Shown here: piece by piece, positions 1 to 64,000 of the stretch | How the letters are laid out: each line of letters opens with the position of its first letter | How positions within the stretch are numbered: the first letter of the stretch is position 1 | Source: Pseudomonas sp. | Lineage (GTDB): Bacteria; Pseudomonadota; Gammaproteobacteria; Pseudomonadales; Pseudomonadaceae | Reading direction: 5' to 3' | NCBI RefSeq assembly: GCF_030690725.1 | Contig: NZ_JAUYGD010000004.1 | Span: 117,327-181,326 of the forward strand | Length of the DNA: 64,000 nucleotides | Made by a program: the position numbers and the translations under genes | Notes under the pieces: model-generated | Told to the model about the DNA's origin: nothing | What the model saw: only the letters and a program-made list of their open reading frames with translations | The model's database searches: none

Positions 1-83
1 AACAACTTGGCCGCAGCCAGTATAGGCGGGCGATGGTTGGATCTTGTGACAGGACGTCCGAAGGTACTAGAGGTATTTGCGCA

Positions 84-791
84 ATGTTTGGACGTCTTGG
101 CAGGTTCTGCCTGATTGGCTTATGGCTTTCGTGGATGCCGTTGTCGGTGACCGCCGCGGAGCAGGATGGGCTGCTCAGGGATTTGGCGCGGATTGCCCCT
201 GGGCTTAATCAGCAGGCATTGCAGCATGCGCTGGCGGCCATGCAGTGCGCGGTCAATCATGGCGCTGAGCCTGCGCGCCGACTGGCGGTGATCGATTATT
301 CGCGGCCTTCCACCGAGCGGAGGTTGTGGATCTTCGATCTGCAGCGCAAGCGTTTGCTGTTACGTGATTTTGTCGCTCACGGGCGCAAGTCCGGGGAGAA
401 CTTCGCCGAGGCGTTCTCCAATCGGTTGGGCAGCCATCAAAGCAGTCTGGGGTTATTCCGCACCGCTGAAAGCTACAGCGGCAAGCATGGTTATTCCCTG
501 CGTATGGATGGTCTGGAACCCGGACTGAATGATCTGGCCCGCGAGCGTGCCATCGTGATTCATGGCGCCGGTTATGTGAACCCGCGTTGGGCGCAGAAAC
601 ATGGCCGTATCGGCCGCAGCCTGGGTTGCCCGGCGGTGCGCCCGGAAGTGGCGCGGATGGTGGTCGATCAGCTCAAGGGCGGGCAGTTTCTCTTCGCCTG
701 GCATTCCAATCAGCGCTGGTTGAAAGCCTCCGCGTACCTGGATTGCAAACCGCAGCGGGTGGCGGCGCTGAGTCGTGTCGGGGAAGGCTGA
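84..791 (+). CDS. Murein L,D-transpeptidase catalytic-domain protein (YkuD_2-like)
   Basis: N-terminal signal-like segment; IVIHGA...GRSLGCPAV catalytic His/Cys motif; GAGGT RBS before ATG 84. Confidence 0.85.
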   Translation: MFGRLGRFCLIGLWLSWMPLSVTAAEQDGLLRDLARIAPGLNQQALQHALAAMQCAVNHGAEPARRLAVIDYSRPSTERRLWIFDLQRKRLLLRDFVAHGRKSGENFAEAFSNRLGSHQSSLGLFRTAESYSGKHGYSLRMDGLEPGLNDLARERAIVIHGAGYVNPRWAQKHGRIGRSLGCPAVRPEVARMVVDQLKGGQFLFAWHSNQRWLKASAYLDCKPQRVAALSRVGEG

Positions 792-792
792 G

Positions 793-927
793 AGCCTGCT
801 CATGATCTCGCGAGCTAGAGCCATACAAGGCGAAAACAGGCGAGGAAGCGGAGTTTACTGATGTAAATGAGCATTCCGAGCCTGTTTTCAACGCAGTAGG
901 GCCGACGCGCAGCAGATCATTAAGGCT
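793..927 (+). repeat. Structured intergenic repeat, copy 1 (MITE/REPIN-like)
   Basis: Core GAGGAAGCGGAG-TTTAC-N4-GTAAA-TGAGCATTCCGAGCCTGTTTT shared with 3595, 36572 and 55697 copies; terminal IR ATGATCT/AGATCAT; lies between convergent stop codons. Confidence 0.85.
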
Positions 928-2710
928 ATTTCTGCTCGCTCTGCGGGGTAACCCGCAGCACTTCCTCAATGGTGGTCAGGCCGGCGGCGACCTTCTGCGC
1001 GCCGGACAGTCGCAGGCTGCGCATGCCTTCCTTGAAGGCATGTCGACGCAGCGCAATCAGGTCGGTGTCGGCGGTGATCAGCGGTTTCATCGCATCATTG
1101 ATCAGCATGATTTCATACACCCCCGCGCGGCCGCGGTAGCCGGTGTCGCGGCACTCCAGGCAGCCGACGGCACTGCAGGCCTGGGTCGGCAGCGGCGCAC
1201 TCCAGGGTTTGGTCAGGCTCTGCCAGCCGTCTTCATCCAGGGTCTGCGGTGCCTTGCAGTGTGGGCACAGGGTACGCACCAGGCGTTGCGCCATCACGCC
1301 GAGCAGGGTGGCCTTGAGCAGGTAGTGCGGCACGCCCAGCTCTAGCAGGCGAGTGATGGCGCTGGGTGCATCGTTGGTGTGGAGCGTCGAGAGTACCAGG
1401 TGGCCGGTGAGCGCCGCCTGGATTGCCATCTCGGCGGTTTCCAGGTCGCGGATTTCGCCGACCATAATGATGTCCGGGTCCTGGCGCATCAGTGCGCGCA
1501 CCCCGCTGGCGAAGGTCAGGTCGATATTGCTCTGCACCTGCATCTGGTTGAAGGCCCCTTCGATCATCTCGATCGGGTCTTCGATGGTGCAAACGTTAAC
1601 CTCAGGCGTGGCCAGTTGCTTGAGCGTGGTGTACAGCGTGGTGGTCTTGCCTGAGCCGGTCGGTCCGGTGACCAGAATGATGCCGTTGGGCTGGCTGGTC
1701 ATGCTCTGCCAGCGCTTCAAGTCATCGGCGGAGAAACCCAGCTGATCGAAGCTTTTCAGCAGCACTTCTGGGTCGAAAATCCGCATCACCATCTTCTCGC
1801 CAAAGGCGGTGGGCAGTGTCGACAGGCGCAGTTCTACTTCACCGCCGTCCGGGGTCTTGGTCTTCACCCGGCCGTCCTGCGGTTTGCGCTTTTCTGCAAC
1901 GTTCATCCGCCCGAGGCTTTTCAAGCGACTGACGATGGCCATGGTCACCTGGGGCGGGAATTGATAGACGGTGTGCAACACTCCGTCGATGCGAAAACGC
2001 ACGCTGCCCTGTTCGCGACGTGGCTCGATATGGATATCGCTGGCGCGCTGGGTAAAGGCGTACTGGAACAGCCAGTCGACGATATTAACGATATGCGCGT
2101 CGTTGGCATCGGGCTCTTGGTCTTGGGCGCCAAGGTTGAGCAGTTGCTCAAAGTTGCCGGCCCCGCTGATTTTCATATCACCGGCCGAGGCGCCGCTGAC
2201 CGATTTGGCCAGGCGGTAGAACTCTACGGTAAAGCGCTGGATCTCCGTCGGGCTGGCCACCACGCGCTTGATCGGACGCTTAAGCACATGGATCAGATTG
2301 GCTTCCCAGCTGTGCACCAGTGGTTGGCTGCTGGCGATGGTTACACTGTCGTTGTCCACCGCCACAGCGAGAATCTTGTGGCGCTGGGCGAAGGCGTAGG
2401 ACATCAGCGGGGTGACGGCGGCGACATCAATCTTCAGTGGGTCAATTCGTAGATAAGGCTGCCCGGATTGTTCCGCCAACCAGACGGTCAGATCTTCTAG
2501 GTCAAGCTTCTTGCCGGGCTTCTTCAGGTCGTCGAGTTGTTGGGCCGCGAGAAATTCCAGCGGGTGCTGCTTATTGTTGACCGCGCTGCGGCGGATCGTC
2601 AGACATTGCTCGGCATTGTCCTGATTGGTCCGACCCTGGGCGACCAGCTCACGCAGCAGATCGGCGAGCTCCAACTGGCGATCATGGGCGGACGAGACGA
2701 ATGCGGACAT
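926..2710 (-). CDS. Orphan GspE/PilB-family secretion ATPase
   Basis: Walker A GPTGSGKTT, Asp box TIEDPIE, RQDPDIIMVGEIRD, His box LSTLHTND, tetra-Cys CPHC...CLEC. Confidence 0.92.
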   Translation of the reverse strand: MSAFVSSAHDRQLELADLLRELVAQGRTNQDNAEQCLTIRRSAVNNKQHPLEFLAAQQLDDLKKPGKKLDLEDLTVWLAEQSGQPYLRIDPLKIDVAAVTPLMSYAFAQRHKILAVAVDNDSVTIASSQPLVHSWEANLIHVLKRPIKRVVASPTEIQRFTVEFYRLAKSVSGASAGDMKISGAGNFEQLLNLGAQDQEPDANDAHIVNIVDWLFQYAFTQRASDIHIEPRREQGSVRFRIDGVLHTVYQFPPQVTMAIVSRLKSLGRMNVAEKRKPQDGRVKTKTPDGGEVELRLSTLPTAFGEKMVMRIFDPEVLLKSFDQLGFSADDLKRWQSMTSQPNGIILVTGPTGSGKTTTLYTTLKQLATPEVNVCTIEDPIEMIEGAFNQMQVQSNIDLTFASGVRALMRQDPDIIMVGEIRDLETAEMAIQAALTGHLVLSTLHTNDAPSAITRLLELGVPHYLLKATLLGVMAQRLVRTLCPHCKAPQTLDEDGWQSLTKPWSAPLPTQACSAVGCLECRDTGYRGRAGVYEIMLINDAMKPLITADTDLIALRRHAFKEGMRSLRLSGAQKVAAGLTTIEEVLRVTPQSEQK

Positions 2711-2842
2711 AAAACTCCCTAACGATCCTGATTACGTTTTAACGACCTGCTAAGCAATCCCAGCAGCATGACGCCAAGGGCGCGAGCTGTCTGCCGACTT
2801 GATCCATTTTTGCACAGCCGCCAGCTATTGCCGCTCTAAGCG

Positions 2843-3517
2843 TCAGGCGCGCTTGAGCGTTTTCACTCCTTCAGCGGTGCCGAGCAGCAGCAGATCGGCC
2901 GGACGGGCAGCGAACAGGCCATTGGTGACCACGCCGACGATGGCGTTGATCTCGCGCTCCAGGGTCACCGGGTCGGTGATGCTCATGTTGAACACGTCGA
3001 GGATGATATTGCCGTTGTCGGTCACCACGCCTTCGCGGTACACCGGGTCGCCGCCGAGTTTGACCAGCTGGCGCGCTACATGGCTGCGCGCCATCGGGAT
3101 CACTTCCACCGGCAGTGGGAAGGCGCCGAGGACCGGCACCAGCTTGCTGGCGTCGGCAATGCAGATAAAGGTCTGCGCCACAGCCGCGACAATTTTCTCG
3201 CGGGTCAGGGCCGCGCCGCCGCCCTTGATCAGATTGAGGTGCTCGTCGCTCTCGTCGGCGCCGTCGACATAGAACTCCAGGTCGCTGACGGTGTTCAGCT
3301 CATACACCGGAATGCCATGGCCCTTGAGGCGTGCGGCGGTGGCTTCGGAGCTGGCGACGGCGCCGTCGAACTCCATCTTGTGCTTGGCCAGGGCATCGAT
3401 AAAACAGTTTGCGGTGGAGCCAGTGCCGACTCCGATCACACTCTTGGCGTCGAGTTTGGGAAGAATAAAGTCGACAGCAGCCTGGGCGACGGCTTGCTTG
3501 AGTTGATCCTGGTTCAT
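2843..3517 (-). CDS. rpiA: Ribose-5-phosphate isomerase A
   Basis: [25 protein letters not shown] motifs. Confidence 0.98.
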
Positions 3518-3552
3518 CGTGGGGCCTGGCGTGGGAGTGAGGAAAGGCGCGA

Positions 3553-3582
3553 ATTATAGCGCGGCTGGGCCGGCGACGTTAA
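3553..3582 (-). promoter_or_regulatory. Candidate sigma70 promoter of rpiA
   Basis: Minus strand TTAACG-N18-TATAAT upstream of rpiA ATG. Confidence 0.5.
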
Positions 3583-3594
3583 AACCCTGCCTGT

Positions 3595-3733
3595 CAGGCC
3601 GCGTGAGAGCGTAGCGAGCGAAGGTCAGGCAAGGCAAAAACAGGCGAGGAAGCGGAGAGTACTGTTGTACATGAGCATTCCGAGCCTGTTTTTAACGCCG
3701 CATCAACGAGCGCAGTAGCTCTCGCGTGGTCTG
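3595..3733 (+). repeat. Structured intergenic repeat, copy 2
   Basis: Same core (CAAGGCAAAAACAGGCGAGGAAGCGGAG...ATGAGCATTCCGAGCCTGTTTTTAACGC); imperfect 16-bp terminal IR CAGGCCGCGTGAGAGC/GCTCTCGCGTGGTCTG. Confidence 0.85.
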
Positions 3734-3805
3734 CTTGTATGGTCGTTCGGCGCAACGCTGGGGTAGACTCGCGGACTCCCTGAAAAGCCGCCTGCGATGC
3801 CCGCC

Positions 3806-5320
3806 ATGCTCGAACAGTACGTCAAGAAGATCCTCACCTCGCGCGTCTATGACGTGGCGGTGGAAACCCCGCTGCAAGCCGCCAACCAGCTTACCGAGCG
3901 TCTGGGCAACCAGATTCTGCTCAAGCGCGAAGACCTGCAGCCGGTGTACTCGTTCAAAATTCGTGGCGCCTACAACAAGCTGGCGCAACTCTCCGCTGAA
4001 GAGCAGGCGCGTGGCGTGGTCACTGCCTCGGCTGGCAACCATGCCCAAGGTCTGGCGCTGGCGGCCAAGGTGCTGGGGGTCAAAGCTACCATCGTGATGC
4101 CCAAGACCACCCCGGAGATCAAGGTGCAGGGTGTGCGTTCGCGTGGTGGCAAGGTGGTGTTGCATGGCGACAGCTTCCCCGAGGCCCTGGCCTATTCGCT
4201 GAAATTGGTGGATGAGAAAGGCTACATCTATATCCATCCCTACGATGACCCGCACACCATCGCCGGCCAGGGCACTGTGGCTATGGAGATCCTCCGTCAG
4301 CAGCCGGGCCAGCTCGATGCGATCTTCGTGCCGGTGGGTGGTGGCGGCCTGATCGCGGGAATCGCCGCCTATGTCAAATACCTGCGCCCGGAAATTCGGG
4401 TGATCGGCGTCGAGCCGGACGACTCCAACTGCCTGCAGGCCGCCATGGCCGCAGGGGAGCGCGTGGTGTTGCCGCAGGTTGGGCTGTTTGCCGATGGCGT
4501 GGCCGTGGCGCAGATCGGCCAGCACACCTTTGATGTGTGCAAGGACCATGTCGACGAGGTGATCACCGTCAGCACCGACGAGATCTGTGCGGCGATCAAG
4601 GACATCTACGACGACACCCGTTCGATCACCGAACCGGCCGGTGCGCTGAGCGTGGCCGGGATCAAAAAGTATGTGGAGCGTGAAGGCTGCAGTGGGCGGG
4701 TGCTGGTGGGTATCGACTCGGGGGCCAACGTCAACTTCGACCGTCTGCGCCACGTTGCTGAGCGCGCCGAACTGGGCGAGAAGCGTGAAGCGATCATCGC
4801 CGTGACCATCCCCGAGCAGCCGGGCAGCTTCAAGGCGTTCTGCGAGGCCATCGGTAAGCGGCAGATCACCGAGTTCAACTACCGCTATCACGAAGATAAG
4901 GAGGCGCACATCTTTGTCGGCGTGCAAACCCACCCGGAAAGTGACCCGCGTGCCGCGCTGGTTCAGGGGCTGCGCGACCAGGGCTTCCCGGTGTTGGACC
5001 TGACTGACAACGAACTGGCCAAGTTGCATATCCGCCATATGGTCGGCGGTCATGCGGCAGCGGTGCCGGATGAGTGCGTTTACCGCTTCGAGTTTCCTGA
5101 GCGTCCGGGTGCATTGTTCAATTTCTTACAGAAATTAGGTGGGCGCTGGAACATCTCGATGTTCCACTACCGCAATCACGGCGCGGCCGATGGTCGAGTG
5201 GTCGCGGGCCTGCAGGTGCCGCAGGCCGAGCGCCATTTGGTGCCAGCGGCGCTGGAAGCCATCGGCTATCCCTACTGGGATGAGAGCGATAACCCGGCGT
5301 ACAAACTCTTTCTTGGATAA
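3806..5320 (+). CDS. ilvA: Threonine ammonia-lyase, biosynthetic
   Basis: SFKIRGA PLP lysine, SAGNHAQG, PVGGGGL, two C-terminal ACT-like domains. Confidence 0.97.
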   Translation: MLEQYVKKILTSRVYDVAVETPLQAANQLTERLGNQILLKREDLQPVYSFKIRGAYNKLAQLSAEEQARGVVTASAGNHAQGLALAAKVLGVKATIVMPKTTPEIKVQGVRSRGGKVVLHGDSFPEALAYSLKLVDEKGYIYIHPYDDPHTIAGQGTVAMEILRQQPGQLDAIFVPVGGGGLIAGIAAYVKYLRPEIRVIGVEPDDSNCLQAAMAAGERVVLPQVGLFADGVAVAQIGQHTFDVCKDHVDEVITVSTDEICAAIKDIYDDTRSITEPAGALSVAGIKKYVEREGCSGRVLVGIDSGANVNFDRLRHVAERAELGEKREAIIAVTIPEQPGSFKAFCEAIGKRQITEFNYRYHEDKEAHIFVGVQTHPESDPRAALVQGLRDQGFPVLDLTDNELAKLHIRHMVGGHAAAVPDECVYRFEFPERPGALFNFLQKLGGRWNISMFHYRNHGAADGRVVAGLQVPQAERHLVPAALEAIGYPYWDESDNPAYKLFLG

Positions 5321-5346
5321 GCCGGAAACCCGGTAGGACTGAAACA

Positions 5347-5787
5347 ATGGAACATTACCCATTGCTGAAAATGCTGCACATGCTGCCCGGCATCCTCTTG
5401 CTGGTTGGGGTGCTGGTGCATCTGTTTATGTTATGGAAGGCCTCGCGTGGCGGTGATGCCGCCATCTTGCAGCGCAAGCTGAAACGCACCCGCTTGATCA
5501 GCATGCCGGTGCTCGGCCTGCTGGCCCTGAGCCTGCCGGTAACCGGCTGGTTGCTGGTTGACCTTATCGGTTTGCCGCTGAGCCAAACCTGGCTGCTGCT
5601 TAGCAGCGTGCTGTTTGGTGTGTTGATGGTTGCCGGGCTGCTGCTGGCGGGCCGCCTGAGCACCTGGCAAGCCCTTAATGGCGCGCCAGCACCCAAGCGC
5701 CTGCTGGGTTTCTGCGCGGCCTATGCCGTGCTGATCGTGTTGTTGTTGCTGGTGATCATGGGGTTGATGGGCGCCAAGCCAGCTTGA
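5347..5787 (+). CDS. DUF2269-like integral membrane protein
   Basis: Four hydrophobic helices, C-terminal LM..KP; conserved position after ilvA in pseudomonads (recall). Confidence 0.7.
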   Translation: MEHYPLLKMLHMLPGILLLVGVLVHLFMLWKASRGGDAAILQRKLKRTRLISMPVLGLLALSLPVTGWLLVDLIGLPLSQTWLLLSSVLFGVLMVAGLLLAGRLSTWQALNGAPAPKRLLGFCAAYAVLIVLLLLVIMGLMGAKPA

Positions 5788-5798
5788 TCAATACCGCA

Positions 5799-5833
5799 AT
5801 AAAAAACGCCGCCTGATCAGGCGGCGTTTTTAT
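5799..5833. terminator. Bidirectional intrinsic terminator
   Basis: AAAAACGCCGCCTGA/TCAGGCGGCGTTTTT palindrome between convergent genes. Confidence 0.9.
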
Positions 5834-5844
5834 TTGCAGCCAGT

Positions 5845-6498
5845 TTAGCGCAGCGAGATCACCGGCCAGCCGCGCTTTTCTGCTTCGGCGCGCAGGTTTG
5901 GATCGGGGTCGACGGCGAAGGGGTGAGTGACTTGCTCCAGCAGGGGCAGGTCGTTCATTGAGTCACTGTAGAAGTAGCTGTCGTTGAGGTTAAGGCCGCT
6001 TTCCGCCAACCAGCGGTTAAGGCGGGTGACCTTGCCTTCCTTGAAGCACGGCACGTCGGTGGTGCGTCCGGTGTAGCGGCCGTCGGCCATTTCACATTCG
6101 GTGGCCAGCAGGGTGTCGACCCCAAGGCGCGCAGCAATCGGCGCGGTGACGAAGCGGTTGGTGGCGGTGATGAGCAGCAGCTTGTCGCCGGCTTCGCGGT
6201 GCTCGGCGAGCAGCGCTTCACCTTTGGCAAGGATGATCGGCTCGACGCAGTCGCGCATAAACTCGCGGTGCCACTGCTCCAGCTGCACCATTTCCGTGCG
6301 GCCGAGGATTTCCAGGCTGAAGTTCAGGTAGTCGGTGATGTTCAGGCGGCCGGCCAGGTAGTCCTGATAGAAGTCATCGTTGCGCGCCTTATAGGCGATG
6401 CCGTCGAGGATGCCGCGCTCACACAGGTAATCGCCCCAGGCGTGATCGCTGTCGCCGCCGAGCAGGGTGTTGTCGAGATCGAATAAAGCCAAACGCAC
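5845..6498 (-). CDS. HAD-IB family hydrolase (probable histidinol-phosphate phosphatase, PA0335-like)
   Basis: DLDNTL motif I, ITAT motif [13 protein letters not shown] motif IV; GTG start. Confidence 0.85.
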
Positions 6499-6653
6499 GG
6501 GAGCACCTTTGATTGCCAGCCACGAAAGGCGGCCAGAATAACGGCTTTTGTAGGTCATTCCTATTACGCGCCCCGCTCGCGTTGCTGCTGCCGCGGCCTT
6601 TGTGGAACAATGCCCGCATGTCTTAAATTCAGGCGTTTACGAGGTTGTGTGCC

Positions 6654-7133
6654 GTGATCGATTCCGATGGTTTTCGCCCGAATGTCGGCATCATTCTGAC
6701 CAATGATGACGGCCAGGTACTGTGGGCGCGTCGGATAAACCAGGACGCTTGGCAGTTCCCGCAAGGCGGGATCAATGACCATGAGTCGCCGGAAGAAGCG
6801 CTGTACCGCGAATTGAATGAAGAAGTCGGCCTGGAACAGCAGGATGTGAAAATTCTCGCCTGCACCCGGGGTTGGTTGCGTTATCGTCTGCCTCAGCGTT
6901 TGGTGCGCACGCACAGCCAACCGCTGTGCATCGGGCAGAAACAGAAGTGGTTCCTCCTGCGTCTAACGGGCGCAGAAGACCGGGTACGCATGGACCTGAC
7001 TGGCAAGCCGGAATTCGACGGCTGGCGCTGGGTCAGTTACTGGTACCCGCTGGGCCAGGTGGTGACATTCAAGCGCGAGGTTTACCGTCGCGCCCTCAAG
7101 GAACTCGCTCCGCGCCTTTTGGCTCGGGACTGA
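6654..7133 (+). CDS. rppH: RNA pyrophosphohydrolase (Nudix)
   Basis: [12 protein letters not shown] start, Nudix box [22 protein letters not shown], upstream of ptsP. Confidence 0.97.
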
Positions 7134-7151
7134 CACAGGCTAGAGCCAAGC

Positions 7152-9431
7152 ATGCTCAATACGCTGCGCAAGATTGTCCAGGAAGTAAACGCCGCCAAGG
7201 ACCTCAAGGCGGCGCTGGGCATTATCGTGCAGCGGGTGCGCGAGGCCATGGGCAGCCAGGTCTGCTCGGTCTACCTGCTGGACCCGGAAACCAACCGCTT
7301 TGTGCTGATGGCCACCGAGGGTCTGAACAAGAAGGCTATCGGCAAGGTCAGCATGGCCCCCAACGAGGGCCTGGTTGGCTTGGTTGGTACGCGCGAAGAG
7401 CCGCTCAACCTCGAACACGCCTCCGAACACCCGCGCTACCGCTACTTTGCCGAGACCGGTGAGGAGCGTTACGCCTCATTCCTCGGCGCGCCGATCATTC
7501 ACCACCGCAAGGTGATGGGTGTATTGGTCATCCAGCAGAAAGAACAGCGCCAGTTCGACGAAGGTGAAGAAGCCTTCCTGGTCACCATGAGCGCCCAGCT
7601 CGCCGGGGTTATCGCCCACGCTGAGGCCACAGGCTCGATTCGCGGCCTGGGCCGTCAGGGCAAGGGCATTCAGGAAGCCAAGTTCGTCGGCGTGCCAGGC
7701 TCGCCTGGCGCGGCCGTGGGTACAGCGGTGGTGGTATTGCCGCCGGCCGACCTGGAGGTGGTGCCGGATAAGACCGTCGATGACATCGCCGCCGAGCTGA
7801 CTCTGTTCAATAACGCCCTGGAAGGTGTGCGCAGCGACATGCGCGCGCTGTCGGCGAAGATGGCCACCCAGCTGCGCCCGGAAGAGCGCGCGCTGTTCGA
7901 CGTGTACCTGATGATGCTGGAAGACGCCGCCCTGGGTAACGAGGTGGTCAAGGTCATCCGCACAGGCCAGTGGGCCCAGGGCGCACTGCGTCAGGTGATT
8001 GGCGAGCACATCAACCGTTTCGAACTGATGGACGACGCCTACCTGCGCGAACGCGCCAGCGACGTAAAAGACCTCGGCCGGCGCCTGCTCGCCTATCTGC
8101 AGCAGGCGCGTCAGCAGACCCTGGTGTACCCGGACAACTGCATTCTGGTCAGCGAAGAGCTGTCGCCGGCGATGCTCGGCGAAGTGCCGGAAGGCAAGCT
8201 GGTCGGTCTGGTTTCGGTGCAGGGCTCAGGCAACTCCCATGTGGCGATCTTTGCCCGGGCCATGGGTATTCCCACTGTCATGGGTGTGGTTGATCTGCCG
8301 TATTCGAAGATCGACGGCATTCAGCTGATCGTCGACGGCTACCACGGTGAGGTGTTCACCAACCCCAGCGAAGTGTTGCGCAAGCAATACGCCGAAGTGG
8401 TCGAGGAAGAGCGCCAGCTGGCCCAGGGTCTTGATGCACTGCGCGCCTTGCCGTGCGAAACCCTCGACGGCCACCGCATGCCTTTGTGGGTCAACACCGG
8501 CCTGCTCGCCGATGTAAAACGTGCGCAGGAGCGCGGTGCCGAAGGCGTTGGCCTGTACCGCACCGAAGTGCCCTTTATGATCAAGGAACGCTTCCCCAGC
8601 GAGAAGGAACAGCTGGCGATTTATCGCGAGCAGCTGGCCGCCTTCCACCCGCTGCCGGTGACCATGCGTAGCCTGGATATCGGCGGCGACAAGGCGCTGA
8701 GCTATTTCCCGATCAAGGAAGACAACCCCTTCCTCGGCTGGCGCGGCATCCGCGTCACCCTCGACCACCCGGAAATCTTCCTGGTGCAGACCCGCGCCAT
8801 GCTCAAGGCCAGCGAAGGGCTGAACAACCTGCGCATTCTGCTGCCGATGATTTCCGGCATTCAGGAGCTGGAAGAAGCGCTGCACTTGATTCACCGCGCC
8901 TGGGGCGAGGTGCGCGACGAAGGCACCGACGTGCCGCTGCCACCGGTTGGGGTGATGATCGAGATTCCTGCGGCGGTCTATCAGGTGCGCGAACTGGCGC
9001 GCCAAGTCGACTTCCTCTCGGTCGGTTCGAATGACCTGACCCAATACCTGTTGGCCGTGGACCGTAACAACCCGCGCGTCGCCGATCTCTACGACTTCCT
9101 CCATCCGGCTGTGCTGCAGGCGCTGCGCCTGGTAGTGGCCGGAGCCCATGCCGAAGGCAAGCCAGTGAGCATTTGCGGCGAGATGGCCGGTGACCCGGCG
9201 TGCGCTGTGTTGCTGATGGCCATGGGCTTCGATGGCCTGTCGATGAACGCCACCAACCTGCCCAAGGTGAAATGGCTGCTGCGCCAGATCAGCATGGGCA
9301 AGGCCCAGGAATTGCTCGGCCAGGTGATGAGCATCGACAACCCGCAGGTGATTCACAGCACCCTGCAACTGGCCCTGCGCAACCTCGGCCTGGGCCGCAT
9401 GATCAATCCAGCGTCAGATATCCAGGCATGA
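7152..9431 (+). CDS. ptsP: PTS(Ntr) enzyme I
   Basis: N-terminal GAF domain, SGNSHVAI phospho-His, GLYRTE and PEP-utilising C-terminal domain. Confidence 0.98.
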   Translation: MLNTLRKIVQEVNAAKDLKAALGIIVQRVREAMGSQVCSVYLLDPETNRFVLMATEGLNKKAIGKVSMAPNEGLVGLVGTREEPLNLEHASEHPRYRYFAETGEERYASFLGAPIIHHRKVMGVLVIQQKEQRQFDEGEEAFLVTMSAQLAGVIAHAEATGSIRGLGRQGKGIQEAKFVGVPGSPGAAVGTAVVVLPPADLEVVPDKTVDDIAAELTLFNNALEGVRSDMRALSAKMATQLRPEERALFDVYLMMLEDAALGNEVVKVIRTGQWAQGALRQVIGEHINRFELMDDAYLRERASDVKDLGRRLLAYLQQARQQTLVYPDNCILVSEELSPAMLGEVPEGKLVGLVSVQGSGNSHVAIFARAMGIPTVMGVVDLPYSKIDGIQLIVDGYHGEVFTNPSEVLRKQYAEVVEEERQLAQGLDALRALPCETLDGHRMPLWVNTGLLADVKRAQERGAEGVGLYRTEVPFMIKERFPSEKEQLAIYREQLAAFHPLPVTMRSLDIGGDKALSYFPIKEDNPFLGWRGIRVTLDHPEIFLVQTRAMLKASEGLNNLRILLPMISGIQELEEALHLIHRAWGEVRDEGTDVPLPPVGVMIEIPAAVYQVRELARQVDFLSVGSNDLTQYLLAVDRNNPRVADLYDFLHPAVLQALRLVVAGAHAEGKPVSICGEMAGDPACAVLLMAMGFDGLSMNATNLPKVKWLLRQISMGKAQELLGQVMSIDNPQVIHSTLQLALRNLGLGRMINPASDIQA

Positions 9432-9444
9432 GCGCCCGCCGCTC

Positions 9445-10314
9445 GTGCTGAACCCTGCAGATAAGCTCCTGGCGCTGCGCCAACTGGCTACCCTGCGCCT
9501 GTCGGCGGCCAGCGCACTGGTGCGTCAGGGCCAGAGTCTGTGGGTGCTGGCCGACGATGCGCTGGTGCTGCAACGCTACAGCCTGAGTGGCGACTGGCAG
9601 GCTGAGCTGACCCTGCTGCCCGGCGAGTTGCCCGAGGATGCCAAGCAGCGCAAACGTCTTAAACCTGACTTCGAAGCGTTGCTGTCATTACCAGGCGACT
9701 GCCTGCTGGCGCTCGGTTCGGGTTCGACCAAGCGTCGCTGCCGCGGCTGTCTGGTTGAGGCCGGCAGCGTGCGCGTTATCGACCTCAGCCCCTTGTACCA
9801 GGCGCTCGCCGAGCACTTTCAGGACCTGAATATCGAAGGCAGCGTGGTCTATCACGAGCAGTTGCTGCTGGCGCAACGTGGCAACGGTCGAGGTCGGGAG
9901 AATGCCCTGGTGCTGCTCGATTTACCCCAGGTGCTGCGCGATCTGCAGGATGGGCAGCTGAGCGCCGCCGCGCTGCAGCGGATTGTGCCGCTGCAATTGC
10001 CGGAGCTGGACGGCGTGCCACTAAGCCTCACCGATCTCAGCGTGGCACCCAGTGGCGCGCTGTATTTCACCGCGACGGCGGAGGCTACCGACTCCAGCTA
10101 CCTCGACGGTGCCTGCGTTGGCAGTGTGCTCGGGCGGCTGGATGCACAGCTGAGCATCGTCGAGCTGAGCCGTCTGACGCCGGTGGTGAAGATCGAGGGG
10201 CTGGCTTTCCAGGCCGATGGTCGGCCGCTGCTGGTGGCCGATGCCGACGATCCGACGATTGCCTCGCCGCTGTTTACCCTTGATAAATTCAGCGAGCCCG
10301 CGAGCGGCACCTGA
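9445..10314 (+). CDS. Uncharacterised beta-propeller-like protein (DUF6929/esterase-phytase-like)
   Basis: LSAASAL, ADDAL, KPDFEAL, NIEG, KIEGLA, VADADDP motifs; family recalled, start uncertain. Confidence 0.6.
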   Translation: MLNPADKLLALRQLATLRLSAASALVRQGQSLWVLADDALVLQRYSLSGDWQAELTLLPGELPEDAKQRKRLKPDFEALLSLPGDCLLALGSGSTKRRCRGCLVEAGSVRVIDLSPLYQALAEHFQDLNIEGSVVYHEQLLLAQRGNGRGRENALVLLDLPQVLRDLQDGQLSAAALQRIVPLQLPELDGVPLSLTDLSVAPSGALYFTATAEATDSSYLDGACVGSVLGRLDAQLSIVELSRLTPVVKIEGLAFQADGRPLLVADADDPTIASPLFTLDKFSEPASGT

Positions 10315-10320
10315 GCGGCA

Positions 10321-11067
10321 TCAACACTGCAACACAACCTCACCTAAACAGCTGCCATTGCTGCCGAACGTGCGCTCGGCCAGCACGCGGCTGCCGTCGG
10401 CATTGACGATCAACGCAGTACTGGCGCGCGTGCCGTAGGTGACGCTGGCAATAAACACACTGGAGAGCAGGCGTTCGCCGGTCAGGCCGATGCCGGTTTG
10501 CGGCAGCTCAGCATCCGTCGCGCGGGTGGGGTCGGCCAGCAGCTTGAGCAGCATCTGCGGCTGTGGCTCATGTATGCCGTTGTGCAGTGCCTGCTTGGCC
10601 CGTTGCAGCTTGGGCCAGGGCGTGTCCAGGTCGGCATTCGACAGGCCGTGCACGCCTTCCGCCAATGGTGTGGCGCGCCCGGTTAGGGAGTTGAAGTGCC
10701 AGAGTTGCTGGCTGTCACCGAGCAGCAGGTTAAAGCCGCTGTAGTGGTGGCGCCGCTCATGCAGGTCATGCAGAAAATCTTCGATGCTATGGCTGCCGGC
10801 GAGAAAGGCCACCGGCAGCTCGCCCCGTGAGCGGCTGCCTTGAGCCTGGCCGGGGTCGCGAATATTGGTCAGGGCGGCAAAACGTCCGTCAGGGCCGACG
10901 CCTAGCCAGGTGCCGCCGGCCTGCAGGTCGCGCCCGGCAATTACTCCCGGCACATCGGGCCATTCAGCCAGTGGCTGGCTGGGGCGTTCGTAGAATTCAT
11001 CGCGATTGGCGGCCAGCAGCAGCGGCTGGGCATGGCCCGGTCGCCAGGCCAGGACGATCAGGCACAT
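10321..11067 (-). CDS. NRDE/TANGO2 family protein
   Basis: MCL start, NRDEF, GRDLQAGGTWLG, YGTRAST. Confidence 0.93.
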   Translation of the reverse strand: MCLIVLAWRPGHAQPLLLAANRDEFYERPSQPLAEWPDVPGVIAGRDLQAGGTWLGVGPDGRFAALTNIRDPGQAQGSRSRGELPVAFLAGSHSIEDFLHDLHERRHHYSGFNLLLGDSQQLWHFNSLTGRATPLAEGVHGLSNADLDTPWPKLQRAKQALHNGIHEPQPQMLLKLLADPTRATDAELPQTGIGLTGERLLSSVFIASVTYGTRASTALIVNADGSRVLAERTFGSNGSCLGEVVLQC

Positions 11068-11070
11068 GAG

Positions 11071-11439
11071 TTAGCTCCTTAACTTGGCCAGCACGCCGGC
11101 GTTGTCCAGTTCGTTGCCCAGGTGCAGGCGCACCTTGCGCGCGCCGCAGCCGAGGCCGAGTTCCAGCAGGATGCGTTCTTCGACCTGCGACAGGCCGCCT
11201 TCCAGGTGCTCCAGCGGTTGAATCAGCAGCTGCGGTGGCCGGCTCAGGCGCAGAAAACGCTTGGGCAGTAGCTCATCGAGGCCGTGCTGCAACAGCTGCT
11301 GCGCCGCCGCAAAGTCCGCCACCAGCAGGCGCTGATTGCTGAACGCCGGGTCGGCCTGCAGGTGCAGCGCGCGGCCACTTTGCAGGTGCGTCAGGTGCAT
11401 CTGGTTACAGCTCAGCTTCAGGTACAGGGTCGGGCGCAT
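11071..11439 (-). CDS. Small YjaA-like / MreB-subdomain-like protein
   Basis: LEGGLSQVEERILLEL...GARKV resembles the MreB motif (T/S)xVERRA...GAREV; 122 aa. Confidence 0.55.
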   Translation of the reverse strand: MRPTLYLKLSCNQMHLTHLQSGRALHLQADPAFSNQRLLVADFAAAQQLLQHGLDELLPKRFLRLSRPPQLLIQPLEHLEGGLSQVEERILLELGLGCGARKVRLHLGNELDNAGVLAKLRS

Positions 11440-11560
11440 GCTGGTCTATTCCACAGGCGATGCTGGCACTTTACGCAAAGCCTGAGCGGACATCCATCGC
11501 CCAAAGTAGAGTCTGGCCCTGTGCATCCGTTACCATGCCGGATTGTTTGCGGGGGTGCTG

Positions 11561-12343
11561 ATGGAACTGCTGCTGTATTTGATCCTGGGGGCTGCAGCTG
11601 GAACGCTTGCCGGGTTATTTGGCGTAGGCGGCGGCATTATCATCGTGCCAGTGCTGGTGCTGAGTTTTGCTGCGCAGGGCTTTGATCCGATGATTTTGAC
11701 GCATCTGGCGGTAGGCACCTCGCTGGCGACCATCATCTTCACCTCGATCAACTCGGTGCTCGAACATCAGCGTAAAGGCGCCGTGCTGTGGCCGGTATTT
11801 GCCTGGATGACCCTGGGAATTCTGCTCGGCGCCGGGCTTGGCGCGATGACCGCAGCCGCGATTCAAGGGCCGCTGTTGCAGAAGATCATCGGCGTGTTCG
11901 CGATCATTATTGCCGTGCAAATGGCCCTGGAACTGAAACCCAAAGCCAGCCGCACTGTCCCAGGCAAGCCGGCACTGACCCTGGCCGGTGGGGTGATTGG
12001 CTGGGCCTCGGCAATTTTCGGGATTGGCGGCGGTTCGCTGACCGTGCCGTTCCTGACCTGGCGCAGCGTACCGATGCAGCAGGCGGTGGCTACTTCTTCG
12101 GCCTGCGGCCTGCCGATTGCGATAGCCAGCGCCCTGAGTTTTATCTGGCTGGGCTGGGATAAACCCGAGCTGCCGGAGTGGAGCCTGGGTTTCGTCTACC
12201 TGCCGGCGCTGGTCGGTATTGCCATCCCCAGCATGTACTTTGCCCGTGTAGGCGCACGCCTGGCGCACAAGCTGTCGCCGCGTCTGCTCAAGCGTCTGTT
12301 TGCCCTGCTGCTGTTTAGCGTGGGCCTGAGTTTTCTGATTTGA
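11561..12343 (+). CDS. Sulfite exporter TauE/SafE family permease
   Basis: GLFGVGGG and AIFGIGGG repeats, HLAVGTSLA, ~8 TM helices. Confidence 0.9.
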   Translation: MELLLYLILGAAAGTLAGLFGVGGGIIIVPVLVLSFAAQGFDPMILTHLAVGTSLATIIFTSINSVLEHQRKGAVLWPVFAWMTLGILLGAGLGAMTAAAIQGPLLQKIIGVFAIIIAVQMALELKPKASRTVPGKPALTLAGGVIGWASAIFGIGGGSLTVPFLTWRSVPMQQAVATSSACGLPIAIASALSFIWLGWDKPELPEWSLGFVYLPALVGIAIPSMYFARVGARLAHKLSPRLLKRLFALLLFSVGLSFLI

Positions 12344-12352
12344 GGAATTGAA

Positions 12353-13156
12353 ATGCTGCCTTACCCGCAGATCGACCCAGTTGCACTGGCCCTTGGCCCG
12401 CTGAAAATCCATTGGTACGGCCTGATGTACCTGATCGGCATCGGCGGCGCCTGGTGGCTGGCTTCGCGCCGGGTCAACGCCTTCGCGCCAAGCTGGAACA
12501 AGGAGAAGCTCTCCGACCTGGTGTTCTGGGTCGCCATGGGCGTGATTCTCGGTGGCCGCCTGGGTTATGTATTGTTTTACGATTTGGCCGCCTATATCGC
12601 CGAGCCGGTACGCATGCTGCGTATCTGGGAAGGCGGCATGTCGTTCCACGGCGGGCTGATCGGCGTAATGCTGGCCACCTGGTGGTTCGGCAAACGCAAT
12701 AACAAGAGCTTCTTTGAGCTGATGGACTTTATTGCCCCGCTGGTGCCGATTGGTCTGGGTGCCGGGCGCATTGGCAACTTCATTAACGCCGAGCTGTGGG
12801 GCAAGGCCACCGACGTGCCTTGGGCGATGGTCTTCCCTACCGACCCCGAGCAGTTGGCGCGCCATCCTTCGCAGCTGTATCAGTTCGCCCTGGAAGGCGT
12901 GGCGCTGTTCACTATCCTCTGGTTCTACTCGCGTAAACCGCGCCCGACCATGGCTGTGTCCGGCATGTTTGCCATGTGCTACGGGATCTTCCGCTTTATC
13001 GTTGAGTTCGTCCGCGTGCCGGATGCCCAGCTCGGTTACCTGGCTGGCGGCTGGCTGACCATGGGTCAGGTGCTCTGTGTGCCGATGATCCTCGGCGGCC
13101 TGGGTCTGATCGCCTACGCCTACAAACGCCAGGCGGCGCAGGAGGCCGTGCAATGA
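12353..13156 (+). CDS. lgt: Prolipoprotein diacylglyceryl transferase
   Basis: [37 protein letters not shown]. Confidence 0.98.
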
Positions 13157-13947
13157 AACAGTACCTCGACCTGATGCGTCTGGTTCGTGAGACCGGCACC
13201 TTCAAGAGTGACCGCACCGGCACCGGCACCTACAGCATTTTTGCCCATCAGATGCGCTTCAACCTGGCCGACGGCTTCCCGCTGGTGACCACCAAGAAGT
13301 GCCACCTGAAATCGATCATCCACGAGCTGCTGTGGTTTCTTGCGGGCGACACCAACATCAAGTACCTGAAGGACAACGGCGTACGCATATGGGACGAGTG
13401 GGCCGACGAGAACGGCGATCTTGGCCCGGTTTATGGCTACCAGTGGCGCAGCTGGCCGGCGCCCAATGGCGAGTCGATTGACCAGATCAGCAAGCTGATC
13501 GAGATGATCAAGAAGAACCCCGACTCGCGCCGCCTGATCGTCTCCGCCTGGAACCCGGCGCTGGTCGAGCAGATGGCTCTGCCGCCGTGCCACGCGCTGT
13601 TCCAGTTCTACGTGGCTGACGGCAAGCTGAGCTGCCAGCTGTACCAGCGCTCGGCGGACATTTTTTTGGGCGTGCCATTCAATATCGCCAGCTATGCGCT
13701 GCTGACCTTGATGGTGGCGCAGGTGTGTGGGCTGCAACCGGGCGACTTTATCTGGACCGGCGGCGACTGCCACCTGTACGCCAACCATATCGAGCAGACC
13801 GATCTGCAACTCTCCCGCGAGCCGCTGCCGCTGCCGGTGATGAAGCTCAACCCCGACGTGAAAGACCTGCTGGCCTTCAAGTTCGAAGACTTCGAACTGG
13901 TCGGCTACCAGGCGCATCCGCATATCAGCGCGCCCGTCGCCGTCTGA
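13153..13947 (+). CDS. thyA: Thymidylate synthase
   Basis: [40 protein letters not shown] overlap with lgt. Confidence 0.99.
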
Positions 13948-13953
13948 TCGTTA

Positions 13954-14012
13954 ATCGCGGCCATGGGCCGCTCCTACAATGGCAGTTCGTAGGAGCGGCC
14001 CATGGCCGCGAT
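13954..14012. repeat. REP doublet (GTAGGAGCGG family)
   Basis: Perfect 24-bp inverted repeat ATCGCGGCCATGGGCCGCTCCTAC-N11-GTAGGAGCGGCCCATGGCCGCGAT between convergent genes. Confidence 0.85.
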
Positions 14013-14021
14013 GACTTAAAG

Positions 14022-15389
14022 CTAGAGCAACTCCGCCGCCAACTGCTGCACCTGTTCCTGGCGTTCGCCATCTTCCAGCTGCGCGCCAGGGTTGAGTGAC
14101 GACCATTCGGGATGTGCGCGGGCTTTGTGCAGGGCCTCCGGCAGTTTGCCTTCGCGCCAGCTGGCGTCCTGTGGAGTGTTCAGGCTGATGGCCTCGACGG
14201 CGGCATGGCCGCGGGCTTCCAGCGCTTGCAGTAGCAGCTGTTGACGCAGCGCGAGCAGGCGCAGCACGGCGTCGTCCACGGTCAGCTCGCGCTGGCCCTT
14301 GAGCTTGCCTTTCAGCCGCGCACCATAGCCGCGCAGGGTCTGCGCGCTGCCGCCGAGCACGGCACCGATAAGCGCCGCCGCGCCAAGGGTAATGCCACCG
14401 ACCAGCAGATCGACGCCGACCCCGGTGGCCGCGCCCGCCGCCATGCCACCGCCGATATTGATGCCGAGTTGTTTGAGGGTTTCCGGGTTGAACAGATCGT
14501 CACCCCAGCGGCCACCGAGCAAGGGTAGGTCGCCGGCCTTGGCGTCGTTCTGACGGAAGGCGTACAGGCGCAGCAGGGCTTCCACGCAGCGTTGTTCGCG
14601 TTGGCGAATGGTTTGATGCAGGTCGCGGATGGCGCCTTGTTCCAGCACGGCTTGCGCCGCCACGCTACGGCGGCAGGCGGCGCAGTCGAGCAGCAGTTCG
14701 GCAATCAGTCGCGCGCCGCTGCTTTTGCGCAATTGGCGTTGCGCCAGGTGATCGTCGATCAGCCGTTGCAGTTGCGGGCGGGCTTTTTCCTGCAGCAGCG
14801 CCAGGCTGTCATACAGGCGGCGCTCGCCATCTAGCGGTGGCGCCACGCTGTCGAAACACACCAGGGCATGCAGGCCGAGGCGGGCGAGGGCATCGCGCCA
14901 GTCCTGCTCGCGGTGTTGGCTGCTGCTGACGAAGTTCAGCACCGGCAACAATGGCCGGCCGCACATGCTCAACACAGCCAGCTCATCACGGTATTTGGCC
15001 AGCACCGGTTCGCGGGCATCGATCACGTAGAGGCCGGCATCCGAGGCCAGCAGCTGGCGCAGTACCTTGGCTTCCTGTTCGAAACGCTGGCGCGCTTCGC
15101 TGCCTTCGAGAAAGCGCGCCAGCCGTGCTGGGCCATCCAGGCGTTCGCCGGGGCGATCCAGGCGTTCCAGATAGTCCAGCAGGGCGATGGCGTCTTCCAG
15201 GCCGGGGGTGTCGTACAGCTCCAGCAGCGCCTGGCCATCCACCGACAGTCGTGCGCCTTCGACGTGGCGAGTGGTGCTGGGGCGATGGGACACCTCGCCG
15301 AAGCCGACGTCGCGGGTCAGGGTGCGCAGCAGCGAGGTCTTGCCGACATTGGTGTGGCCGACCACGGCCAGCTTGAGCGGGCTGTTCAT
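14022..15389 (-). CDS. GTPase/DUF3482 domain protein
   Basis: G1 GHTNVGKTS, G2 STTR, G3 DTPGLED; glycine-rich hydrophobic C-terminal hairpin. Confidence 0.85.
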   Translation of the reverse strand: MNSPLKLAVVGHTNVGKTSLLRTLTRDVGFGEVSHRPSTTRHVEGARLSVDGQALLELYDTPGLEDAIALLDYLERLDRPGERLDGPARLARFLEGSEARQRFEQEAKVLRQLLASDAGLYVIDAREPVLAKYRDELAVLSMCGRPLLPVLNFVSSSQHREQDWRDALARLGLHALVCFDSVAPPLDGERRLYDSLALLQEKARPQLQRLIDDHLAQRQLRKSSGARLIAELLLDCAACRRSVAAQAVLEQGAIRDLHQTIRQREQRCVEALLRLYAFRQNDAKAGDLPLLGGRWGDDLFNPETLKQLGINIGGGMAAGAATGVGVDLLVGGITLGAAALIGAVLGGSAQTLRGYGARLKGKLKGQRELTVDDAVLRLLALRQQLLLQALEARGHAAVEAISLNTPQDASWREGKLPEALHKARAHPEWSSLNPGAQLEDGERQEQVQQLAAELL

Positions 15390-15401
15390 GACAGACCTCC
15401 A

Positions 15402-15472
15402 GTAGCCCGGATAAGCCTTGGCGTAATCCGGGGCCATGGTTCACCGGATTGCGCTGCGCTTATCCGGGCTAC
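15402..15472. repeat. REP doublet (GTAGCCCGGAT family)
   Basis: GTAGCCCGGATAAGCCTTGGCGTAATCCGGG...CCGGATTGCGCTGCGCTTATCCGGGCTAC; near-identical copy at 39700. Confidence 0.88.
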
Positions 15473-15485
15473 GAAGTGATCGATG

Positions 15486-16880
15486 TCAGTCATGGCCATG
15501 CTCCAGCCAGCTAAACGGCGCACTGCCGCTGTAGCTGAGCTGCAATTGTTCCAGTGCGCGGTGCCAGTCGCCCAGGCGGGCGCTGTCCAGTGCTTCACCG
15601 GGCGGCGGTGGCAGCAGCCAGATCCGTGTGGCGCTGGCCGTGCGTGCCAGTTCACCGAGCAGTGCCAGGCTGCCCCGGTCCGGCGAGCGGCGTGGGTCGC
15701 AGGCGATCAGCAGGCGCGCCGGCGGGAAGCGGTTGAGCTGGTCGAGCAGCTGATTGCGCTGCTCGCGGCTGTCGATCACCCCGGCATCGCCGATGCCCTT
15801 GGGTAGAGCGGGTGGCCAGTTGCGCTGCGGGTCCAGTTCGACTGCTACCAATAACGCGCCCTGGCTGCCTTCGCTGTGGTTGCCAGCCTGCGGTTGATGC
15901 AGCTGCGTTGGCGCTGCATCGAACACGCCGAGGCGTTCGCTACTCGGTTGCAGGCGTTCGCGCAGCAGGCTGTAGCCAGGCAAGCTGAGATCCAGGCTTA
16001 GTGCGGCGCAACCGCGGCGCCAGCGCCATAGGCAGAGCAGCAGCAGGCCCAGGCGCGGCAGTATGCCGTAGACCACCAATACGCCGACCAACCAGCCGGC
16101 CCAGCTCAGCCGCGCGCTTTCGTTGGCCAGGGCGCTGTCGCCGCTGGCGCGGATCAGTTCAGCATCCGGCAGGCTGAAACCGAGCAGCGCCGGCAGGCTG
16201 CCGATGGCCTGAATCATGGCGATAAAGCTGTCGCCGCCGAGCAGGGTGCTTTCCCAGACAAAGCCGTAACGGCGGGTGGCCAACAGGGCCAGCAGGGTCA
16301 GCAGGGCGGTGATTAAGGTCAGCAGCCAGAAACCCTGCACCAGTACGCCCAGCCCCCAGCGACTGAGGCGCTGGCGTTGCAACATCAGCAGCAGGGCGGG
16401 TGCCAGTTGTGCGGCCTGGGCATCACGGGCAAGTTTGGCGCTCAGCCATAACCACAGATGGCCGAGGGCGCCCGCGCTGTCGCGGCTTAGCAGCAGGCCC
16501 AGTGCCCAACCCAGCAGCAGGAGCAGGTTCAGCCCGAGCAGACTGCCCAGGGCCCAGAACACATTGACCGGACGCAGGCCATCGCCCAATGCCGCCACCG
16601 CCAGGCCGCTGCCGCTAAGGATGGCCAGCAATACCAGCAGCAGCCCGGCCAGGCGTGCGCCCTGTAGCCAGTGCTGCAGCGCTTGCACCTGGCCGTCGCG
16701 CTCGCCCAGCCACCAGGCGCGGGTCTGGATGCGTTCGTCGAGTGCGCCACCTTGGGCCTGGGCGCGGCGGTTGGCTTCGCTGTCCTCCAGCGGGCCAGCA
16801 TGCTCCTCGCGCAGGCGGATGCTTTCACTGAGCCAGAGGCGTTGCAGGCGGTTGGGCGTGGGGTGGTCGAGTGGGCTCAC
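15486..16880 (-). CDS. DUF2868 domain membrane protein
   Basis: RPVNVFWAL, RYGFVWESTLL, YGILPRL, PDRGSL motifs; paired with the GTPase; GTG start inferred. Confidence 0.8.
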   Translation of the reverse strand: MSPLDHPTPNRLQRLWLSESIRLREEHAGPLEDSEANRRAQAQGGALDERIQTRAWWLGERDGQVQALQHWLQGARLAGLLLVLLAILSGSGLAVAALGDGLRPVNVFWALGSLLGLNLLLLLGWALGLLLSRDSAGALGHLWLWLSAKLARDAQAAQLAPALLLMLQRQRLSRWGLGVLVQGFWLLTLITALLTLLALLATRRYGFVWESTLLGGDSFIAMIQAIGSLPALLGFSLPDAELIRASGDSALANESARLSWAGWLVGVLVVYGILPRLGLLLLCLWRWRRGCAALSLDLSLPGYSLLRERLQPSSERLGVFDAAPTQLHQPQAGNHSEGSQGALLVAVELDPQRNWPPALPKGIGDAGVIDSREQRNQLLDQLNRFPPARLLIACDPRRSPDRGSLALLGELARTASATRIWLLPPPPGEALDSARLGDWHRALEQLQLSYSGSAPFSWLEHGHD

Positions 16881-17051
16881 GCGGTGTTCCATAAACGAGT
16901 GGAAAGCAGAGCATAACCGCAGCGGCCGGCACATGGCACAGCGCTGCGCGCGTGTACTCCTGTGGCCAGTCCGGCTAGGCTGCTGGTAGTGGGCGGCCGG
17001 GTGTCTCGGTCAGCAGCCGCTGAACACATAACAATAAAAGCGAGTGCCATC

Positions 17052-18227
17052 GTGAAGTTACCGCATCTGGAGTGGGTCAATCAGGATTCGCCGTACCTGC
17101 GTCAGCATCAGCAGGGCTTTCGCGCGCTGAGTTTTGACGATGAACTGGAGCAGGCGTTCAAGCGTTATCACGCCAACGTGTTCCTGCGGCGTATGCGCTG
17201 GTCATTGCTGGTGGCGACGCTGCTGGCGTTGCTGTTTGTGCTGCTGGATGCGATAAATCTGCCGGACCCACTGCGCGGTCGGATACTCGCCCTGCGCCTG
17301 GGGATAATCCAGCCGATGCTGCTGCTGGCCTGGCTGGCCACCTATCGACCGGGCTTGCGTGATCACCTGCAGCTGATCGGCGGCATTGTGGCGCTGCTCT
17401 CCGGCCTCGCGGTGGCGGGCATCATCGGCTTGGCCCGTTATCACAGCTTTGCCTTGCCCTATGAGGGCATCATCCTGGTTACGGTGTTCTTCTACTTTCT
17501 CACCGGTCTGCGTTTTGCCACCGCCGTGCTGTGCGGCTGGGGGACCTTCGTGGCATATCTGGCGGTGGAGTTGAGCATCGGCCTGGCGGGCGAGGCGCTG
17601 CTGAACAATGCCTTGTTTCTCGCCCTGGCCAATGTCATTGGCTCGGTGGGCTGCTATTCCCTGGAATATGCCACGCGGCAGAATTTCCTCGCCCATGGCC
17701 TGCTGCAGGACCTGGCTGAGAAGGATTTCCTCACCGGGCTGCTCAATCGTCGCGCCTTTACCGAGCGTGCCGAGCGCAGCTGGCGCCAGGCGCAGCGGGA
17801 AAAGCAGGCCCTGGGCGTGGTGATGATGGATGTCGACTTCTTCAAGCGTTACAACGACCACTATGGCCACGCGGCCGGTGACGAGGCGTTGCGCCAGGTG
17901 GCCCGGGTGATCGGCGAGCATGCCCGGCGGCCGCTGGATTGTGCGGCGCGTTATGGCGGCGAGGAGTTTGTCGGCGTCTGGTATGGCCTGGATGAAGCGC
18001 AACTGCTGGCGATTCTGCAGGACATCCGCAGCGCCATCGAAGCCCTGGGCCTGACGCATGCCCATTCGGATGCCGCCGGCGTGGTTACGCTGAGCATCGG
18101 CATGGCCTACCTCACGCCACAGCCGCATCAGAGCCTGGGCGATGCCCTGCGCCTGGCGGATGTCGCGCTCTACCTGGCCAAGGAACAGGGACGCAACCGT
18201 GTGGTGGGCAAGCGTCAGGATGGTTAA
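17052..18227 (+). CDS. Membrane-bound diguanylate cyclase
   Basis: Multi-TM N-terminus; DFLTGLLNRR, DVDFFKRYND, RPLD I-site, GGEEF; GTG start inferred. Confidence 0.9.
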   Translation: MKLPHLEWVNQDSPYLRQHQQGFRALSFDDELEQAFKRYHANVFLRRMRWSLLVATLLALLFVLLDAINLPDPLRGRILALRLGIIQPMLLLAWLATYRPGLRDHLQLIGGIVALLSGLAVAGIIGLARYHSFALPYEGIILVTVFFYFLTGLRFATAVLCGWGTFVAYLAVELSIGLAGEALLNNALFLALANVIGSVGCYSLEYATRQNFLAHGLLQDLAEKDFLTGLLNRRAFTERAERSWRQAQREKQALGVVMMDVDFFKRYNDHYGHAAGDEALRQVARVIGEHARRPLDCAARYGGEEFVGVWYGLDEAQLLAILQDIRSAIEALGLTHAHSDAAGVVTLSIGMAYLTPQPHQSLGDALRLADVALYLAKEQGRNRVVGKRQDG

Positions 18228-18291
18228 GGGTACTGAGCCGGTTCTGAGGCAAGGCTTCAATGATCGCCACGCAGACGGTATTCTCGCGCCT

Positions 18292-18804
18292 ATGAAAAAT
18301 TCCCTGCCTCTCTGCATGATCGCCGCCCTCGCGGAAAACCGCGTGATCGGCCGCGATAACCAACTGCCCTGGCATTTGCCGGCGGATCTCAAGCACTTCA
18401 AGGCGCTGACTCTGGGCAAGCCGATCATCATGGGTCGCAAGACCTGGGATTCCCTCGGCCGGCCCTTGCCGGGTCGGCTTAATCTGGTGGTCAGCCGTCA
18501 ACCCGGTTTGCAGCTGGAAGGCGCGGAAGTGTTCGCCAGCCTCGACGCTGCGCTCGAACGTGCCGAGGCCTGGGCGCGCGAAGAAGATGCCGAGGAGCTG
18601 ATGCTGATTGGCGGCGCACAGTTGTACGAATTGGGCCTGGCCCAGGCCGACCGTCTATACCTGACCCGCGTCGGTATCAGTCCCCAGGGCGATGCCTACT
18701 TCCCCGAAGTGGCCGATGCTGACTGGCACCTGTCTTCCGCCATCGAACACCCGGAAGGGCTGGAAACGCCGGGCTATGTGTTTGAGGTGTGGGATCGCAA
18801 ATAG
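18292..18804 (+). CDS. folA: Dihydrofolate reductase
   Basis: IGRDNQLPWHLPADL, IMGRKTW, RPLPGR, IGGAQLY, GDAYFP. Confidence 0.97.
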   Translation: MKNSLPLCMIAALAENRVIGRDNQLPWHLPADLKHFKALTLGKPIIMGRKTWDSLGRPLPGRLNLVVSRQPGLQLEGAEVFASLDAALERAEAWAREEDAEELMLIGGAQLYELGLAQADRLYLTRVGISPQGDAYFPEVADADWHLSSAIEHPEGLETPGYVFEVWDRK

Positions 18805-18961
18805 CCCGTACGGGCTGAGTTTTTCCGCGCTGCATTGATCTCCGCCAGAGTGGGCGCCGATAGGGCGTGCCACTCTGCGCGTCGTTGTTGCGTAGCGTTA
18901 ACGCATGCTTTGCTGGCCGCTACGCTGTCTATTGTTGTTTTCCCTCTACAGGTTGTTCCCC

Positions 18962-19609
18962 ATGCATGACGCTGATGCCGATCACGCCGAGCCGGATCGT
19001 ATTGCTGCGATCTTTATTCGCCATCCACTTTGGGAGGATGGTCTGGCGCTGCTGCTGGGTACGGCCATGGTGGCGTTGGGGATCACCCTCTACAGCCAGG
19101 CAGGTCTGCTGACGGGCGGCACCGTTGGCTTGGCCTTTCTGATGAAGTACCTGCTCGGCTGGCCGTTCGGTCTGGTGTTCTTTCTGATCAATCTGCCGTT
19201 CTACGCCCTGGCCATCTGGCGCATGGGCTGGCCGTTCACTCTGCGCACCTTCTGCGCGGTGGGGCTCGTTTCGCTGCTGGCTGAACTGACGCCGCAGTGG
19301 ATTGGCTTCACCCACCTGAACGTGGTGTATGCCGCGCTGTTCGGTGGTTTCGCCATGGGCCTGGGGTTGCTGATGCTGTTCCGTCACCGCGCCAGCCTGG
19401 GCGGGGTGAATATCCTCGCGCTGTACCTGCAGGAGCGTTTCGGCCTGCGTGCCGGCAAGGTGCAGATGGGCATAGACGTACTGATCGTACTGGGTGCGGT
19501 AATGGTCGTGCCGCTGGACAAGGTGGCGCTGTCGATCCTCGGCGCGCTTGCGCTGAATATGGTGCTGGCGATCAACCACCGCGCCGGGCGCTATATGGGC
19601 GTGAGCTAA
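18962..19609 (+). CDS. YitT family membrane protein
   Basis: LLTGGTVGL, INLPF, HRASLGG motifs; ~6 TM. Confidence 0.85.
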   Translation: MHDADADHAEPDRIAAIFIRHPLWEDGLALLLGTAMVALGITLYSQAGLLTGGTVGLAFLMKYLLGWPFGLVFFLINLPFYALAIWRMGWPFTLRTFCAVGLVSLLAELTPQWIGFTHLNVVYAALFGGFAMGLGLLMLFRHRASLGGVNILALYLQERFGLRAGKVQMGIDVLIVLGAVMVVPLDKVALSILGALALNMVLAINHRAGRYMGVS

Positions 19610-19611
19610 CA

Positions 19612-19645
19612 ACAAAAAGCCCGGCACTAGGCCGGGCTTTTGTTT
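19612..19645. terminator. Bidirectional intrinsic terminator
   Basis: AAAAGCCCGGC-ACTAG-GCCGGGCTTTT between convergent yitT and ilvD. Confidence 0.9.
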
Positions 19646-19658
19646 GCTGCGTGCTGGT

Positions 19659-21506
19659 TTACGGCATCAGTTTGTCCAGCATCGCCTTGTCGCGTACCGC
19701 GCCTTTATCGGCGCTGGTGGCGAGCAGGGCGTAGGCCTTGAGCGCTGTGGTGACTTTGCGCGGGCGCACTTCCACCGGCTTCCAGCCTTTCTTGTCCTGC
19801 TCGTGGCGGCGATGGGCGATTTCTTCATCGCTGACCAGCAGGTTGATGGTGCGGTTGGGGATGTCGATCAGCACCTTGTCGCCGTCACGCACCAGGCCGA
19901 TTGCACCGCCTGCAGCCGCTTCCGGTGAAACGTGGCCGATCGACAGGCCCGAGGTGCCGCCGGAGAAGCGGCCGTCGGTGAGCAGGGCGCAGGCTTTGCC
20001 CAGGCCTTTGGATTTCAGGTACGAGGTTGGGTAGAGCATTTCCTGCATGCCTGGGCCGCCTTTCGGGCCTTCGTAGCGGATGATGACGATGTCACCAGCC
20101 TGCACTTCGTCGGCGAGGATGCCGCGCACGGCGCTGTCCTGGCTTTCGAAGATTTTCGCGCTGCCTTCGAAAACGTGGATCGACTCATCGACGCCGGCGG
20201 TTTTCACCACGCAGCCGTCGAGGGCGATGTTGCCGTAGAGCACTGCCAGGCCGCCTTCTTGCGAGTACGCATGCTCGACGCTGCGGATACAGCCGTTTTC
20301 ACGGTCGTCATCCACCGTATCCCAGCGGGTGCTCTGGCTGAATGCGGTCTGGGTCGGGATGCCGGCCGGGCCCGCACGGAAGAAGGTGTGCACGGCTTCA
20401 TCGTCGGTCTGGGTGATGTCCCATTTGGCAATGGCTTCGGCCATGGACTTGCTGTGTACGGTCGGCAGGTCGGTGTGCAGCAGGCCGCCACGGGCCAGGG
20501 AGCCAAGGATGGAGAAGATGCCGCCGGCGCGGTGCACGTCTTCCATATGGTACTTCTGGATGTTCGGTGCGACTTTGCACAGCTGCGGCACTTTGCGCGA
20601 CAGGCGGTCGATGTCGCGCAGGTCGAAATCGACTTCGCCTTCCTGTGCGGCGGCCAGCAGGTGCAGGATGGTGTTGGTTGAGCCACCCATGGCGATGTCC
20701 AGGGTCATGGCGTTTTCGAACGCCTTGAAGTTGGCGATGTTGCGCGGCAGCACCGACTCGTCGCCTTCACCGTAATAGCGTTTGCACAGCTCGACGGCAG
20801 TGCGCCCGGCTTGCAGGAACAGCTGCTCGCGGTCGCTGTGGGTGGCCAGAGTCGAGCCGTTACCCGGTAGTGCCAGGCCAAGGGCTTCCATCAGGCAGTT
20901 CATCGAGTTGGCGGTGAACATGCCGGAGCAGCTGCCGCAGGTCGGGCAGGCGCTGCGCTCATATTCGGCAACTTTTTCGTCACTGGCCGAATCGTCGGCG
21001 GCGATCACCATGGCATCGACCAGATCCAGGCCGTGGCTGGCCAGCTTGGTTTTGCCAGCTTCCATCGGGCCGCCGGAAACGAAGATCACCGGGATATTCA
21101 GGCGCAGGGAGGCCAGCAGCATGCCGGGGGTGATCTTGTCGCAGTTACTGATGCAGACGATGGCGTCGGCGCAGTGGGCGTTGACCATATATTCGACGGA
21201 GTCGGCGATGATCTCGCGGCTCGGCAGCGAATAGAGCATGCCGTCATGGCCCATGGCGATGCCGTCATCGACTGCGATGGTGTTGAATTCCTTGGCCACG
21301 CCGCCGTGTTTCTCGATCTCGCGGGCCACCAGCTGGCCCATGTCCTTCAGGTGTACGTGGCCGGGCACGAACTGGGTGAAGGAGTTGGCGATGGCGATGA
21401 TCGGCTTCTTGAAGTCTTCGTCCTTCATCCCGGTGGCACGCCACAAGGCGCGAGCGCCGGCCATATTGCGGCCGTGGGTGGAGGTCTTCGAGCGGTAATC
21501 AGGCAT
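19659..21506 (-). CDS. ilvD: Dihydroxy-acid dehydratase
   Basis: [50 protein letters not shown]. Confidence 0.99.
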
Positions 21507-21771
21507 GGCGATAAATCCTGCAAAGGCTATTCAGGTCACGCGTGCACAGGCGAGGGCGCTGTGCGGGCAACGGGCTGTTGGTGCGTATGTTGAGCCGGGT
21601 TCAGGCCCAAGGCAAACGCAAGTGCGCATCTACCGGGCCGGGGCGCTGCCTGGCGCGGGGTGGGCGCTGGCGTGGCTGGGCTACAAGGTCTGCCTGGATA
21701 GGGCAGGAGAGCGCCGATTCTAATCCTTCGGCGCGCTCGCAAGGAAGGCCGGTATGCCCAGCGGTGTGGGC

Positions 21772-23118
21772 TCAGTTCAGGCTCAGCACCTGGCTGGCGA
21801 TGGCGAAGTACACCAGTACGCCCGAGGCGTCGGCGATTGAGGTGATCAGCGGGGCGCTGGCGGTGGCGGGATCGAGGCCCAGGCGGTGCAGCACGAAGGG
21901 CAGGCTCATGCCGATCAGGCTGCCGACTATGACAATCACCACCATGCTGCTGGCGACCACCAGGGCGATCTCCGGGCCGCCGCGTAGCAGGCCGAGCAGG
22001 GACACGGCAACAGCCATGGTGATGCCCAGCGCCAGGGCTACCAGGCATTCGCGGCGCAGCAAGCCGAGCCAGTCACGCAGCACCACCTCGCCAGTGGCCA
22101 GGGCGCGGACCATCAGGGTGGCCGATTGCGAGCCGGCGTTGCCGCCACTGTCGACCAGCAGCGGGAGGAAGAACACCAGGGCAATATTGGCCGCGATCAC
22201 GTCTTCAAAGGCGGCGATGCCGGCCCCGGAAAACAGGTTGCCGAACACCAGCAATACCAGCCAGAACACCCGCTTGCGGTAGAGCAGGCTGATGCTGGCG
22301 TCCTTCAGGTTGCCGATCAGGGTGCTGACGCCCGCGCCTTTGTGGAAATCCACCGTGGCTTCTGCGGTTACCACATCCATGGCGTCGTCGTAGGTGACGA
22401 TGCCCACCAGTTGCGCGCCGCCATTGGTGATCGGTAGCGCCAGCAGGTCATAGCGCTCGATCAGTTTGGCCACCTGCTCCTGGGGCGTGTTGACCTGGGC
22501 GCTGATCACCTCGCGCACCATTAGCTGGCTGATCGGTGTGTCGGCCGGTGCGAGGATCAGCTGGCGCAGTGACACGGTGCCGAGCAGCCGTCGCTGGTTG
22601 TCGATGACATAGCTCTGGTACAGGGTTTCCGCATCCGGCGCACCCAGGCGCAAGGCGTCGATGGCTTGGTCTACGCGCATATCCGCGCTCAGGGTGGCGT
22701 AGGCCGAGGTCATCAGCGCACCTGCGCAGCCTTCGGGGTACTCGGCCAGTTTGCACAGGTCTTCGCGTTCAGCCTGGGCCAGGGCCGGTAGCAAGGTGGC
22801 GCGCAATTCGTCATCCATCTGGTTGAACAGGTCGGCACGCTCGTCGGCAGACATAGCGGCGACCAGTTCCACCAGTTCAGCACGCTGCAGGTGGTGGCTG
22901 AGGGCCAGTTGCTGGGGCGTGGCGCAGTAGCCGAAGACATCGGCGCGACGCTTGGCCGGCAATTGCTCGAGTACGCGCCAGGCCAGGTGGGTTTCCAGCA
23001 GATCGAGGGTGTCAGCGAGGTCGGCCGGCTGCAGGCTGTGCACGGCCGCCAGGGCGCTGCTTAGGTCGTTCTGCTGCAGGGCGACGCGCAGGTTTTGCGC
23101 AAGGGTGAAGACATTCAT
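21772..23118 (-). CDS. mgtE: Magnesium transporter MgtE
   Basis: MgtE_N helical domain, CBS pair, GGNAGSQSAT, LDPATASAPLITSIAD. Confidence 0.95.
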   Translation of the reverse strand: MNVFTLAQNLRVALQQNDLSSALAAVHSLQPADLADTLDLLETHLAWRVLEQLPAKRRADVFGYCATPQQLALSHHLQRAELVELVAAMSADERADLFNQMDDELRATLLPALAQAEREDLCKLAEYPEGCAGALMTSAYATLSADMRVDQAIDALRLGAPDAETLYQSYVIDNQRRLLGTVSLRQLILAPADTPISQLMVREVISAQVNTPQEQVAKLIERYDLLALPITNGGAQLVGIVTYDDAMDVVTAEATVDFHKGAGVSTLIGNLKDASISLLYRKRVFWLVLLVFGNLFSGAGIAAFEDVIAANIALVFFLPLLVDSGGNAGSQSATLMVRALATGEVVLRDWLGLLRRECLVALALGITMAVAVSLLGLLRGGPEIALVVASSMVVIVIVGSLIGMSLPFVLHRLGLDPATASAPLITSIADASGVLVYFAIASQVLSLN

Positions 23119-23122
23119 TGTT

Positions 23123-23158
23123 GCTCTCCTGGGCACACGCCATGCGCGCCTGGAGAGC
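23123..23158 (-). promoter_or_regulatory. Hairpin sequestering the mgtE Shine-Dalgarno
   Basis: mRNA GCUCUCC-A-GGCGCGC-loop-GUGUGCC-CA-GGAGAGC; 3' arm contains GGAG just upstream of the AUG. Confidence 0.6.
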
Positions 23159-23163
23159 CGTGA

Positions 23164-23259
23164 TCAGAACGTGCTGATACGGGCCTGCAGACGTGCCGTT
23201 GACGGGTACGCCGGTTGCCAAGTTGTAGCCACTAAGGGGCAATAACTGGGAAGGTCCAT
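23164..23259 (-). CDS. Candidate 31-aa leader peptide upstream of mgtE (MDLPSYCPLVATTWQPAYPSTARLQARISTF)
   Basis: ATG 23259 to TGA 23164; four Pro codons; stop 5 nt before the anti-SD hairpin; RBS weak. Confidence 0.4.
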   Translation of the reverse strand: MDLPSYCPLVATTWQPAYPSTARLQARISTF

Positions 23260-23349
23260 TAAGGTCTGATCTCTGATACCGCTTATGCGGCGGCGCGATG
23301 GTAGGCAGCGAGAGGTGGTCGGTCAACCGACTGGAGAGGCTTTGGCGCA

Positions 23350-23383
23350 GTCGTTCAGGTCAGGTTCAGCTGGCCTGAACGAC
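23350..23383. terminator. Hairpin at end of ABC operon (possible terminator)
   Basis: GTCGTTCAGGTCAG/CTGGCCTGAACGAC inverted repeat; no clear U-tract. Confidence 0.5.
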
Positions 23384-23396
23384 GCAGGGGCAGAGG

Positions 23397-24251
23397 CTAT
23401 TCGATCAGCTCGATCCCGCGCATGCGCTCGGCGCGGCGGCGCAGCAGTTCGATGGTCACCAGCAGGGCGATAGACACCAAGATCAGCAGGGTGGCGATGG
23501 CCAAGATGCTCGGGTTGATCTGCTCGCGCAGGCCCGAAAACATCTGCCGGGGGATGGTGCGTTGTTGTGGGCCGGCCATAAACAGGATCACCACCACCTC
23601 ATCGAACGAGGTGATAAAGGCGAACAGCGCGCCGGAAATCACCCCAGGGCGGATCAGCGGCATGATGATGTCGAAGAACACCCGCAGCGGCGTGGCGCCC
23701 AGGTTCAGCGCCGCGCGAGCCAGGCTGTAGTCGAAACCGGTGAGGGTGGCGGTCACGGTGATGATCACGAACGGCGTGCCCAGCGCGGCGTGGGCGATGA
23801 TCACCCCGAGGTAGTTGCCGGCCAGACCCAGATCCGAATAGAAGAAGAACATCCCTGCGGCGGTAATGATCAGCGGCACGATCATCGGCGACAGCAGCAG
23901 CGCGGTGATCAGCCGGCGCATCGGCATATCATCGCGGGCCAGGCCGACCGCCGCGCAAGTACCGAGCACGGTGGCGATCAGGGTGGCGAAGATGCCGATC
24001 AGAAAGCTGTTCTTGATCGCCAGCAGCCACTTGTCGTCACTGAAGATGGCGCTGTACCAGCGCAGTGAATAGGCTTCGGGCTGCAGGGTGAGCATGCCTT
24101 CGGTAAAGCTGAAGAACGGCTCGACGTTGAATGACAGCGGGATGATCACCAGGATCGGCAGAATCAGAAACAGCAGCACCAGCCAGGAGCTGGTCTTCAA
24201 GAGCCAGGCGCCGAGGTGATGCCAGAAGCCGTAGTAGGCGGGAATCTTCAT
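23397..24251 (-). CDS. ABC transporter permease (PotC-like)
   Basis: SLRWY, PMIVP, EAA-like loop ARAALNLGA, SFDE motif. Confidence 0.92.
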   Translation of the reverse strand: MKIPAYYGFWHHLGAWLLKTSSWLVLLFLILPILVIIPLSFNVEPFFSFTEGMLTLQPEAYSLRWYSAIFSDDKWLLAIKNSFLIGIFATLIATVLGTCAAVGLARDDMPMRRLITALLLSPMIVPLIITAAGMFFFYSDLGLAGNYLGVIIAHAALGTPFVIITVTATLTGFDYSLARAALNLGATPLRVFFDIIMPLIRPGVISGALFAFITSFDEVVVILFMAGPQQRTIPRQMFSGLREQINPSILAIATLLILVSIALLVTIELLRRRAERMRGIELIE

Positions 24252-24261
24252 TGTCTGTTCC

Positions 24262-25494
24262 TTAGCCCAATTTGATATTGCTGGCGCCGACAAAACGGTC
24301 GTACAGCCAGTACAGCAGCAGGATCAGGCCGAGCAGCAGGGAGCCCAGCGCGGCGGCCAGTTCCCAGTTGTTCGAGCGCTGCATATGGAAGGCGATGATG
24401 TTGCTGATCATCTGCCCATCGGTGCCGCCTACCAGTGCCGGGGTGATGTAGTAGCCCACGGAAATGATGAACACCAGCAGCGCGCCGGCGCTCAGGCCCG
24501 GCAGGGTCATCGGGAAGTAGATGCGCAAGAACGCCGGAATCGGCCGCGCGCCCAGCGACAGCGCCGCGCGCAGGTAACTGGGGTCGATGCCGCGCATCAC
24601 GCTGTACAGCGGCAGGATCATAAACGGCAGCAGGATATGGGTCATCGCCACCACCGTGGCGAACGAGGTGTAGAGCATCTCGATGGGTTGGCCGATTACG
24701 CCGATGCCGAGCAGGAAGGAGTTGATCACCCCGTTGGTCTGCAGCAGGGCGATCCAGGCCGTGGTGCGCACCAGCAGCGAGGTCCAGAACGGCAACAGCA
24801 CCAGTACCAATAACAGGTTGGCGCGGTTCTCCGGCAGGCCAGCCAGGTAGTAGGCCAGCGGGTAGCCGAGCAACGCACAGAAGATGGTGATGACCAGCGC
24901 CATGGTCAGGGTCTTGCTGTATAGCTGCAGGTAGATCTGCGTGTCTTCGCGCACCTGAATGCCATGCTCGGGGTGCAGTTCCAGGTCGAGCGCGGTCAGG
25001 TAATAGTCATAGGTGTAGGGTTTGCCTGCGCGCTGGATGGCGTACCAGATTTCCGGCTTGCTCCAGTTGCGGTGCGACTTGAGCAGGATGTCGGCGCCTT
25101 CCTGCTGCAGTTGTGCATCTTGCAGTCGGCTGAGCTTGCGCGCGCTGGCCTTGACCACGCTGGACATGCCCGCCGAGGCGCGGTTGAACTCTTCGGCCAA
25201 TTTGCCGGACTGGCGCTCTTTGGCCAGGCTATGCAGCTCCTGGGCGAATACGCTCAGGGTCTGTTGATCGGGTGTGGCTTTGCCGTCCCAGCGTTGCAAC
25301 TCGTGCAGGGTCAGCGGAATCAGGGCGGCCACCGTCGGGTGATGGACGCTGCGCCAGAGCATGCTGGCAATCGGTGCGACGAAGGTCAGCAGGATAAACA
25401 CCAGCAGCGGCACGACAAACAGAAAGGCGGTGAGGCGCTTCTTGTTGCGGGCACTGGAGGCTTGGCTGGCTTCGGTAGACGTAAGGGAGGACAA
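24262..25494 (-). CDS. ABC transporter permease (PotB-like) with enlarged periplasmic domain
   Basis: LPFWTSLLVRT, LPFMILPLY, RAALSLGA; TTG 25494 has GGAG RBS, and the upstream ATG 25542 lies in a hairpin. Confidence 0.9.
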   Translation of the reverse strand: MSSLTSTEASQASSARNKKRLTAFLFVVPLLVFILLTFVAPIASMLWRSVHHPTVAALIPLTLHELQRWDGKATPDQQTLSVFAQELHSLAKERQSGKLAEEFNRASAGMSSVVKASARKLSRLQDAQLQQEGADILLKSHRNWSKPEIWYAIQRAGKPYTYDYYLTALDLELHPEHGIQVREDTQIYLQLYSKTLTMALVITIFCALLGYPLAYYLAGLPENRANLLLVLVLLPFWTSLLVRTTAWIALLQTNGVINSFLLGIGVIGQPIEMLYTSFATVVAMTHILLPFMILPLYSVMRGIDPSYLRAALSLGARPIPAFLRIYFPMTLPGLSAGALLVFIISVGYYITPALVGGTDGQMISNIIAFHMQRSNNWELAAALGSLLLGLILLLYWLYDRFVGASNIKLG

Positions 25495-25513
25495 GGCGTT
25501 ACTCCGAAAATCC

Positions 25514-25541
25514 TGACCCCTCTCCGGCAGGAGAGGGGTCA
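25514..25541. promoter_or_regulatory. Perfect 12-bp intercistronic hairpin
   Basis: TGACCCCTCTCC-GGCA-GGAGAGGGGTCA between SBP and permease genes. Confidence 0.7.
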
Positions 25542-25548
25542 TAGCGGG

Positions 25549-26622
25549 TTACTTCAACAGCCACTCGTTGAATTTCTCACCGAGGGATTCGCCATAGTCA
25601 GCCCAGAAGTCCGAACCGGCCTGGATGCCTTTGCTCAGGTGAGCGGTCGGCAGGTGCGGTGCGGCGCTTTGGTCAGCCAGCGGCATGGAGGATTTGCGGG
25701 TTGGGCCGTAAGCCACGTCCGGCATGCCGGCCAGTGGGGTGGAGCCAGTGGCGTAGGCAATGAACTTCAATGCCAGGTCCTTTTTCGGCGAGCCTTTGAC
25801 GATTGCCCAGGCGTCGAGGTCGTAGACGTGGCCGTCCCAGACAATAACGAAGGGTTTGTTTTCCTGGCGGATGGCGTCATAGAAGCGGCCGTTGGCTGAT
25901 TGCACCAGCACCGCGCCGCCATCGTTGAGCAGCTGTGGAGCCTGCGACCAGGAGTCGAACCAGACGATGTCCTTCTTGATAGTGTCCAGCTTGGCGAACG
26001 CGCGAGCCTGGCCTTCTGGGGTGGACAGCACGTCATAGACTTCGGCCGGTGGCACGCCATCAGCCAGCAGCGCCCATTCCATGTTCACCTGTGGGCGTTT
26101 GCGCAGGGCGCGCTTGCCGGCGATTTTGCTGGTGTCGAAGAAGTCGGTGATGCTCGCGGCCTTGGTGCCGCCGATGGTTTTCTCGTTGTAGGCGAACACC
26201 ACCGACCAGACGATATTGCCGACCGCGCACTCACTGGCCAGGGCTTCGGGGATAAAGTCCTTCTCGGCCGGTACGCCGTCCACGCCTGGTGGCAGGATGT
26301 CACGCGGGATGCTTTCTAGCAGGCCTTCGGAGCAGGCGCGCTCAAGGTCGATCACCTCGAAGTCGACCACGTCCCATTGAATATTGCCGGACTCGACCTG
26401 GGCTTTGATCTCGGCCACACCGCCGGTGTAGTCCTCGAACAGCACCTTGTTGCCGGTGTCTTTCATAAACGGGTCGATTACGTGTTTCTGCTGGGCCGCG
26501 CCGTAGGCACCGCCCCATGACACCACGGTGAGAGTTTCCTGCGCGCTGGCGGCGAAACTTGCCGTGCCTAGCGCGGCAGCTAAAGCGAAGGTGGAAAAGC
26601 GGGTGGTCAGTGTTCTAGCCAT
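25549..26622 (-). CDS. ABC substrate-binding protein, polyamine/opine (PotD-like) family
   Basis: Sec signal peptide AFA-ASA, VSWGGAYG, QWDVVD, ALLADGV, ANGR. Confidence 0.9.
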   Translation of the reverse strand: MARTLTTRFSTFALAAALGTASFAASAQETLTVVSWGGAYGAAQQKHVIDPFMKDTGNKVLFEDYTGGVAEIKAQVESGNIQWDVVDFEVIDLERACSEGLLESIPRDILPPGVDGVPAEKDFIPEALASECAVGNIVWSVVFAYNEKTIGGTKAASITDFFDTSKIAGKRALRKRPQVNMEWALLADGVPPAEVYDVLSTPEGQARAFAKLDTIKKDIVWFDSWSQAPQLLNDGGAVLVQSANGRFYDAIRQENKPFVIVWDGHVYDLDAWAIVKGSPKKDLALKFIAYATGSTPLAGMPDVAYGPTRKSSMPLADQSAAPHLPTAHLSKGIQAGSDFWADYGESLGEKFNEWLLK

Positions 26623-26648
26623 TGCTGTGCTCCATTGCTTCTTATAGG

Positions 26649-27761
26649 TCAGGGGGTTGTTACGGGGCGATCCAGGGCCTGGCTGTCTTGCGGCAGCCAG
26701 GCCAGGGCGACTTCTTCCTTGGCACTGAGTTGCGGGGCGCTGCTGTCATTCATGTTCTTCACCACCAGCTCGGTGCCGTCGGCGGTTTCGAAGTGGTAGC
26801 GGATGTATTCGCCGACATAGTGGCGGGTGACGAAACGCGCCATCACCTGGTTGCCGGCGGCGCCCAGGCGGTCGGTAAAGGTGAGTTTTTCCGGGCGTAT
26901 CGACACCGTGGTGGGCAGGCCGACTTCCGTGCAGTTGGCCTTCAGCGAATTGACCATGGCGCCGTCGTCCAGGCGCACTTCGACGGTCTCAGAACCGACC
27001 GATTCGATCACACCCTTGAGCTTGTTGCTCTCGCCGATAAAGTCGGCGACGAACAGGTTGGCCGGGCGCTCGTAGAGCACATGGGGCGGCGCGCATTGCT
27101 GAACGATGCCGTTATTGAACACGGCGATGCGGTCGCTCATGGTCAGGGCTTCGGTCTGGTCGTGGGTCACGTAGATCACGGTGAAGCCGAGCTGTTCGTG
27201 CAGGCGCTTGATCTCGAACTGCATCTGCTCGCGCAGCTTCTTGTCCAGGGCGCCGAGGGGTTCATCCATCAATACGATATCGGGGGCGAAGATCAGTGCG
27301 CGGGCCAGGGCCACACGCTGACGCTGGCCGCCGGAGAGCTGGCCGGGGAAGCGGTTGCCGAAATCCAGCAGCTCGACCAGCGACAAGTACTCGTCGACCT
27401 TAGCGCGAATTACTTCTTTGGGCTGCTTGCGGATTTTCAGCGGGTAGGCGAGGTTTTCGCGCAGGGTCATATGCGGAAACAGCGCGTACTGCTGGAACAC
27501 CATGCCGATATTGCGCTGGTAGGGTGCGATGCTGGTGACCGAGCGGCCGTTGATCAGGATCTCGCCGCTGGTCACGTCCTCGAACCCGGCGAGCATCATC
27601 AGGCAGGTGGTTTTACCCGAGCCGGACGGGCCGAGCAGGGTGATAAATTCGCCCTTGGCCACATCCAGGTTGAAATCCTTGACCACTAGATTTTTGTGGT
27701 CGTAAGTCTTCTTGACGTTGGTGAATTGCAGGAACGGTTTGTCCCCAGCCAGGTCAGCCAT
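26649..27761 (-). CDS. ABC ATPase (PotA-like) with TOBE domain
   Basis: GPSGSGKT, LSGGQRQR, MDEPLGALD, VTHDQ. Confidence 0.95.
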   Translation of the reverse strand: MADLAGDKPFLQFTNVKKTYDHKNLVVKDFNLDVAKGEFITLLGPSGSGKTTCLMMLAGFEDVTSGEILINGRSVTSIAPYQRNIGMVFQQYALFPHMTLRENLAYPLKIRKQPKEVIRAKVDEYLSLVELLDFGNRFPGQLSGGQRQRVALARALIFAPDIVLMDEPLGALDKKLREQMQFEIKRLHEQLGFTVIYVTHDQTEALTMSDRIAVFNNGIVQQCAPPHVLYERPANLFVADFIGESNKLKGVIESVGSETVEVRLDDGAMVNSLKANCTEVGLPTTVSIRPEKLTFTDRLGAAGNQVMARFVTRHYVGEYIRYHFETADGTELVVKNMNDSSAPQLSAKEEVALAWLPQDSQALDRPVTTP

Positions 27762-27876
27762 ACCCCTCCCCAAATGTGCTCTGAACAGACAGCAGCTTGT
27801 GGCCGTTATCTGAATGCTTGAATCCGCGCGCCCGTTTCTATGCTGTAACGGGTACTTGTTTGAATGTTCAAGTTAC

Positions 27877-27891
27877 GCAAGCACTGTGCCA
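27877..27891 (-). promoter_or_regulatory. Sigma-54 (-24/-12) promoter of the ABC operon
   Basis: Minus strand TGGCAC-AGTGC-TTGC, perfect consensus with correct GG-N10-GC spacing. Confidence 0.85.
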
Positions 27892-27992
27892 GGCAGCTGC
27901 GGCACATCGCGAGCGCTGCGGTGCTGGGGTCTAAGCCTAGTCCAGGCGCGGGGTTGCGCCAGGCGGGTGTGGGGAGTGGTAACAACGCGGGA

Positions 27993-28030
27993 GAGAAAGA
28001 AGCACCTGCCGACGCGCACTCGGCAGGTGC
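27993..28030 (-). terminator. Intrinsic terminator after rlmI
   Basis: GCACCTGCCGA-N7-TCGGCAGGTGC followed by TTCTTTCTC on the minus strand. Confidence 0.8.
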
Positions 28031-28036
28031 AGGTGC

Positions 28037-29233
28037 TCAGCTATTGGGCAGCAGGCGCACGGTCAGGCTCTTGATATAGCGGGTCTCGTTGATGGCCGGG
28101 TGTACCGGATGATCCGGGCCCTGGGCGCCGCGTTCGAGCAGCTGGATGTTGCGGTCCAGATGGCGCGCGCTGGTCAGCAGGATGTTCTGCAGGTTGTCTT
28201 CTTCCAGGTGCATGGAGCAGCTGGCGCTGATCAGGATGCCGTCCTTGTTGAGCAGGCGCATGGCCTGTTCATTAAGGCGGCGGTAGGCGCCTTCACCGTT
28301 CTTCTGGTCTTTCTTGCGTTTGATAAAGGCGGGTGGGTCGGCGACGATCACGTCGAAGCGTTCTTCCGCGGATTTCAGCTGTTTCAACGCCTCGAACACA
28401 TCACCCTCTACGCAGGCGACCTGGTCGGTCAAACCGTTCAGCGCGGCGTTGCGCTCCACGCCGTCGAGGGCGAAGCCGGAGGCATCCACACACATCACGT
28501 CACTGGCACCAAAGGCCGCAGCCTGCACGCCCCAGCCGCCGATATAGCTGAACAGGTCGAGCACGCGCTTGCCTTTGACGTAGGGCGCCAGGCGCGCGCG
28601 GTTCATACGGTGGTCGTAGAACCAGCCGGTCTTCTGCCCTTCGATCACCGGGGCTTCAAACTTCACGCCGTTCTCTTCCAGGGCAACCCACTCCGGCACC
28701 ACGCCGAACGGGGTTTCCACATAACGCGCCAGGCCTTCGGCATCGCGGGCGGCGGAGTCGTTCTTGAGCAGGATGCCGCTGGGTTTGCACACCTGAATCA
28801 GGGCTGCGAGCACGTCATCCTTATGGCGTTCCATGGTGGCGGAGGCCAGTTGCACCACCAGGATGTCGAAGAAACGGTCGACCACCAGGCCCGGCAGCAG
28901 GTCGGAGTCACCATACACCAGGCGGTAGCAAGGCTTGTCGAACAGTCGCTCGCGTAGCGACAGGGCCACATTGATACGGTGCACCAGCAGGGATTTGTCC
29001 AGCACGTGTTTGACATCACGCGACAGCAGGCGCGCGCAGATCAGGTTGTTCGGGCTCATCGCGACGACGCCTAGCGGCTTACCGCCGGTCGCCTCAAGGA
29101 TCGCCTGGTCACCGGCAGCAAAGCCGCTGAGCGGGGTGGCGGCGACGTCGATTTCATTGCTGTAGACCCACAGATGGCCGGCGCGCAGGCGTCGATCGGC
29201 GTTGGCTTTCAGGCGCAGGCTGGGCAGGGACAT
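28037..29233 (-). CDS. rlmI: Class I SAM-dependent rRNA methyltransferase, RlmI family
   Basis: PUA domain GHLWVYSNEI, DLLPGLVVDRF, GQKTGWFYDHR, LDLFSYIGG, DPPAF. Confidence 0.85.
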   Translation of the reverse strand: MSLPSLRLKANADRRLRAGHLWVYSNEIDVAATPLSGFAAGDQAILEATGGKPLGVVAMSPNNLICARLLSRDVKHVLDKSLLVHRINVALSLRERLFDKPCYRLVYGDSDLLPGLVVDRFFDILVVQLASATMERHKDDVLAALIQVCKPSGILLKNDSAARDAEGLARYVETPFGVVPEWVALEENGVKFEAPVIEGQKTGWFYDHRMNRARLAPYVKGKRVLDLFSYIGGWGVQAAAFGASDVMCVDASGFALDGVERNAALNGLTDQVACVEGDVFEALKQLKSAEERFDVIVADPPAFIKRKKDQKNGEGAYRRLNEQAMRLLNKDGILISASCSMHLEEDNLQNILLTSARHLDRNIQLLERGAQGPDHPVHPAINETRYIKSLTVRLLPNS

Positions 29234-29364
29234 GCTGGGGACTCCGAAAAAAGAGCGGAATTATAGCGGGTTCATAAGGGGTGCGTCGGTTACAAAAGTC
29301 GCCTGTGGAAGTGCCGAGGGTTTAGCTAGACTGTGGCTCACTTCTCATTCCGGTTGTCCCCGTC

Positions 29365-30231
29365 ATGTCCCAAGAGCTTTCCGCCGAATATATCCAGCAA
29401 GTGCTGCAGGGCATCAGCGTGCCGCCGCAGCCGCAGATCATGGTGGATTTGCAGATGGAACAGGTGATGCCAAGCCCGGACCTGCGCGCCATCGCCAAGC
29501 TGATAGGGCAGGACCCGGGCCTTTCCGGCGCGTTGTTGAAACTGGTGAATTCGCCGTTTTTCGGCCTGACCAACCGCATCGCCTCGATCCAGCAGGCGGT
29601 CAACCTGCTGGGCTGCAACACGGTGATCAATCTGATCAATGCGCAGTCGATCCGTGGCGAACTGACTGATGAGGCCATCGTCACCCTCAACCGTTTCTGG
29701 GACACCGCCCAGGATGTGGCCATGACCTGCCTGACCCTGGCCAAGCGCATCGGCTATCACTCGCCGGATGAGGCTTACACCCTCGGTTTGTTCCACAACT
29801 GCGGCATCCCGCTGATGATCAAGCGCTTCCCCAATTACATGACGGTGCTGGAGGAGGCCTACGCCAGTGCCACCGGTGAGCGTCGTGTAGTGGACACCGA
29901 AAACCGCCTGCTCAATACCAACCACGCGGTGGTCGGCTATTTCACTGCCAAGTCCTGGAACCTGCCGCTGCATCTGTGCGAGGCGATTGCCAGCCACCAC
30001 AACGCCCTGGCGATTTTCACCGAGGACTCCAGCCGCGATGCGCAGCTGAAAACCCTGCTGGCGATTTTGAAGATGGCCGAGCACATCTGTGAAAGTCATC
30101 TGGTGCTGGGTAATCAGCCGGATGACCATGAGTGGCAGAGCATCGAACAGCTGGTGCTGGAGTATGTCGGCCTGTCCGAATATGACTTCGAAAACCTACG
30201 CGAGAGCATTCGCGACCTTGGGGCGAACTAA
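29365..30231 (+). CDS. HDOD domain protein
   Basis: PPQPQI, QDPGLSGALLKLVNSP, GLFHNCG, HAVVG. Confidence 0.9.
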   Translation: MSQELSAEYIQQVLQGISVPPQPQIMVDLQMEQVMPSPDLRAIAKLIGQDPGLSGALLKLVNSPFFGLTNRIASIQQAVNLLGCNTVINLINAQSIRGELTDEAIVTLNRFWDTAQDVAMTCLTLAKRIGYHSPDEAYTLGLFHNCGIPLMIKRFPNYMTVLEEAYASATGERRVVDTENRLLNTNHAVVGYFTAKSWNLPLHLCEAIASHHNALAIFTEDSSRDAQLKTLLAILKMAEHICESHLVLGNQPDDHEWQSIEQLVLEYVGLSEYDFENLRESIRDLGAN

Positions 30232-30305
30232 CAGGCTGCCTCGTCGCTGCGGGGCGATCCTGCTAAGGTAGGCGCCCGCTCGGATTGCTCAGCTGATCAC
30301 TCGTT

Positions 30306-31118
30306 ATGCCAGAACTTCCTGAAGTAGAAACCACTCGCCGCGGCATCGCGCCGTACCTTGAAGGCCAGCTTGTCAGCCGGGTGATCGTGCGTGAACGCCG
30401 CCTGCGCTGGCCGATCCCCGAAGACCTGGATATTCAGTTGTCCGGGCAGCGTATCGAGTGCGTCGAGCGGCGCGCCAAGTACCTGCTGATCAAGGCCGAA
30501 ACCGGCAGTTTGATCAGCCATCTGGGCATGTCCGGTAGCCTGCGACTGGTCGAAGTGGGTTTGCCGGCGGCCAAGCATGAACATGTGGATATCGAGCTGG
30601 AATCCGGTTTGGCCCTGCGCTACACCGATCCACGGCGTTTCGGCGCGCTGCTGTGGAGCAGTGATCCGTTGAGCCATGTGCTGCTCAGCAAGCTGGGGCC
30701 GGAGCCGTTGACCGCGTTGTTCGATGGCGAGCGATTGTTCCAGCTGTCCCGTGGTCGAGCCATGGCGATCAAGCCCTTTATCATGGATAACGCCGTGGTG
30801 GTTGGGGTCGGCAATATCTACGCCAGCGAAGCGCTGTTTGCTGCTGGTATCGACCCGCGCCGAGAGGCTGGCTCGGTGTCGCGGGCGCGCTATCTGACGC
30901 TGGCGGATGAGATCAAGCGCATCCTCGCCCACGCCATCGAGCGCGGCGGCACCACCCTGCGTGACTTTGTCGGCGGCGATGGCCAGCCGGGGTATTTCCA
31001 GCAGGAACTGTTCGTCTACGGGCGCGGCGGTGAATTCTGCAAGCACTGCGGCAGCACCCTGCGCGAGGTCAAACTGGGCCAGCGCGCCAGCGTTTATTGT
31101 CCGCGCTGCCAACGCTAG
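30306..31118 (+). CDS. mutM: Formamidopyrimidine-DNA glycosylase
   Basis: [28 protein letters not shown]-terminal zinc finger. Confidence 0.99.
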
Positions 31119-31195
31119 GGATTTTTCGCCGGGCTAGATTTGGCCTGTCTGCCCGAACCGATTACACAACAATAAGAAAGACCGAGGTTTTTTTG

Positions 31196-31774
31196 ATGTC
31201 CGGTAACTATCTGCCCCGCAACCCTCTGGCTGAGTGGGTCGGCCGTGTGGCGCTGAAACTGATGGGTTGGCGTATCGAAGGCCAGCTGCCGAAGCTCGAC
31301 AAGTTTGTGGTGATCGGCGCGCACCACACCTCCAATTGGGACTTTGTGATTTTTATCGCAGTGAAATTCGTGCTGCGTCTAAATGCCCGCTGGTTTGGCA
31401 AGCACACAATCTTCCGCTGGCCCTTTGGTGCGCTGATGCGGCTGTGGGGTGGTATCGCCATCCGCCGCGAACGTCAGGGCAATACGGTTGAGCAGGCGGT
31501 GAGGGCCTTTAGCGAACATCAGCAGTTTATGCTGATCCTCTCGCCGGAAGGCACGCGCAAGAAGGTCGAACGCTGGAAGATGGGCTTTTATCACATCGCC
31601 CTCGGCGCAGGCGTACCTATTGTGCTGGGTGCGTTGGACTATCAGAACAAGCGGGTTTTTATCGGCCCGACCTTTACGCCGAGCGGGGATGAAACGGCCG
31701 ATCTCAAGGAGATTCTGGCGTTTTACCGGCCCTTTATTCCGAAAAAACCTGAATACGCCTTTTATGGCGATTGA
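31196..31774 (+). CDS. Lysophospholipid acyltransferase (PlsC family)
   Basis: HHTSNWD (HX4D), SPEGTR. Confidence 0.9.
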   Translation: MSGNYLPRNPLAEWVGRVALKLMGWRIEGQLPKLDKFVVIGAHHTSNWDFVIFIAVKFVLRLNARWFGKHTIFRWPFGALMRLWGGIAIRRERQGNTVEQAVRAFSEHQQFMLILSPEGTRKKVERWKMGFYHIALGAGVPIVLGALDYQNKRVFIGPTFTPSGDETADLKEILAFYRPFIPKKPEYAFYGD

Positions 31775-31850
31775 CGGCCGTCACGCTGACAATTACCAAT
31801 GCGCTGTTATAGTTAGTCTCACCGCCTCCTAATAGCTGAAGGATCGCCCC

Positions 31851-32189
31851 ATGAAACTGTTCCGCTCAACCGCTGCTGCTCTGGCGCTGACCACTGGCCT
31901 GCTGGCGCTGCCGGCTTATGCTGACGTAGCGCAGCAGAACACTAGCGGCGACCCTCTTTATACGGCTAACGCACCCAAAGCCTTTTCGATGATTGGCGAT
32001 CTGCTGATTGCCCGGCCATTGCTGATTGGCGCAACTGCCATCGGTGCTGTGGCATTTGTGGTGAGCCTGCCGTTCACGGCTGCTGGCGGCAATATTGGCG
32101 AAGCGGGCCATGCACTGGTCGTTGAGCCAGGCAAGGAAGCTTTTGTGCGCTGCCTGGGCTGCACCACCAGCGGTTACAAGCAGAACTGA
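31851..32189 (+). CDS. Conserved small secreted/membrane protein (PA0359-like)
   Basis: Signal peptide [22 protein letters not shown] conserved in pseudomonads (recall). Confidence 0.75.
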
Positions 32190-32206
32190 TTGCTTTATCT
32201 GCTTCT

Positions 32207-32236
32207 GGGCTGCCGCGCTGTTTGCTTTGGCAGCCC
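32207..32236. terminator. Hairpin between convergent genes
   Basis: GGGCTGCC...GGCAGCCC. Confidence 0.5.
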
Positions 32237-32271
32237 TGAGACGTTCTCATCAGGCGCGTCAGTGATCCGCA

Positions 32272-34933
<2,662 letters not shown>

Positions 34934-34942
34934 ACCCTGATA

Positions 34943-36538
34943 TCAGGCGTGCTTGAGGCGTTCGGCGAGTTTTGTCGCGAGTTTGGCGGTTAGCCCATAG
35001 ATCGACAGCTGCGGATTGGCGCCGATGCTGGTGGGGAACAGCGAGCCGTCATGGATCGACAGGTTGCTCAGTTGATGGTGACGCCCCAGGCTGTCGGTAA
35101 CAGCCTGCTGCGGGTCTTCACCCATGGCGCAACCACCCATTACGTGGGCACTGCCGAGGCGAGTGCGGTACAGCTCAAGGCTAAGGCTGTCGATCAGGCT
35201 TTTCGCTTCGGCGAGGGTCTTTACGTAACCGGCGTCTGCATGCAGCGGTAGCACTGCCTTGGCCCCAGCGGCGAACTGGATCTCGGCCATGGTATGGAAG
35301 GCGCGGCGTACGCCGTCCCAGGTGTAGTCGGTCATCTGGTAATCGAGCACCGGGCTGCCGTCGCCGCGCAGTTCCACTGTGCCTTCGGCGCTGTCCGGGT
35401 GGAAACCGTCGCGCAGCAGGGCCAGCATCACGTTGGTATTGGGCAGTTGCTCCATGCGCATGGCGTTGTCGATGCCGAAGCGGCCGAGCAGGGTCGCGGT
35501 CAGTGCCGGCTGCAGCGGTGGTACTTCGAGCTTGTAGGACAGGCGCCCAGCGGTGCCGTCATCCCATTGGAAGTGGTCGGAGTAGATCGACTGCGGCGCG
35601 CCGTAGAAGGGGTTGATCACCTGATCGAACAAGGCCGCGGAGAAATTCACCAGGTGCAGGAAGGTGCGCTTGCCGGTGCGCTGGTGCGGGTCCGGTGCAT
35701 TCGAGCGCAGGAGAATCCCCGGTGTGTTGATGCCGCCACCGGACAGTACGTAATGCTTGGCCTTGACCGTGATCTTGCGGCCATTGGGGGCGACGCTGCG
35801 CTCATCCATGCCGAGGCACTCGATGCCCGTGACCTGGTCACCCTCGATTAGCAGACGTTCGGCACGGGCCAGATAGAGCAACTCGCCGCCTTTATCCAAG
35901 GTCGCCGGGATGGTCGTGACCAGCATCGACTGCTTGGCGTTGGTCGGGCAGCCCATGCCGCAGTAACCGAGGTTCCAGCAGCCGCGCACGTTGCGCGGAA
36001 TCGTCTGCCACTCGTAACCGAGCTTGTCGCAGCCGCTGCTGATTACTGCGTTGTTGGCATTCGGCGGCACGACCCAGGGTGCGACGCCCAGGCGCTGTTC
36101 CATCTGCTCGAACCAGGGCGCCATTTCTTCGGGGCTGTGGCCTTTTACACCGTGTTCCTTGGCCCAGTGTTCCAGGGTTGGCGCGGGCGTGCGAAAGCTT
36201 GAGGTCCAGTTGATCAGCGTAGTGCCGCCGACCGCGCGGCCTTGCATGATGGTGATTGCGCCATCCTTGCTCATGCGGCCGATGCCTTCCTGATAGAGAC
36301 TGGCGTAGGCCTTGTCTTCGAGCATCTTGAAGTCGTCGCTGGTCTTTAGCGGGCCTTCCTCGATCAACAACACCTTGAAGCCGGCCGCGCTGAGGATTTC
36401 CGCGGTGGTGCCACCACCTGCGCCGCTGCCGACGATGGCCACGTCGGCTTCCAGGGTCAGATCGCTGTCCAGGCGCGAGCCGTTATAGGTCTTCCAGCCA
36501 CGGGCCAGGCCTTCTTTGAAACTGTCGGGTACAGGCAT
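34943..36538 (-). CDS. laoA: GMC oxidoreductase, LaoA-like long-chain alcohol dehydrogenase
   Basis: GSGAGG FAD motif, GRAVGGTT, CWNLGYCGMGC, SAHVMGGC; synteny with PA0364-0367 (recall). Confidence 0.85.
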   Translation of the reverse strand: MPVPDSFKEGLARGWKTYNGSRLDSDLTLEADVAIVGSGAGGGTTAEILSAAGFKVLLIEEGPLKTSDDFKMLEDKAYASLYQEGIGRMSKDGAITIMQGRAVGGTTLINWTSSFRTPAPTLEHWAKEHGVKGHSPEEMAPWFEQMEQRLGVAPWVVPPNANNAVISSGCDKLGYEWQTIPRNVRGCWNLGYCGMGCPTNAKQSMLVTTIPATLDKGGELLYLARAERLLIEGDQVTGIECLGMDERSVAPNGRKITVKAKHYVLSGGGINTPGILLRSNAPDPHQRTGKRTFLHLVNFSAALFDQVINPFYGAPQSIYSDHFQWDDGTAGRLSYKLEVPPLQPALTATLLGRFGIDNAMRMEQLPNTNVMLALLRDGFHPDSAEGTVELRGDGSPVLDYQMTDYTWDGVRRAFHTMAEIQFAAGAKAVLPLHADAGYVKTLAEAKSLIDSLSLELYRTRLGSAHVMGGCAMGEDPQQAVTDSLGRHHQLSNLSIHDGSLFPTSIGANPQLSIYGLTAKLATKLAERLKHA

Positions 36539-36571
36539 TTGAGGATCTCTTTTTTATGATCGCGCTGCATA

Positions 36572-36750
36572 AAAGGTTGAGCGAGCTAGAGCCAGGCTAG
36601 GCGCAGATGCGCGAGGACGCGGAGTTTACGAGCTGTAAATGAGCAGTACTCGTTTCACTCGCCCTTGCGGGCCGCCCTCCGGGCGTTCGGTGACAAGTCA
36701 CCGTCCAAACACATCTGCTACAACGCCTGGCCGACGCGCAGCCAGCCGTT
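36572..36750 (+). repeat. Structured intergenic repeat, copy 3, with nested 57-bp insertion
   Basis: GCGAGCTAGAGCC...GAGGACGCGGAGTTTAC-N5-GTAAATGAGCAGT[insert 36648-36704]CC...CATCTGC..AACGCCTGGCCGACGCGCAGC. Confidence 0.8.
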
Positions 36751-36752
36751 AG

Positions 36753-37298
36753 TCAGACCGTCGGAGGGCCGGGGTAGCCGCAGTGGGCCCATGATTCGGC
36801 TCGGCTATACCAGCTCATCATCACCAGCTGCAGCAGCGAGGCGTGGCCCATTTTCAGCAGGCCAATCGAGCTGTTCTGCCAGCGCTCGAGAAACGCCTGC
36901 ACATCTGCGGGCGATGCGTTTTCCCAGCTGCCCCAGACTCCGGTCAGCGGACCACGGGTGATCGGCATGGCGAGCACGTCGAACAGCTGCACGGTCAGCT
37001 TGAGCAATTCCGGCGAGACGTGATTAAGGCTGTAGTCGAGGCTGGCGAGGGTGCCTTCGACGGCTTGCGGCATCTTCTCGGTCGTTACCGCGCCGGCCAG
37101 CATCACCGGGATCAAGGCATGCAGAAAGGCCAGATCGGACTCGCGGATCACCGCAAAGCCGGCTTTCGGCGTACTCGCCGAACAGCCGCTGAGGCTGGCA
37201 GTAAGGCCGGCGGTGGCGAGAAAGGCTGAGCCCATCAGGCCGACCTTGAGCAGGTTGCGCCGAGTCAGGGCCGGCGCTTCAAGCGTGGTGTTGTGCAT
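36753..37298 (-). CDS. laoB: Tat-signal accessory protein, LaoB-like
   Basis: LTRRNLL twin-arginine signal; GYPGPP C-terminus; between laoC and laoA. Confidence 0.8.
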   Translation of the reverse strand: MHNTTLEAPALTRRNLLKVGLMGSAFLATAGLTASLSGCSASTPKAGFAVIRESDLAFLHALIPVMLAGAVTTEKMPQAVEGTLASLDYSLNHVSPELLKLTVQLFDVLAMPITRGPLTGVWGSWENASPADVQAFLERWQNSSIGLLKMGHASLLQLVMMSWYSRAESWAHCGYPGPPTV

Positions 37299-37330
37299 TT
37301 ATTGTTATCACCGAATCAGGCCATTTTGGG

Positions 37331-38785
37331 TTAGCGAACGAACAGCTTGTACACCAGCTTCTGCAGGGCTTTGCCATAGGGCGGATATATCAGCTTGGCG
37401 GCGTTGAAGCGCTGCTTGATAAACACGCCCTTGGCCTTGCTGAAGGTGAGGAAGCCTTCATGGCCGTGGTAATGACCCATGCCGGACGGGCCGACGCCGC
37501 CGAATGGCATGTCGTCCTGGGCCACGTGCAGCAGGGTGTCGTTAAGGCACACGCCGCCGGAGTGGGTCTCGTGCAGCACACGCTGTTGCTCGCCCTTGTC
37601 ATAGCCGAAGTAGTACAGCGCCAGTGGCCGGTCGCGCTCATTGATAAAGGCGAAGGCATCTTCCAGCTTGTCGTAGGGGATGATTGGCAGCAGCGGGCCG
37701 AAAATCTCGTCCTGCATCACCTTCATTTCATCCGTCACGTTCAGCAGCACGGCCTGCGGCATGCGCCGGCCCTGGGCTTCGGGGTACAGCGGGATGATGG
37801 TCGCGCCCTTGCTCTCGGCGTCCTGCAGGTAGCCATTGAGGCGCTGCTGCTGGCGCTCGTTGATGATCGCGGTGTAATCCGGGTTGTCCTTGAGTTGCGG
37901 GTAAAAACTCTGCACCGCGTTGCGGTAAGCCTCGACAAAACCCTCCACACGGTCTTTCGGCACCAGTACGTAATCCGGTGCCACGCAGGTCTGGCCGGCG
38001 TTCATGGTCTTGCCGAAGGCGATGCGCTCGGCGGCGTCACTCAGCGGCACGGATGCCGAGACGATGGCCGGCGACTTGCCGCCCAGCTCCAGGGTGACCG
38101 GGGTGAGGTTTTCGGCCGCGGCGCGCATCACGTGTTTGCCGATGCTGGTGGCACCGGTGAACAGCAGGTGGTCGAACGGCAGTTTGGAGAAGGCCATGCC
38201 GACTTCCGCCTCGCCCAAAACGACGGTTACCAGGTCCTCGGGGAACACCTTGGCGAGCAGGTCCTTGACCAGTTGCGAGGTGGCCGGGGTCGACTCGCTC
38301 ATCTTGATCATCACCCGGTTGCCGGCCGCCAGAGCGCCGACAAGCGGGCCGATGGCGAGAAACAGCGGGTAGTTCCACGGCACGATCACCCCGACTACGC
38401 CCAGCGGCTGGTAGATGACCTTGGCCGAGGCCGGCATAAATTGCATGCCCACGCTGCGCCGTGAAGGCTTCATCCATTTCTTGATGCGCTTGGTCGCGTA
38501 GTGGATGCCATGCAGGCTGGGCATCAGCTCGGCGAGCAGAGTTTCGTCGGCGCTGCGGTTGCTGAAATCCTGGGAGATGGCGCTGATCAGCGCGTCACGC
38601 TCATTGCTGAGCAAATCGCGCAACACGTTGAGCCACTGGATGCGCTGCTCGGCCGAAGGCATGGGATTGGCTTTGAACGCCTGGCGCTGACGGGCAAAGC
38701 TGCTCTCCAGCTGGCTGAGCTGCTGTTGGCTGCGTTGCAGGCTTTGTTCCAGGCTTTTATCAAAGGCGGCGACGTTGGCGACCAT
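37331..38785 (-). CDS. laoC: Coniferyl-aldehyde-type aldehyde dehydrogenase, LaoC-like
   Basis: PWNYP, FTGAT, LELGGKSP, GQTCVAPD, DEIFGP. Confidence 0.88.
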   Translation of the reverse strand: MVANVAAFDKSLEQSLQRSQQQLSQLESSFARQRQAFKANPMPSAEQRIQWLNVLRDLLSNERDALISAISQDFSNRSADETLLAELMPSLHGIHYATKRIKKWMKPSRRSVGMQFMPASAKVIYQPLGVVGVIVPWNYPLFLAIGPLVGALAAGNRVMIKMSESTPATSQLVKDLLAKVFPEDLVTVVLGEAEVGMAFSKLPFDHLLFTGATSIGKHVMRAAAENLTPVTLELGGKSPAIVSASVPLSDAAERIAFGKTMNAGQTCVAPDYVLVPKDRVEGFVEAYRNAVQSFYPQLKDNPDYTAIINERQQQRLNGYLQDAESKGATIIPLYPEAQGRRMPQAVLLNVTDEMKVMQDEIFGPLLPIIPYDKLEDAFAFINERDRPLALYYFGYDKGEQQRVLHETHSGGVCLNDTLLHVAQDDMPFGGVGPSGMGHYHGHEGFLTFSKAKGVFIKQRFNAAKLIYPPYGKALQKLVYKLFVR

Positions 38786-38862
38786 GGTGTTGCTCCTCGG
38801 CATTCCAGCAATGCAGTGCGTCAGATGAGCTGAGGCTGCTGCAGAAAAGGTGTGCTGGATTT

Positions 38863-38888
38863 TTAGAGCAATTGCTCTAATCTGTCAA
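38863..38888. promoter_or_regulatory. Probable LaoR operator within the laoC promoter
   Basis: Perfect 18-bp palindrome TTAGAGCAATTGCTCTAA (38863-38880) just downstream of minus-strand TTGACA (38883-38888). Confidence 0.75.
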
Positions 38889-39021
38889 ATAGCATGGCGC
38901 TGTCAGCCGACGGACGCAGCCCAACGAAAAGTTAGCGCATGTTTCCGCGGCTTTTTCCGGTAACACTTCTGCCGTTTCTGCCTGTACCTTTGCCGGGCTT
39001 TTGAGTCGAGAACGAGTCGTT

Positions 39022-39681
39022 ATGTCAGCCCCACTGAAAACCCGCGAACGCATCATTCAGGAGAGCCTGGCGCTGTTTAACGCCCAGGGCGAGCGCAGCG
39101 TCACCACCAACCATATCGCCGCGCACCTGGGGATTTCACCGGGCAACCTGTACTACCACTTCCGTAACAAGCAGGCGATCATCGCCGAGCTGTTTGCCCT
39201 CTACGAAAGCCAGGTGGATACCTTTCTGCGCCGCCCCGAGGGCCGCGCGCTGACGGTGCAGGACAAGACCTTCTATCTGGAAGCACTGCTCGCCGCCATG
39301 TGGCATTACCGCTTTCTGCACCGCGATCTGGAGCACTTGCTCGACAGCGACGCCGAGCTGGCCGAGCGCTACAAGCTGTTCTCGCAGCGCTGTCTGCAGC
39401 GCGCGCAGGGCATTTATCAGGGCTTTGTCGAGGCCGGCATCCTGTTGATGAATGCGCCGCAGATCGAGGCGCTTACCCTCAACAGCTGGATCATCATGAC
39501 CTCCTGGGTGCGCTTTCTCTGCACCACTCGCGGCAATCCCGGCGACCTCAGCCAAGAGATGCTGCGCCGTGGCATCTACCAGGTGCTGACGCTGGAAGGC
39601 GGCTATATCGCCCCGCAAGCGCGCGAGGCGGTGGAGGCGCTGTACGCCAAGCTGCATGTGCCGCTAGAGCAGGTGATCTAA
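39022..39681 (+). CDS. laoR: TetR-family repressor, LaoR-like
   Basis: HTH TTNHIAAHLGISPGNLYYHF; divergent from laoCBA. Confidence 0.88.
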   Translation: MSAPLKTRERIIQESLALFNAQGERSVTTNHIAAHLGISPGNLYYHFRNKQAIIAELFALYESQVDTFLRRPEGRALTVQDKTFYLEALLAAMWHYRFLHRDLEHLLDSDAELAERYKLFSQRCLQRAQGIYQGFVEAGILLMNAPQIEALTLNSWIIMTSWVRFLCTTRGNPGDLSQEMLRRGIYQVLTLEGGYIAPQAREAVEALYAKLHVPLEQVI

Positions 39682-39699
39682 GAACGACTCGCCAAGTTT

Positions 39700-39767
39700 G
39701 TAGCCCGGATAAGCCTTGGCGCAATCCGGGGTTGCTGTCCCGGATTGCGCTGCGCTTATCCGGGCTA
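39700..39767. repeat. REP doublet (GTAGCCCGGAT family), copy 2
   Basis: Arms almost identical to 15402-15472. Confidence 0.88.
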
Positions 39768-39790
39768 TGGGTTGAGTTGTTGTTTCAGTC

Positions 39791-39888
39791 GTAGGGTGGG
39801 CAACGCGAAGCTTGCCCACCGTCACCTACACAACCACTCGACTATCACCTGCCCTATTGGTGGATGATAAGAGCGTCATCCACCCTAC
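39791..39888. repeat. REP doublet (GTAGGGTGG family)
   Basis: GTAGGGTGGGCAAC...TTGCCCACC and GGTGGATGA...TCATCCACCCTAC; the terminal CTAC overlaps the hydrolase stop codon. Confidence 0.8.
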
Positions 39889-40880
39889 AGCAGTTTCGCG
39901 GCCTGCTCGGCCAGCCACTGCGGAATGCGCCGCTCCAGGTAATAACCCGGTTTACCCAGGCTGCCTTCGACAAAGCCGACATGGCCGCCGTGGGCGTGCA
40001 GTTCGAATTCGATACTAGGCGATAGCTCGCAGGCTTCGGGCAGGCTGTGGGCGAAGACGAAGGGGTCGTCGGCGGCCTGGATAATCAGCGTCGGCGTCTC
40101 GATCTGGCCGAGGAAGTAGCGGCTGGAGGCGCGGCGGTAGTAGTCCTCGGCATCGGCGTAGCCATGCAACGGTGCGGTGATACGGCCGTCGAAATCCCAG
40201 AAGGTGCGCATATTGTCCAGCGGGCCGAGTTTCTCCAGGGTGGACAGGCGGTCGCTCATGCCCTGGTGGGCGAACAGGCGCTGCTTGTCCTTCACGTAGA
40301 CCACCATCTCGCGCATAAAGTGACTCTGGTAAACCTTTGAGAAGCCCATGCCGATGCGGTCGGCGCACTGATCCAGACGAAACGGCACCGACACCGCCGC
40401 TGCGCCTTGCAGCTGGCTGTCTGCCCCGGTTTCACCGAGGTACTTGAGCAGCACATTGCCGCCCAGGGAATAACCCACGGCATACAGCGGCGCCATCGGC
40501 CGCTGGGCGCGCAGGTGGCGTACGGTTTCTGCCAGGTCCTCGCTGGCCCCTGAGTGGTAACCACGGGCCAGCAGGTTCGGCTCGCCCGAACAGCCGCGCC
40601 AGTTCAGCGCCACGCTGGCCCAGCCATGGGCTGCCAGTTGCTGCTGCAGCCCCAGCACGTAGAGCGAGTCGGATGAACCCGTCAGGCCGTGCAGCACCAA
40701 CACCAGCGGTGCGTCGGCCTGATGCGGACCGTGCCAGTCCAGATCAAGAAAGTCGCCATCCTCCAGCCACAGCCGTTCGCGCGTGCGCTCAAGCTTCGCC
40801 GGCTGGCGACACATCGGGTTCCACAGAGTTTGCAGGTGCGGGCCGGGTAGCCACCAGGCGGGTTTGAAGGACGTTTGCAT
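39885..40880 (-). CDS. YheT-family alpha/beta hydrolase
   Basis: PGPHLQTLW, HGLTGS, GYSLGG nucleophile elbow, DDPF, GGHVGF. Confidence 0.9.
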   Translation of the reverse strand: MQTSFKPAWWLPGPHLQTLWNPMCRQPAKLERTRERLWLEDGDFLDLDWHGPHQADAPLVLVLHGLTGSSDSLYVLGLQQQLAAHGWASVALNWRGCSGEPNLLARGYHSGASEDLAETVRHLRAQRPMAPLYAVGYSLGGNVLLKYLGETGADSQLQGAAAVSVPFRLDQCADRIGMGFSKVYQSHFMREMVVYVKDKQRLFAHQGMSDRLSTLEKLGPLDNMRTFWDFDGRITAPLHGYADAEDYYRRASSRYFLGQIETPTLIIQAADDPFVFAHSLPEACELSPSIEFELHAHGGHVGFVEGSLGKPGYYLERRIPQWLAEQAAKLL

Positions 40881-41000
40881 GACAAATATCGGTTGGGAAA
40901 GCGCTCAGGCTAGGGCCTGAGGCGGTGAAACGGAAGTTAAATGAGTGGGGCGAATAACAGAACCTGACCGGGCTTCACGCCGTGAAGCCCGGAGTTCCCC

Positions 41001-41609
41001 TCAGGCTGCGGCCGTGCGCTGCCATAGCGCGTAGTACACCTGGCCCGCCTTCTGTTCGCGGTGTAGGCGCCAGTTGCCGGGCATGCCGAGGCTGGAGGGT
41101 GAGTTCTCGCTTTCGGTATAGACCCAGGCATCCGCCGCCAGCCAGCCGTTCTGTTCGAGCAGGATGCAGGCAGGGAGCAGCAGGTTCTGGTTGAACGGCG
41201 GGTCGAGAAACACCAGGTCGAACGGCGTCGCGGTAGGTTGTTGCAGGTAGAGCAGGGCATCGGTCTGCTGCAGCTGGCCGTTGTCGCAGTTCAGCGTTTG
41301 CAGGTGGCTGCGCAGGTTGGCGATGGCGGCTGGATTGAGGTCCAGGGCCAGGGCGCTGCCGGCGCCGCGTGACAGCGCTTCAAGAAACAGCGCGCCGCTG
41401 CCAGCGAACAGGTCGAGCACCTTGGCGCCCTCGACATAGGGCGCCAGCCAGTTGAACAGGGTCTCGCGCACGCGGTTCGGCGTCGGCCGCAGGCCAGCGG
41501 CCATGGGGAAGTTGAACTGGCGCGAGCGCCATTGTCCGCCGATGATCCGCAGTTGGCCATCGCCGCTATGGGCGGGGTTGGCTTTCGGCGGCTTAGGTCG
41601 CTTGCTCAT
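41001..41609 (-). CDS. rsmD: 16S rRNA m2G966 methyltransferase
   Basis: LRIIGGQWR, LRPTPNRVRETLFNWL, DLFAGSGAL, DPPF. Confidence 0.96.
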   Translation of the reverse strand: MSKRPKPPKANPAHSGDGQLRIIGGQWRSRQFNFPMAAGLRPTPNRVRETLFNWLAPYVEGAKVLDLFAGSGALFLEALSRGAGSALALDLNPAAIANLRSHLQTLNCDNGQLQQTDALLYLQQPTATPFDLVFLDPPFNQNLLLPACILLEQNGWLAADAWVYTESENSPSSLGMPGNWRLHREQKAGQVYYALWQRTAAA

Positions 41610-43090
41610 CAGTGCTCCGGGACGCCAGTGGGTTGCTCGGCTGGGTTGTCGGTGGGCGGCGGCAGTTCTTTCTGCGCCACGCTCGGGCCGGCGGTGACGA
41701 TCACCAGAGCCTCGGGGTTGAGGTGCTTGGCCATGGCGGCCTTGACCTGTTCCACGCTCAGCGCTTCGACGTCGCGCATAAAGTCTTCCAGGTAGCTCAG
41801 CGGCAGGTCATAGAAACCCATGGAGCCCAGCTGGCCGACGATAGCGGCATTGCTCGCGGTGGACAGCGGGAAGCTGCCGGCCAGCTCGCGCTTGGCGTTG
41901 TTCAGCTCTTCTGCAGTCGGGCCGTTGTTGATGAAGTCGGCGAGCATGCTTTTGACCAGTTGCAGGGTGCCGTCGCTGAGTTCGGCGCGGGTTTGCAGGT
42001 TGATCATAAAAGGGCCGCGCGCCTGCATGGCGCTGAAACCGGAGTAGACGCCATAGGTCAGGCCGCGCTTCTCGCGAACTTCGGTCATCAGGCGGGTGCC
42101 GAAACCACCGCCGCCGAATACCTGGTTGCCGAGGTAGAGCGCGGCGTAGTCCGGGTCGCGGCGGTCGATGCCGAGCTGGGCAATCATCAGGTGGGTCTGA
42201 TTCGAGGGGAACTCGATATGTTGCAGGCCCGGCTTGGGCTCTTCCGGCTGGGCGATACGCGGCAGCGCCGGGCCTTTCGGCAGGGCGGCGGACACCTGGC
42301 TGGCCAGGGCTTCGGCGTCGCTGCGCGAGAGGTCGCCGACCAGCGCGATGATCGCGTTATTGGCGGTGTAGGCCTTGGCGTGGAAGGCCTGCAGCTGCTC
42401 ACGGCTGATGGCCGGGATCGACTCGGCATTACCGTCGCTTGGGTGCGCGTAAGGATGCGCGCCGTACAGACGCTCGAACAACGCCAGGCTGGCCAGCTTG
42501 CCGGGGTTCTGCTTCTGGTATTCGAAGCCCGCCAGCAACTGGTTCTTGATCCGCGCCAGGGCGTCGTCCGGGAAGGTCGGTTGGCCGAGCACCTGATTGA
42601 ACAGCTGTAGCGCCGGTTCGCGTTTGTCTACAGCGCTGAGGCTGCGCAGGCTGGCGATGGCCATGTCGCGGAACGCGCCGTTGCCGAAGTTGGCGCCGAG
42701 GTTTTCGAAGCCGGCGGCGATTGCGCCGACATCCTTGCCCGGCACGCCCTCATTGAGCATGGCGTTGGTCAGCATGGCCAGGCCGGCGGTGCCGTCGTCA
42801 TGGCTGCTGCCAGCGGCAAAGGTCAGTTGCAGGTCGAACATCGGCAGCTCGCGGGCCTCGACGAACAGCACCTTGGCGCCTTCGGCGGTTTGCCAGGTCT
42901 GGATATCCAGATTACGGCGGCTGGGCGGCTGATCGCCAAGGGCGGCCAGGGATTCGATGCTGGTCGATTCGGCGGCCGGAGCCGCGGTTGGGCTGCTATC
43001 CGGGCGGTTGATCACCAGGGCCAGCAATGCCAGCAATATCAGTAGCGCCAGGCCGAGCAGGCCGTAGCGCAGGCCATTGCGCTCACTCAT
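41609..43090 (-). CDS. M16 peptidase family protein, non-catalytic partner
   Basis: N-terminal TM anchor; lacks HxxEH; GGGGFGTRL, VREKRGLTYG. Confidence 0.88.
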   Translation of the reverse strand: MSERNGLRYGLLGLALLILLALLALVINRPDSSPTAAPAAESTSIESLAALGDQPPSRRNLDIQTWQTAEGAKVLFVEARELPMFDLQLTFAAGSSHDDGTAGLAMLTNAMLNEGVPGKDVGAIAAGFENLGANFGNGAFRDMAIASLRSLSAVDKREPALQLFNQVLGQPTFPDDALARIKNQLLAGFEYQKQNPGKLASLALFERLYGAHPYAHPSDGNAESIPAISREQLQAFHAKAYTANNAIIALVGDLSRSDAEALASQVSAALPKGPALPRIAQPEEPKPGLQHIEFPSNQTHLMIAQLGIDRRDPDYAALYLGNQVFGGGGFGTRLMTEVREKRGLTYGVYSGFSAMQARGPFMINLQTRAELSDGTLQLVKSMLADFINNGPTAEELNNAKRELAGSFPLSTASNAAIVGQLGSMGFYDLPLSYLEDFMRDVEALSVEQVKAAMAKHLNPEALVIVTAGPSVAQKELPPPTDNPAEQPTGVPEH

Positions 43091-44438
43091 TGCGCTTCTC
43101 CTCAGGTAGAACATGGGCGACGCTCAGGCGGTCGCGGGTAAAGAAGGTACTGGCGGCTTGCTGGATATCAGCCGGGGTGACGGCTTCCAGTTCGGCCAGT
43201 TCCTGGTCGATCAGCTTCCACGACAGGCCGACGGTTTCCAATTGGCCGATGGCGGTGGCCTGGCTGGTGATCGAGTCACGCTCGTAAACCAGGCCGGCGA
43301 TCACTTGCGCACGTACGCGGGCCAGTTCCTCAGCGCTTGGCGGGGTGTTTTTCAAGTCTTCCAGCTCACGCCACAGGCCGGCTTCGACCTGCTGCAGAGT
43401 CTTGCCGGTCTGCACGTTTGGCGTGGCGGAAAGGATGAACAGGCTGTCGCCACGGGAGAAACCGTCGTACCAGGCCGATGCGCCGGATACCAGTTCCTCG
43501 CCACGTTCCAGGCGCGTGGGCAGGCGGGCGCTGTAGCCGCCATCGAGCAGGGCGGCAGCCAGGCGCAGGGCATGCACCTGGCGCGGCTGTTCGGCGGTGG
43601 CCAGGCCCGGCACGTTAAAGCCCATCATCAGATTCGGCAGCTGGGTTTTCAGATACAGGGTGATACGCCGTTCGCCGGGAGCGGCCAGCTCACGCGGGAT
43701 CTTGGCGATAGGCACGTTGCGCTTGGGGATGGCGCCGAAGTAACGCTCGGCGAGGATCTTCACCTCGGCGACGCTGACGTCACCGACCACCACCAGGGTG
43801 GCGTTGTTCGGCGCGTACCAGGCTTGGTACCAGTCGCGCAGCTCCTCGACGGTCATGCGCTCGAGGTCGGCCATCCAGCCGATGGTCGGCGTGTGGTAAC
43901 CGCTGGCAGGGTAGGCCATGGCCTTGAAGCGCTCATAGGCCAGGCTCGATGGTTTGTCGTCGGTGCGCAGGCGGCGTTCTTCCTTGATTACCTCGATTTC
44001 CTTGGCGAACTCATCGGCCGGCAGCTTGAGGCTGGCCAGACGGTCGGCTTCCAGTTCCAGGGCAACGGCCAGGCGATCGCGGGCTAGCACTTGGTAGTAG
44101 GCGGTGTAATCGTCGCTGGTAAAGGCGTTTTCCTCGGCGCCCAGCTCGCGCAGGATGCGTGAGGCTTCGCCGGGGCCGAGCTTGCGGCTGCCCTTGAACA
44201 TCATGTGTTCGAGGGCGTGGGACAGGCCGGTCTGGCCGGGCGTCTCATAGCTGGAGCCGACCTTGTACCAAAGCTGGGAAACCACCACCGGGGCGCGATG
44301 GTCTTCGCGCACGATGACCTTGAGGCCGTTGTCCAGGCTGAATTCGTGGGTCGGCTGCGGCTCGGCGGCCAGGGCCAGCAGCGGGCAGGAGAGTACGCCG
44401 AAACATAGGGCGGCGACACGATGGGCAAGCGTTGGCAT
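43083..44438 (-). CDS. M16 zinc peptidase (pitrilysin family)
   Basis: HALEHMMFKG (HxxEH), ENAFTS, signal peptide. Confidence 0.92.
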   Translation of the reverse strand: MPTLAHRVAALCFGVLSCPLLALAAEPQPTHEFSLDNGLKVIVREDHRAPVVVSQLWYKVGSSYETPGQTGLSHALEHMMFKGSRKLGPGEASRILRELGAEENAFTSDDYTAYYQVLARDRLAVALELEADRLASLKLPADEFAKEIEVIKEERRLRTDDKPSSLAYERFKAMAYPASGYHTPTIGWMADLERMTVEELRDWYQAWYAPNNATLVVVGDVSVAEVKILAERYFGAIPKRNVPIAKIPRELAAPGERRITLYLKTQLPNLMMGFNVPGLATAEQPRQVHALRLAAALLDGGYSARLPTRLERGEELVSGASAWYDGFSRGDSLFILSATPNVQTGKTLQQVEAGLWRELEDLKNTPPSAEELARVRAQVIAGLVYERDSITSQATAIGQLETVGLSWKLIDQELAELEAVTPADIQQAASTFFTRDRLSVAHVLPEEKRNE

Positions 44439-44567
44439 GGGAGTCTGTTCACCGTAAATGACATGTTGCCGTGGCGCGGAGGGCGACTCGGCACGCTGTG
44501 AAGCGCAGGTATGAGGTGTTGGGCAAAACCTGCGGCAGAGTATGGCGTGTTGCGGCAGTCAATCCAT

Positions 44568-44598
44568 AGAACCTGTTTGTGATCTGCATAGCCTCGGC
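44568..44598. repeat. Possible truncated end of the structured repeat family
   Basis: AGAACCTGTTTGTGATCTGC-N6-TCGGC resembles the reverse complement of the copy-1 right end (GATCTGC-N6-TCGGC). Confidence 0.3.
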
Positions 44599-44704
44599 TT
44601 TCCGGGCGGCTCAGGCAGGGGCGGATTCTAACGGCAAGCGGCGTGCAACAGAACCGTGAGACCTTGCCGCTGTGGGCCGGTTCCACCTGCGTCGCCGATA
44701 ATGC

Positions 44705-45640
44705 TCAGGCCTCGGCGGCGCAATTGAGGCCCAGCCCGCGGGCGTCGAGAAACGCTGCCAGGTAATCGATAAAGGCCTGCACCTTGCGCGTGGCGCGCCG
44801 GTGGCTGGGGTATACGGCGAGGATCAGTGGGCCGAAGGCGTCCGGGTCGAAGTCATATTCGCTCATCACCTGCAGCAGTTGGCCGCTGTCCAGATAGGGC
44901 TGCACGCTCCAGGTTGGGCAGCCGTACAGGCCGGCGCCGCTCAGGGTATTGGCCAGCAGCAGGTCGTAGTTGTCGCTTTCCAGGCGGGCATTAGGCACCG
45001 GGACGCGCAGGCGCACGCCGTTCTGCGCCAGCCACCAGAAGTGCTGATCCAGCGATGGGTGGCGGTAGAGCAGCCACTGGTGCTGGGCGAAGTGCTCGGG
45101 GCGCACCGGCGCTGGGTTGGCGGCCAGATAGGCCGGGCTGGCGCACAGCACGATACGGTTGTGCCCTAGGGGTTTGGCGATCAGCCCCGGCAGGTCGCTG
45201 CGGCCCTCACGCAGGGCCAGGTCATAACCGCCTTCGACCAGATCGACAAAGGCGTCGCTTAAATCCACCCGTAGGCGGATCTGCGGGTTGGAAGCGAGAA
45301 AGCCACCACACGCCTCATCGAGAAACGCCCGGCCAAAGCCCAGCGGCGCGGTCAGACGCAGGTTGCCATGCAGGCCGTGCTTGAGCTGGCCGATTTCTTC
45401 GCCGGCATCGTGCAGGCGTTGCAGCACCTGGCGCGCGGTGTCCAGATAGAGCCGCCCGGCTTCGGTCAGCGCGGTACGCCGGGTGCTGCGCTCGAACAGC
45501 TGCGCGCCCAGCTCGGCTTCCAGATGGCTGACCGCCTTGGTCAGGGCCGAAGGCGTCTTGCCCAGCTGCTCGGCCGCACGGCTAAAGCTGCCGTGCTCGG
45601 CGGTGGCGACAAACATGCTCAGGGCGCTGAGCTTGTCCAT
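44705..45640 (-). CDS. LysR-type transcriptional regulator
   Basis: GSFSRAAEQL...LEAELGAQLFERSTR HTH; DLVEGGYDLALR. Confidence 0.95.
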   Translation of the reverse strand: MDKLSALSMFVATAEHGSFSRAAEQLGKTPSALTKAVSHLEAELGAQLFERSTRRTALTEAGRLYLDTARQVLQRLHDAGEEIGQLKHGLHGNLRLTAPLGFGRAFLDEACGGFLASNPQIRLRVDLSDAFVDLVEGGYDLALREGRSDLPGLIAKPLGHNRIVLCASPAYLAANPAPVRPEHFAQHQWLLYRHPSLDQHFWWLAQNGVRLRVPVPNARLESDNYDLLLANTLSGAGLYGCPTWSVQPYLDSGQLLQVMSEYDFDPDAFGPLILAVYPSHRRATRKVQAFIDYLAAFLDARGLGLNCAAEA

Positions 45641-45645
45641 AAAGT

Positions 45646-45672
45646 TTTTCCTATTTGGCAAAAGCGTTTTGC
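45646..45672. promoter_or_regulatory. Candidate LysR binding site
   Basis: TTCC-TATTT-GGCAA T-N11-A box overlapping GCAAAA-N3-TTTTGC dyad in the divergent promoter. Confidence 0.4.
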
Positions 45673-45748
45673 TTAGCGCTGCGGTTCTGCACCGCTGCGC
45701 CAGGCGCTAGTCTCGCGGCGAAACCAATAAGAACAAGAGGCTAAGGCA

Positions 45749-47491
45749 ATGCAACGATTTATTCCAAGCCTGTTGGCCGCCGCCATGGCTTTTTCCTCGA
45801 TGGAAGCCATGGCTGCCGCCGACCTGCTGTTATTTAACGGCAAGGTGTACACCGCCGAACCCGGCCAACCTTTGGCGCAAGCGGTCGCGGTGGCCGATGG
45901 CAAGATCCTCAAGGTGGGCAGCAATGCCGAGATCAAGGCCCTGGCCGATGCCGATACGCAGCTGATCGACCTGGCCGGCAAGGTGCTGATGCCGGGCATG
46001 ATCGACACCCACAGCCACCCGGTGGTAGCCGCCTACGACAGCATGGGCTCCAACCTGTATGACGAAGTCAAACCGCTGGCCGAGCTGGAGCAGTGGATCA
46101 TCGCCCAGGATCAGGCCGGCGCGGCGCGGGTGGGCGATATCATCGTCATCTCCGGCGCCAGCTCGGGCTATTGGGAGCAGAGCGCCGGGCTGGGCAAGAT
46201 CTTCAACCAGGGCCGCTGGGCTGATCAGCCGGTGGTGCTGAATGGCATCGACGGCCATACCGGCTGGGCCAACAACGCCATGCTGAAGCGGGTGAAGATC
46301 GACGCGGCGCTGGTGAAAAGCCTGCCGGAGAAGGAGCGCAACTATATCGGCCACGCCGCCGACTTCACGCCCACCGGCTACCTGGCGGAAAACGGCTGGG
46401 ATCGGGTGCGCAGCCAACTGCCCGCACCCACCGAGGCGGTGATGCTTAACGCGGCGCGTGAGGCGGTGAAGGTCAATAACCAGGTCGGCGTTACCGCCTG
46501 GATGGACGCGGCGGCCAATGCCGGCAGCGGCGATTCGCTGTTCGAGCTGCGCCCCACCGAGCAGGATGTCGGCGTACTGCCGCTGTACCGCAAGCTGGCC
46601 GAGAACGGCGAGTTGAGCGCCCACGTCGCCGCATTGCTGATTACCCATCCGCAGAGCACGCCGGCCGACCTCGAAGTGCTGGGCAAGGTTATGCAGCAAT
46701 TCCAGGGTGTGCCGAATCTGACGTTCCCAGGGATCAAGATATTCGCCGACGGCGTGATGGAGTTCCCCGGCCAGACCGCTGCGGTGATCGACCCGTTCAA
46801 GAACAGCCTCAAACGCGGTGAGCTGCTGATCGACCCGAAGAACTTCGGCAAGCTGGCGGTGGCGGCTGAGCAGCGCGGTTGGATCATGCATGTGCATGCG
46901 GTCGGCGACCGCGCGGTGCGTGAAGCGCTGAATGGCTTCGAGTACGCCCGCTCGCTCAAACCGGCGCTGGTGCCACACAGCATCAGCCACCTGCAGCTGG
47001 TCAATCCCAAGGAGTTTGCGCGCTTCAAGCAGCTCGGCGTGATCGCTTCGATGCAACTGCTCTGGGCCACCGCCGAGACCTACACCGAGGAGCTGGTCAA
47101 ACCCTACGTCAGCGCCGCCGCTTACCAGTATCAGTATCCGGCGCGTTCGCTGCACCAGGCCGGTGCGACCATCGCCGGGGCCAGCGACTGGCCGGTATCC
47201 AGCCCCAATCCGTGGAATGCCATCGCCCAGGCCAGCACCCGCAAGGGCCCGATGGGCGTGCTGAACGCCAAGGAAAGCATCGATCGCGAAAGCATGTTCC
47301 AGGCCTACACCCTGAATGCCGCCAAAGCCCTGCGCCTGGACAGCCAGATCGGCTCCCTGGCGCCCGGCAAGCAGGCTGACCTGATCGTCCTCGACCGCGA
47401 TGTGTTCAAGGTCAGCGATGAAGAGCTGTTCGACACCCAGGTGCTGCGCACCTTCTTCGCCGGCAAGCAGGTTTACGCCAGCGAGTCCTGA
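45749..47491 (+). CDS. Periplasmic metal-dependent amidohydrolase (amidohydro_3/YtcJ-like)
   Basis: Sec signal; PGMIDTHSH, GIKIFADG, HAVGDRAV, SISH, GASDWP, GKQADL. Confidence 0.88.
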   Translation: MQRFIPSLLAAAMAFSSMEAMAAADLLLFNGKVYTAEPGQPLAQAVAVADGKILKVGSNAEIKALADADTQLIDLAGKVLMPGMIDTHSHPVVAAYDSMGSNLYDEVKPLAELEQWIIAQDQAGAARVGDIIVISGASSGYWEQSAGLGKIFNQGRWADQPVVLNGIDGHTGWANNAMLKRVKIDAALVKSLPEKERNYIGHAADFTPTGYLAENGWDRVRSQLPAPTEAVMLNAAREAVKVNNQVGVTAWMDAAANAGSGDSLFELRPTEQDVGVLPLYRKLAENGELSAHVAALLITHPQSTPADLEVLGKVMQQFQGVPNLTFPGIKIFADGVMEFPGQTAAVIDPFKNSLKRGELLIDPKNFGKLAVAAEQRGWIMHVHAVGDRAVREALNGFEYARSLKPALVPHSISHLQLVNPKEFARFKQLGVIASMQLLWATAETYTEELVKPYVSAAAYQYQYPARSLHQAGATIAGASDWPVSSPNPWNAIAQASTRKGPMGVLNAKESIDRESMFQAYTLNAAKALRLDSQIGSLAPGKQADLIVLDRDVFKVSDEELFDTQVLRTFFAGKQVYASES

Positions 47492-47609
47492 GCCCGTTCC
47501 AGCCCCGTCTTACCCATAACAATTCACAGCCACCCTGCTCCGCGTACCGCGCGGGGCTTGGCGCTGCTTTGTCGCATCTGCCCACACCTATAAAAACAGG
47601 AAGATTCGT

Positions 47610-48386
47610 ATGCGCACCTTACCCACCGTGTTTCTCAGCAGCCTTGTCCTGGCCCCACTGAGCTGCGTTCAGGCGTTCGAGCTGAATCAGCAGTTTCGCC
47701 TCGACGTCACCCCAGCGATTGTCAGCGACTACCGTGCCAGTGGGCTTTCGCAAACCCAGGGCGATCCGGCGGCCCAGCTGAATCTCGTGCTCAGTCACGC
47801 CAGTGGTCTATACGCCGGGGTGTGGACCTCCAGCGTCGACTTCGGCTTCGACTCGAAAACCCGCCAGGAACTGGAGTATTACGCCGGTTACTACTGGCAG
47901 ATCAGCGAGAACATCAGCCTCGACACCTACTACACCCGGTACGATTTCCCCCGTGAAAGCGATTACAACCAGAGCGATGTGCAGGCCCTGCTGGATGTCT
48001 ATGGCGTGCTGCTGGGCGCCAAGTACGTCAGCAATATCAAAGGCCCTGACGCCTGGGACGAAGAAGGTAATTTCTATAAAGGTGACAAGGATGAAGACCT
48101 GGCCTCGTTCCTGATCGGCTACCGCACTCAGCTACCGGGCGAAGTCGGCCTGGAGGTGCGCTACGAATACGTCGATTACAAGGACGAGGTGTTTTTCCGC
48201 GACGAGGAGCAGGGTCGTGCGCAATACCGCAACTGGGAGGTCAAACTGAACCGCGATTTCGTTGGCGTGACCTGGGGCCTGAGCTACATCGACACCGACC
48301 TGTCGAAAAGTGAGTGTGCAAGCTTTATGGGTTATGACGACCTGTGCGGGCCGACCCTGGTCGCCAGCGCCAGCAAGACCTTCTAA
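47610..48386 (+). CDS. TorF-family putative porin
   Basis: Signal peptide; SDY..SGLSQT..DPA.Q signature; terminal Phe. Confidence 0.85.
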   Translation: MRTLPTVFLSSLVLAPLSCVQAFELNQQFRLDVTPAIVSDYRASGLSQTQGDPAAQLNLVLSHASGLYAGVWTSSVDFGFDSKTRQELEYYAGYYWQISENISLDTYYTRYDFPRESDYNQSDVQALLDVYGVLLGAKYVSNIKGPDAWDEEGNFYKGDKDEDLASFLIGYRTQLPGEVGLEVRYEYVDYKDEVFFRDEEQGRAQYRNWEVKLNRDFVGVTWGLSYIDTDLSKSECASFMGYDDLCGPTLVASASKTF

Positions 48387-48594
48387 ACGGCAGTACAAGC
48401 TGTCGGACGCGCCCGCTTGGTCTTAGCGCCGGCGGGCGCGGAGGTGCTAGGATACGCATCCGTTTTACTGGCGGCCGTGTCTGCTGGGGCATCTGGGTAT
48501 TACTGCGCACACTCTTCAGCTCTGTTGCGCTGCGTGGGTAATACTTTCTGAGCCTTGTACCGGCGTGTCGCACCTTTCGAGATAGCCGTCCTCC

Positions 48595-50028
48595 ATGTTT
48601 GGTCCCAACGACGACAAAAACACTCCCGCGCCTTCTGCCCCTGCCTCTACCGAGAAGCCTGCGGAGAAGAAAGACCTGTTCGGCTGGCTGCGCAAGAAGC
48701 CGCAAGCACCGACCAGCCCTGAGCCGCAACCGACACCCGTCAGCGAGCAGCCTGGTGCTCCGACTGTCGCCGAGCCCACCCCTACGCCCGTTGCGCCGGT
48801 AAGCGAAGTCGCTGCGCCAGTCGTAGAACCGGTGATTACCGCTGAGATCGTTGTCGAGCCGCAGGCTGCGCCGATAGCCCCTGTCCCGGTTGAGCAGACT
48901 GTTGCTGTCGCTCCCGCGCTGCCTGAAACCAGCGCAGCCAACCCCCAGCCACGGCCGTCGCGTTTCCGTATCAATGCCGGCAGCGAAGTGCTGCATGCCC
49001 ATATTGAACAGCCTGCGGTGGTTGAGCCGGTCGTCGTGCCACCAATGGCCGAGCCTGCAGTCGTGCAACCTGTCGCCACTCCGGTCAAAAGCGCCGAGGA
49101 AACCCGGGCGGGCTTTCTCGAACGCCTCAAGCAGGGCCTGTCGAAAACCAGTGCCAGCCTTGGCGAAGGTATGGCCAGCCTGTTTCTCGGCAAAAAGGTT
49201 ATCGACGATGACTTGCTCGAAGACCTGGAAACCCGCCTGCTGACCGCTGACGTGGGCGTCGAGGCTACCACCGCGATCATCGGCAACCTGACCAAGCGTG
49301 TCGCGCGCAAGGAGCTGGCCGACAGCGGTGCGTTGTACAAGGCTCTGCAAGATGAGCTGGTGGCGCTGCTCAAACCGGTCGAGCAGCCGCTGAAAATTGA
49401 TAGCAGTAAGCAGCCCTATGTGATTCTGGTGGTCGGCGTTAACGGCGCGGGCAAAACCACCACCATCGGCAAGCTGGCGAAAAAACTCCAGCAGGATGGC
49501 AAGAAGGTCATGCTCGCCGCTGGCGATACCTTCCGCGCTGCGGCCGTGGAGCAGTTGCAGGTGTGGGGCGAGCGCAACCAGATTGCGGTAATCGCCCAGC
49601 ACACCGGCGCGGATTCCGCTTCGGTGATTTTCGATGCCGTGCAGGCCGCCAAGTCGCGCGGCATGGACGTGCTGATCGCCGACACCGCCGGGCGCCTGCA
49701 CACCAAAGACAACCTGATGGAAGAGTTGAAGAAGGTCCGTCGGGTGATCGGCAAGCTGGACGACACCGCGCCGCACGAAGTGCTGCTGGTGCTGGATGCT
49801 GGCACCGGGCAGAACGCGATCAATCAGGCCAAGCAGTTCAATCAGACGGTCAATCTCACCGGTTTGGCGCTGACCAAGCTGGATGGCACCGCCAAGGGCG
49901 GGGTGATCTTTGCCCTGGCCAAGCAGTTTGTATTGCCGATTCGCTATATCGGGGTGGGTGAGGGCATTGATGACCTGCGCACCTTCGAGGCCGAAGCCTT
50001 TGTTCAGGCGCTGTTCGCGGAGAAATAG
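48595..50028 (+). CDS. ftsY: SRP receptor FtsY
   Basis: GVNGAGKTT, DTFRAAA, DTAGR, TKLDGTAKGG; long Pro/Ala/Glu N-terminal region. Confidence 0.99.
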   Translation: MFGPNDDKNTPAPSAPASTEKPAEKKDLFGWLRKKPQAPTSPEPQPTPVSEQPGAPTVAEPTPTPVAPVSEVAAPVVEPVITAEIVVEPQAAPIAPVPVEQTVAVAPALPETSAANPQPRPSRFRINAGSEVLHAHIEQPAVVEPVVVPPMAEPAVVQPVATPVKSAEETRAGFLERLKQGLSKTSASLGEGMASLFLGKKVIDDDLLEDLETRLLTADVGVEATTAIIGNLTKRVARKELADSGALYKALQDELVALLKPVEQPLKIDSSKQPYVILVVGVNGAGKTTTIGKLAKKLQQDGKKVMLAAGDTFRAAAVEQLQVWGERNQIAVIAQHTGADSASVIFDAVQAAKSRGMDVLIADTAGRLHTKDNLMEELKKVRRVIGKLDDTAPHEVLLVLDAGTGQNAINQAKQFNQTVNLTGLALTKLDGTAKGGVIFALAKQFVLPIRYIGVGEGIDDLRTFEAEAFVQALFAEK

Positions 50029-50029
50029 G

Positions 50030-50698
50030 ATGATCAAGTTCGAGCAGGTCGGTAAACGCTACGCCAACGGCCACATCGGGCTGCACGAGCTGAGCTTTCA
50101 TGTGCGCCGCGGCGAGTTCCTTTTCGTCACCGGCCACTCCGGCGCTGGCAAGAGCACCTTGCTGCGCCTGCTGCTGGCGATGGAGCGGCCGAGCAGCGGC
50201 AAACTGCTGCTGGCCGGGCAGGATTTATCGCATATCACCAATGCGCAGATTCCCTTCCTGCGTCGGCAGATCGGCGTGGTGTTCCAGAACCATCAGCTGC
50301 TGTTCGACCGCAGCGTATTCGACAACGTGGCGCTGCCGCTGCAGATTCTTGGCCTGTCCAAGGATGAGATCGGCACCCGTGTGCGTACTGCGCTGGAGCG
50401 GGTTTCCCTGGCCGACAAGGCTGAGCAATCGCCTGGCGACCTGTCCACCGGTCAACAGCAGCGCGTCGGCATTGCCCGTGCCATCGTGCATCGGCCGGCC
50501 CTGTTGCTGGCGGATGAGCCCACCGGTAACCTCGATCCGCGCCTGGCCGCCGAGATCATGGGCGTGTTCGAGGACATCAACCGGCTCGGCACCACCGTGC
50601 TGATCGCCAGCCACGACCTGGCGCTGATCGCGCGCATGCGCCACCGCATGTTAACCCTGCAGCGCGGCCGCCTGATCGGCGACGGGGAGGCCGCATGA
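50030..50698 (+). CDS. ftsE: Cell division ATP-binding protein FtsE
   Basis: GHSGAGKST, LSTGQQQR, ADEPTGNLD; operon context. Confidence 0.97.
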   Translation: MIKFEQVGKRYANGHIGLHELSFHVRRGEFLFVTGHSGAGKSTLLRLLLAMERPSSGKLLLAGQDLSHITNAQIPFLRRQIGVVFQNHQLLFDRSVFDNVALPLQILGLSKDEIGTRVRTALERVSLADKAEQSPGDLSTGQQQRVGIARAIVHRPALLLADEPTGNLDPRLAAEIMGVFEDINRLGTTVLIASHDLALIARMRHRMLTLQRGRLIGDGEAA

Positions 50699-51714
50699 GC
50701 GCCACCCGCATGCCGCCTCCGCAGCCCGCGCAGCGCGTCGGTGCTGCACCGAAGAAATCCGAATCGCCAACGCCGGGCGATGATGGTCCAAGCTTTACCC
50801 ACCAGTTGCACGCCTGGCTGGAAAATCACCGCGCCAGCCTGGTCGACAGCCTGCGCCGTCTGGCTAAACAGCCGATTGGCAGCTTCTTTACCTGCCTGGT
50901 GATGGCCGTGGCCCTCAGCCTGCCCATGGGCCTGGCGCTGCTGCTGGATAACGTCGAGCGTCTGGGCGTGTCCTGGCAGCGCGCGGCGCAGATTTCCCTG
51001 TTTCTGCAGATCGACGCCACGGATGCTCAGGGCCAGGCGCTGCGTGAGCAGATCGCCGAGATGGACGATGTGGAAGAGGCTGAGTGGATCAGCCGCGAAC
51101 AGGCCTTGGCCGAGTTCCAGCAGCAGTCCGGCCTCGGCGAAGCGCTTAAGGAACTGCCGGACAACCCGTTGCCTGGAGTGATCGTGGTCACCCCGCAGCA
51201 AGTCGATAAAGTCGCCCTTGAGGCCTTGCGCTTGCGTCTGGCCGAGTTGCCGCGGGTGCAGCAGGCGCAGCTGGATCTGCTCTGGGTCGAGCGTCTGAGC
51301 GCCATGCTCAAGCTGGGTGAGCGCTTCGTCTTCGGCCTGACCCTGCTGCTGGTGATGGCGTTGCTGTTGGTGATCGGCAATACCATTCGTCTGCATATCG
51401 AGAACCGCCGCACCGAGATCGAAGTGATCAAGCTGGTCGGCGGCACCGACAGCTATGTGCGGCGGCCCTTCCTCTATATGGGCACGCTGTACGGCTTGGG
51501 CGCCGGCCTGCTGGCTTGGCTGCTGCTGGCTTACGGCTTGGGTTGGCTGAATGACGCCGTGGTGCGCCTGGCCGGCTTGTACGGCAGCGACTTCGCCTTG
51601 GCGGGCGTGCCGATAGCCGATGGTCTATCCCTGCTGCTCGGCGCGGTACTGTTGGGCTATATTGGCGCCTGGCTGGCGGTCGCACGGCACTTGAGCGAAC
51701 TGGCCCCTAGATAG
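50695..51714 (+). CDS. ftsX: Cell division permease FtsX
   Basis: ALSLP, DNPLP, IGNTIRL, KLVGGT; 4 TM. Confidence 0.96.
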   Translation: MSATRMPPPQPAQRVGAAPKKSESPTPGDDGPSFTHQLHAWLENHRASLVDSLRRLAKQPIGSFFTCLVMAVALSLPMGLALLLDNVERLGVSWQRAAQISLFLQIDATDAQGQALREQIAEMDDVEEAEWISREQALAEFQQQSGLGEALKELPDNPLPGVIVVTPQQVDKVALEALRLRLAELPRVQQAQLDLLWVERLSAMLKLGERFVFGLTLLLVMALLLVIGNTIRLHIENRRTEIEVIKLVGGTDSYVRRPFLYMGTLYGLGAGLLAWLLLAYGLGWLNDAVVRLAGLYGSDFALAGVPIADGLSLLLGAVLLGYIGAWLAVARHLSELAPR

Positions 51715-51752
51715 TAAGTTATTGTTTTGCTTGATATTGACTATGTGTAAGG

Positions 51753-51779
51753 GAACTTGTACCCCGGTATAAAGTCCCA
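51753..51779 (+). promoter_or_regulatory. AlgU/RpoE-type promoter of rpoH
   Basis: GAACTT-N16-TCCCA; sigmaE control of rpoH is established in pseudomonads. Confidence 0.75.
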
Positions 51780-51826
51780 TGGAGCAGTGCTAGACTGCTC
51801 CACGATTCGTAAGTCGGAGGATTCAA

Positions 51827-52681
<855 letters not shown>

Positions 52682-52697
52682 ATCGCGCTACTGTCAG

Positions 52698-52723
52698 AAG
52701 CCGCACCCAGGTGCGGCTTTTTT
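52698..52723 (+). terminator. Intrinsic terminator after rpoH
   Basis: AAGCCGCAC-CCAG-GTGCGGCTT then T run. Confidence 0.88.
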
Positions 52724-52741
52724 CTGCCTAAGGAAAAGCCC

Positions 52742-53353
52742 GTGAAATTACCGCCCATACGCCCGCAGCACTGGCTGATCTTTGCCGTGGTCGCCGCCTT
52801 GTTCTTTGCCTGGGGGGCGTGGTTGATGCGCCCGCAGCCGGCTGCGCAGCCTCTGCCCTGGCTGGCGCAATGGCAAACCAAGGTGCTCACGCCTCTGGCC
52901 GATGATCGCTTGAGTCTGGTGCATCTGCATGACGCTCTGGATGGCGAGCTATGGCTGCAGCCTAATCTGGAAGGCGCACGCCTGCTGTATCGCGGCGACT
53001 TGCAGGATGCTGATGGCAATTGGTCGTTGGAGGCGGAAGTCGGTCTGGATAAGGCCGAGCGCGAGAGCCTGCTGGCCGCCGCTGGGCTAAAGCCGACGGA
53101 CAAGGAGCAGCCGCTGGGCAGCCAGTTGCTGGTGCCATTGGCCAATCGCCCGATTATTGCGCTGACCTTGCTACCACCGGCGCCGCTTGATGTTGCGCGA
53201 CTGGCCGCGAGCATCGGTCAACCGCGTCTGACCTTGGAGCTGGCCGAGGGGCAGGCCTGGGTCTATCCCGAGCTGGGCATGACCGCGCACCTGCAGGATG
53301 AAGAGCTGTACTTCCTTTATGCCGTGCCGCGGCATCTGCTTAAACAGCGCTGA
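52742..53353 (+). CDS. Hypothetical membrane-anchored protein (PA0377-like)
   Basis: GTG start, N-terminal TM, WVYPELG motif; syntenic position. Confidence 0.7.
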   Translation: MKLPPIRPQHWLIFAVVAALFFAWGAWLMRPQPAAQPLPWLAQWQTKVLTPLADDRLSLVHLHDALDGELWLQPNLEGARLLYRGDLQDADGNWSLEAEVGLDKAERESLLAAAGLKPTDKEQPLGSQLLVPLANRPIIALTLLPPAPLDVARLAASIGQPRLTLELAEGQAWVYPELGMTAHLQDEELYFLYAVPRHLLKQR

Positions 53354-53354
53354 A

Positions 53355-54092
53355 CTAAACGCCTTTTAACCAGCTCGGCCACCATTCGGGGCGGCTGGGT
53401 TGCAGGCGGTTGAGGTAGTGACTGCCGCCCAGTTGCAACATCTGCTGGCGAATCCAGTTGGCCCGCCGGCTGATGCGCGCGCTCGGACGGCTGGCGCTCC
53501 ACTCGCGCGGGTTAGGCAGTACGGCGGCCAGCAGACTGCTCTGCTGACGTGACAGGTAGGGCGCGCCGACCTTGAAGTGATGCCGCGCCGCCGCTTCGGC
53601 GCCGAACACGCCGTCGCCCCACTCGACGCTGTTGAGGTACACCTCAAGAATCCGCTGCTTGGACCAGAGCAGTTCGATTAGGCCGGTGAACCACACTTCC
53701 ATGCCTTTACGCAGCCAGCTGCGCCCAGACCAGAGAAACAGATTCTTCGCCACTTGCTGGCTGAGGGTGCTGGCGCCGCGTAGCGAGCCGCCTTGCTGAT
53801 TGTGCTCCAGGGCTGCCTGGATGGCCGCGACATCAAAGCCCCAGTGTTCGGCGAACTTCTGATCCTCGGCGGCAATTACCGCCATCTTCAGATCGTCAGG
53901 CAGTTCACTCCAGGGCCGCCAGCTGCGCTGCAGGTTGATGGGTTGATCGTTAAGCCAGGATTCGACCTTGCGCTCGACCATCAGCGCCGTGCCGGGTGGC
54001 GGCACCCAACGAAACAGTAACACCAGCAATACCGAGCCGAGGATCAGCCAGAGCAGGAGCTTGAGCAGGCGACGGGCGATGGATCGAAACAT
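53355..54092 (-). CDS. mtgA: Monofunctional peptidoglycan transglycosylase
   Basis: AEDQKFAEH, RGASTLSQQVAKNL, RKGME, EVYLN. Confidence 0.96.
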   Translation of the reverse strand: MFRSIARRLLKLLLWLILGSVLLVLLFRWVPPPGTALMVERKVESWLNDQPINLQRSWRPWSELPDDLKMAVIAAEDQKFAEHWGFDVAAIQAALEHNQQGGSLRGASTLSQQVAKNLFLWSGRSWLRKGMEVWFTGLIELLWSKQRILEVYLNSVEWGDGVFGAEAAARHHFKVGAPYLSRQQSSLLAAVLPNPREWSASRPSARISRRANWIRQQMLQLGGSHYLNRLQPSRPEWWPSWLKGV

Positions 54093-54159
54093 GCGTGCTT
54101 GGCCGGGATGATTTTGCCGGCCATTATAGCCAGCCCTGTCTTTATAGCTGGAGTGATGC

Positions 54160-54546
54160 ATGGCTCGTCTGTGGTTATTGCTGTCTGCCTGCGCCGGTTT
54201 TACCGGTGTCGCCCTGGGTGCCTTTGCCGCGCATGGCCTGAAGAGTCAGCTGACACCGGCTTATCTCGCGGTATTCCAGACCGGCACCCACTACCAGCTG
54301 ATTCACGCGCTGGCGCTGTTCGGCGTTGGCCTGTTAGCCGTGCTGCGACCGGCACCGTTGGTCAATTGTGCGGGCGCGCTGTTTGCCCTGGGTATAGTGC
54401 TGTTCTCCGGTAGCCTGTATGCGCTGACCTTGAGCGGTATCAGTGCCTTGGGCATGGTCACCCCCTTCGGTGGTCTGGCGTTTCTCGCGGGCTGGTTGTG
54501 CCTGGGCATGGCGGCCTGGAAGCTCGGCGCGCGCAACACCGCCTGA
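54160..54546 (+). CDS. DUF423 family membrane protein
   Basis: GAFAAHGL, YQLIHA, FSGSLY, TPFGG. Confidence 0.92.
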   Translation: MARLWLLLSACAGFTGVALGAFAAHGLKSQLTPAYLAVFQTGTHYQLIHALALFGVGLLAVLRPAPLVNCAGALFALGIVLFSGSLYALTLSGISALGMVTPFGGLAFLAGWLCLGMAAWKLGARNTA

Positions 54547-54648
54547 CCCGTAAGTCAGAAAGCAGGACGAGCGGCAGCCTTCAGCCTTGGTCAACGCCCA
54601 TGATCAGGCTAGAATGCCGGCCCTTTTCCCAGTTGTGACCGACCCGTC

Positions 54649-54849
54649 ATGCATATTCAGTTAAACGGTGAAACATTCGAATTGCCCGACGGCGCCACCG
54701 TCGCCGGGTTGATCGACCGTCTGGATCTGGCCGGACGCCGCGTGGCGGTTGAGCTCAATCTGGATATCGTGCCGCGGAGCCAGCACGCCACCACCGCCTT
54801 GCGCGAGGGTGACCAGGTGGAAGTGGTACATGCGATTGGTGGCGGTTGA
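54649..54849 (+). CDS. thiS: Sulfur carrier protein ThiS
   Basis: IQLNGE, AVELN, C-terminal GGG. Confidence 0.97.
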   Translation: MHIQLNGETFELPDGATVAGLIDRLDLAGRRVAVELNLDIVPRSQHATTALREGDQVEVVHAIGGG

Positions 54850-54897
54850 AACCAGTGTTAGCCCGCTGACTGCTCGAACACTTTACGAGGATTACCC

Positions 54898-55692
54898 ATG
54901 AGCCACGTTCCCAGCGACAAGCCTTTTACCCTGGCCGGCCGTACTTACCAGTCGCGTCTGTTGGTCGGTACCGGCAAGTACAAGGATCTTGAGGAAACCC
55001 GCCTGGCCATCGAGGCTTCGGGTGCCGAGATCGTCACCGTGGCGGTGCGCCGGACCAATATCGGGCAGAACCCGGGCGAGCCGAACCTGCTGGATGTGAT
55101 TTCGCCGGACAAGTACACCATCCTGCCGAACACCGCTGGTTGCTACGACGCCGTTGAGGCGGTGCGCACCTGTCGCCTGGCCCGTGAGCTGCTCGACGGT
55201 CACAAGCTGGTCAAGCTGGAAGTGCTGGCCGATCAGAAGACCCTGTTCCCCAATGTGATCGAAACCCTCAAGGCCGCCGAAGTGCTGGTCAAGGACGGCT
55301 TCGACGTGATGGTGTACACCAGCGATGACCCGATCATTGCCCGCGAACTGGCGGCCATGGGTTGCATCGCGGTGATGCCGCTGGCCGGTCTGATCGGTAC
55401 TGGCCTGGGCATCTGCAATCCGTACAACCTGCGCATCATCCTCGAAGAGGCTACCGTTCCGGTATTGGTCGATGCCGGCGTCGGCACCGCGTCCGATGCC
55501 ACCATTGCCATGGAGCTGGGCTGTGAGGCGGTGCTGATGAACAGCGCGATTGCCCATGCGCAGAACCCGATTCTGATGGGCGAGGCGATGAAGCACGCGA
55601 TCATCGCCGGACGCATGGCCTACCTGGCCGGGCGCATGCCGAAAAAACTCTATGCCAGCGCTTCTTCGCCGCTGGATGGCCTAATCAAGTAA
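54898..55692 (+). CDS. thiG: Thiazole synthase
   Basis: [27 protein letters not shown]. Confidence 0.99.
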
Positions 55693-55696
55693 GGAC

Positions 55697-55817
55697 TACG
55701 ATTTGCTGCGCGTCGGCCCTGCTGCGTTAGAAACAGGCTCGGAATGCTCATGTACAAAAGTACACTCCGCTTCCTCTCCTGTTTCTGCCTTGCATAGCTC
55801 TAGCTCGCGAAATCGTA
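55697..55817 (-). repeat. Structured intergenic repeat, copy 4
   Basis: Reverse complement nearly matches copy 1 across the core; perfect terminal IR TACGATTT/AAATCGTA. Confidence 0.88.
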
Positions 55818-55838
55818 AAAGCACTTTAAGAGCACAGC

Positions 55839-56558
55839 ATGACTGATTTGCCACAACAGCCTGAACCGGCTGAGGACACCTCCAAGCACCGCGCGATCAA
55901 GAGTTTCGTGATGCGTGCCGGGCGCATGACAGAAGGTCAGCAACGCGGCCTCGATCAGGGCTGGCCGAAGTTCGGCTTGCAACTGGAGGACGGCCTGCGT
56001 GATTTTGATCAGGTGTTCGGCCGCAGCGCGCCGCGCACCTTCGAAATCGGCTTCGGCATGGGCCATTCCACCCTGGAAATGGCCGCCGCATCGCCCGAGC
56101 AGGACTTTATCGGCGTGGAAGTACACCGTCCGGGTGTCGGCGCGCTGCTTAACGGCCTGATGACGCAGAACCTCAACAATATGCGCGTCTACAGCTGCGA
56201 TGCGCTGGACGTACTGCGCAACTGTGTGGCCGACGCCAGCCTGGATCGGCTGCTGCTATTCTTCCCAGACCCGTGGCATAAGGCCAAGCACAACAAGCGG
56301 CGTATCGTGCAGCCGGCGTTTGCCGAGCTGGTGCGGCAGAAGCTCAAGGTTGGCGGTGTACTGCACATGGCCACCGATTGGCAGCCTTATGCCGAGTACA
56401 TGCTGGAAGTAATGAATGTTGCGCCCGGTTACCAGAATCAGGCCGAGGACGGCCAGTATGTGCCGCGCCCGACGGAGCGCCCTACCACCAAGTTCGAGCG
56501 CCGCGGCGAGCGTCTGGGGCATGGCGTATGGGACCTGAAGTTCCAGCGCATCGACTGA
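55839..56558 (+). CDS. trmB: tRNA (guanine-N7)-methyltransferase
   Basis: [27 protein letters not shown]. Confidence 0.98.
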
Positions 56559-56741
56559 TTGATTCACGCGCTGAGGTATCGGCGCAGCAAGACCATAAGC
56601 ACAGGGACGATTGCACAAGATCGGAATAATCCGACGCCCGCCAGGACGGCTCCTCACCAAGACGGCACATAAACCCGGGCAGCACTGCCCCGGTCATAAA
56701 AACAGCAGCCCTGCCTCAGGCCAGGCTGCGAGGAGATCGCT

Positions 56742-58085
56742 GTGTTGAGAACGCTTTCAATTCTGCTGCTGGCTACGTGCGCGTTACAGGCACAGGCCAA
56801 AGTCGACAGTACCCAGGCTGCACGTCTGGGCCAAGACCTGACCCCGCTGGGCGGTGAGCGCGCGGGCAATGCCGCCGGCACCATCCCGGCCTGGGACGGT
56901 GGCCTGGCGCAACCGCCGGCCAACTACCAGCCGGGCATGCATCACCCTGACCCCTACAGTGCCGACGCGCCGCTGTATCAGGTCAATAACCAGAACCTGG
57001 CGCAGTACCAGGCTCAGCTGCCGGCGGGCCTCAAGGCATTGCTGGAGAAGAACCCGGATTACTTCCTACGGGTATTCCCGACCCGTCGCAGCGCCGCCGC
57101 GCCGCAGCGTATCTATGACGCCACGCGCTTCAATGCGCAGACTGCCGAGCTGATTTCCGGCGGTAATGGTGTCGACGGTGCCGCCGCCGGTATTCCCTTC
57201 CCGCTGCCGAAAACCGGCCAGGAAGTTATCTGGAACCACATCATGCGTTACCGCGGTGACCAGATCAGCTTTGTCACCAACCAGGCGGCGGTACTGAGCA
57301 ACGGCGCCTACAACCTGCTCAAGCTGGAGCGCGACATCTACTTCCTCTACGGTCGCGAAGGCGTCAGCCCGCAGGATCTGGACAACACCCTGTTCTACTA
57401 CAAGTACAAGGTGGTCGCGCCGGCCAAGCTCGCCGGTTCGGCGCTGGTGGTGCAGGAAACCCTCGACCAGGTACTGGCGATCCGCAAGGCCTGGCGCTTC
57501 AACCGTGGCGAGCGCCGCGTGCGCCGCTTGCCGATGCTGGCCTACGACACCCTGCAGCCGGACAGCAACGGCATGGCTACTGCCGATCAGGTTGACTCCT
57601 ACAATGGTGCGCCGGATCGTTACGACTGGCAGTTGGTCGGCAAGCAGGAAATGCTGGTGCCCTACAACAGCTACGCCGTGCACCAGAAGGGCATCCCCTA
57701 CGACAACATCCTGCGCAGCAACACCGTCAACCCGGATCTGTTGCGTTACGAACTGCACCGTGTGTGGGTGGTCGAGGCCGAGCTGCGCAAAGGCTTTAGT
57801 CATCCGTATGCCAAGCGGCGCTTCTATATCGATGAAGACAGCTGGCAGATCCTCGCCGCCGATCTTTACGACAAGAGTGGCGAGCTGAGCGGCGTGCAGG
57901 AAAGTCACCCGATCAGTTACTACGACGTACCGATGTTCGGCAGCACCCTGGAAACCATCTACGACTTCAAAGGCAAGCGCTACTTTGTCGACGGCCTGGA
58001 TAACAACGAGCCGATGTACAACTTCAACGCCAAGCTGGGCCCGCGAGATTTCACCCCGCAGGCGCTGCGCCGCGAAGGCAACTGA
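56742..58085 (+). CDS. DUF1329 domain periplasmic protein
   Basis: Signal peptide; LTPLGGERAGNAAGTIPAWDGG, RRVRR, WVVEA, IDEDSW. Confidence 0.9.
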   Translation: MLRTLSILLLATCALQAQAKVDSTQAARLGQDLTPLGGERAGNAAGTIPAWDGGLAQPPANYQPGMHHPDPYSADAPLYQVNNQNLAQYQAQLPAGLKALLEKNPDYFLRVFPTRRSAAAPQRIYDATRFNAQTAELISGGNGVDGAAAGIPFPLPKTGQEVIWNHIMRYRGDQISFVTNQAAVLSNGAYNLLKLERDIYFLYGREGVSPQDLDNTLFYYKYKVVAPAKLAGSALVVQETLDQVLAIRKAWRFNRGERRVRRLPMLAYDTLQPDSNGMATADQVDSYNGAPDRYDWQLVGKQEMLVPYNSYAVHQKGIPYDNILRSNTVNPDLLRYELHRVWVVEAELRKGFSHPYAKRRFYIDEDSWQILAADLYDKSGELSGVQESHPISYYDVPMFGSTLETIYDFKGKRYFVDGLDNNEPMYNFNAKLGPRDFTPQALRREGN

Positions 58086-58100
58086 GCCTCGGTAGCACTG

Positions 58101-58131
58101 AAAAAACCGCCTCTTCGCAGGCGGTTTTTTT
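58101..58131 (+). terminator. Intrinsic terminator
   Basis: AAAAAACCGCCT-N7-AGGCGGTTTTTTT. Confidence 0.9.
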
Positions 58132-58187
58132 ATGGCTGGAGATCCACAAGGGCTGTTCTGTGGGCAGCGCTTTGCCTGCGTCGGGCG

Positions 58188-58229
58188 TTGATACAGGACA
58201 AGTATGCAGGGTTGTCATCCAGCTACAGT
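58188..58229 (+). promoter_or_regulatory. Candidate Anr/Dnr class II promoter
   Basis: TTGAT-N4-GACAA (2 mismatches to TTGAT-N4-ATCAA) centred ~30 bp upstream of a TACAGT -10. Confidence 0.5.
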
Positions 58230-58265
58230 CAGGGCTCTGTGCTAGCGCATACAAGGAGCCTGACC

Positions 58266-59345
58266 ATGAGCATGATGAAAGCGGCAGTATTTATCGAGCC
58301 TGGGCGCATCGAACTGGTGGACAAGCCCATTCCGCCAGTGGGGCCCAATGATGCGCTGGTGCGGATCACCACCACGACCATCTGCGGCACCGATGTGCAT
58401 ATCCTCAAGGGTGAGTATCCGGTAGCCAAGGGGCTGACCATCGGCCATGAACCGGTCGGCATCATCGAGAAACTGGGCAGCAACGTGCAGGGTTACCACG
58501 AAGGGCAGCGGGTGATTGCCGGGGCCATCTGCCCAAGCTTCAGTTCTTACGCCAGCCAGGACGGTTATTCCTCCCAGGATGGCGGTTGCAGCTGTCATGG
58601 CTACAAACCCATGGGAGGCTGGCGCTTCGGCAACAGCATCGACGGCACCCAGGCCGAATATGTGCTGGTGCCCGATGCTCAGGGCAACCTGGCCCCGGTG
58701 CCGGATGGCCTGACTGATGAGCAGGTGCTGATGTGCCCGGACATCATGTCCACCGGGTTTGCCGGCGCGGAAGCGGCCAAGATCAAGATCGGCGATGTGG
58801 TGGCGATCTTCGCGCAAGGGCCGATTGGCTTGTGCGCCACGGCCGGCGCCAAGCTGCGCGGTGCGAGCACCATCATTGTGGTCGATGGTGTCGAGCAGCG
58901 CCTGCAGATCGCCCGCAAGATGGGAGCCGACGTCACCCTCAACTTCAATCAGGTGGATGTGGTCGAGGAGATTCTGCGCCTGACCGGTGGCCGCGGTGTG
59001 GATGCGGCCATCGAGGCGCTGGGCCTGCAGTCCACCTTCGAAAGCGCACTGCGGGTACTCAAGCCTGGCGGCACGCTGTCCAGTCTTGGAGTGTATTCGA
59101 CGGATCTGGTAATCCCGCTGGGTGCTTTCCATGCCGGCTTGGGCGACCACAAGATCGTCACCTCGCTGTGTCCAGGCGGCAAGGAGCGCATGCGTCGGCT
59201 GATCAATGTGGTGGCTTCCGGGAGAGTCGACTTCGGCGCGCTGGTGACCCACCAGTATTCGCTGGATGACATCGTCGCAGCCTATGATCTATTTGCGAAT
59301 CAGCGCGACGGTGTGCTCAAGGTGGCGATCAAACCGTTCCAATAG
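58266..59345 (+). CDS. Zn-dependent NAD(P)-alcohol dehydrogenase (MDR family)
   Basis: ICGTDVH, GHEPVG, DGTQAEY, AQGPIGL. Confidence 0.9.
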   Translation: MSMMKAAVFIEPGRIELVDKPIPPVGPNDALVRITTTTICGTDVHILKGEYPVAKGLTIGHEPVGIIEKLGSNVQGYHEGQRVIAGAICPSFSSYASQDGYSSQDGGCSCHGYKPMGGWRFGNSIDGTQAEYVLVPDAQGNLAPVPDGLTDEQVLMCPDIMSTGFAGAEAAKIKIGDVVAIFAQGPIGLCATAGAKLRGASTIIVVDGVEQRLQIARKMGADVTLNFNQVDVVEEILRLTGGRGVDAAIEALGLQSTFESALRVLKPGGTLSSLGVYSTDLVIPLGAFHAGLGDHKIVTSLCPGGKERMRRLINVVASGRVDFGALVTHQYSLDDIVAAYDLFANQRDGVLKVAIKPFQ

Positions 59346-59375
59346 ATTTTTAGTGGAAGATGCCAGGGAGGTGTT

Positions 59376-59777
59376 ATGCGACGACTAAAACGCTATCTGC
59401 TGCTGGGGGTTGCACTGCTGGTCGGTTGCAGCACCCAGGGCGAGCGCAGCATTCAGGAGGTGGCCGGCAGTTGGTCGATCCGCCAATTCAATCAAAGCAG
59501 TTTTGCCTTGGGCAAGAGCAGCCATTACCGGGTCTATCACCGTGGTCAGCTGGTGCGCCTGACGCCGCCGCTGGTGCAGCGCGAAACCAGCGAGCTGCTG
59601 GCGGTCGGCCACTTCAATGCTGGGGTGTTTCCCTATCCGGACCTGATCGTCCTGGTGCATGACCGCTTTACCAATGCGCAAGGCTATGGCGATGCCAAGC
59701 TGCGGGCGTTTCAGCTGATCTCCAAGCAGGATCGGTTCGAGATCGTGCCGATCGAGATATCAGCGGCGGGTTTTTAG
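59376..59777 (+). CDS. Uncharacterised lipoprotein
   Basis: Basic N-terminus, hydrophobic core, lipobox LVGC; GGAGG RBS. Confidence 0.7.
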   Translation: MRRLKRYLLLGVALLVGCSTQGERSIQEVAGSWSIRQFNQSSFALGKSSHYRVYHRGQLVRLTPPLVQRETSELLAVGHFNAGVFPYPDLIVLVHDRFTNAQGYGDAKLRAFQLISKQDRFEIVPIEISAAGF

Positions 59778-60304
59778 TTGCGGCTGCTGGCCTGACTAAG
59801 CAACCCGGTCGCGATGGGGTTGGCTGCAGGTGTAAGTGGCTGGCTGGGTTTGTCCGGGAAATGCAGGCTCTCGCGGCGACCCTGACGGAGCAGGGTGACA
59901 TGCTGGCGCTGTACGCTCTCCAGAGTGACGCCTGGGGCGATGGTGGCACCGACCATAAAGCGCGCCGGGGGCAGGCCGGCCTGGCCAATAATGGCGCTGG
60001 AGCGGCTGCTTTGTGGATGGTTGAAGGCGGCCATCAAGGTCAGTTGCAAGGAGGTAGCCGGAGCCGGGCCGCCGCTGTCGAGTAGAGGGAGGCCGAACAG
60101 TCCCGCCAGTTGCTGCTGATCGATAACCGGCTGCACGGGGGCGTGCTGCACGGGCGCCAGGTTGATTGGGCTGTGCAGTAAGCGCCAGAACGCCGCGCCC
60201 TGATAGGCCAGGCTGAGGCTGCCAGCGAGCAGAAGCAGCAGGCACAGGCCCGTGATCAGATGCTCCGAGGCGACGGGCTGGGCTGGTTTATTGGGCTGCA
60301 GCAT
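59774..60304 (-). CDS. gspC: Type II secretion GspC/XcpP-like protein (short, HR domain only)
   Basis: N-terminal TM; LAGLFG, PATSLQLTL, SSAII, GVTLESV...VTLLRQGRRESLHFP. Confidence 0.8.
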   Translation of the reverse strand: MLQPNKPAQPVASEHLITGLCLLLLLAGSLSLAYQGAAFWRLLHSPINLAPVQHAPVQPVIDQQQLAGLFGLPLLDSGGPAPATSLQLTLMAAFNHPQSSRSSAIIGQAGLPPARFMVGATIAPGVTLESVQRQHVTLLRQGRRESLHFPDKPSQPLTPAANPIATGLLSQASSRN

Positions 60305-60316
60305 AAAAAATCCTTA

Positions 60317-60354
60317 ATGAAAAAGCCCATGACTGCTAAGGCAGCCATGGGCTT
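60317..60354 (-). terminator. Intrinsic terminator after the protease gene
   Basis: AAGCCCATGGCTGC-loop-GCAGTCATGGGCTT followed by TTT on the minus strand. Confidence 0.8.
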
Positions 60355-60370
60355 GGGTACTACTGGGTGT

Positions 60371-64000: not shown

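Follow-up and report, generated by a model that had tools for sequence, protein, structure and literature searches.

What is the hairpin-forming repeat that recurs between the genes of this locus, and why is its pairing retained while its stem sequences change? In the window, i.e. the whole analyzed stretch of 64,000 nucleotides from a Pseudomonas sp. genome, a preliminary description had recognized related copies at positions 793, 3595, 36572 and 55697, and all four are indeed present. They belong to a much larger family: an iterated profile search of the own genome (4.67 Mb, 92 contigs, 60.9% G+C) gave 103 nhmmer matches that merge into about 97 loci, only four of which lie within the window. 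The element measures about 135-145 bp, and long forms with optional internal hairpin modules reach up to about 225 bp. It is non-coding, as there is no conserved reading frame and no common stop, and as paired substitutions alter codons freely. A small protein translated from the conserved GGAG...ATG was considered and rejected, because compensatory changes hit the codons at all positions and subfamily A has no in-element stop; a small protein on the other strand was rejected because the variable loop length breaks any frame.

When 66 copies were aligned together with 30-base flanks, the true ends turned out to lie 11-20 bases farther out than the boundaries that had initially been drawn. These ends are terminal inverted repeats (TIRs) of 16-19 bp that are conserved within each of the subfamilies A, B and C, and the earlier statement that the terminal sequence is not conserved therefore fails: the outer stems on which it was based are the inner part of the TIRs. 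Conserved termini thus exist outside the initial boundaries, but this concerns the termini only, and the covariation of the interior stands. The damaged right ends of copies 1 and 4 and the degenerate ends of copy 3 helped to hide the termini. At least three subfamilies can be distinguished that have the same core and different ends (Table 1). In case of subfamily B, the TIR is CAGGCCGTTGAAAAA and the flanks are 4-bp YTAR-like sequences; in case of subfamily C, the TIR is GAGGGTGTTTACAAAA, and one copy has a matching TCA on both flanks.

Within the window, copy 1 has an intact left TIR (GAGCCTGCTCATGATCT) and a right TIR that is trimmed by small deletions, and it occupies the entire gap between two convergent genes, exactly from stop codon to stop codon. 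Copy 2 is located between divergent genes and flanked by CTGT and CTTG, and the relative G210 has an orthologous copy. Copy 3 lies between two co-directional minus-strand genes, and copy 4 likewise between co-directional genes. Copies of more than about 140 bp, such as copy 3, contain extra segments at fixed internal sites. These segments are found in subfamilies A, B and C and consist of small hairpins that are themselves covarying. The module termed I2 resides at the identical internal position in at least eight copies of the three subfamilies, and no extra segment, module I2 included, was found outside the family. The idea that the 57-base insert of copy 3 is an independent mobile unit was therefore dismissed, as it occurs only within the family and always at the same position.

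Table 1. Positions of the element copies and associated features in the window, and sequence features of the subfamilies and extra segments
Feature	Position	Strand	Basis or remark
Copy 1, subfamily A	792..925	+	alignment to subfamily A consensus
TGA stop of upstream gene 33..791	789..791	+	at expected left target duplication of copy 1
Stop (TAG, minus strand) of convergent gene 926..2710	926..928	-	abuts right end of copy 1
Copy 2, degenerate B-like TIRs CAGGCCGCGTGAGAGC / GCTCTCGCGTGGTCTG, C-like arms	3595..3733	+	
Copy 3, long form, degenerate TIRs	about 36566..36752	+	left boundary approximate
Internal module I2 of copy 3 (optional), three small hairpins	36648..36704	+	
Stop (TGA, minus strand) of gene 36753..37298	36753..36755	-	abuts right end of copy 3
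Copy 4, subfamily A, 5-base deletion in right TIR	55693..55826	-	
TAA target duplication of copy 4, first	55690..55692	+	also stop of gene 54898..55692; empty-site comparison
TAA target duplication of copy 4, second	55827..55829	+	empty-site comparison
Subfamily A			left end GAACCTGTTTACGATCT; right end AGATCGTAAACAGGTTC
Subfamily B			left end CAGGCCGTTGAAAAAC; right end GTTTTTCAACGGCCTG
Subfamily C			left end GAGGGTGTTTACAAAAG; right end CTTTTGTAAACACCCTC (consensus)
Extra segment, about 28 bases			after CAAGGC
Extra segment, about 56 bases (the 57-base insert of copy 3)			after ATGAGCATT
Extra segment			16-base piece

That the element is mobile, as had been suspected, is supported by the comparison of filled and empty orthologous sites, which gave five clean cases with a 3-bp duplication. 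The region of copy 4 was searched against 250 genomes of the genus, and three species had the site filled while several had it empty: it is filled in the own genome as well as in G033, G210 and G040, and empty in G169 and G229. The empty site of G169 reads ..AAG TAA GAGCACAGC ATG, and the own genome has ..AAG TAA, the 134-bp element, TAA GAGCACAGC ATG. The other four cases came from 30 copies of the three closest species whose flanks were mapped onto the own genome; at the loci L055, L060, L052 and L061, the relative has TTA on both sides of the element, and the own genome has a single TTA. All five cases concern subfamily A, and in all of them the duplication is TTA in element orientation. 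Subfamily A thus duplicates 3 bp of the type TNA, mostly TTA, and in the subfamily A copies of the own genome the two flanks often still agree, with the first base of the left duplication copy often differing (GTA or CTA instead of TTA). The alternative for this subfamily, a 2-bp duplication together with a terminal T that belongs to the element, retains a small residual probability. Other site comparisons show decay in the form of internal deletions, half elements and tandemly repeated ends.

Which transposases may have moved these elements? In a search of transposase loci of five relatives (30 loci), a 1.33-kb IS was found in G014 that is present in at least seven copies and is bounded by exactly the TIR of subfamily B. 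It encodes a protein of 374 aa that scores 264 bits on the IS5 model NF033581, and it corresponds to ISPst12 by annotation in a P. putida plasmid. The ISPst12 transposase is 100% identical at the protein level in Stutzerimonas, P. juntendi and Halopseudomonas. ISPst12 and related copies are flanked by perfect 4-bp duplications (CTAG, TTAG, TTAA, CTAA, CTAC), and the flanks of the subfamily B MITEs are the same kind of tetranucleotides. A second type of partner is indicated by ISPsy19, for which the TIR GAGGGTGTAGACAAAAT and a 3-nt duplication have been described (PMC3189936), and which we found on plasmid p1448A-A. Two ISPsy19-like IS (L207 and L208; 1177 bp, protein about 57% identical to that of ISPsy19) have the TIR GAGGGTGTTTACAAAAC, which is the TIR of subfamily C, and L208 has TTA on both sides. 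Their proteins match another IS5 model, NF033580, and a BLASTP comparison of the ISPst12 transposase with the ISPsy19-like transposase gave no similarity. The TIR of subfamily A is a variant of the ISPsy19-type TIR; in a comparison with the TIR of the ISPsy19-like IS, about 10 of 16 positions agree.

ISPst12 and the ISPsy19-like IS thus end in 16-17 bases that coincide exactly with the TIR of subfamily B and that of subfamily C, respectively, and their duplications of 4 bp (ISPst12) and 3 bp (ISPsy19-like) agree with the MITE flanks. The IS are otherwise distinct: they have 1.18-1.33 kb and encode transposases, and the MITE resembles them in nothing but the TIR. The core did not arise by deletion from ISPst12 or from the ISPsy19-like IS. 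From TIR identity, a mobilization by ISPst12- and ISPsy19-type transposases can be inferred. A long IS with the exact subfamily A TIR was found neither in the own genome nor in the 30 transposase loci of the five relatives nor among the ISPsy19 relatives in 250 genomes of the genus. The own genome contains one unrelated IS5 copy and one fragment, and the copy (on contig C65) was discarded as a partner because its ends are unrelated. As there is also no ISPsy19-like match in the own genome and there are no MITE TIRs at IS distance, this genome has no cognate transposase, and its about 97 copies therefore are relics. TIRs, target duplications, insertion polymorphism and the identity of the TIRs with those of autonomous IS together are the reason why we regard the element as, very probably, a non-autonomous MITE that is moved in trans by DDE transposases of the IS5 family.

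These same data bear on the Y1/HUH-type mobility that had been suggested before, i.e. on a REPIN moved by a RAYT or on a palindromic element of the IS200/IS605 type. The entire element is a hairpin, GTAG-like tetranucleotides exist in both arms of subfamilies B and C, and there are three Y1_Tnp genes in the genome, all of which would fit. But Y1 elements make no target-site duplication, whereas the empty sites do reveal such duplications, and identical TIRs are found on DDE IS elements. An IS200/IS605-type element, for which one would expect subterminal hairpins and insertion 3' of a fixed tetra- or pentanucleotide but neither TIRs nor a duplication, was rejected as both are present, and the three Y1_Tnp genes (C8:6509, C59:180631 and C50:78225) are not flanked by the element. 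Target duplications and IS5-family TIRs thus contradict the Y1/HUH idea, which we consider highly improbable.

The target of the MITE has consequences for its position relative to genes. According to gene calls that were crude and based on codon usage, with 4,100 genes that account for 87% of the genome, 96 of the 97 loci lie between genes. About 70% of the loci abut a stop codon, and this with a biased orientation: at 54 loci, the stop codon of an antisense gene lies directly at the right end of the element, and at 20 loci, the stop codon of a same-strand gene lies at its left end. In other families, the right-antisense and left-sense stops split 26 versus 16 among 48 loci. We attribute the stop-codon association to a TA-containing target in a G+C-rich (61%) genome, combined with a duplication that rebuilds the stop. 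In such a genome, TA-containing target sites are often stop codons, and the duplication restores the stop, thereby placing copies directly against the gene ends. The orientation bias might stem from an intrinsic preference for TTA rather than TAA, but copies away from stops do not show such a preference, although they are few. As a side observation, the read-through mRNA of the abutting genes would contain the '-' strand, which stands in tension with a fold that is best kept on the '+' strand (see below).

In principle, copies could also persist at gene ends because they are harmless or useful there, and the element would then be a mobile bidirectional terminator or a 3'-end stabilizer. Apart from the many loci at stop codons, there is an excess of tail-to-tail gene pairs (20 of 92 loci, as compared to 573 of 4008 gene pairs genome-wide), which agrees with the tail-repeat-tail bias that is known for P. 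fluorescens repeats (PMC2718517), and in the own genome an A-run (AAAAA) and a T-run (TTTTT) enclose the G+C-rich stem CAGGC/GCCTG, which would be suitable on both strands. In many other families, however, the T-run is only TTT followed by C or G, as in GGAAA/TTTCC, the long hairpin is interrupted, and a simple terminator scan leaves the copies unflagged. At the positions of copies 3 and 4, which have co-directional genes on both sides, polar effects of a strong terminator would be expected, and a terminator does not need an invariant loop sequence. A bidirectional terminator is possible in the own genome, but as explanation of the element it is rather unlikely, and the position at gene ends is also expected for an IS5-mobilized MITE with a TA-containing target.

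The interior of the element is more unusual than its ends. Each of the four copies folds into one long irregular hairpin, as had been claimed from a manual alignment, and these folds are more stable than those of dinucleotide shuffles on the '+' strand (z -3.9 to -5.7) and on the reverse strand (z -3.2 to -4.5). The hairpin comprises about 92-105 bases and is bracketed by the TIRs. As to the outer stems of the preliminary description, ATGATCT/AGATCAT of copy 1 and TACGATTT/AAATCGTA of copy 4 are found, whereas that of copy 3 is weak (5 of 8). The further stems AAAACAGGC/GCCTGTTTT, GGAA/TTCC and TTTAC/GTAAA versus TGTAC/GTACA are present, as are the motifs GCGGAG, TGAGCA and AACGC.

The view that pairing is kept by compensatory change is borne out, as the covariation is far beyond chance. 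On a FastTree phylogeny of the 97 copies, 104 same-branch double changes occurred at paired columns, as opposed to 9.3 +/- 3.6 at random non-partner columns (maximum 27 in 2000 draws). The counts per pair reveal clean switches with hardly any intermediates; one apical pair, for example, is T-A in 49 copies, G-C in 46 and something else in 1. In an alignment of 40 sequences, mainly from other families of the order with a few copies from the own genus, 94.9% of the cells are paired (79.9% after shuffling, 31-43% in slid controls), and 22 of 30 pairs have changes on both sides. A class-wide alignment, which was fitted to the model, has 95.6% of the cells paired, versus 74.6% after shuffling. In copies from other families, the inner stem sequences are wholly different, and the pairing is retained. 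Within this variable framework, the apical 40-45 bases, which include GCGGAG and ATGAGCA, are close to 90% identical. The conserved “loops” may represent two tandem G·A motifs along with single-base bulges, and judging from the alignment, the loop motifs would be invariant because such tandem G·A motifs with bulges cannot covary.

The substitutions also distinguish the two strands. In the 97-copy tree, 45 inferred changes from Watson-Crick pairs led to G·T and 10 to A·C, which means an about 4.5-fold higher tolerance of G·T; on terminal branches alone, these numbers are 37 and 7. The same excess is found in distant genomes, with 28 versus 10 changes in the order-wide data and 19 versus 3 in the class-wide data. 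A mutational strand bias as the cause is ruled out by the unpaired columns of the same alignment, which mutate symmetrically (75 C>T versus 70 G>A; 62 A>G versus 57 T>C). As already supposed in the preliminary description, selection thus appears to act on a single strand: the G·T excess speaks in favor of a '+' strand that is under selection in single-stranded form, which could be either RNA or DNA.

The hairpin could in principle also be maintained without any selection on a fold, if intrastrand template switching copied one arm to the other, and if mirrored changes of the TIRs arose from one transposase that binds both ends. Long palindromes are known substrates for template-switch mutation, and the TIRs do change in a mirrored way, exactly as transposase binding predicts (ACGATCT/AGATCGT, as compared to ATGATCT/AGATCAT in copy 1). 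Yet asymmetric loops, bulges and a fixed purine-purine mismatch persist throughout the phylum and have not been erased, and the inner stems are 40-60 bases away from the ends, which is beyond a plausible transposase footprint. As arm-to-arm copying would be symmetric, the strand-specific G·T excess argues against it as the main cause, and this explanation is improbable.

How widespread is the core? The genome sets were drawn as samples, and the following counts refer to what was found among the genomes searched. A blastn search of 201 genomes sampled from throughout the order detected the core in 41. With a covariance model of 92 core positions, it was found in 74 of 151 genomes representing one genome per family of the class, often in many copies and with 70-100 bits. 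When the model was applied to 151 genomes from the phylum as a whole, 34 contained the core, and families outside the class were among them. The distant copies carry yet other IS5-like TIRs. An ordinary MITE does not account for core loops that are more conserved than the TIRs phylum-wide, nor does it account for one strand being favored.

It is worth considering that the core is a functional structured RNA for which the MITE is a mere vehicle. The fold of a '+' transcript would then be seen by a conserved host factor, and this function, rather than transposition, would keep the loops invariant across the phylum. Such a role would fit an almost constant G·U pair (retained in 39 of 40 and in 18 of 19 sequences) that hardly ever becomes G-C or A-U, loops that are readable as tandem G·A motifs and bulges and thus unable to covary, and the excess of G·T relative to A·C, which all data sets show on the same strand. 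It would also fit the optional hairpin modules, which occur in internal loops only and covary themselves, the occurrence of one core between the TIRs of two unrelated transposase lineages, and the presence of the core in nearly half of the one-per-family genomes of the class. On the other hand, a reading of the consensus revealed no convincing promoter inside the element, and with 54 versus 20 loci being antisense to the abutted gene, read-through mRNA would contain the '-' rather than the '+' strand. A comparison with Rfam, which had also been suggested, gave no match for the element in Rfam 15: there were no matches at the gathering threshold in the window, and searches with E-value thresholds using short and long forms gave only chance-level matches (E 0.11 or worse). 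Moreover, G·T wobbles and tandem G·A motifs are stable in single-stranded DNA as well. A structured RNA is thus a tentative interpretation that we rate below even chances.

With similar reservation, it can be proposed that the core of about 92 bases is a strand-specific functional module, for which a structured RNA or a single-stranded DNA fold would be the most likely form. This module may be read by a factor that is conserved throughout the Pseudomonadota, and it may be spread on MITEs whose TIRs have been swapped between at least two unrelated IS5-family lineages. The G·U pair, the tandem G·A motifs and the hairpin domains would constitute the recognition surface, and the MITE would be the delivery vehicle to gene ends. 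As our best reading of the core more generally, the hairpin with its fixed non-Watson-Crick motifs would be kept by selection on the '+' single strand, be it RNA or DNA, and the fold may either be required for the propagation of the element or be read by a conserved host factor.

How does the IS5-mobilized MITE compare to known repeats? We found no publication that describes the family in detail. Among the closest described elements is MITEPsy1 of P. syringae pv. phaseolicola, which has the IS5-family element ISPsy2 as partner and was caught transposing in vivo (PMC3189936). Both elements are non-coding, have about 100-140 bp and IS5-family TIRs, and duplicate TA-containing targets (CTAG / YTAA), and MITEPsy1 moves in trans, as our element probably does. 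MITEPsy1 differs by its TIR GGAAGGTCTGAAAAAGCC, an unrelated interior and a narrow distribution, and a conserved covarying core is not among its reported features. MITEPsy1 and MITEPsy3 were thus rejected as identities, as their TIRs and partners are different.

In architecture and evolutionary style, the element resembles ERIC (IRU) sequences. These are reportedly imperfect palindromes over their whole length of about 127 bp, and they are said to lie in intergenic, transcribed regions, to undergo compensatory change, and to have longer variants with segments at fixed internal sites. An identity with ERIC was rejected, as a blastn search with a consensus-like copy gave no match in 5,426 complete E. 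coli genomes. ERIC is not known to have a partner transposase, nor to occur outside Enterobacteria and Vibrio. A further comparison concerns the Correia elements (NEMIS) of Neisseria. Like the element, they are MITEs that are abundant, target TA, have a conserved interior, which in their case contains functional motifs, and are expected to have RNA-level effects, but they represent another sequence family. They likewise are not known to have a partner transposase or to occur outside Neisseria.

Two further repeats deserve comparison. R178 of Pseudomonas fluorescens is a 101-bp repeat with an internal 11-bp inverted repeat that occurs in 9-28 copies in all three P. fluorescens genomes (Silby et al. 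2009, PMC2718517). By description, it is similar to the element in size, in its inner repeat (here AAAAACAGGC/GCCTGTTTTT) and in the copy numbers that we found in members of the genus with 6-7-Mb genomes, and on the basis of this comparison of descriptions, R178 may be the core of the element. The difference is that the published listing of R178 covers neither TIRs nor target, partner IS or structure (PMC2718517). The betaproteobacterial repeat element, BRE, measures about 90 bp, forms a hairpin, is widespread in a class, gives rise to small RNAs in Bordetella, forms tandem arrays and has no described TIRs (Hot et al. 2011, PMC3110155). The short string CAAGGCAAAAA is shared by BRE and the element, but an identity was rejected, as the remaining sequence differs and BRE has none of the apical motifs of the core.

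MITEs are usually defined by their ends, with the interior being regarded as filler. In the present family, it is the interior that is conserved, as the core holds its sequence, shape and non-canonical motifs across the sampled phylum, whereas the ends switch between transposase lineages. An independent function, if the core has one, would place it among the most widespread uncatalogued structured elements in Proteobacteria, and would exemplify how transposons spread regulatory or structural modules in bacteria. If, alternatively, the fold is needed for transposition, this would imply a single-stranded, strand-specific step in the transposition of IS5-family elements, whose mechanism is poorly known. 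In practice, copies that sit on stop codons and fill intergenic gaps disturb the annotation of gene ends, the assembly and the terminator prediction in many genomes, and a covariance model of the core would allow annotators to mask them.

As to the exchange of the ends, the set of TIRs around the core may have changed by stepwise alteration of the TIRs or by recombination within the shared core. The latter is one way by which the core could change its ends, and an example of it is seen in the own genome: the copy at C55:74419 is chimeric, with the left end of subfamily B and the right end of subfamily A, and we therefore conclude that copies recombine within the shared core.

The miniature inverted-repeat element (MITE) family under study comprises subfamilies that share a covarying hairpin core but differ in their terminal inverted repeats (TIRs), and one copy in the own genome (G000) joins the left end of subfamily B to the right end of subfamily A, which is evidence that the subfamilies can recombine with each other inside the shared core. 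The optional internal module I2 is also present in this chimeric copy. Where relatives carry full copies, G000 in several places retains only halves or copies lacking the centre, and the family is decaying in G000 through internal deletion.

At the site of copy 4, the last 11 bases of the element together with the duplication, AAGCACTYTAA, are tandemly repeated in two relatives, with two and three copies. In a third relative (G051, locus L025), only a short AAGCACTYTAA remnant is left at this site, at which the other genomes have either the whole element or nothing.

Features in the own genome (G000, contigs C..), in relatives and in the window
Feature	Location	Strand	Details
Half elements or centre-deleted copies	C28:73779-73879; C46:16656-16774; C8:53069-53183		Compared with relatives' full copies
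Chimeric copy	C55:74419-74589		Left end subfamily B, right end subfamily A
Tandem element-end repeats	L033 (G210); L035 (G040)		Orthologous to window 55810-55830, copy 4 site
Sole intact IS5-family element of G000	C65:66900-68100 (L028)		Transposase 326 aa, 365 bits on NF033581
Group II intron reverse transcriptase/maturase gene	C89:1-1563 (L029)		At contig start; TIGR04416, 317 bits
Promoter-like site	Window 3553-3582	minus	TTAACG, 18-nt spacer, TATAAT; 10/12 matches

The transposase of ISPst12, whose TIR is that of subfamily B, shows 100% protein identity among Stutzerimonas stutzeri, S. chloritidismutans, S. kunmingensis, Pseudomonas juntendi and Halopseudomonas oceani (loci L089/L092 in the relative G014, and L093-L113), and this identity across hosts suggests a very recent horizontal spread. 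The transposase also occurs in a single contig binned as Aeromicrobium, which may reflect such spread or contamination. The only intact IS5-family element of G000 has ends (..CTGAAAAAGAC..) that resemble the MITEPsy1/ISPsy2 type of P. syringae and are unlike the TIRs of the MITE studied here. A truncated IS5-family transposase directly follows the group II intron gene.

The hairpin repeat BRE of Bordetella (sequences in the supplement of PMC3110155) has CAAGGCAAAAA followed by a G+C-rich stem in common with the MITE core, and its GCGAGCGCAGCG is similar to arm motifs of subfamily C; these likenesses could be due to chance or be a sign of common modules.

Copy 2 occupies a divergent promoter region, with the promoter-like site immediately to its left, upstream of gene 2843..3517 on the minus strand.
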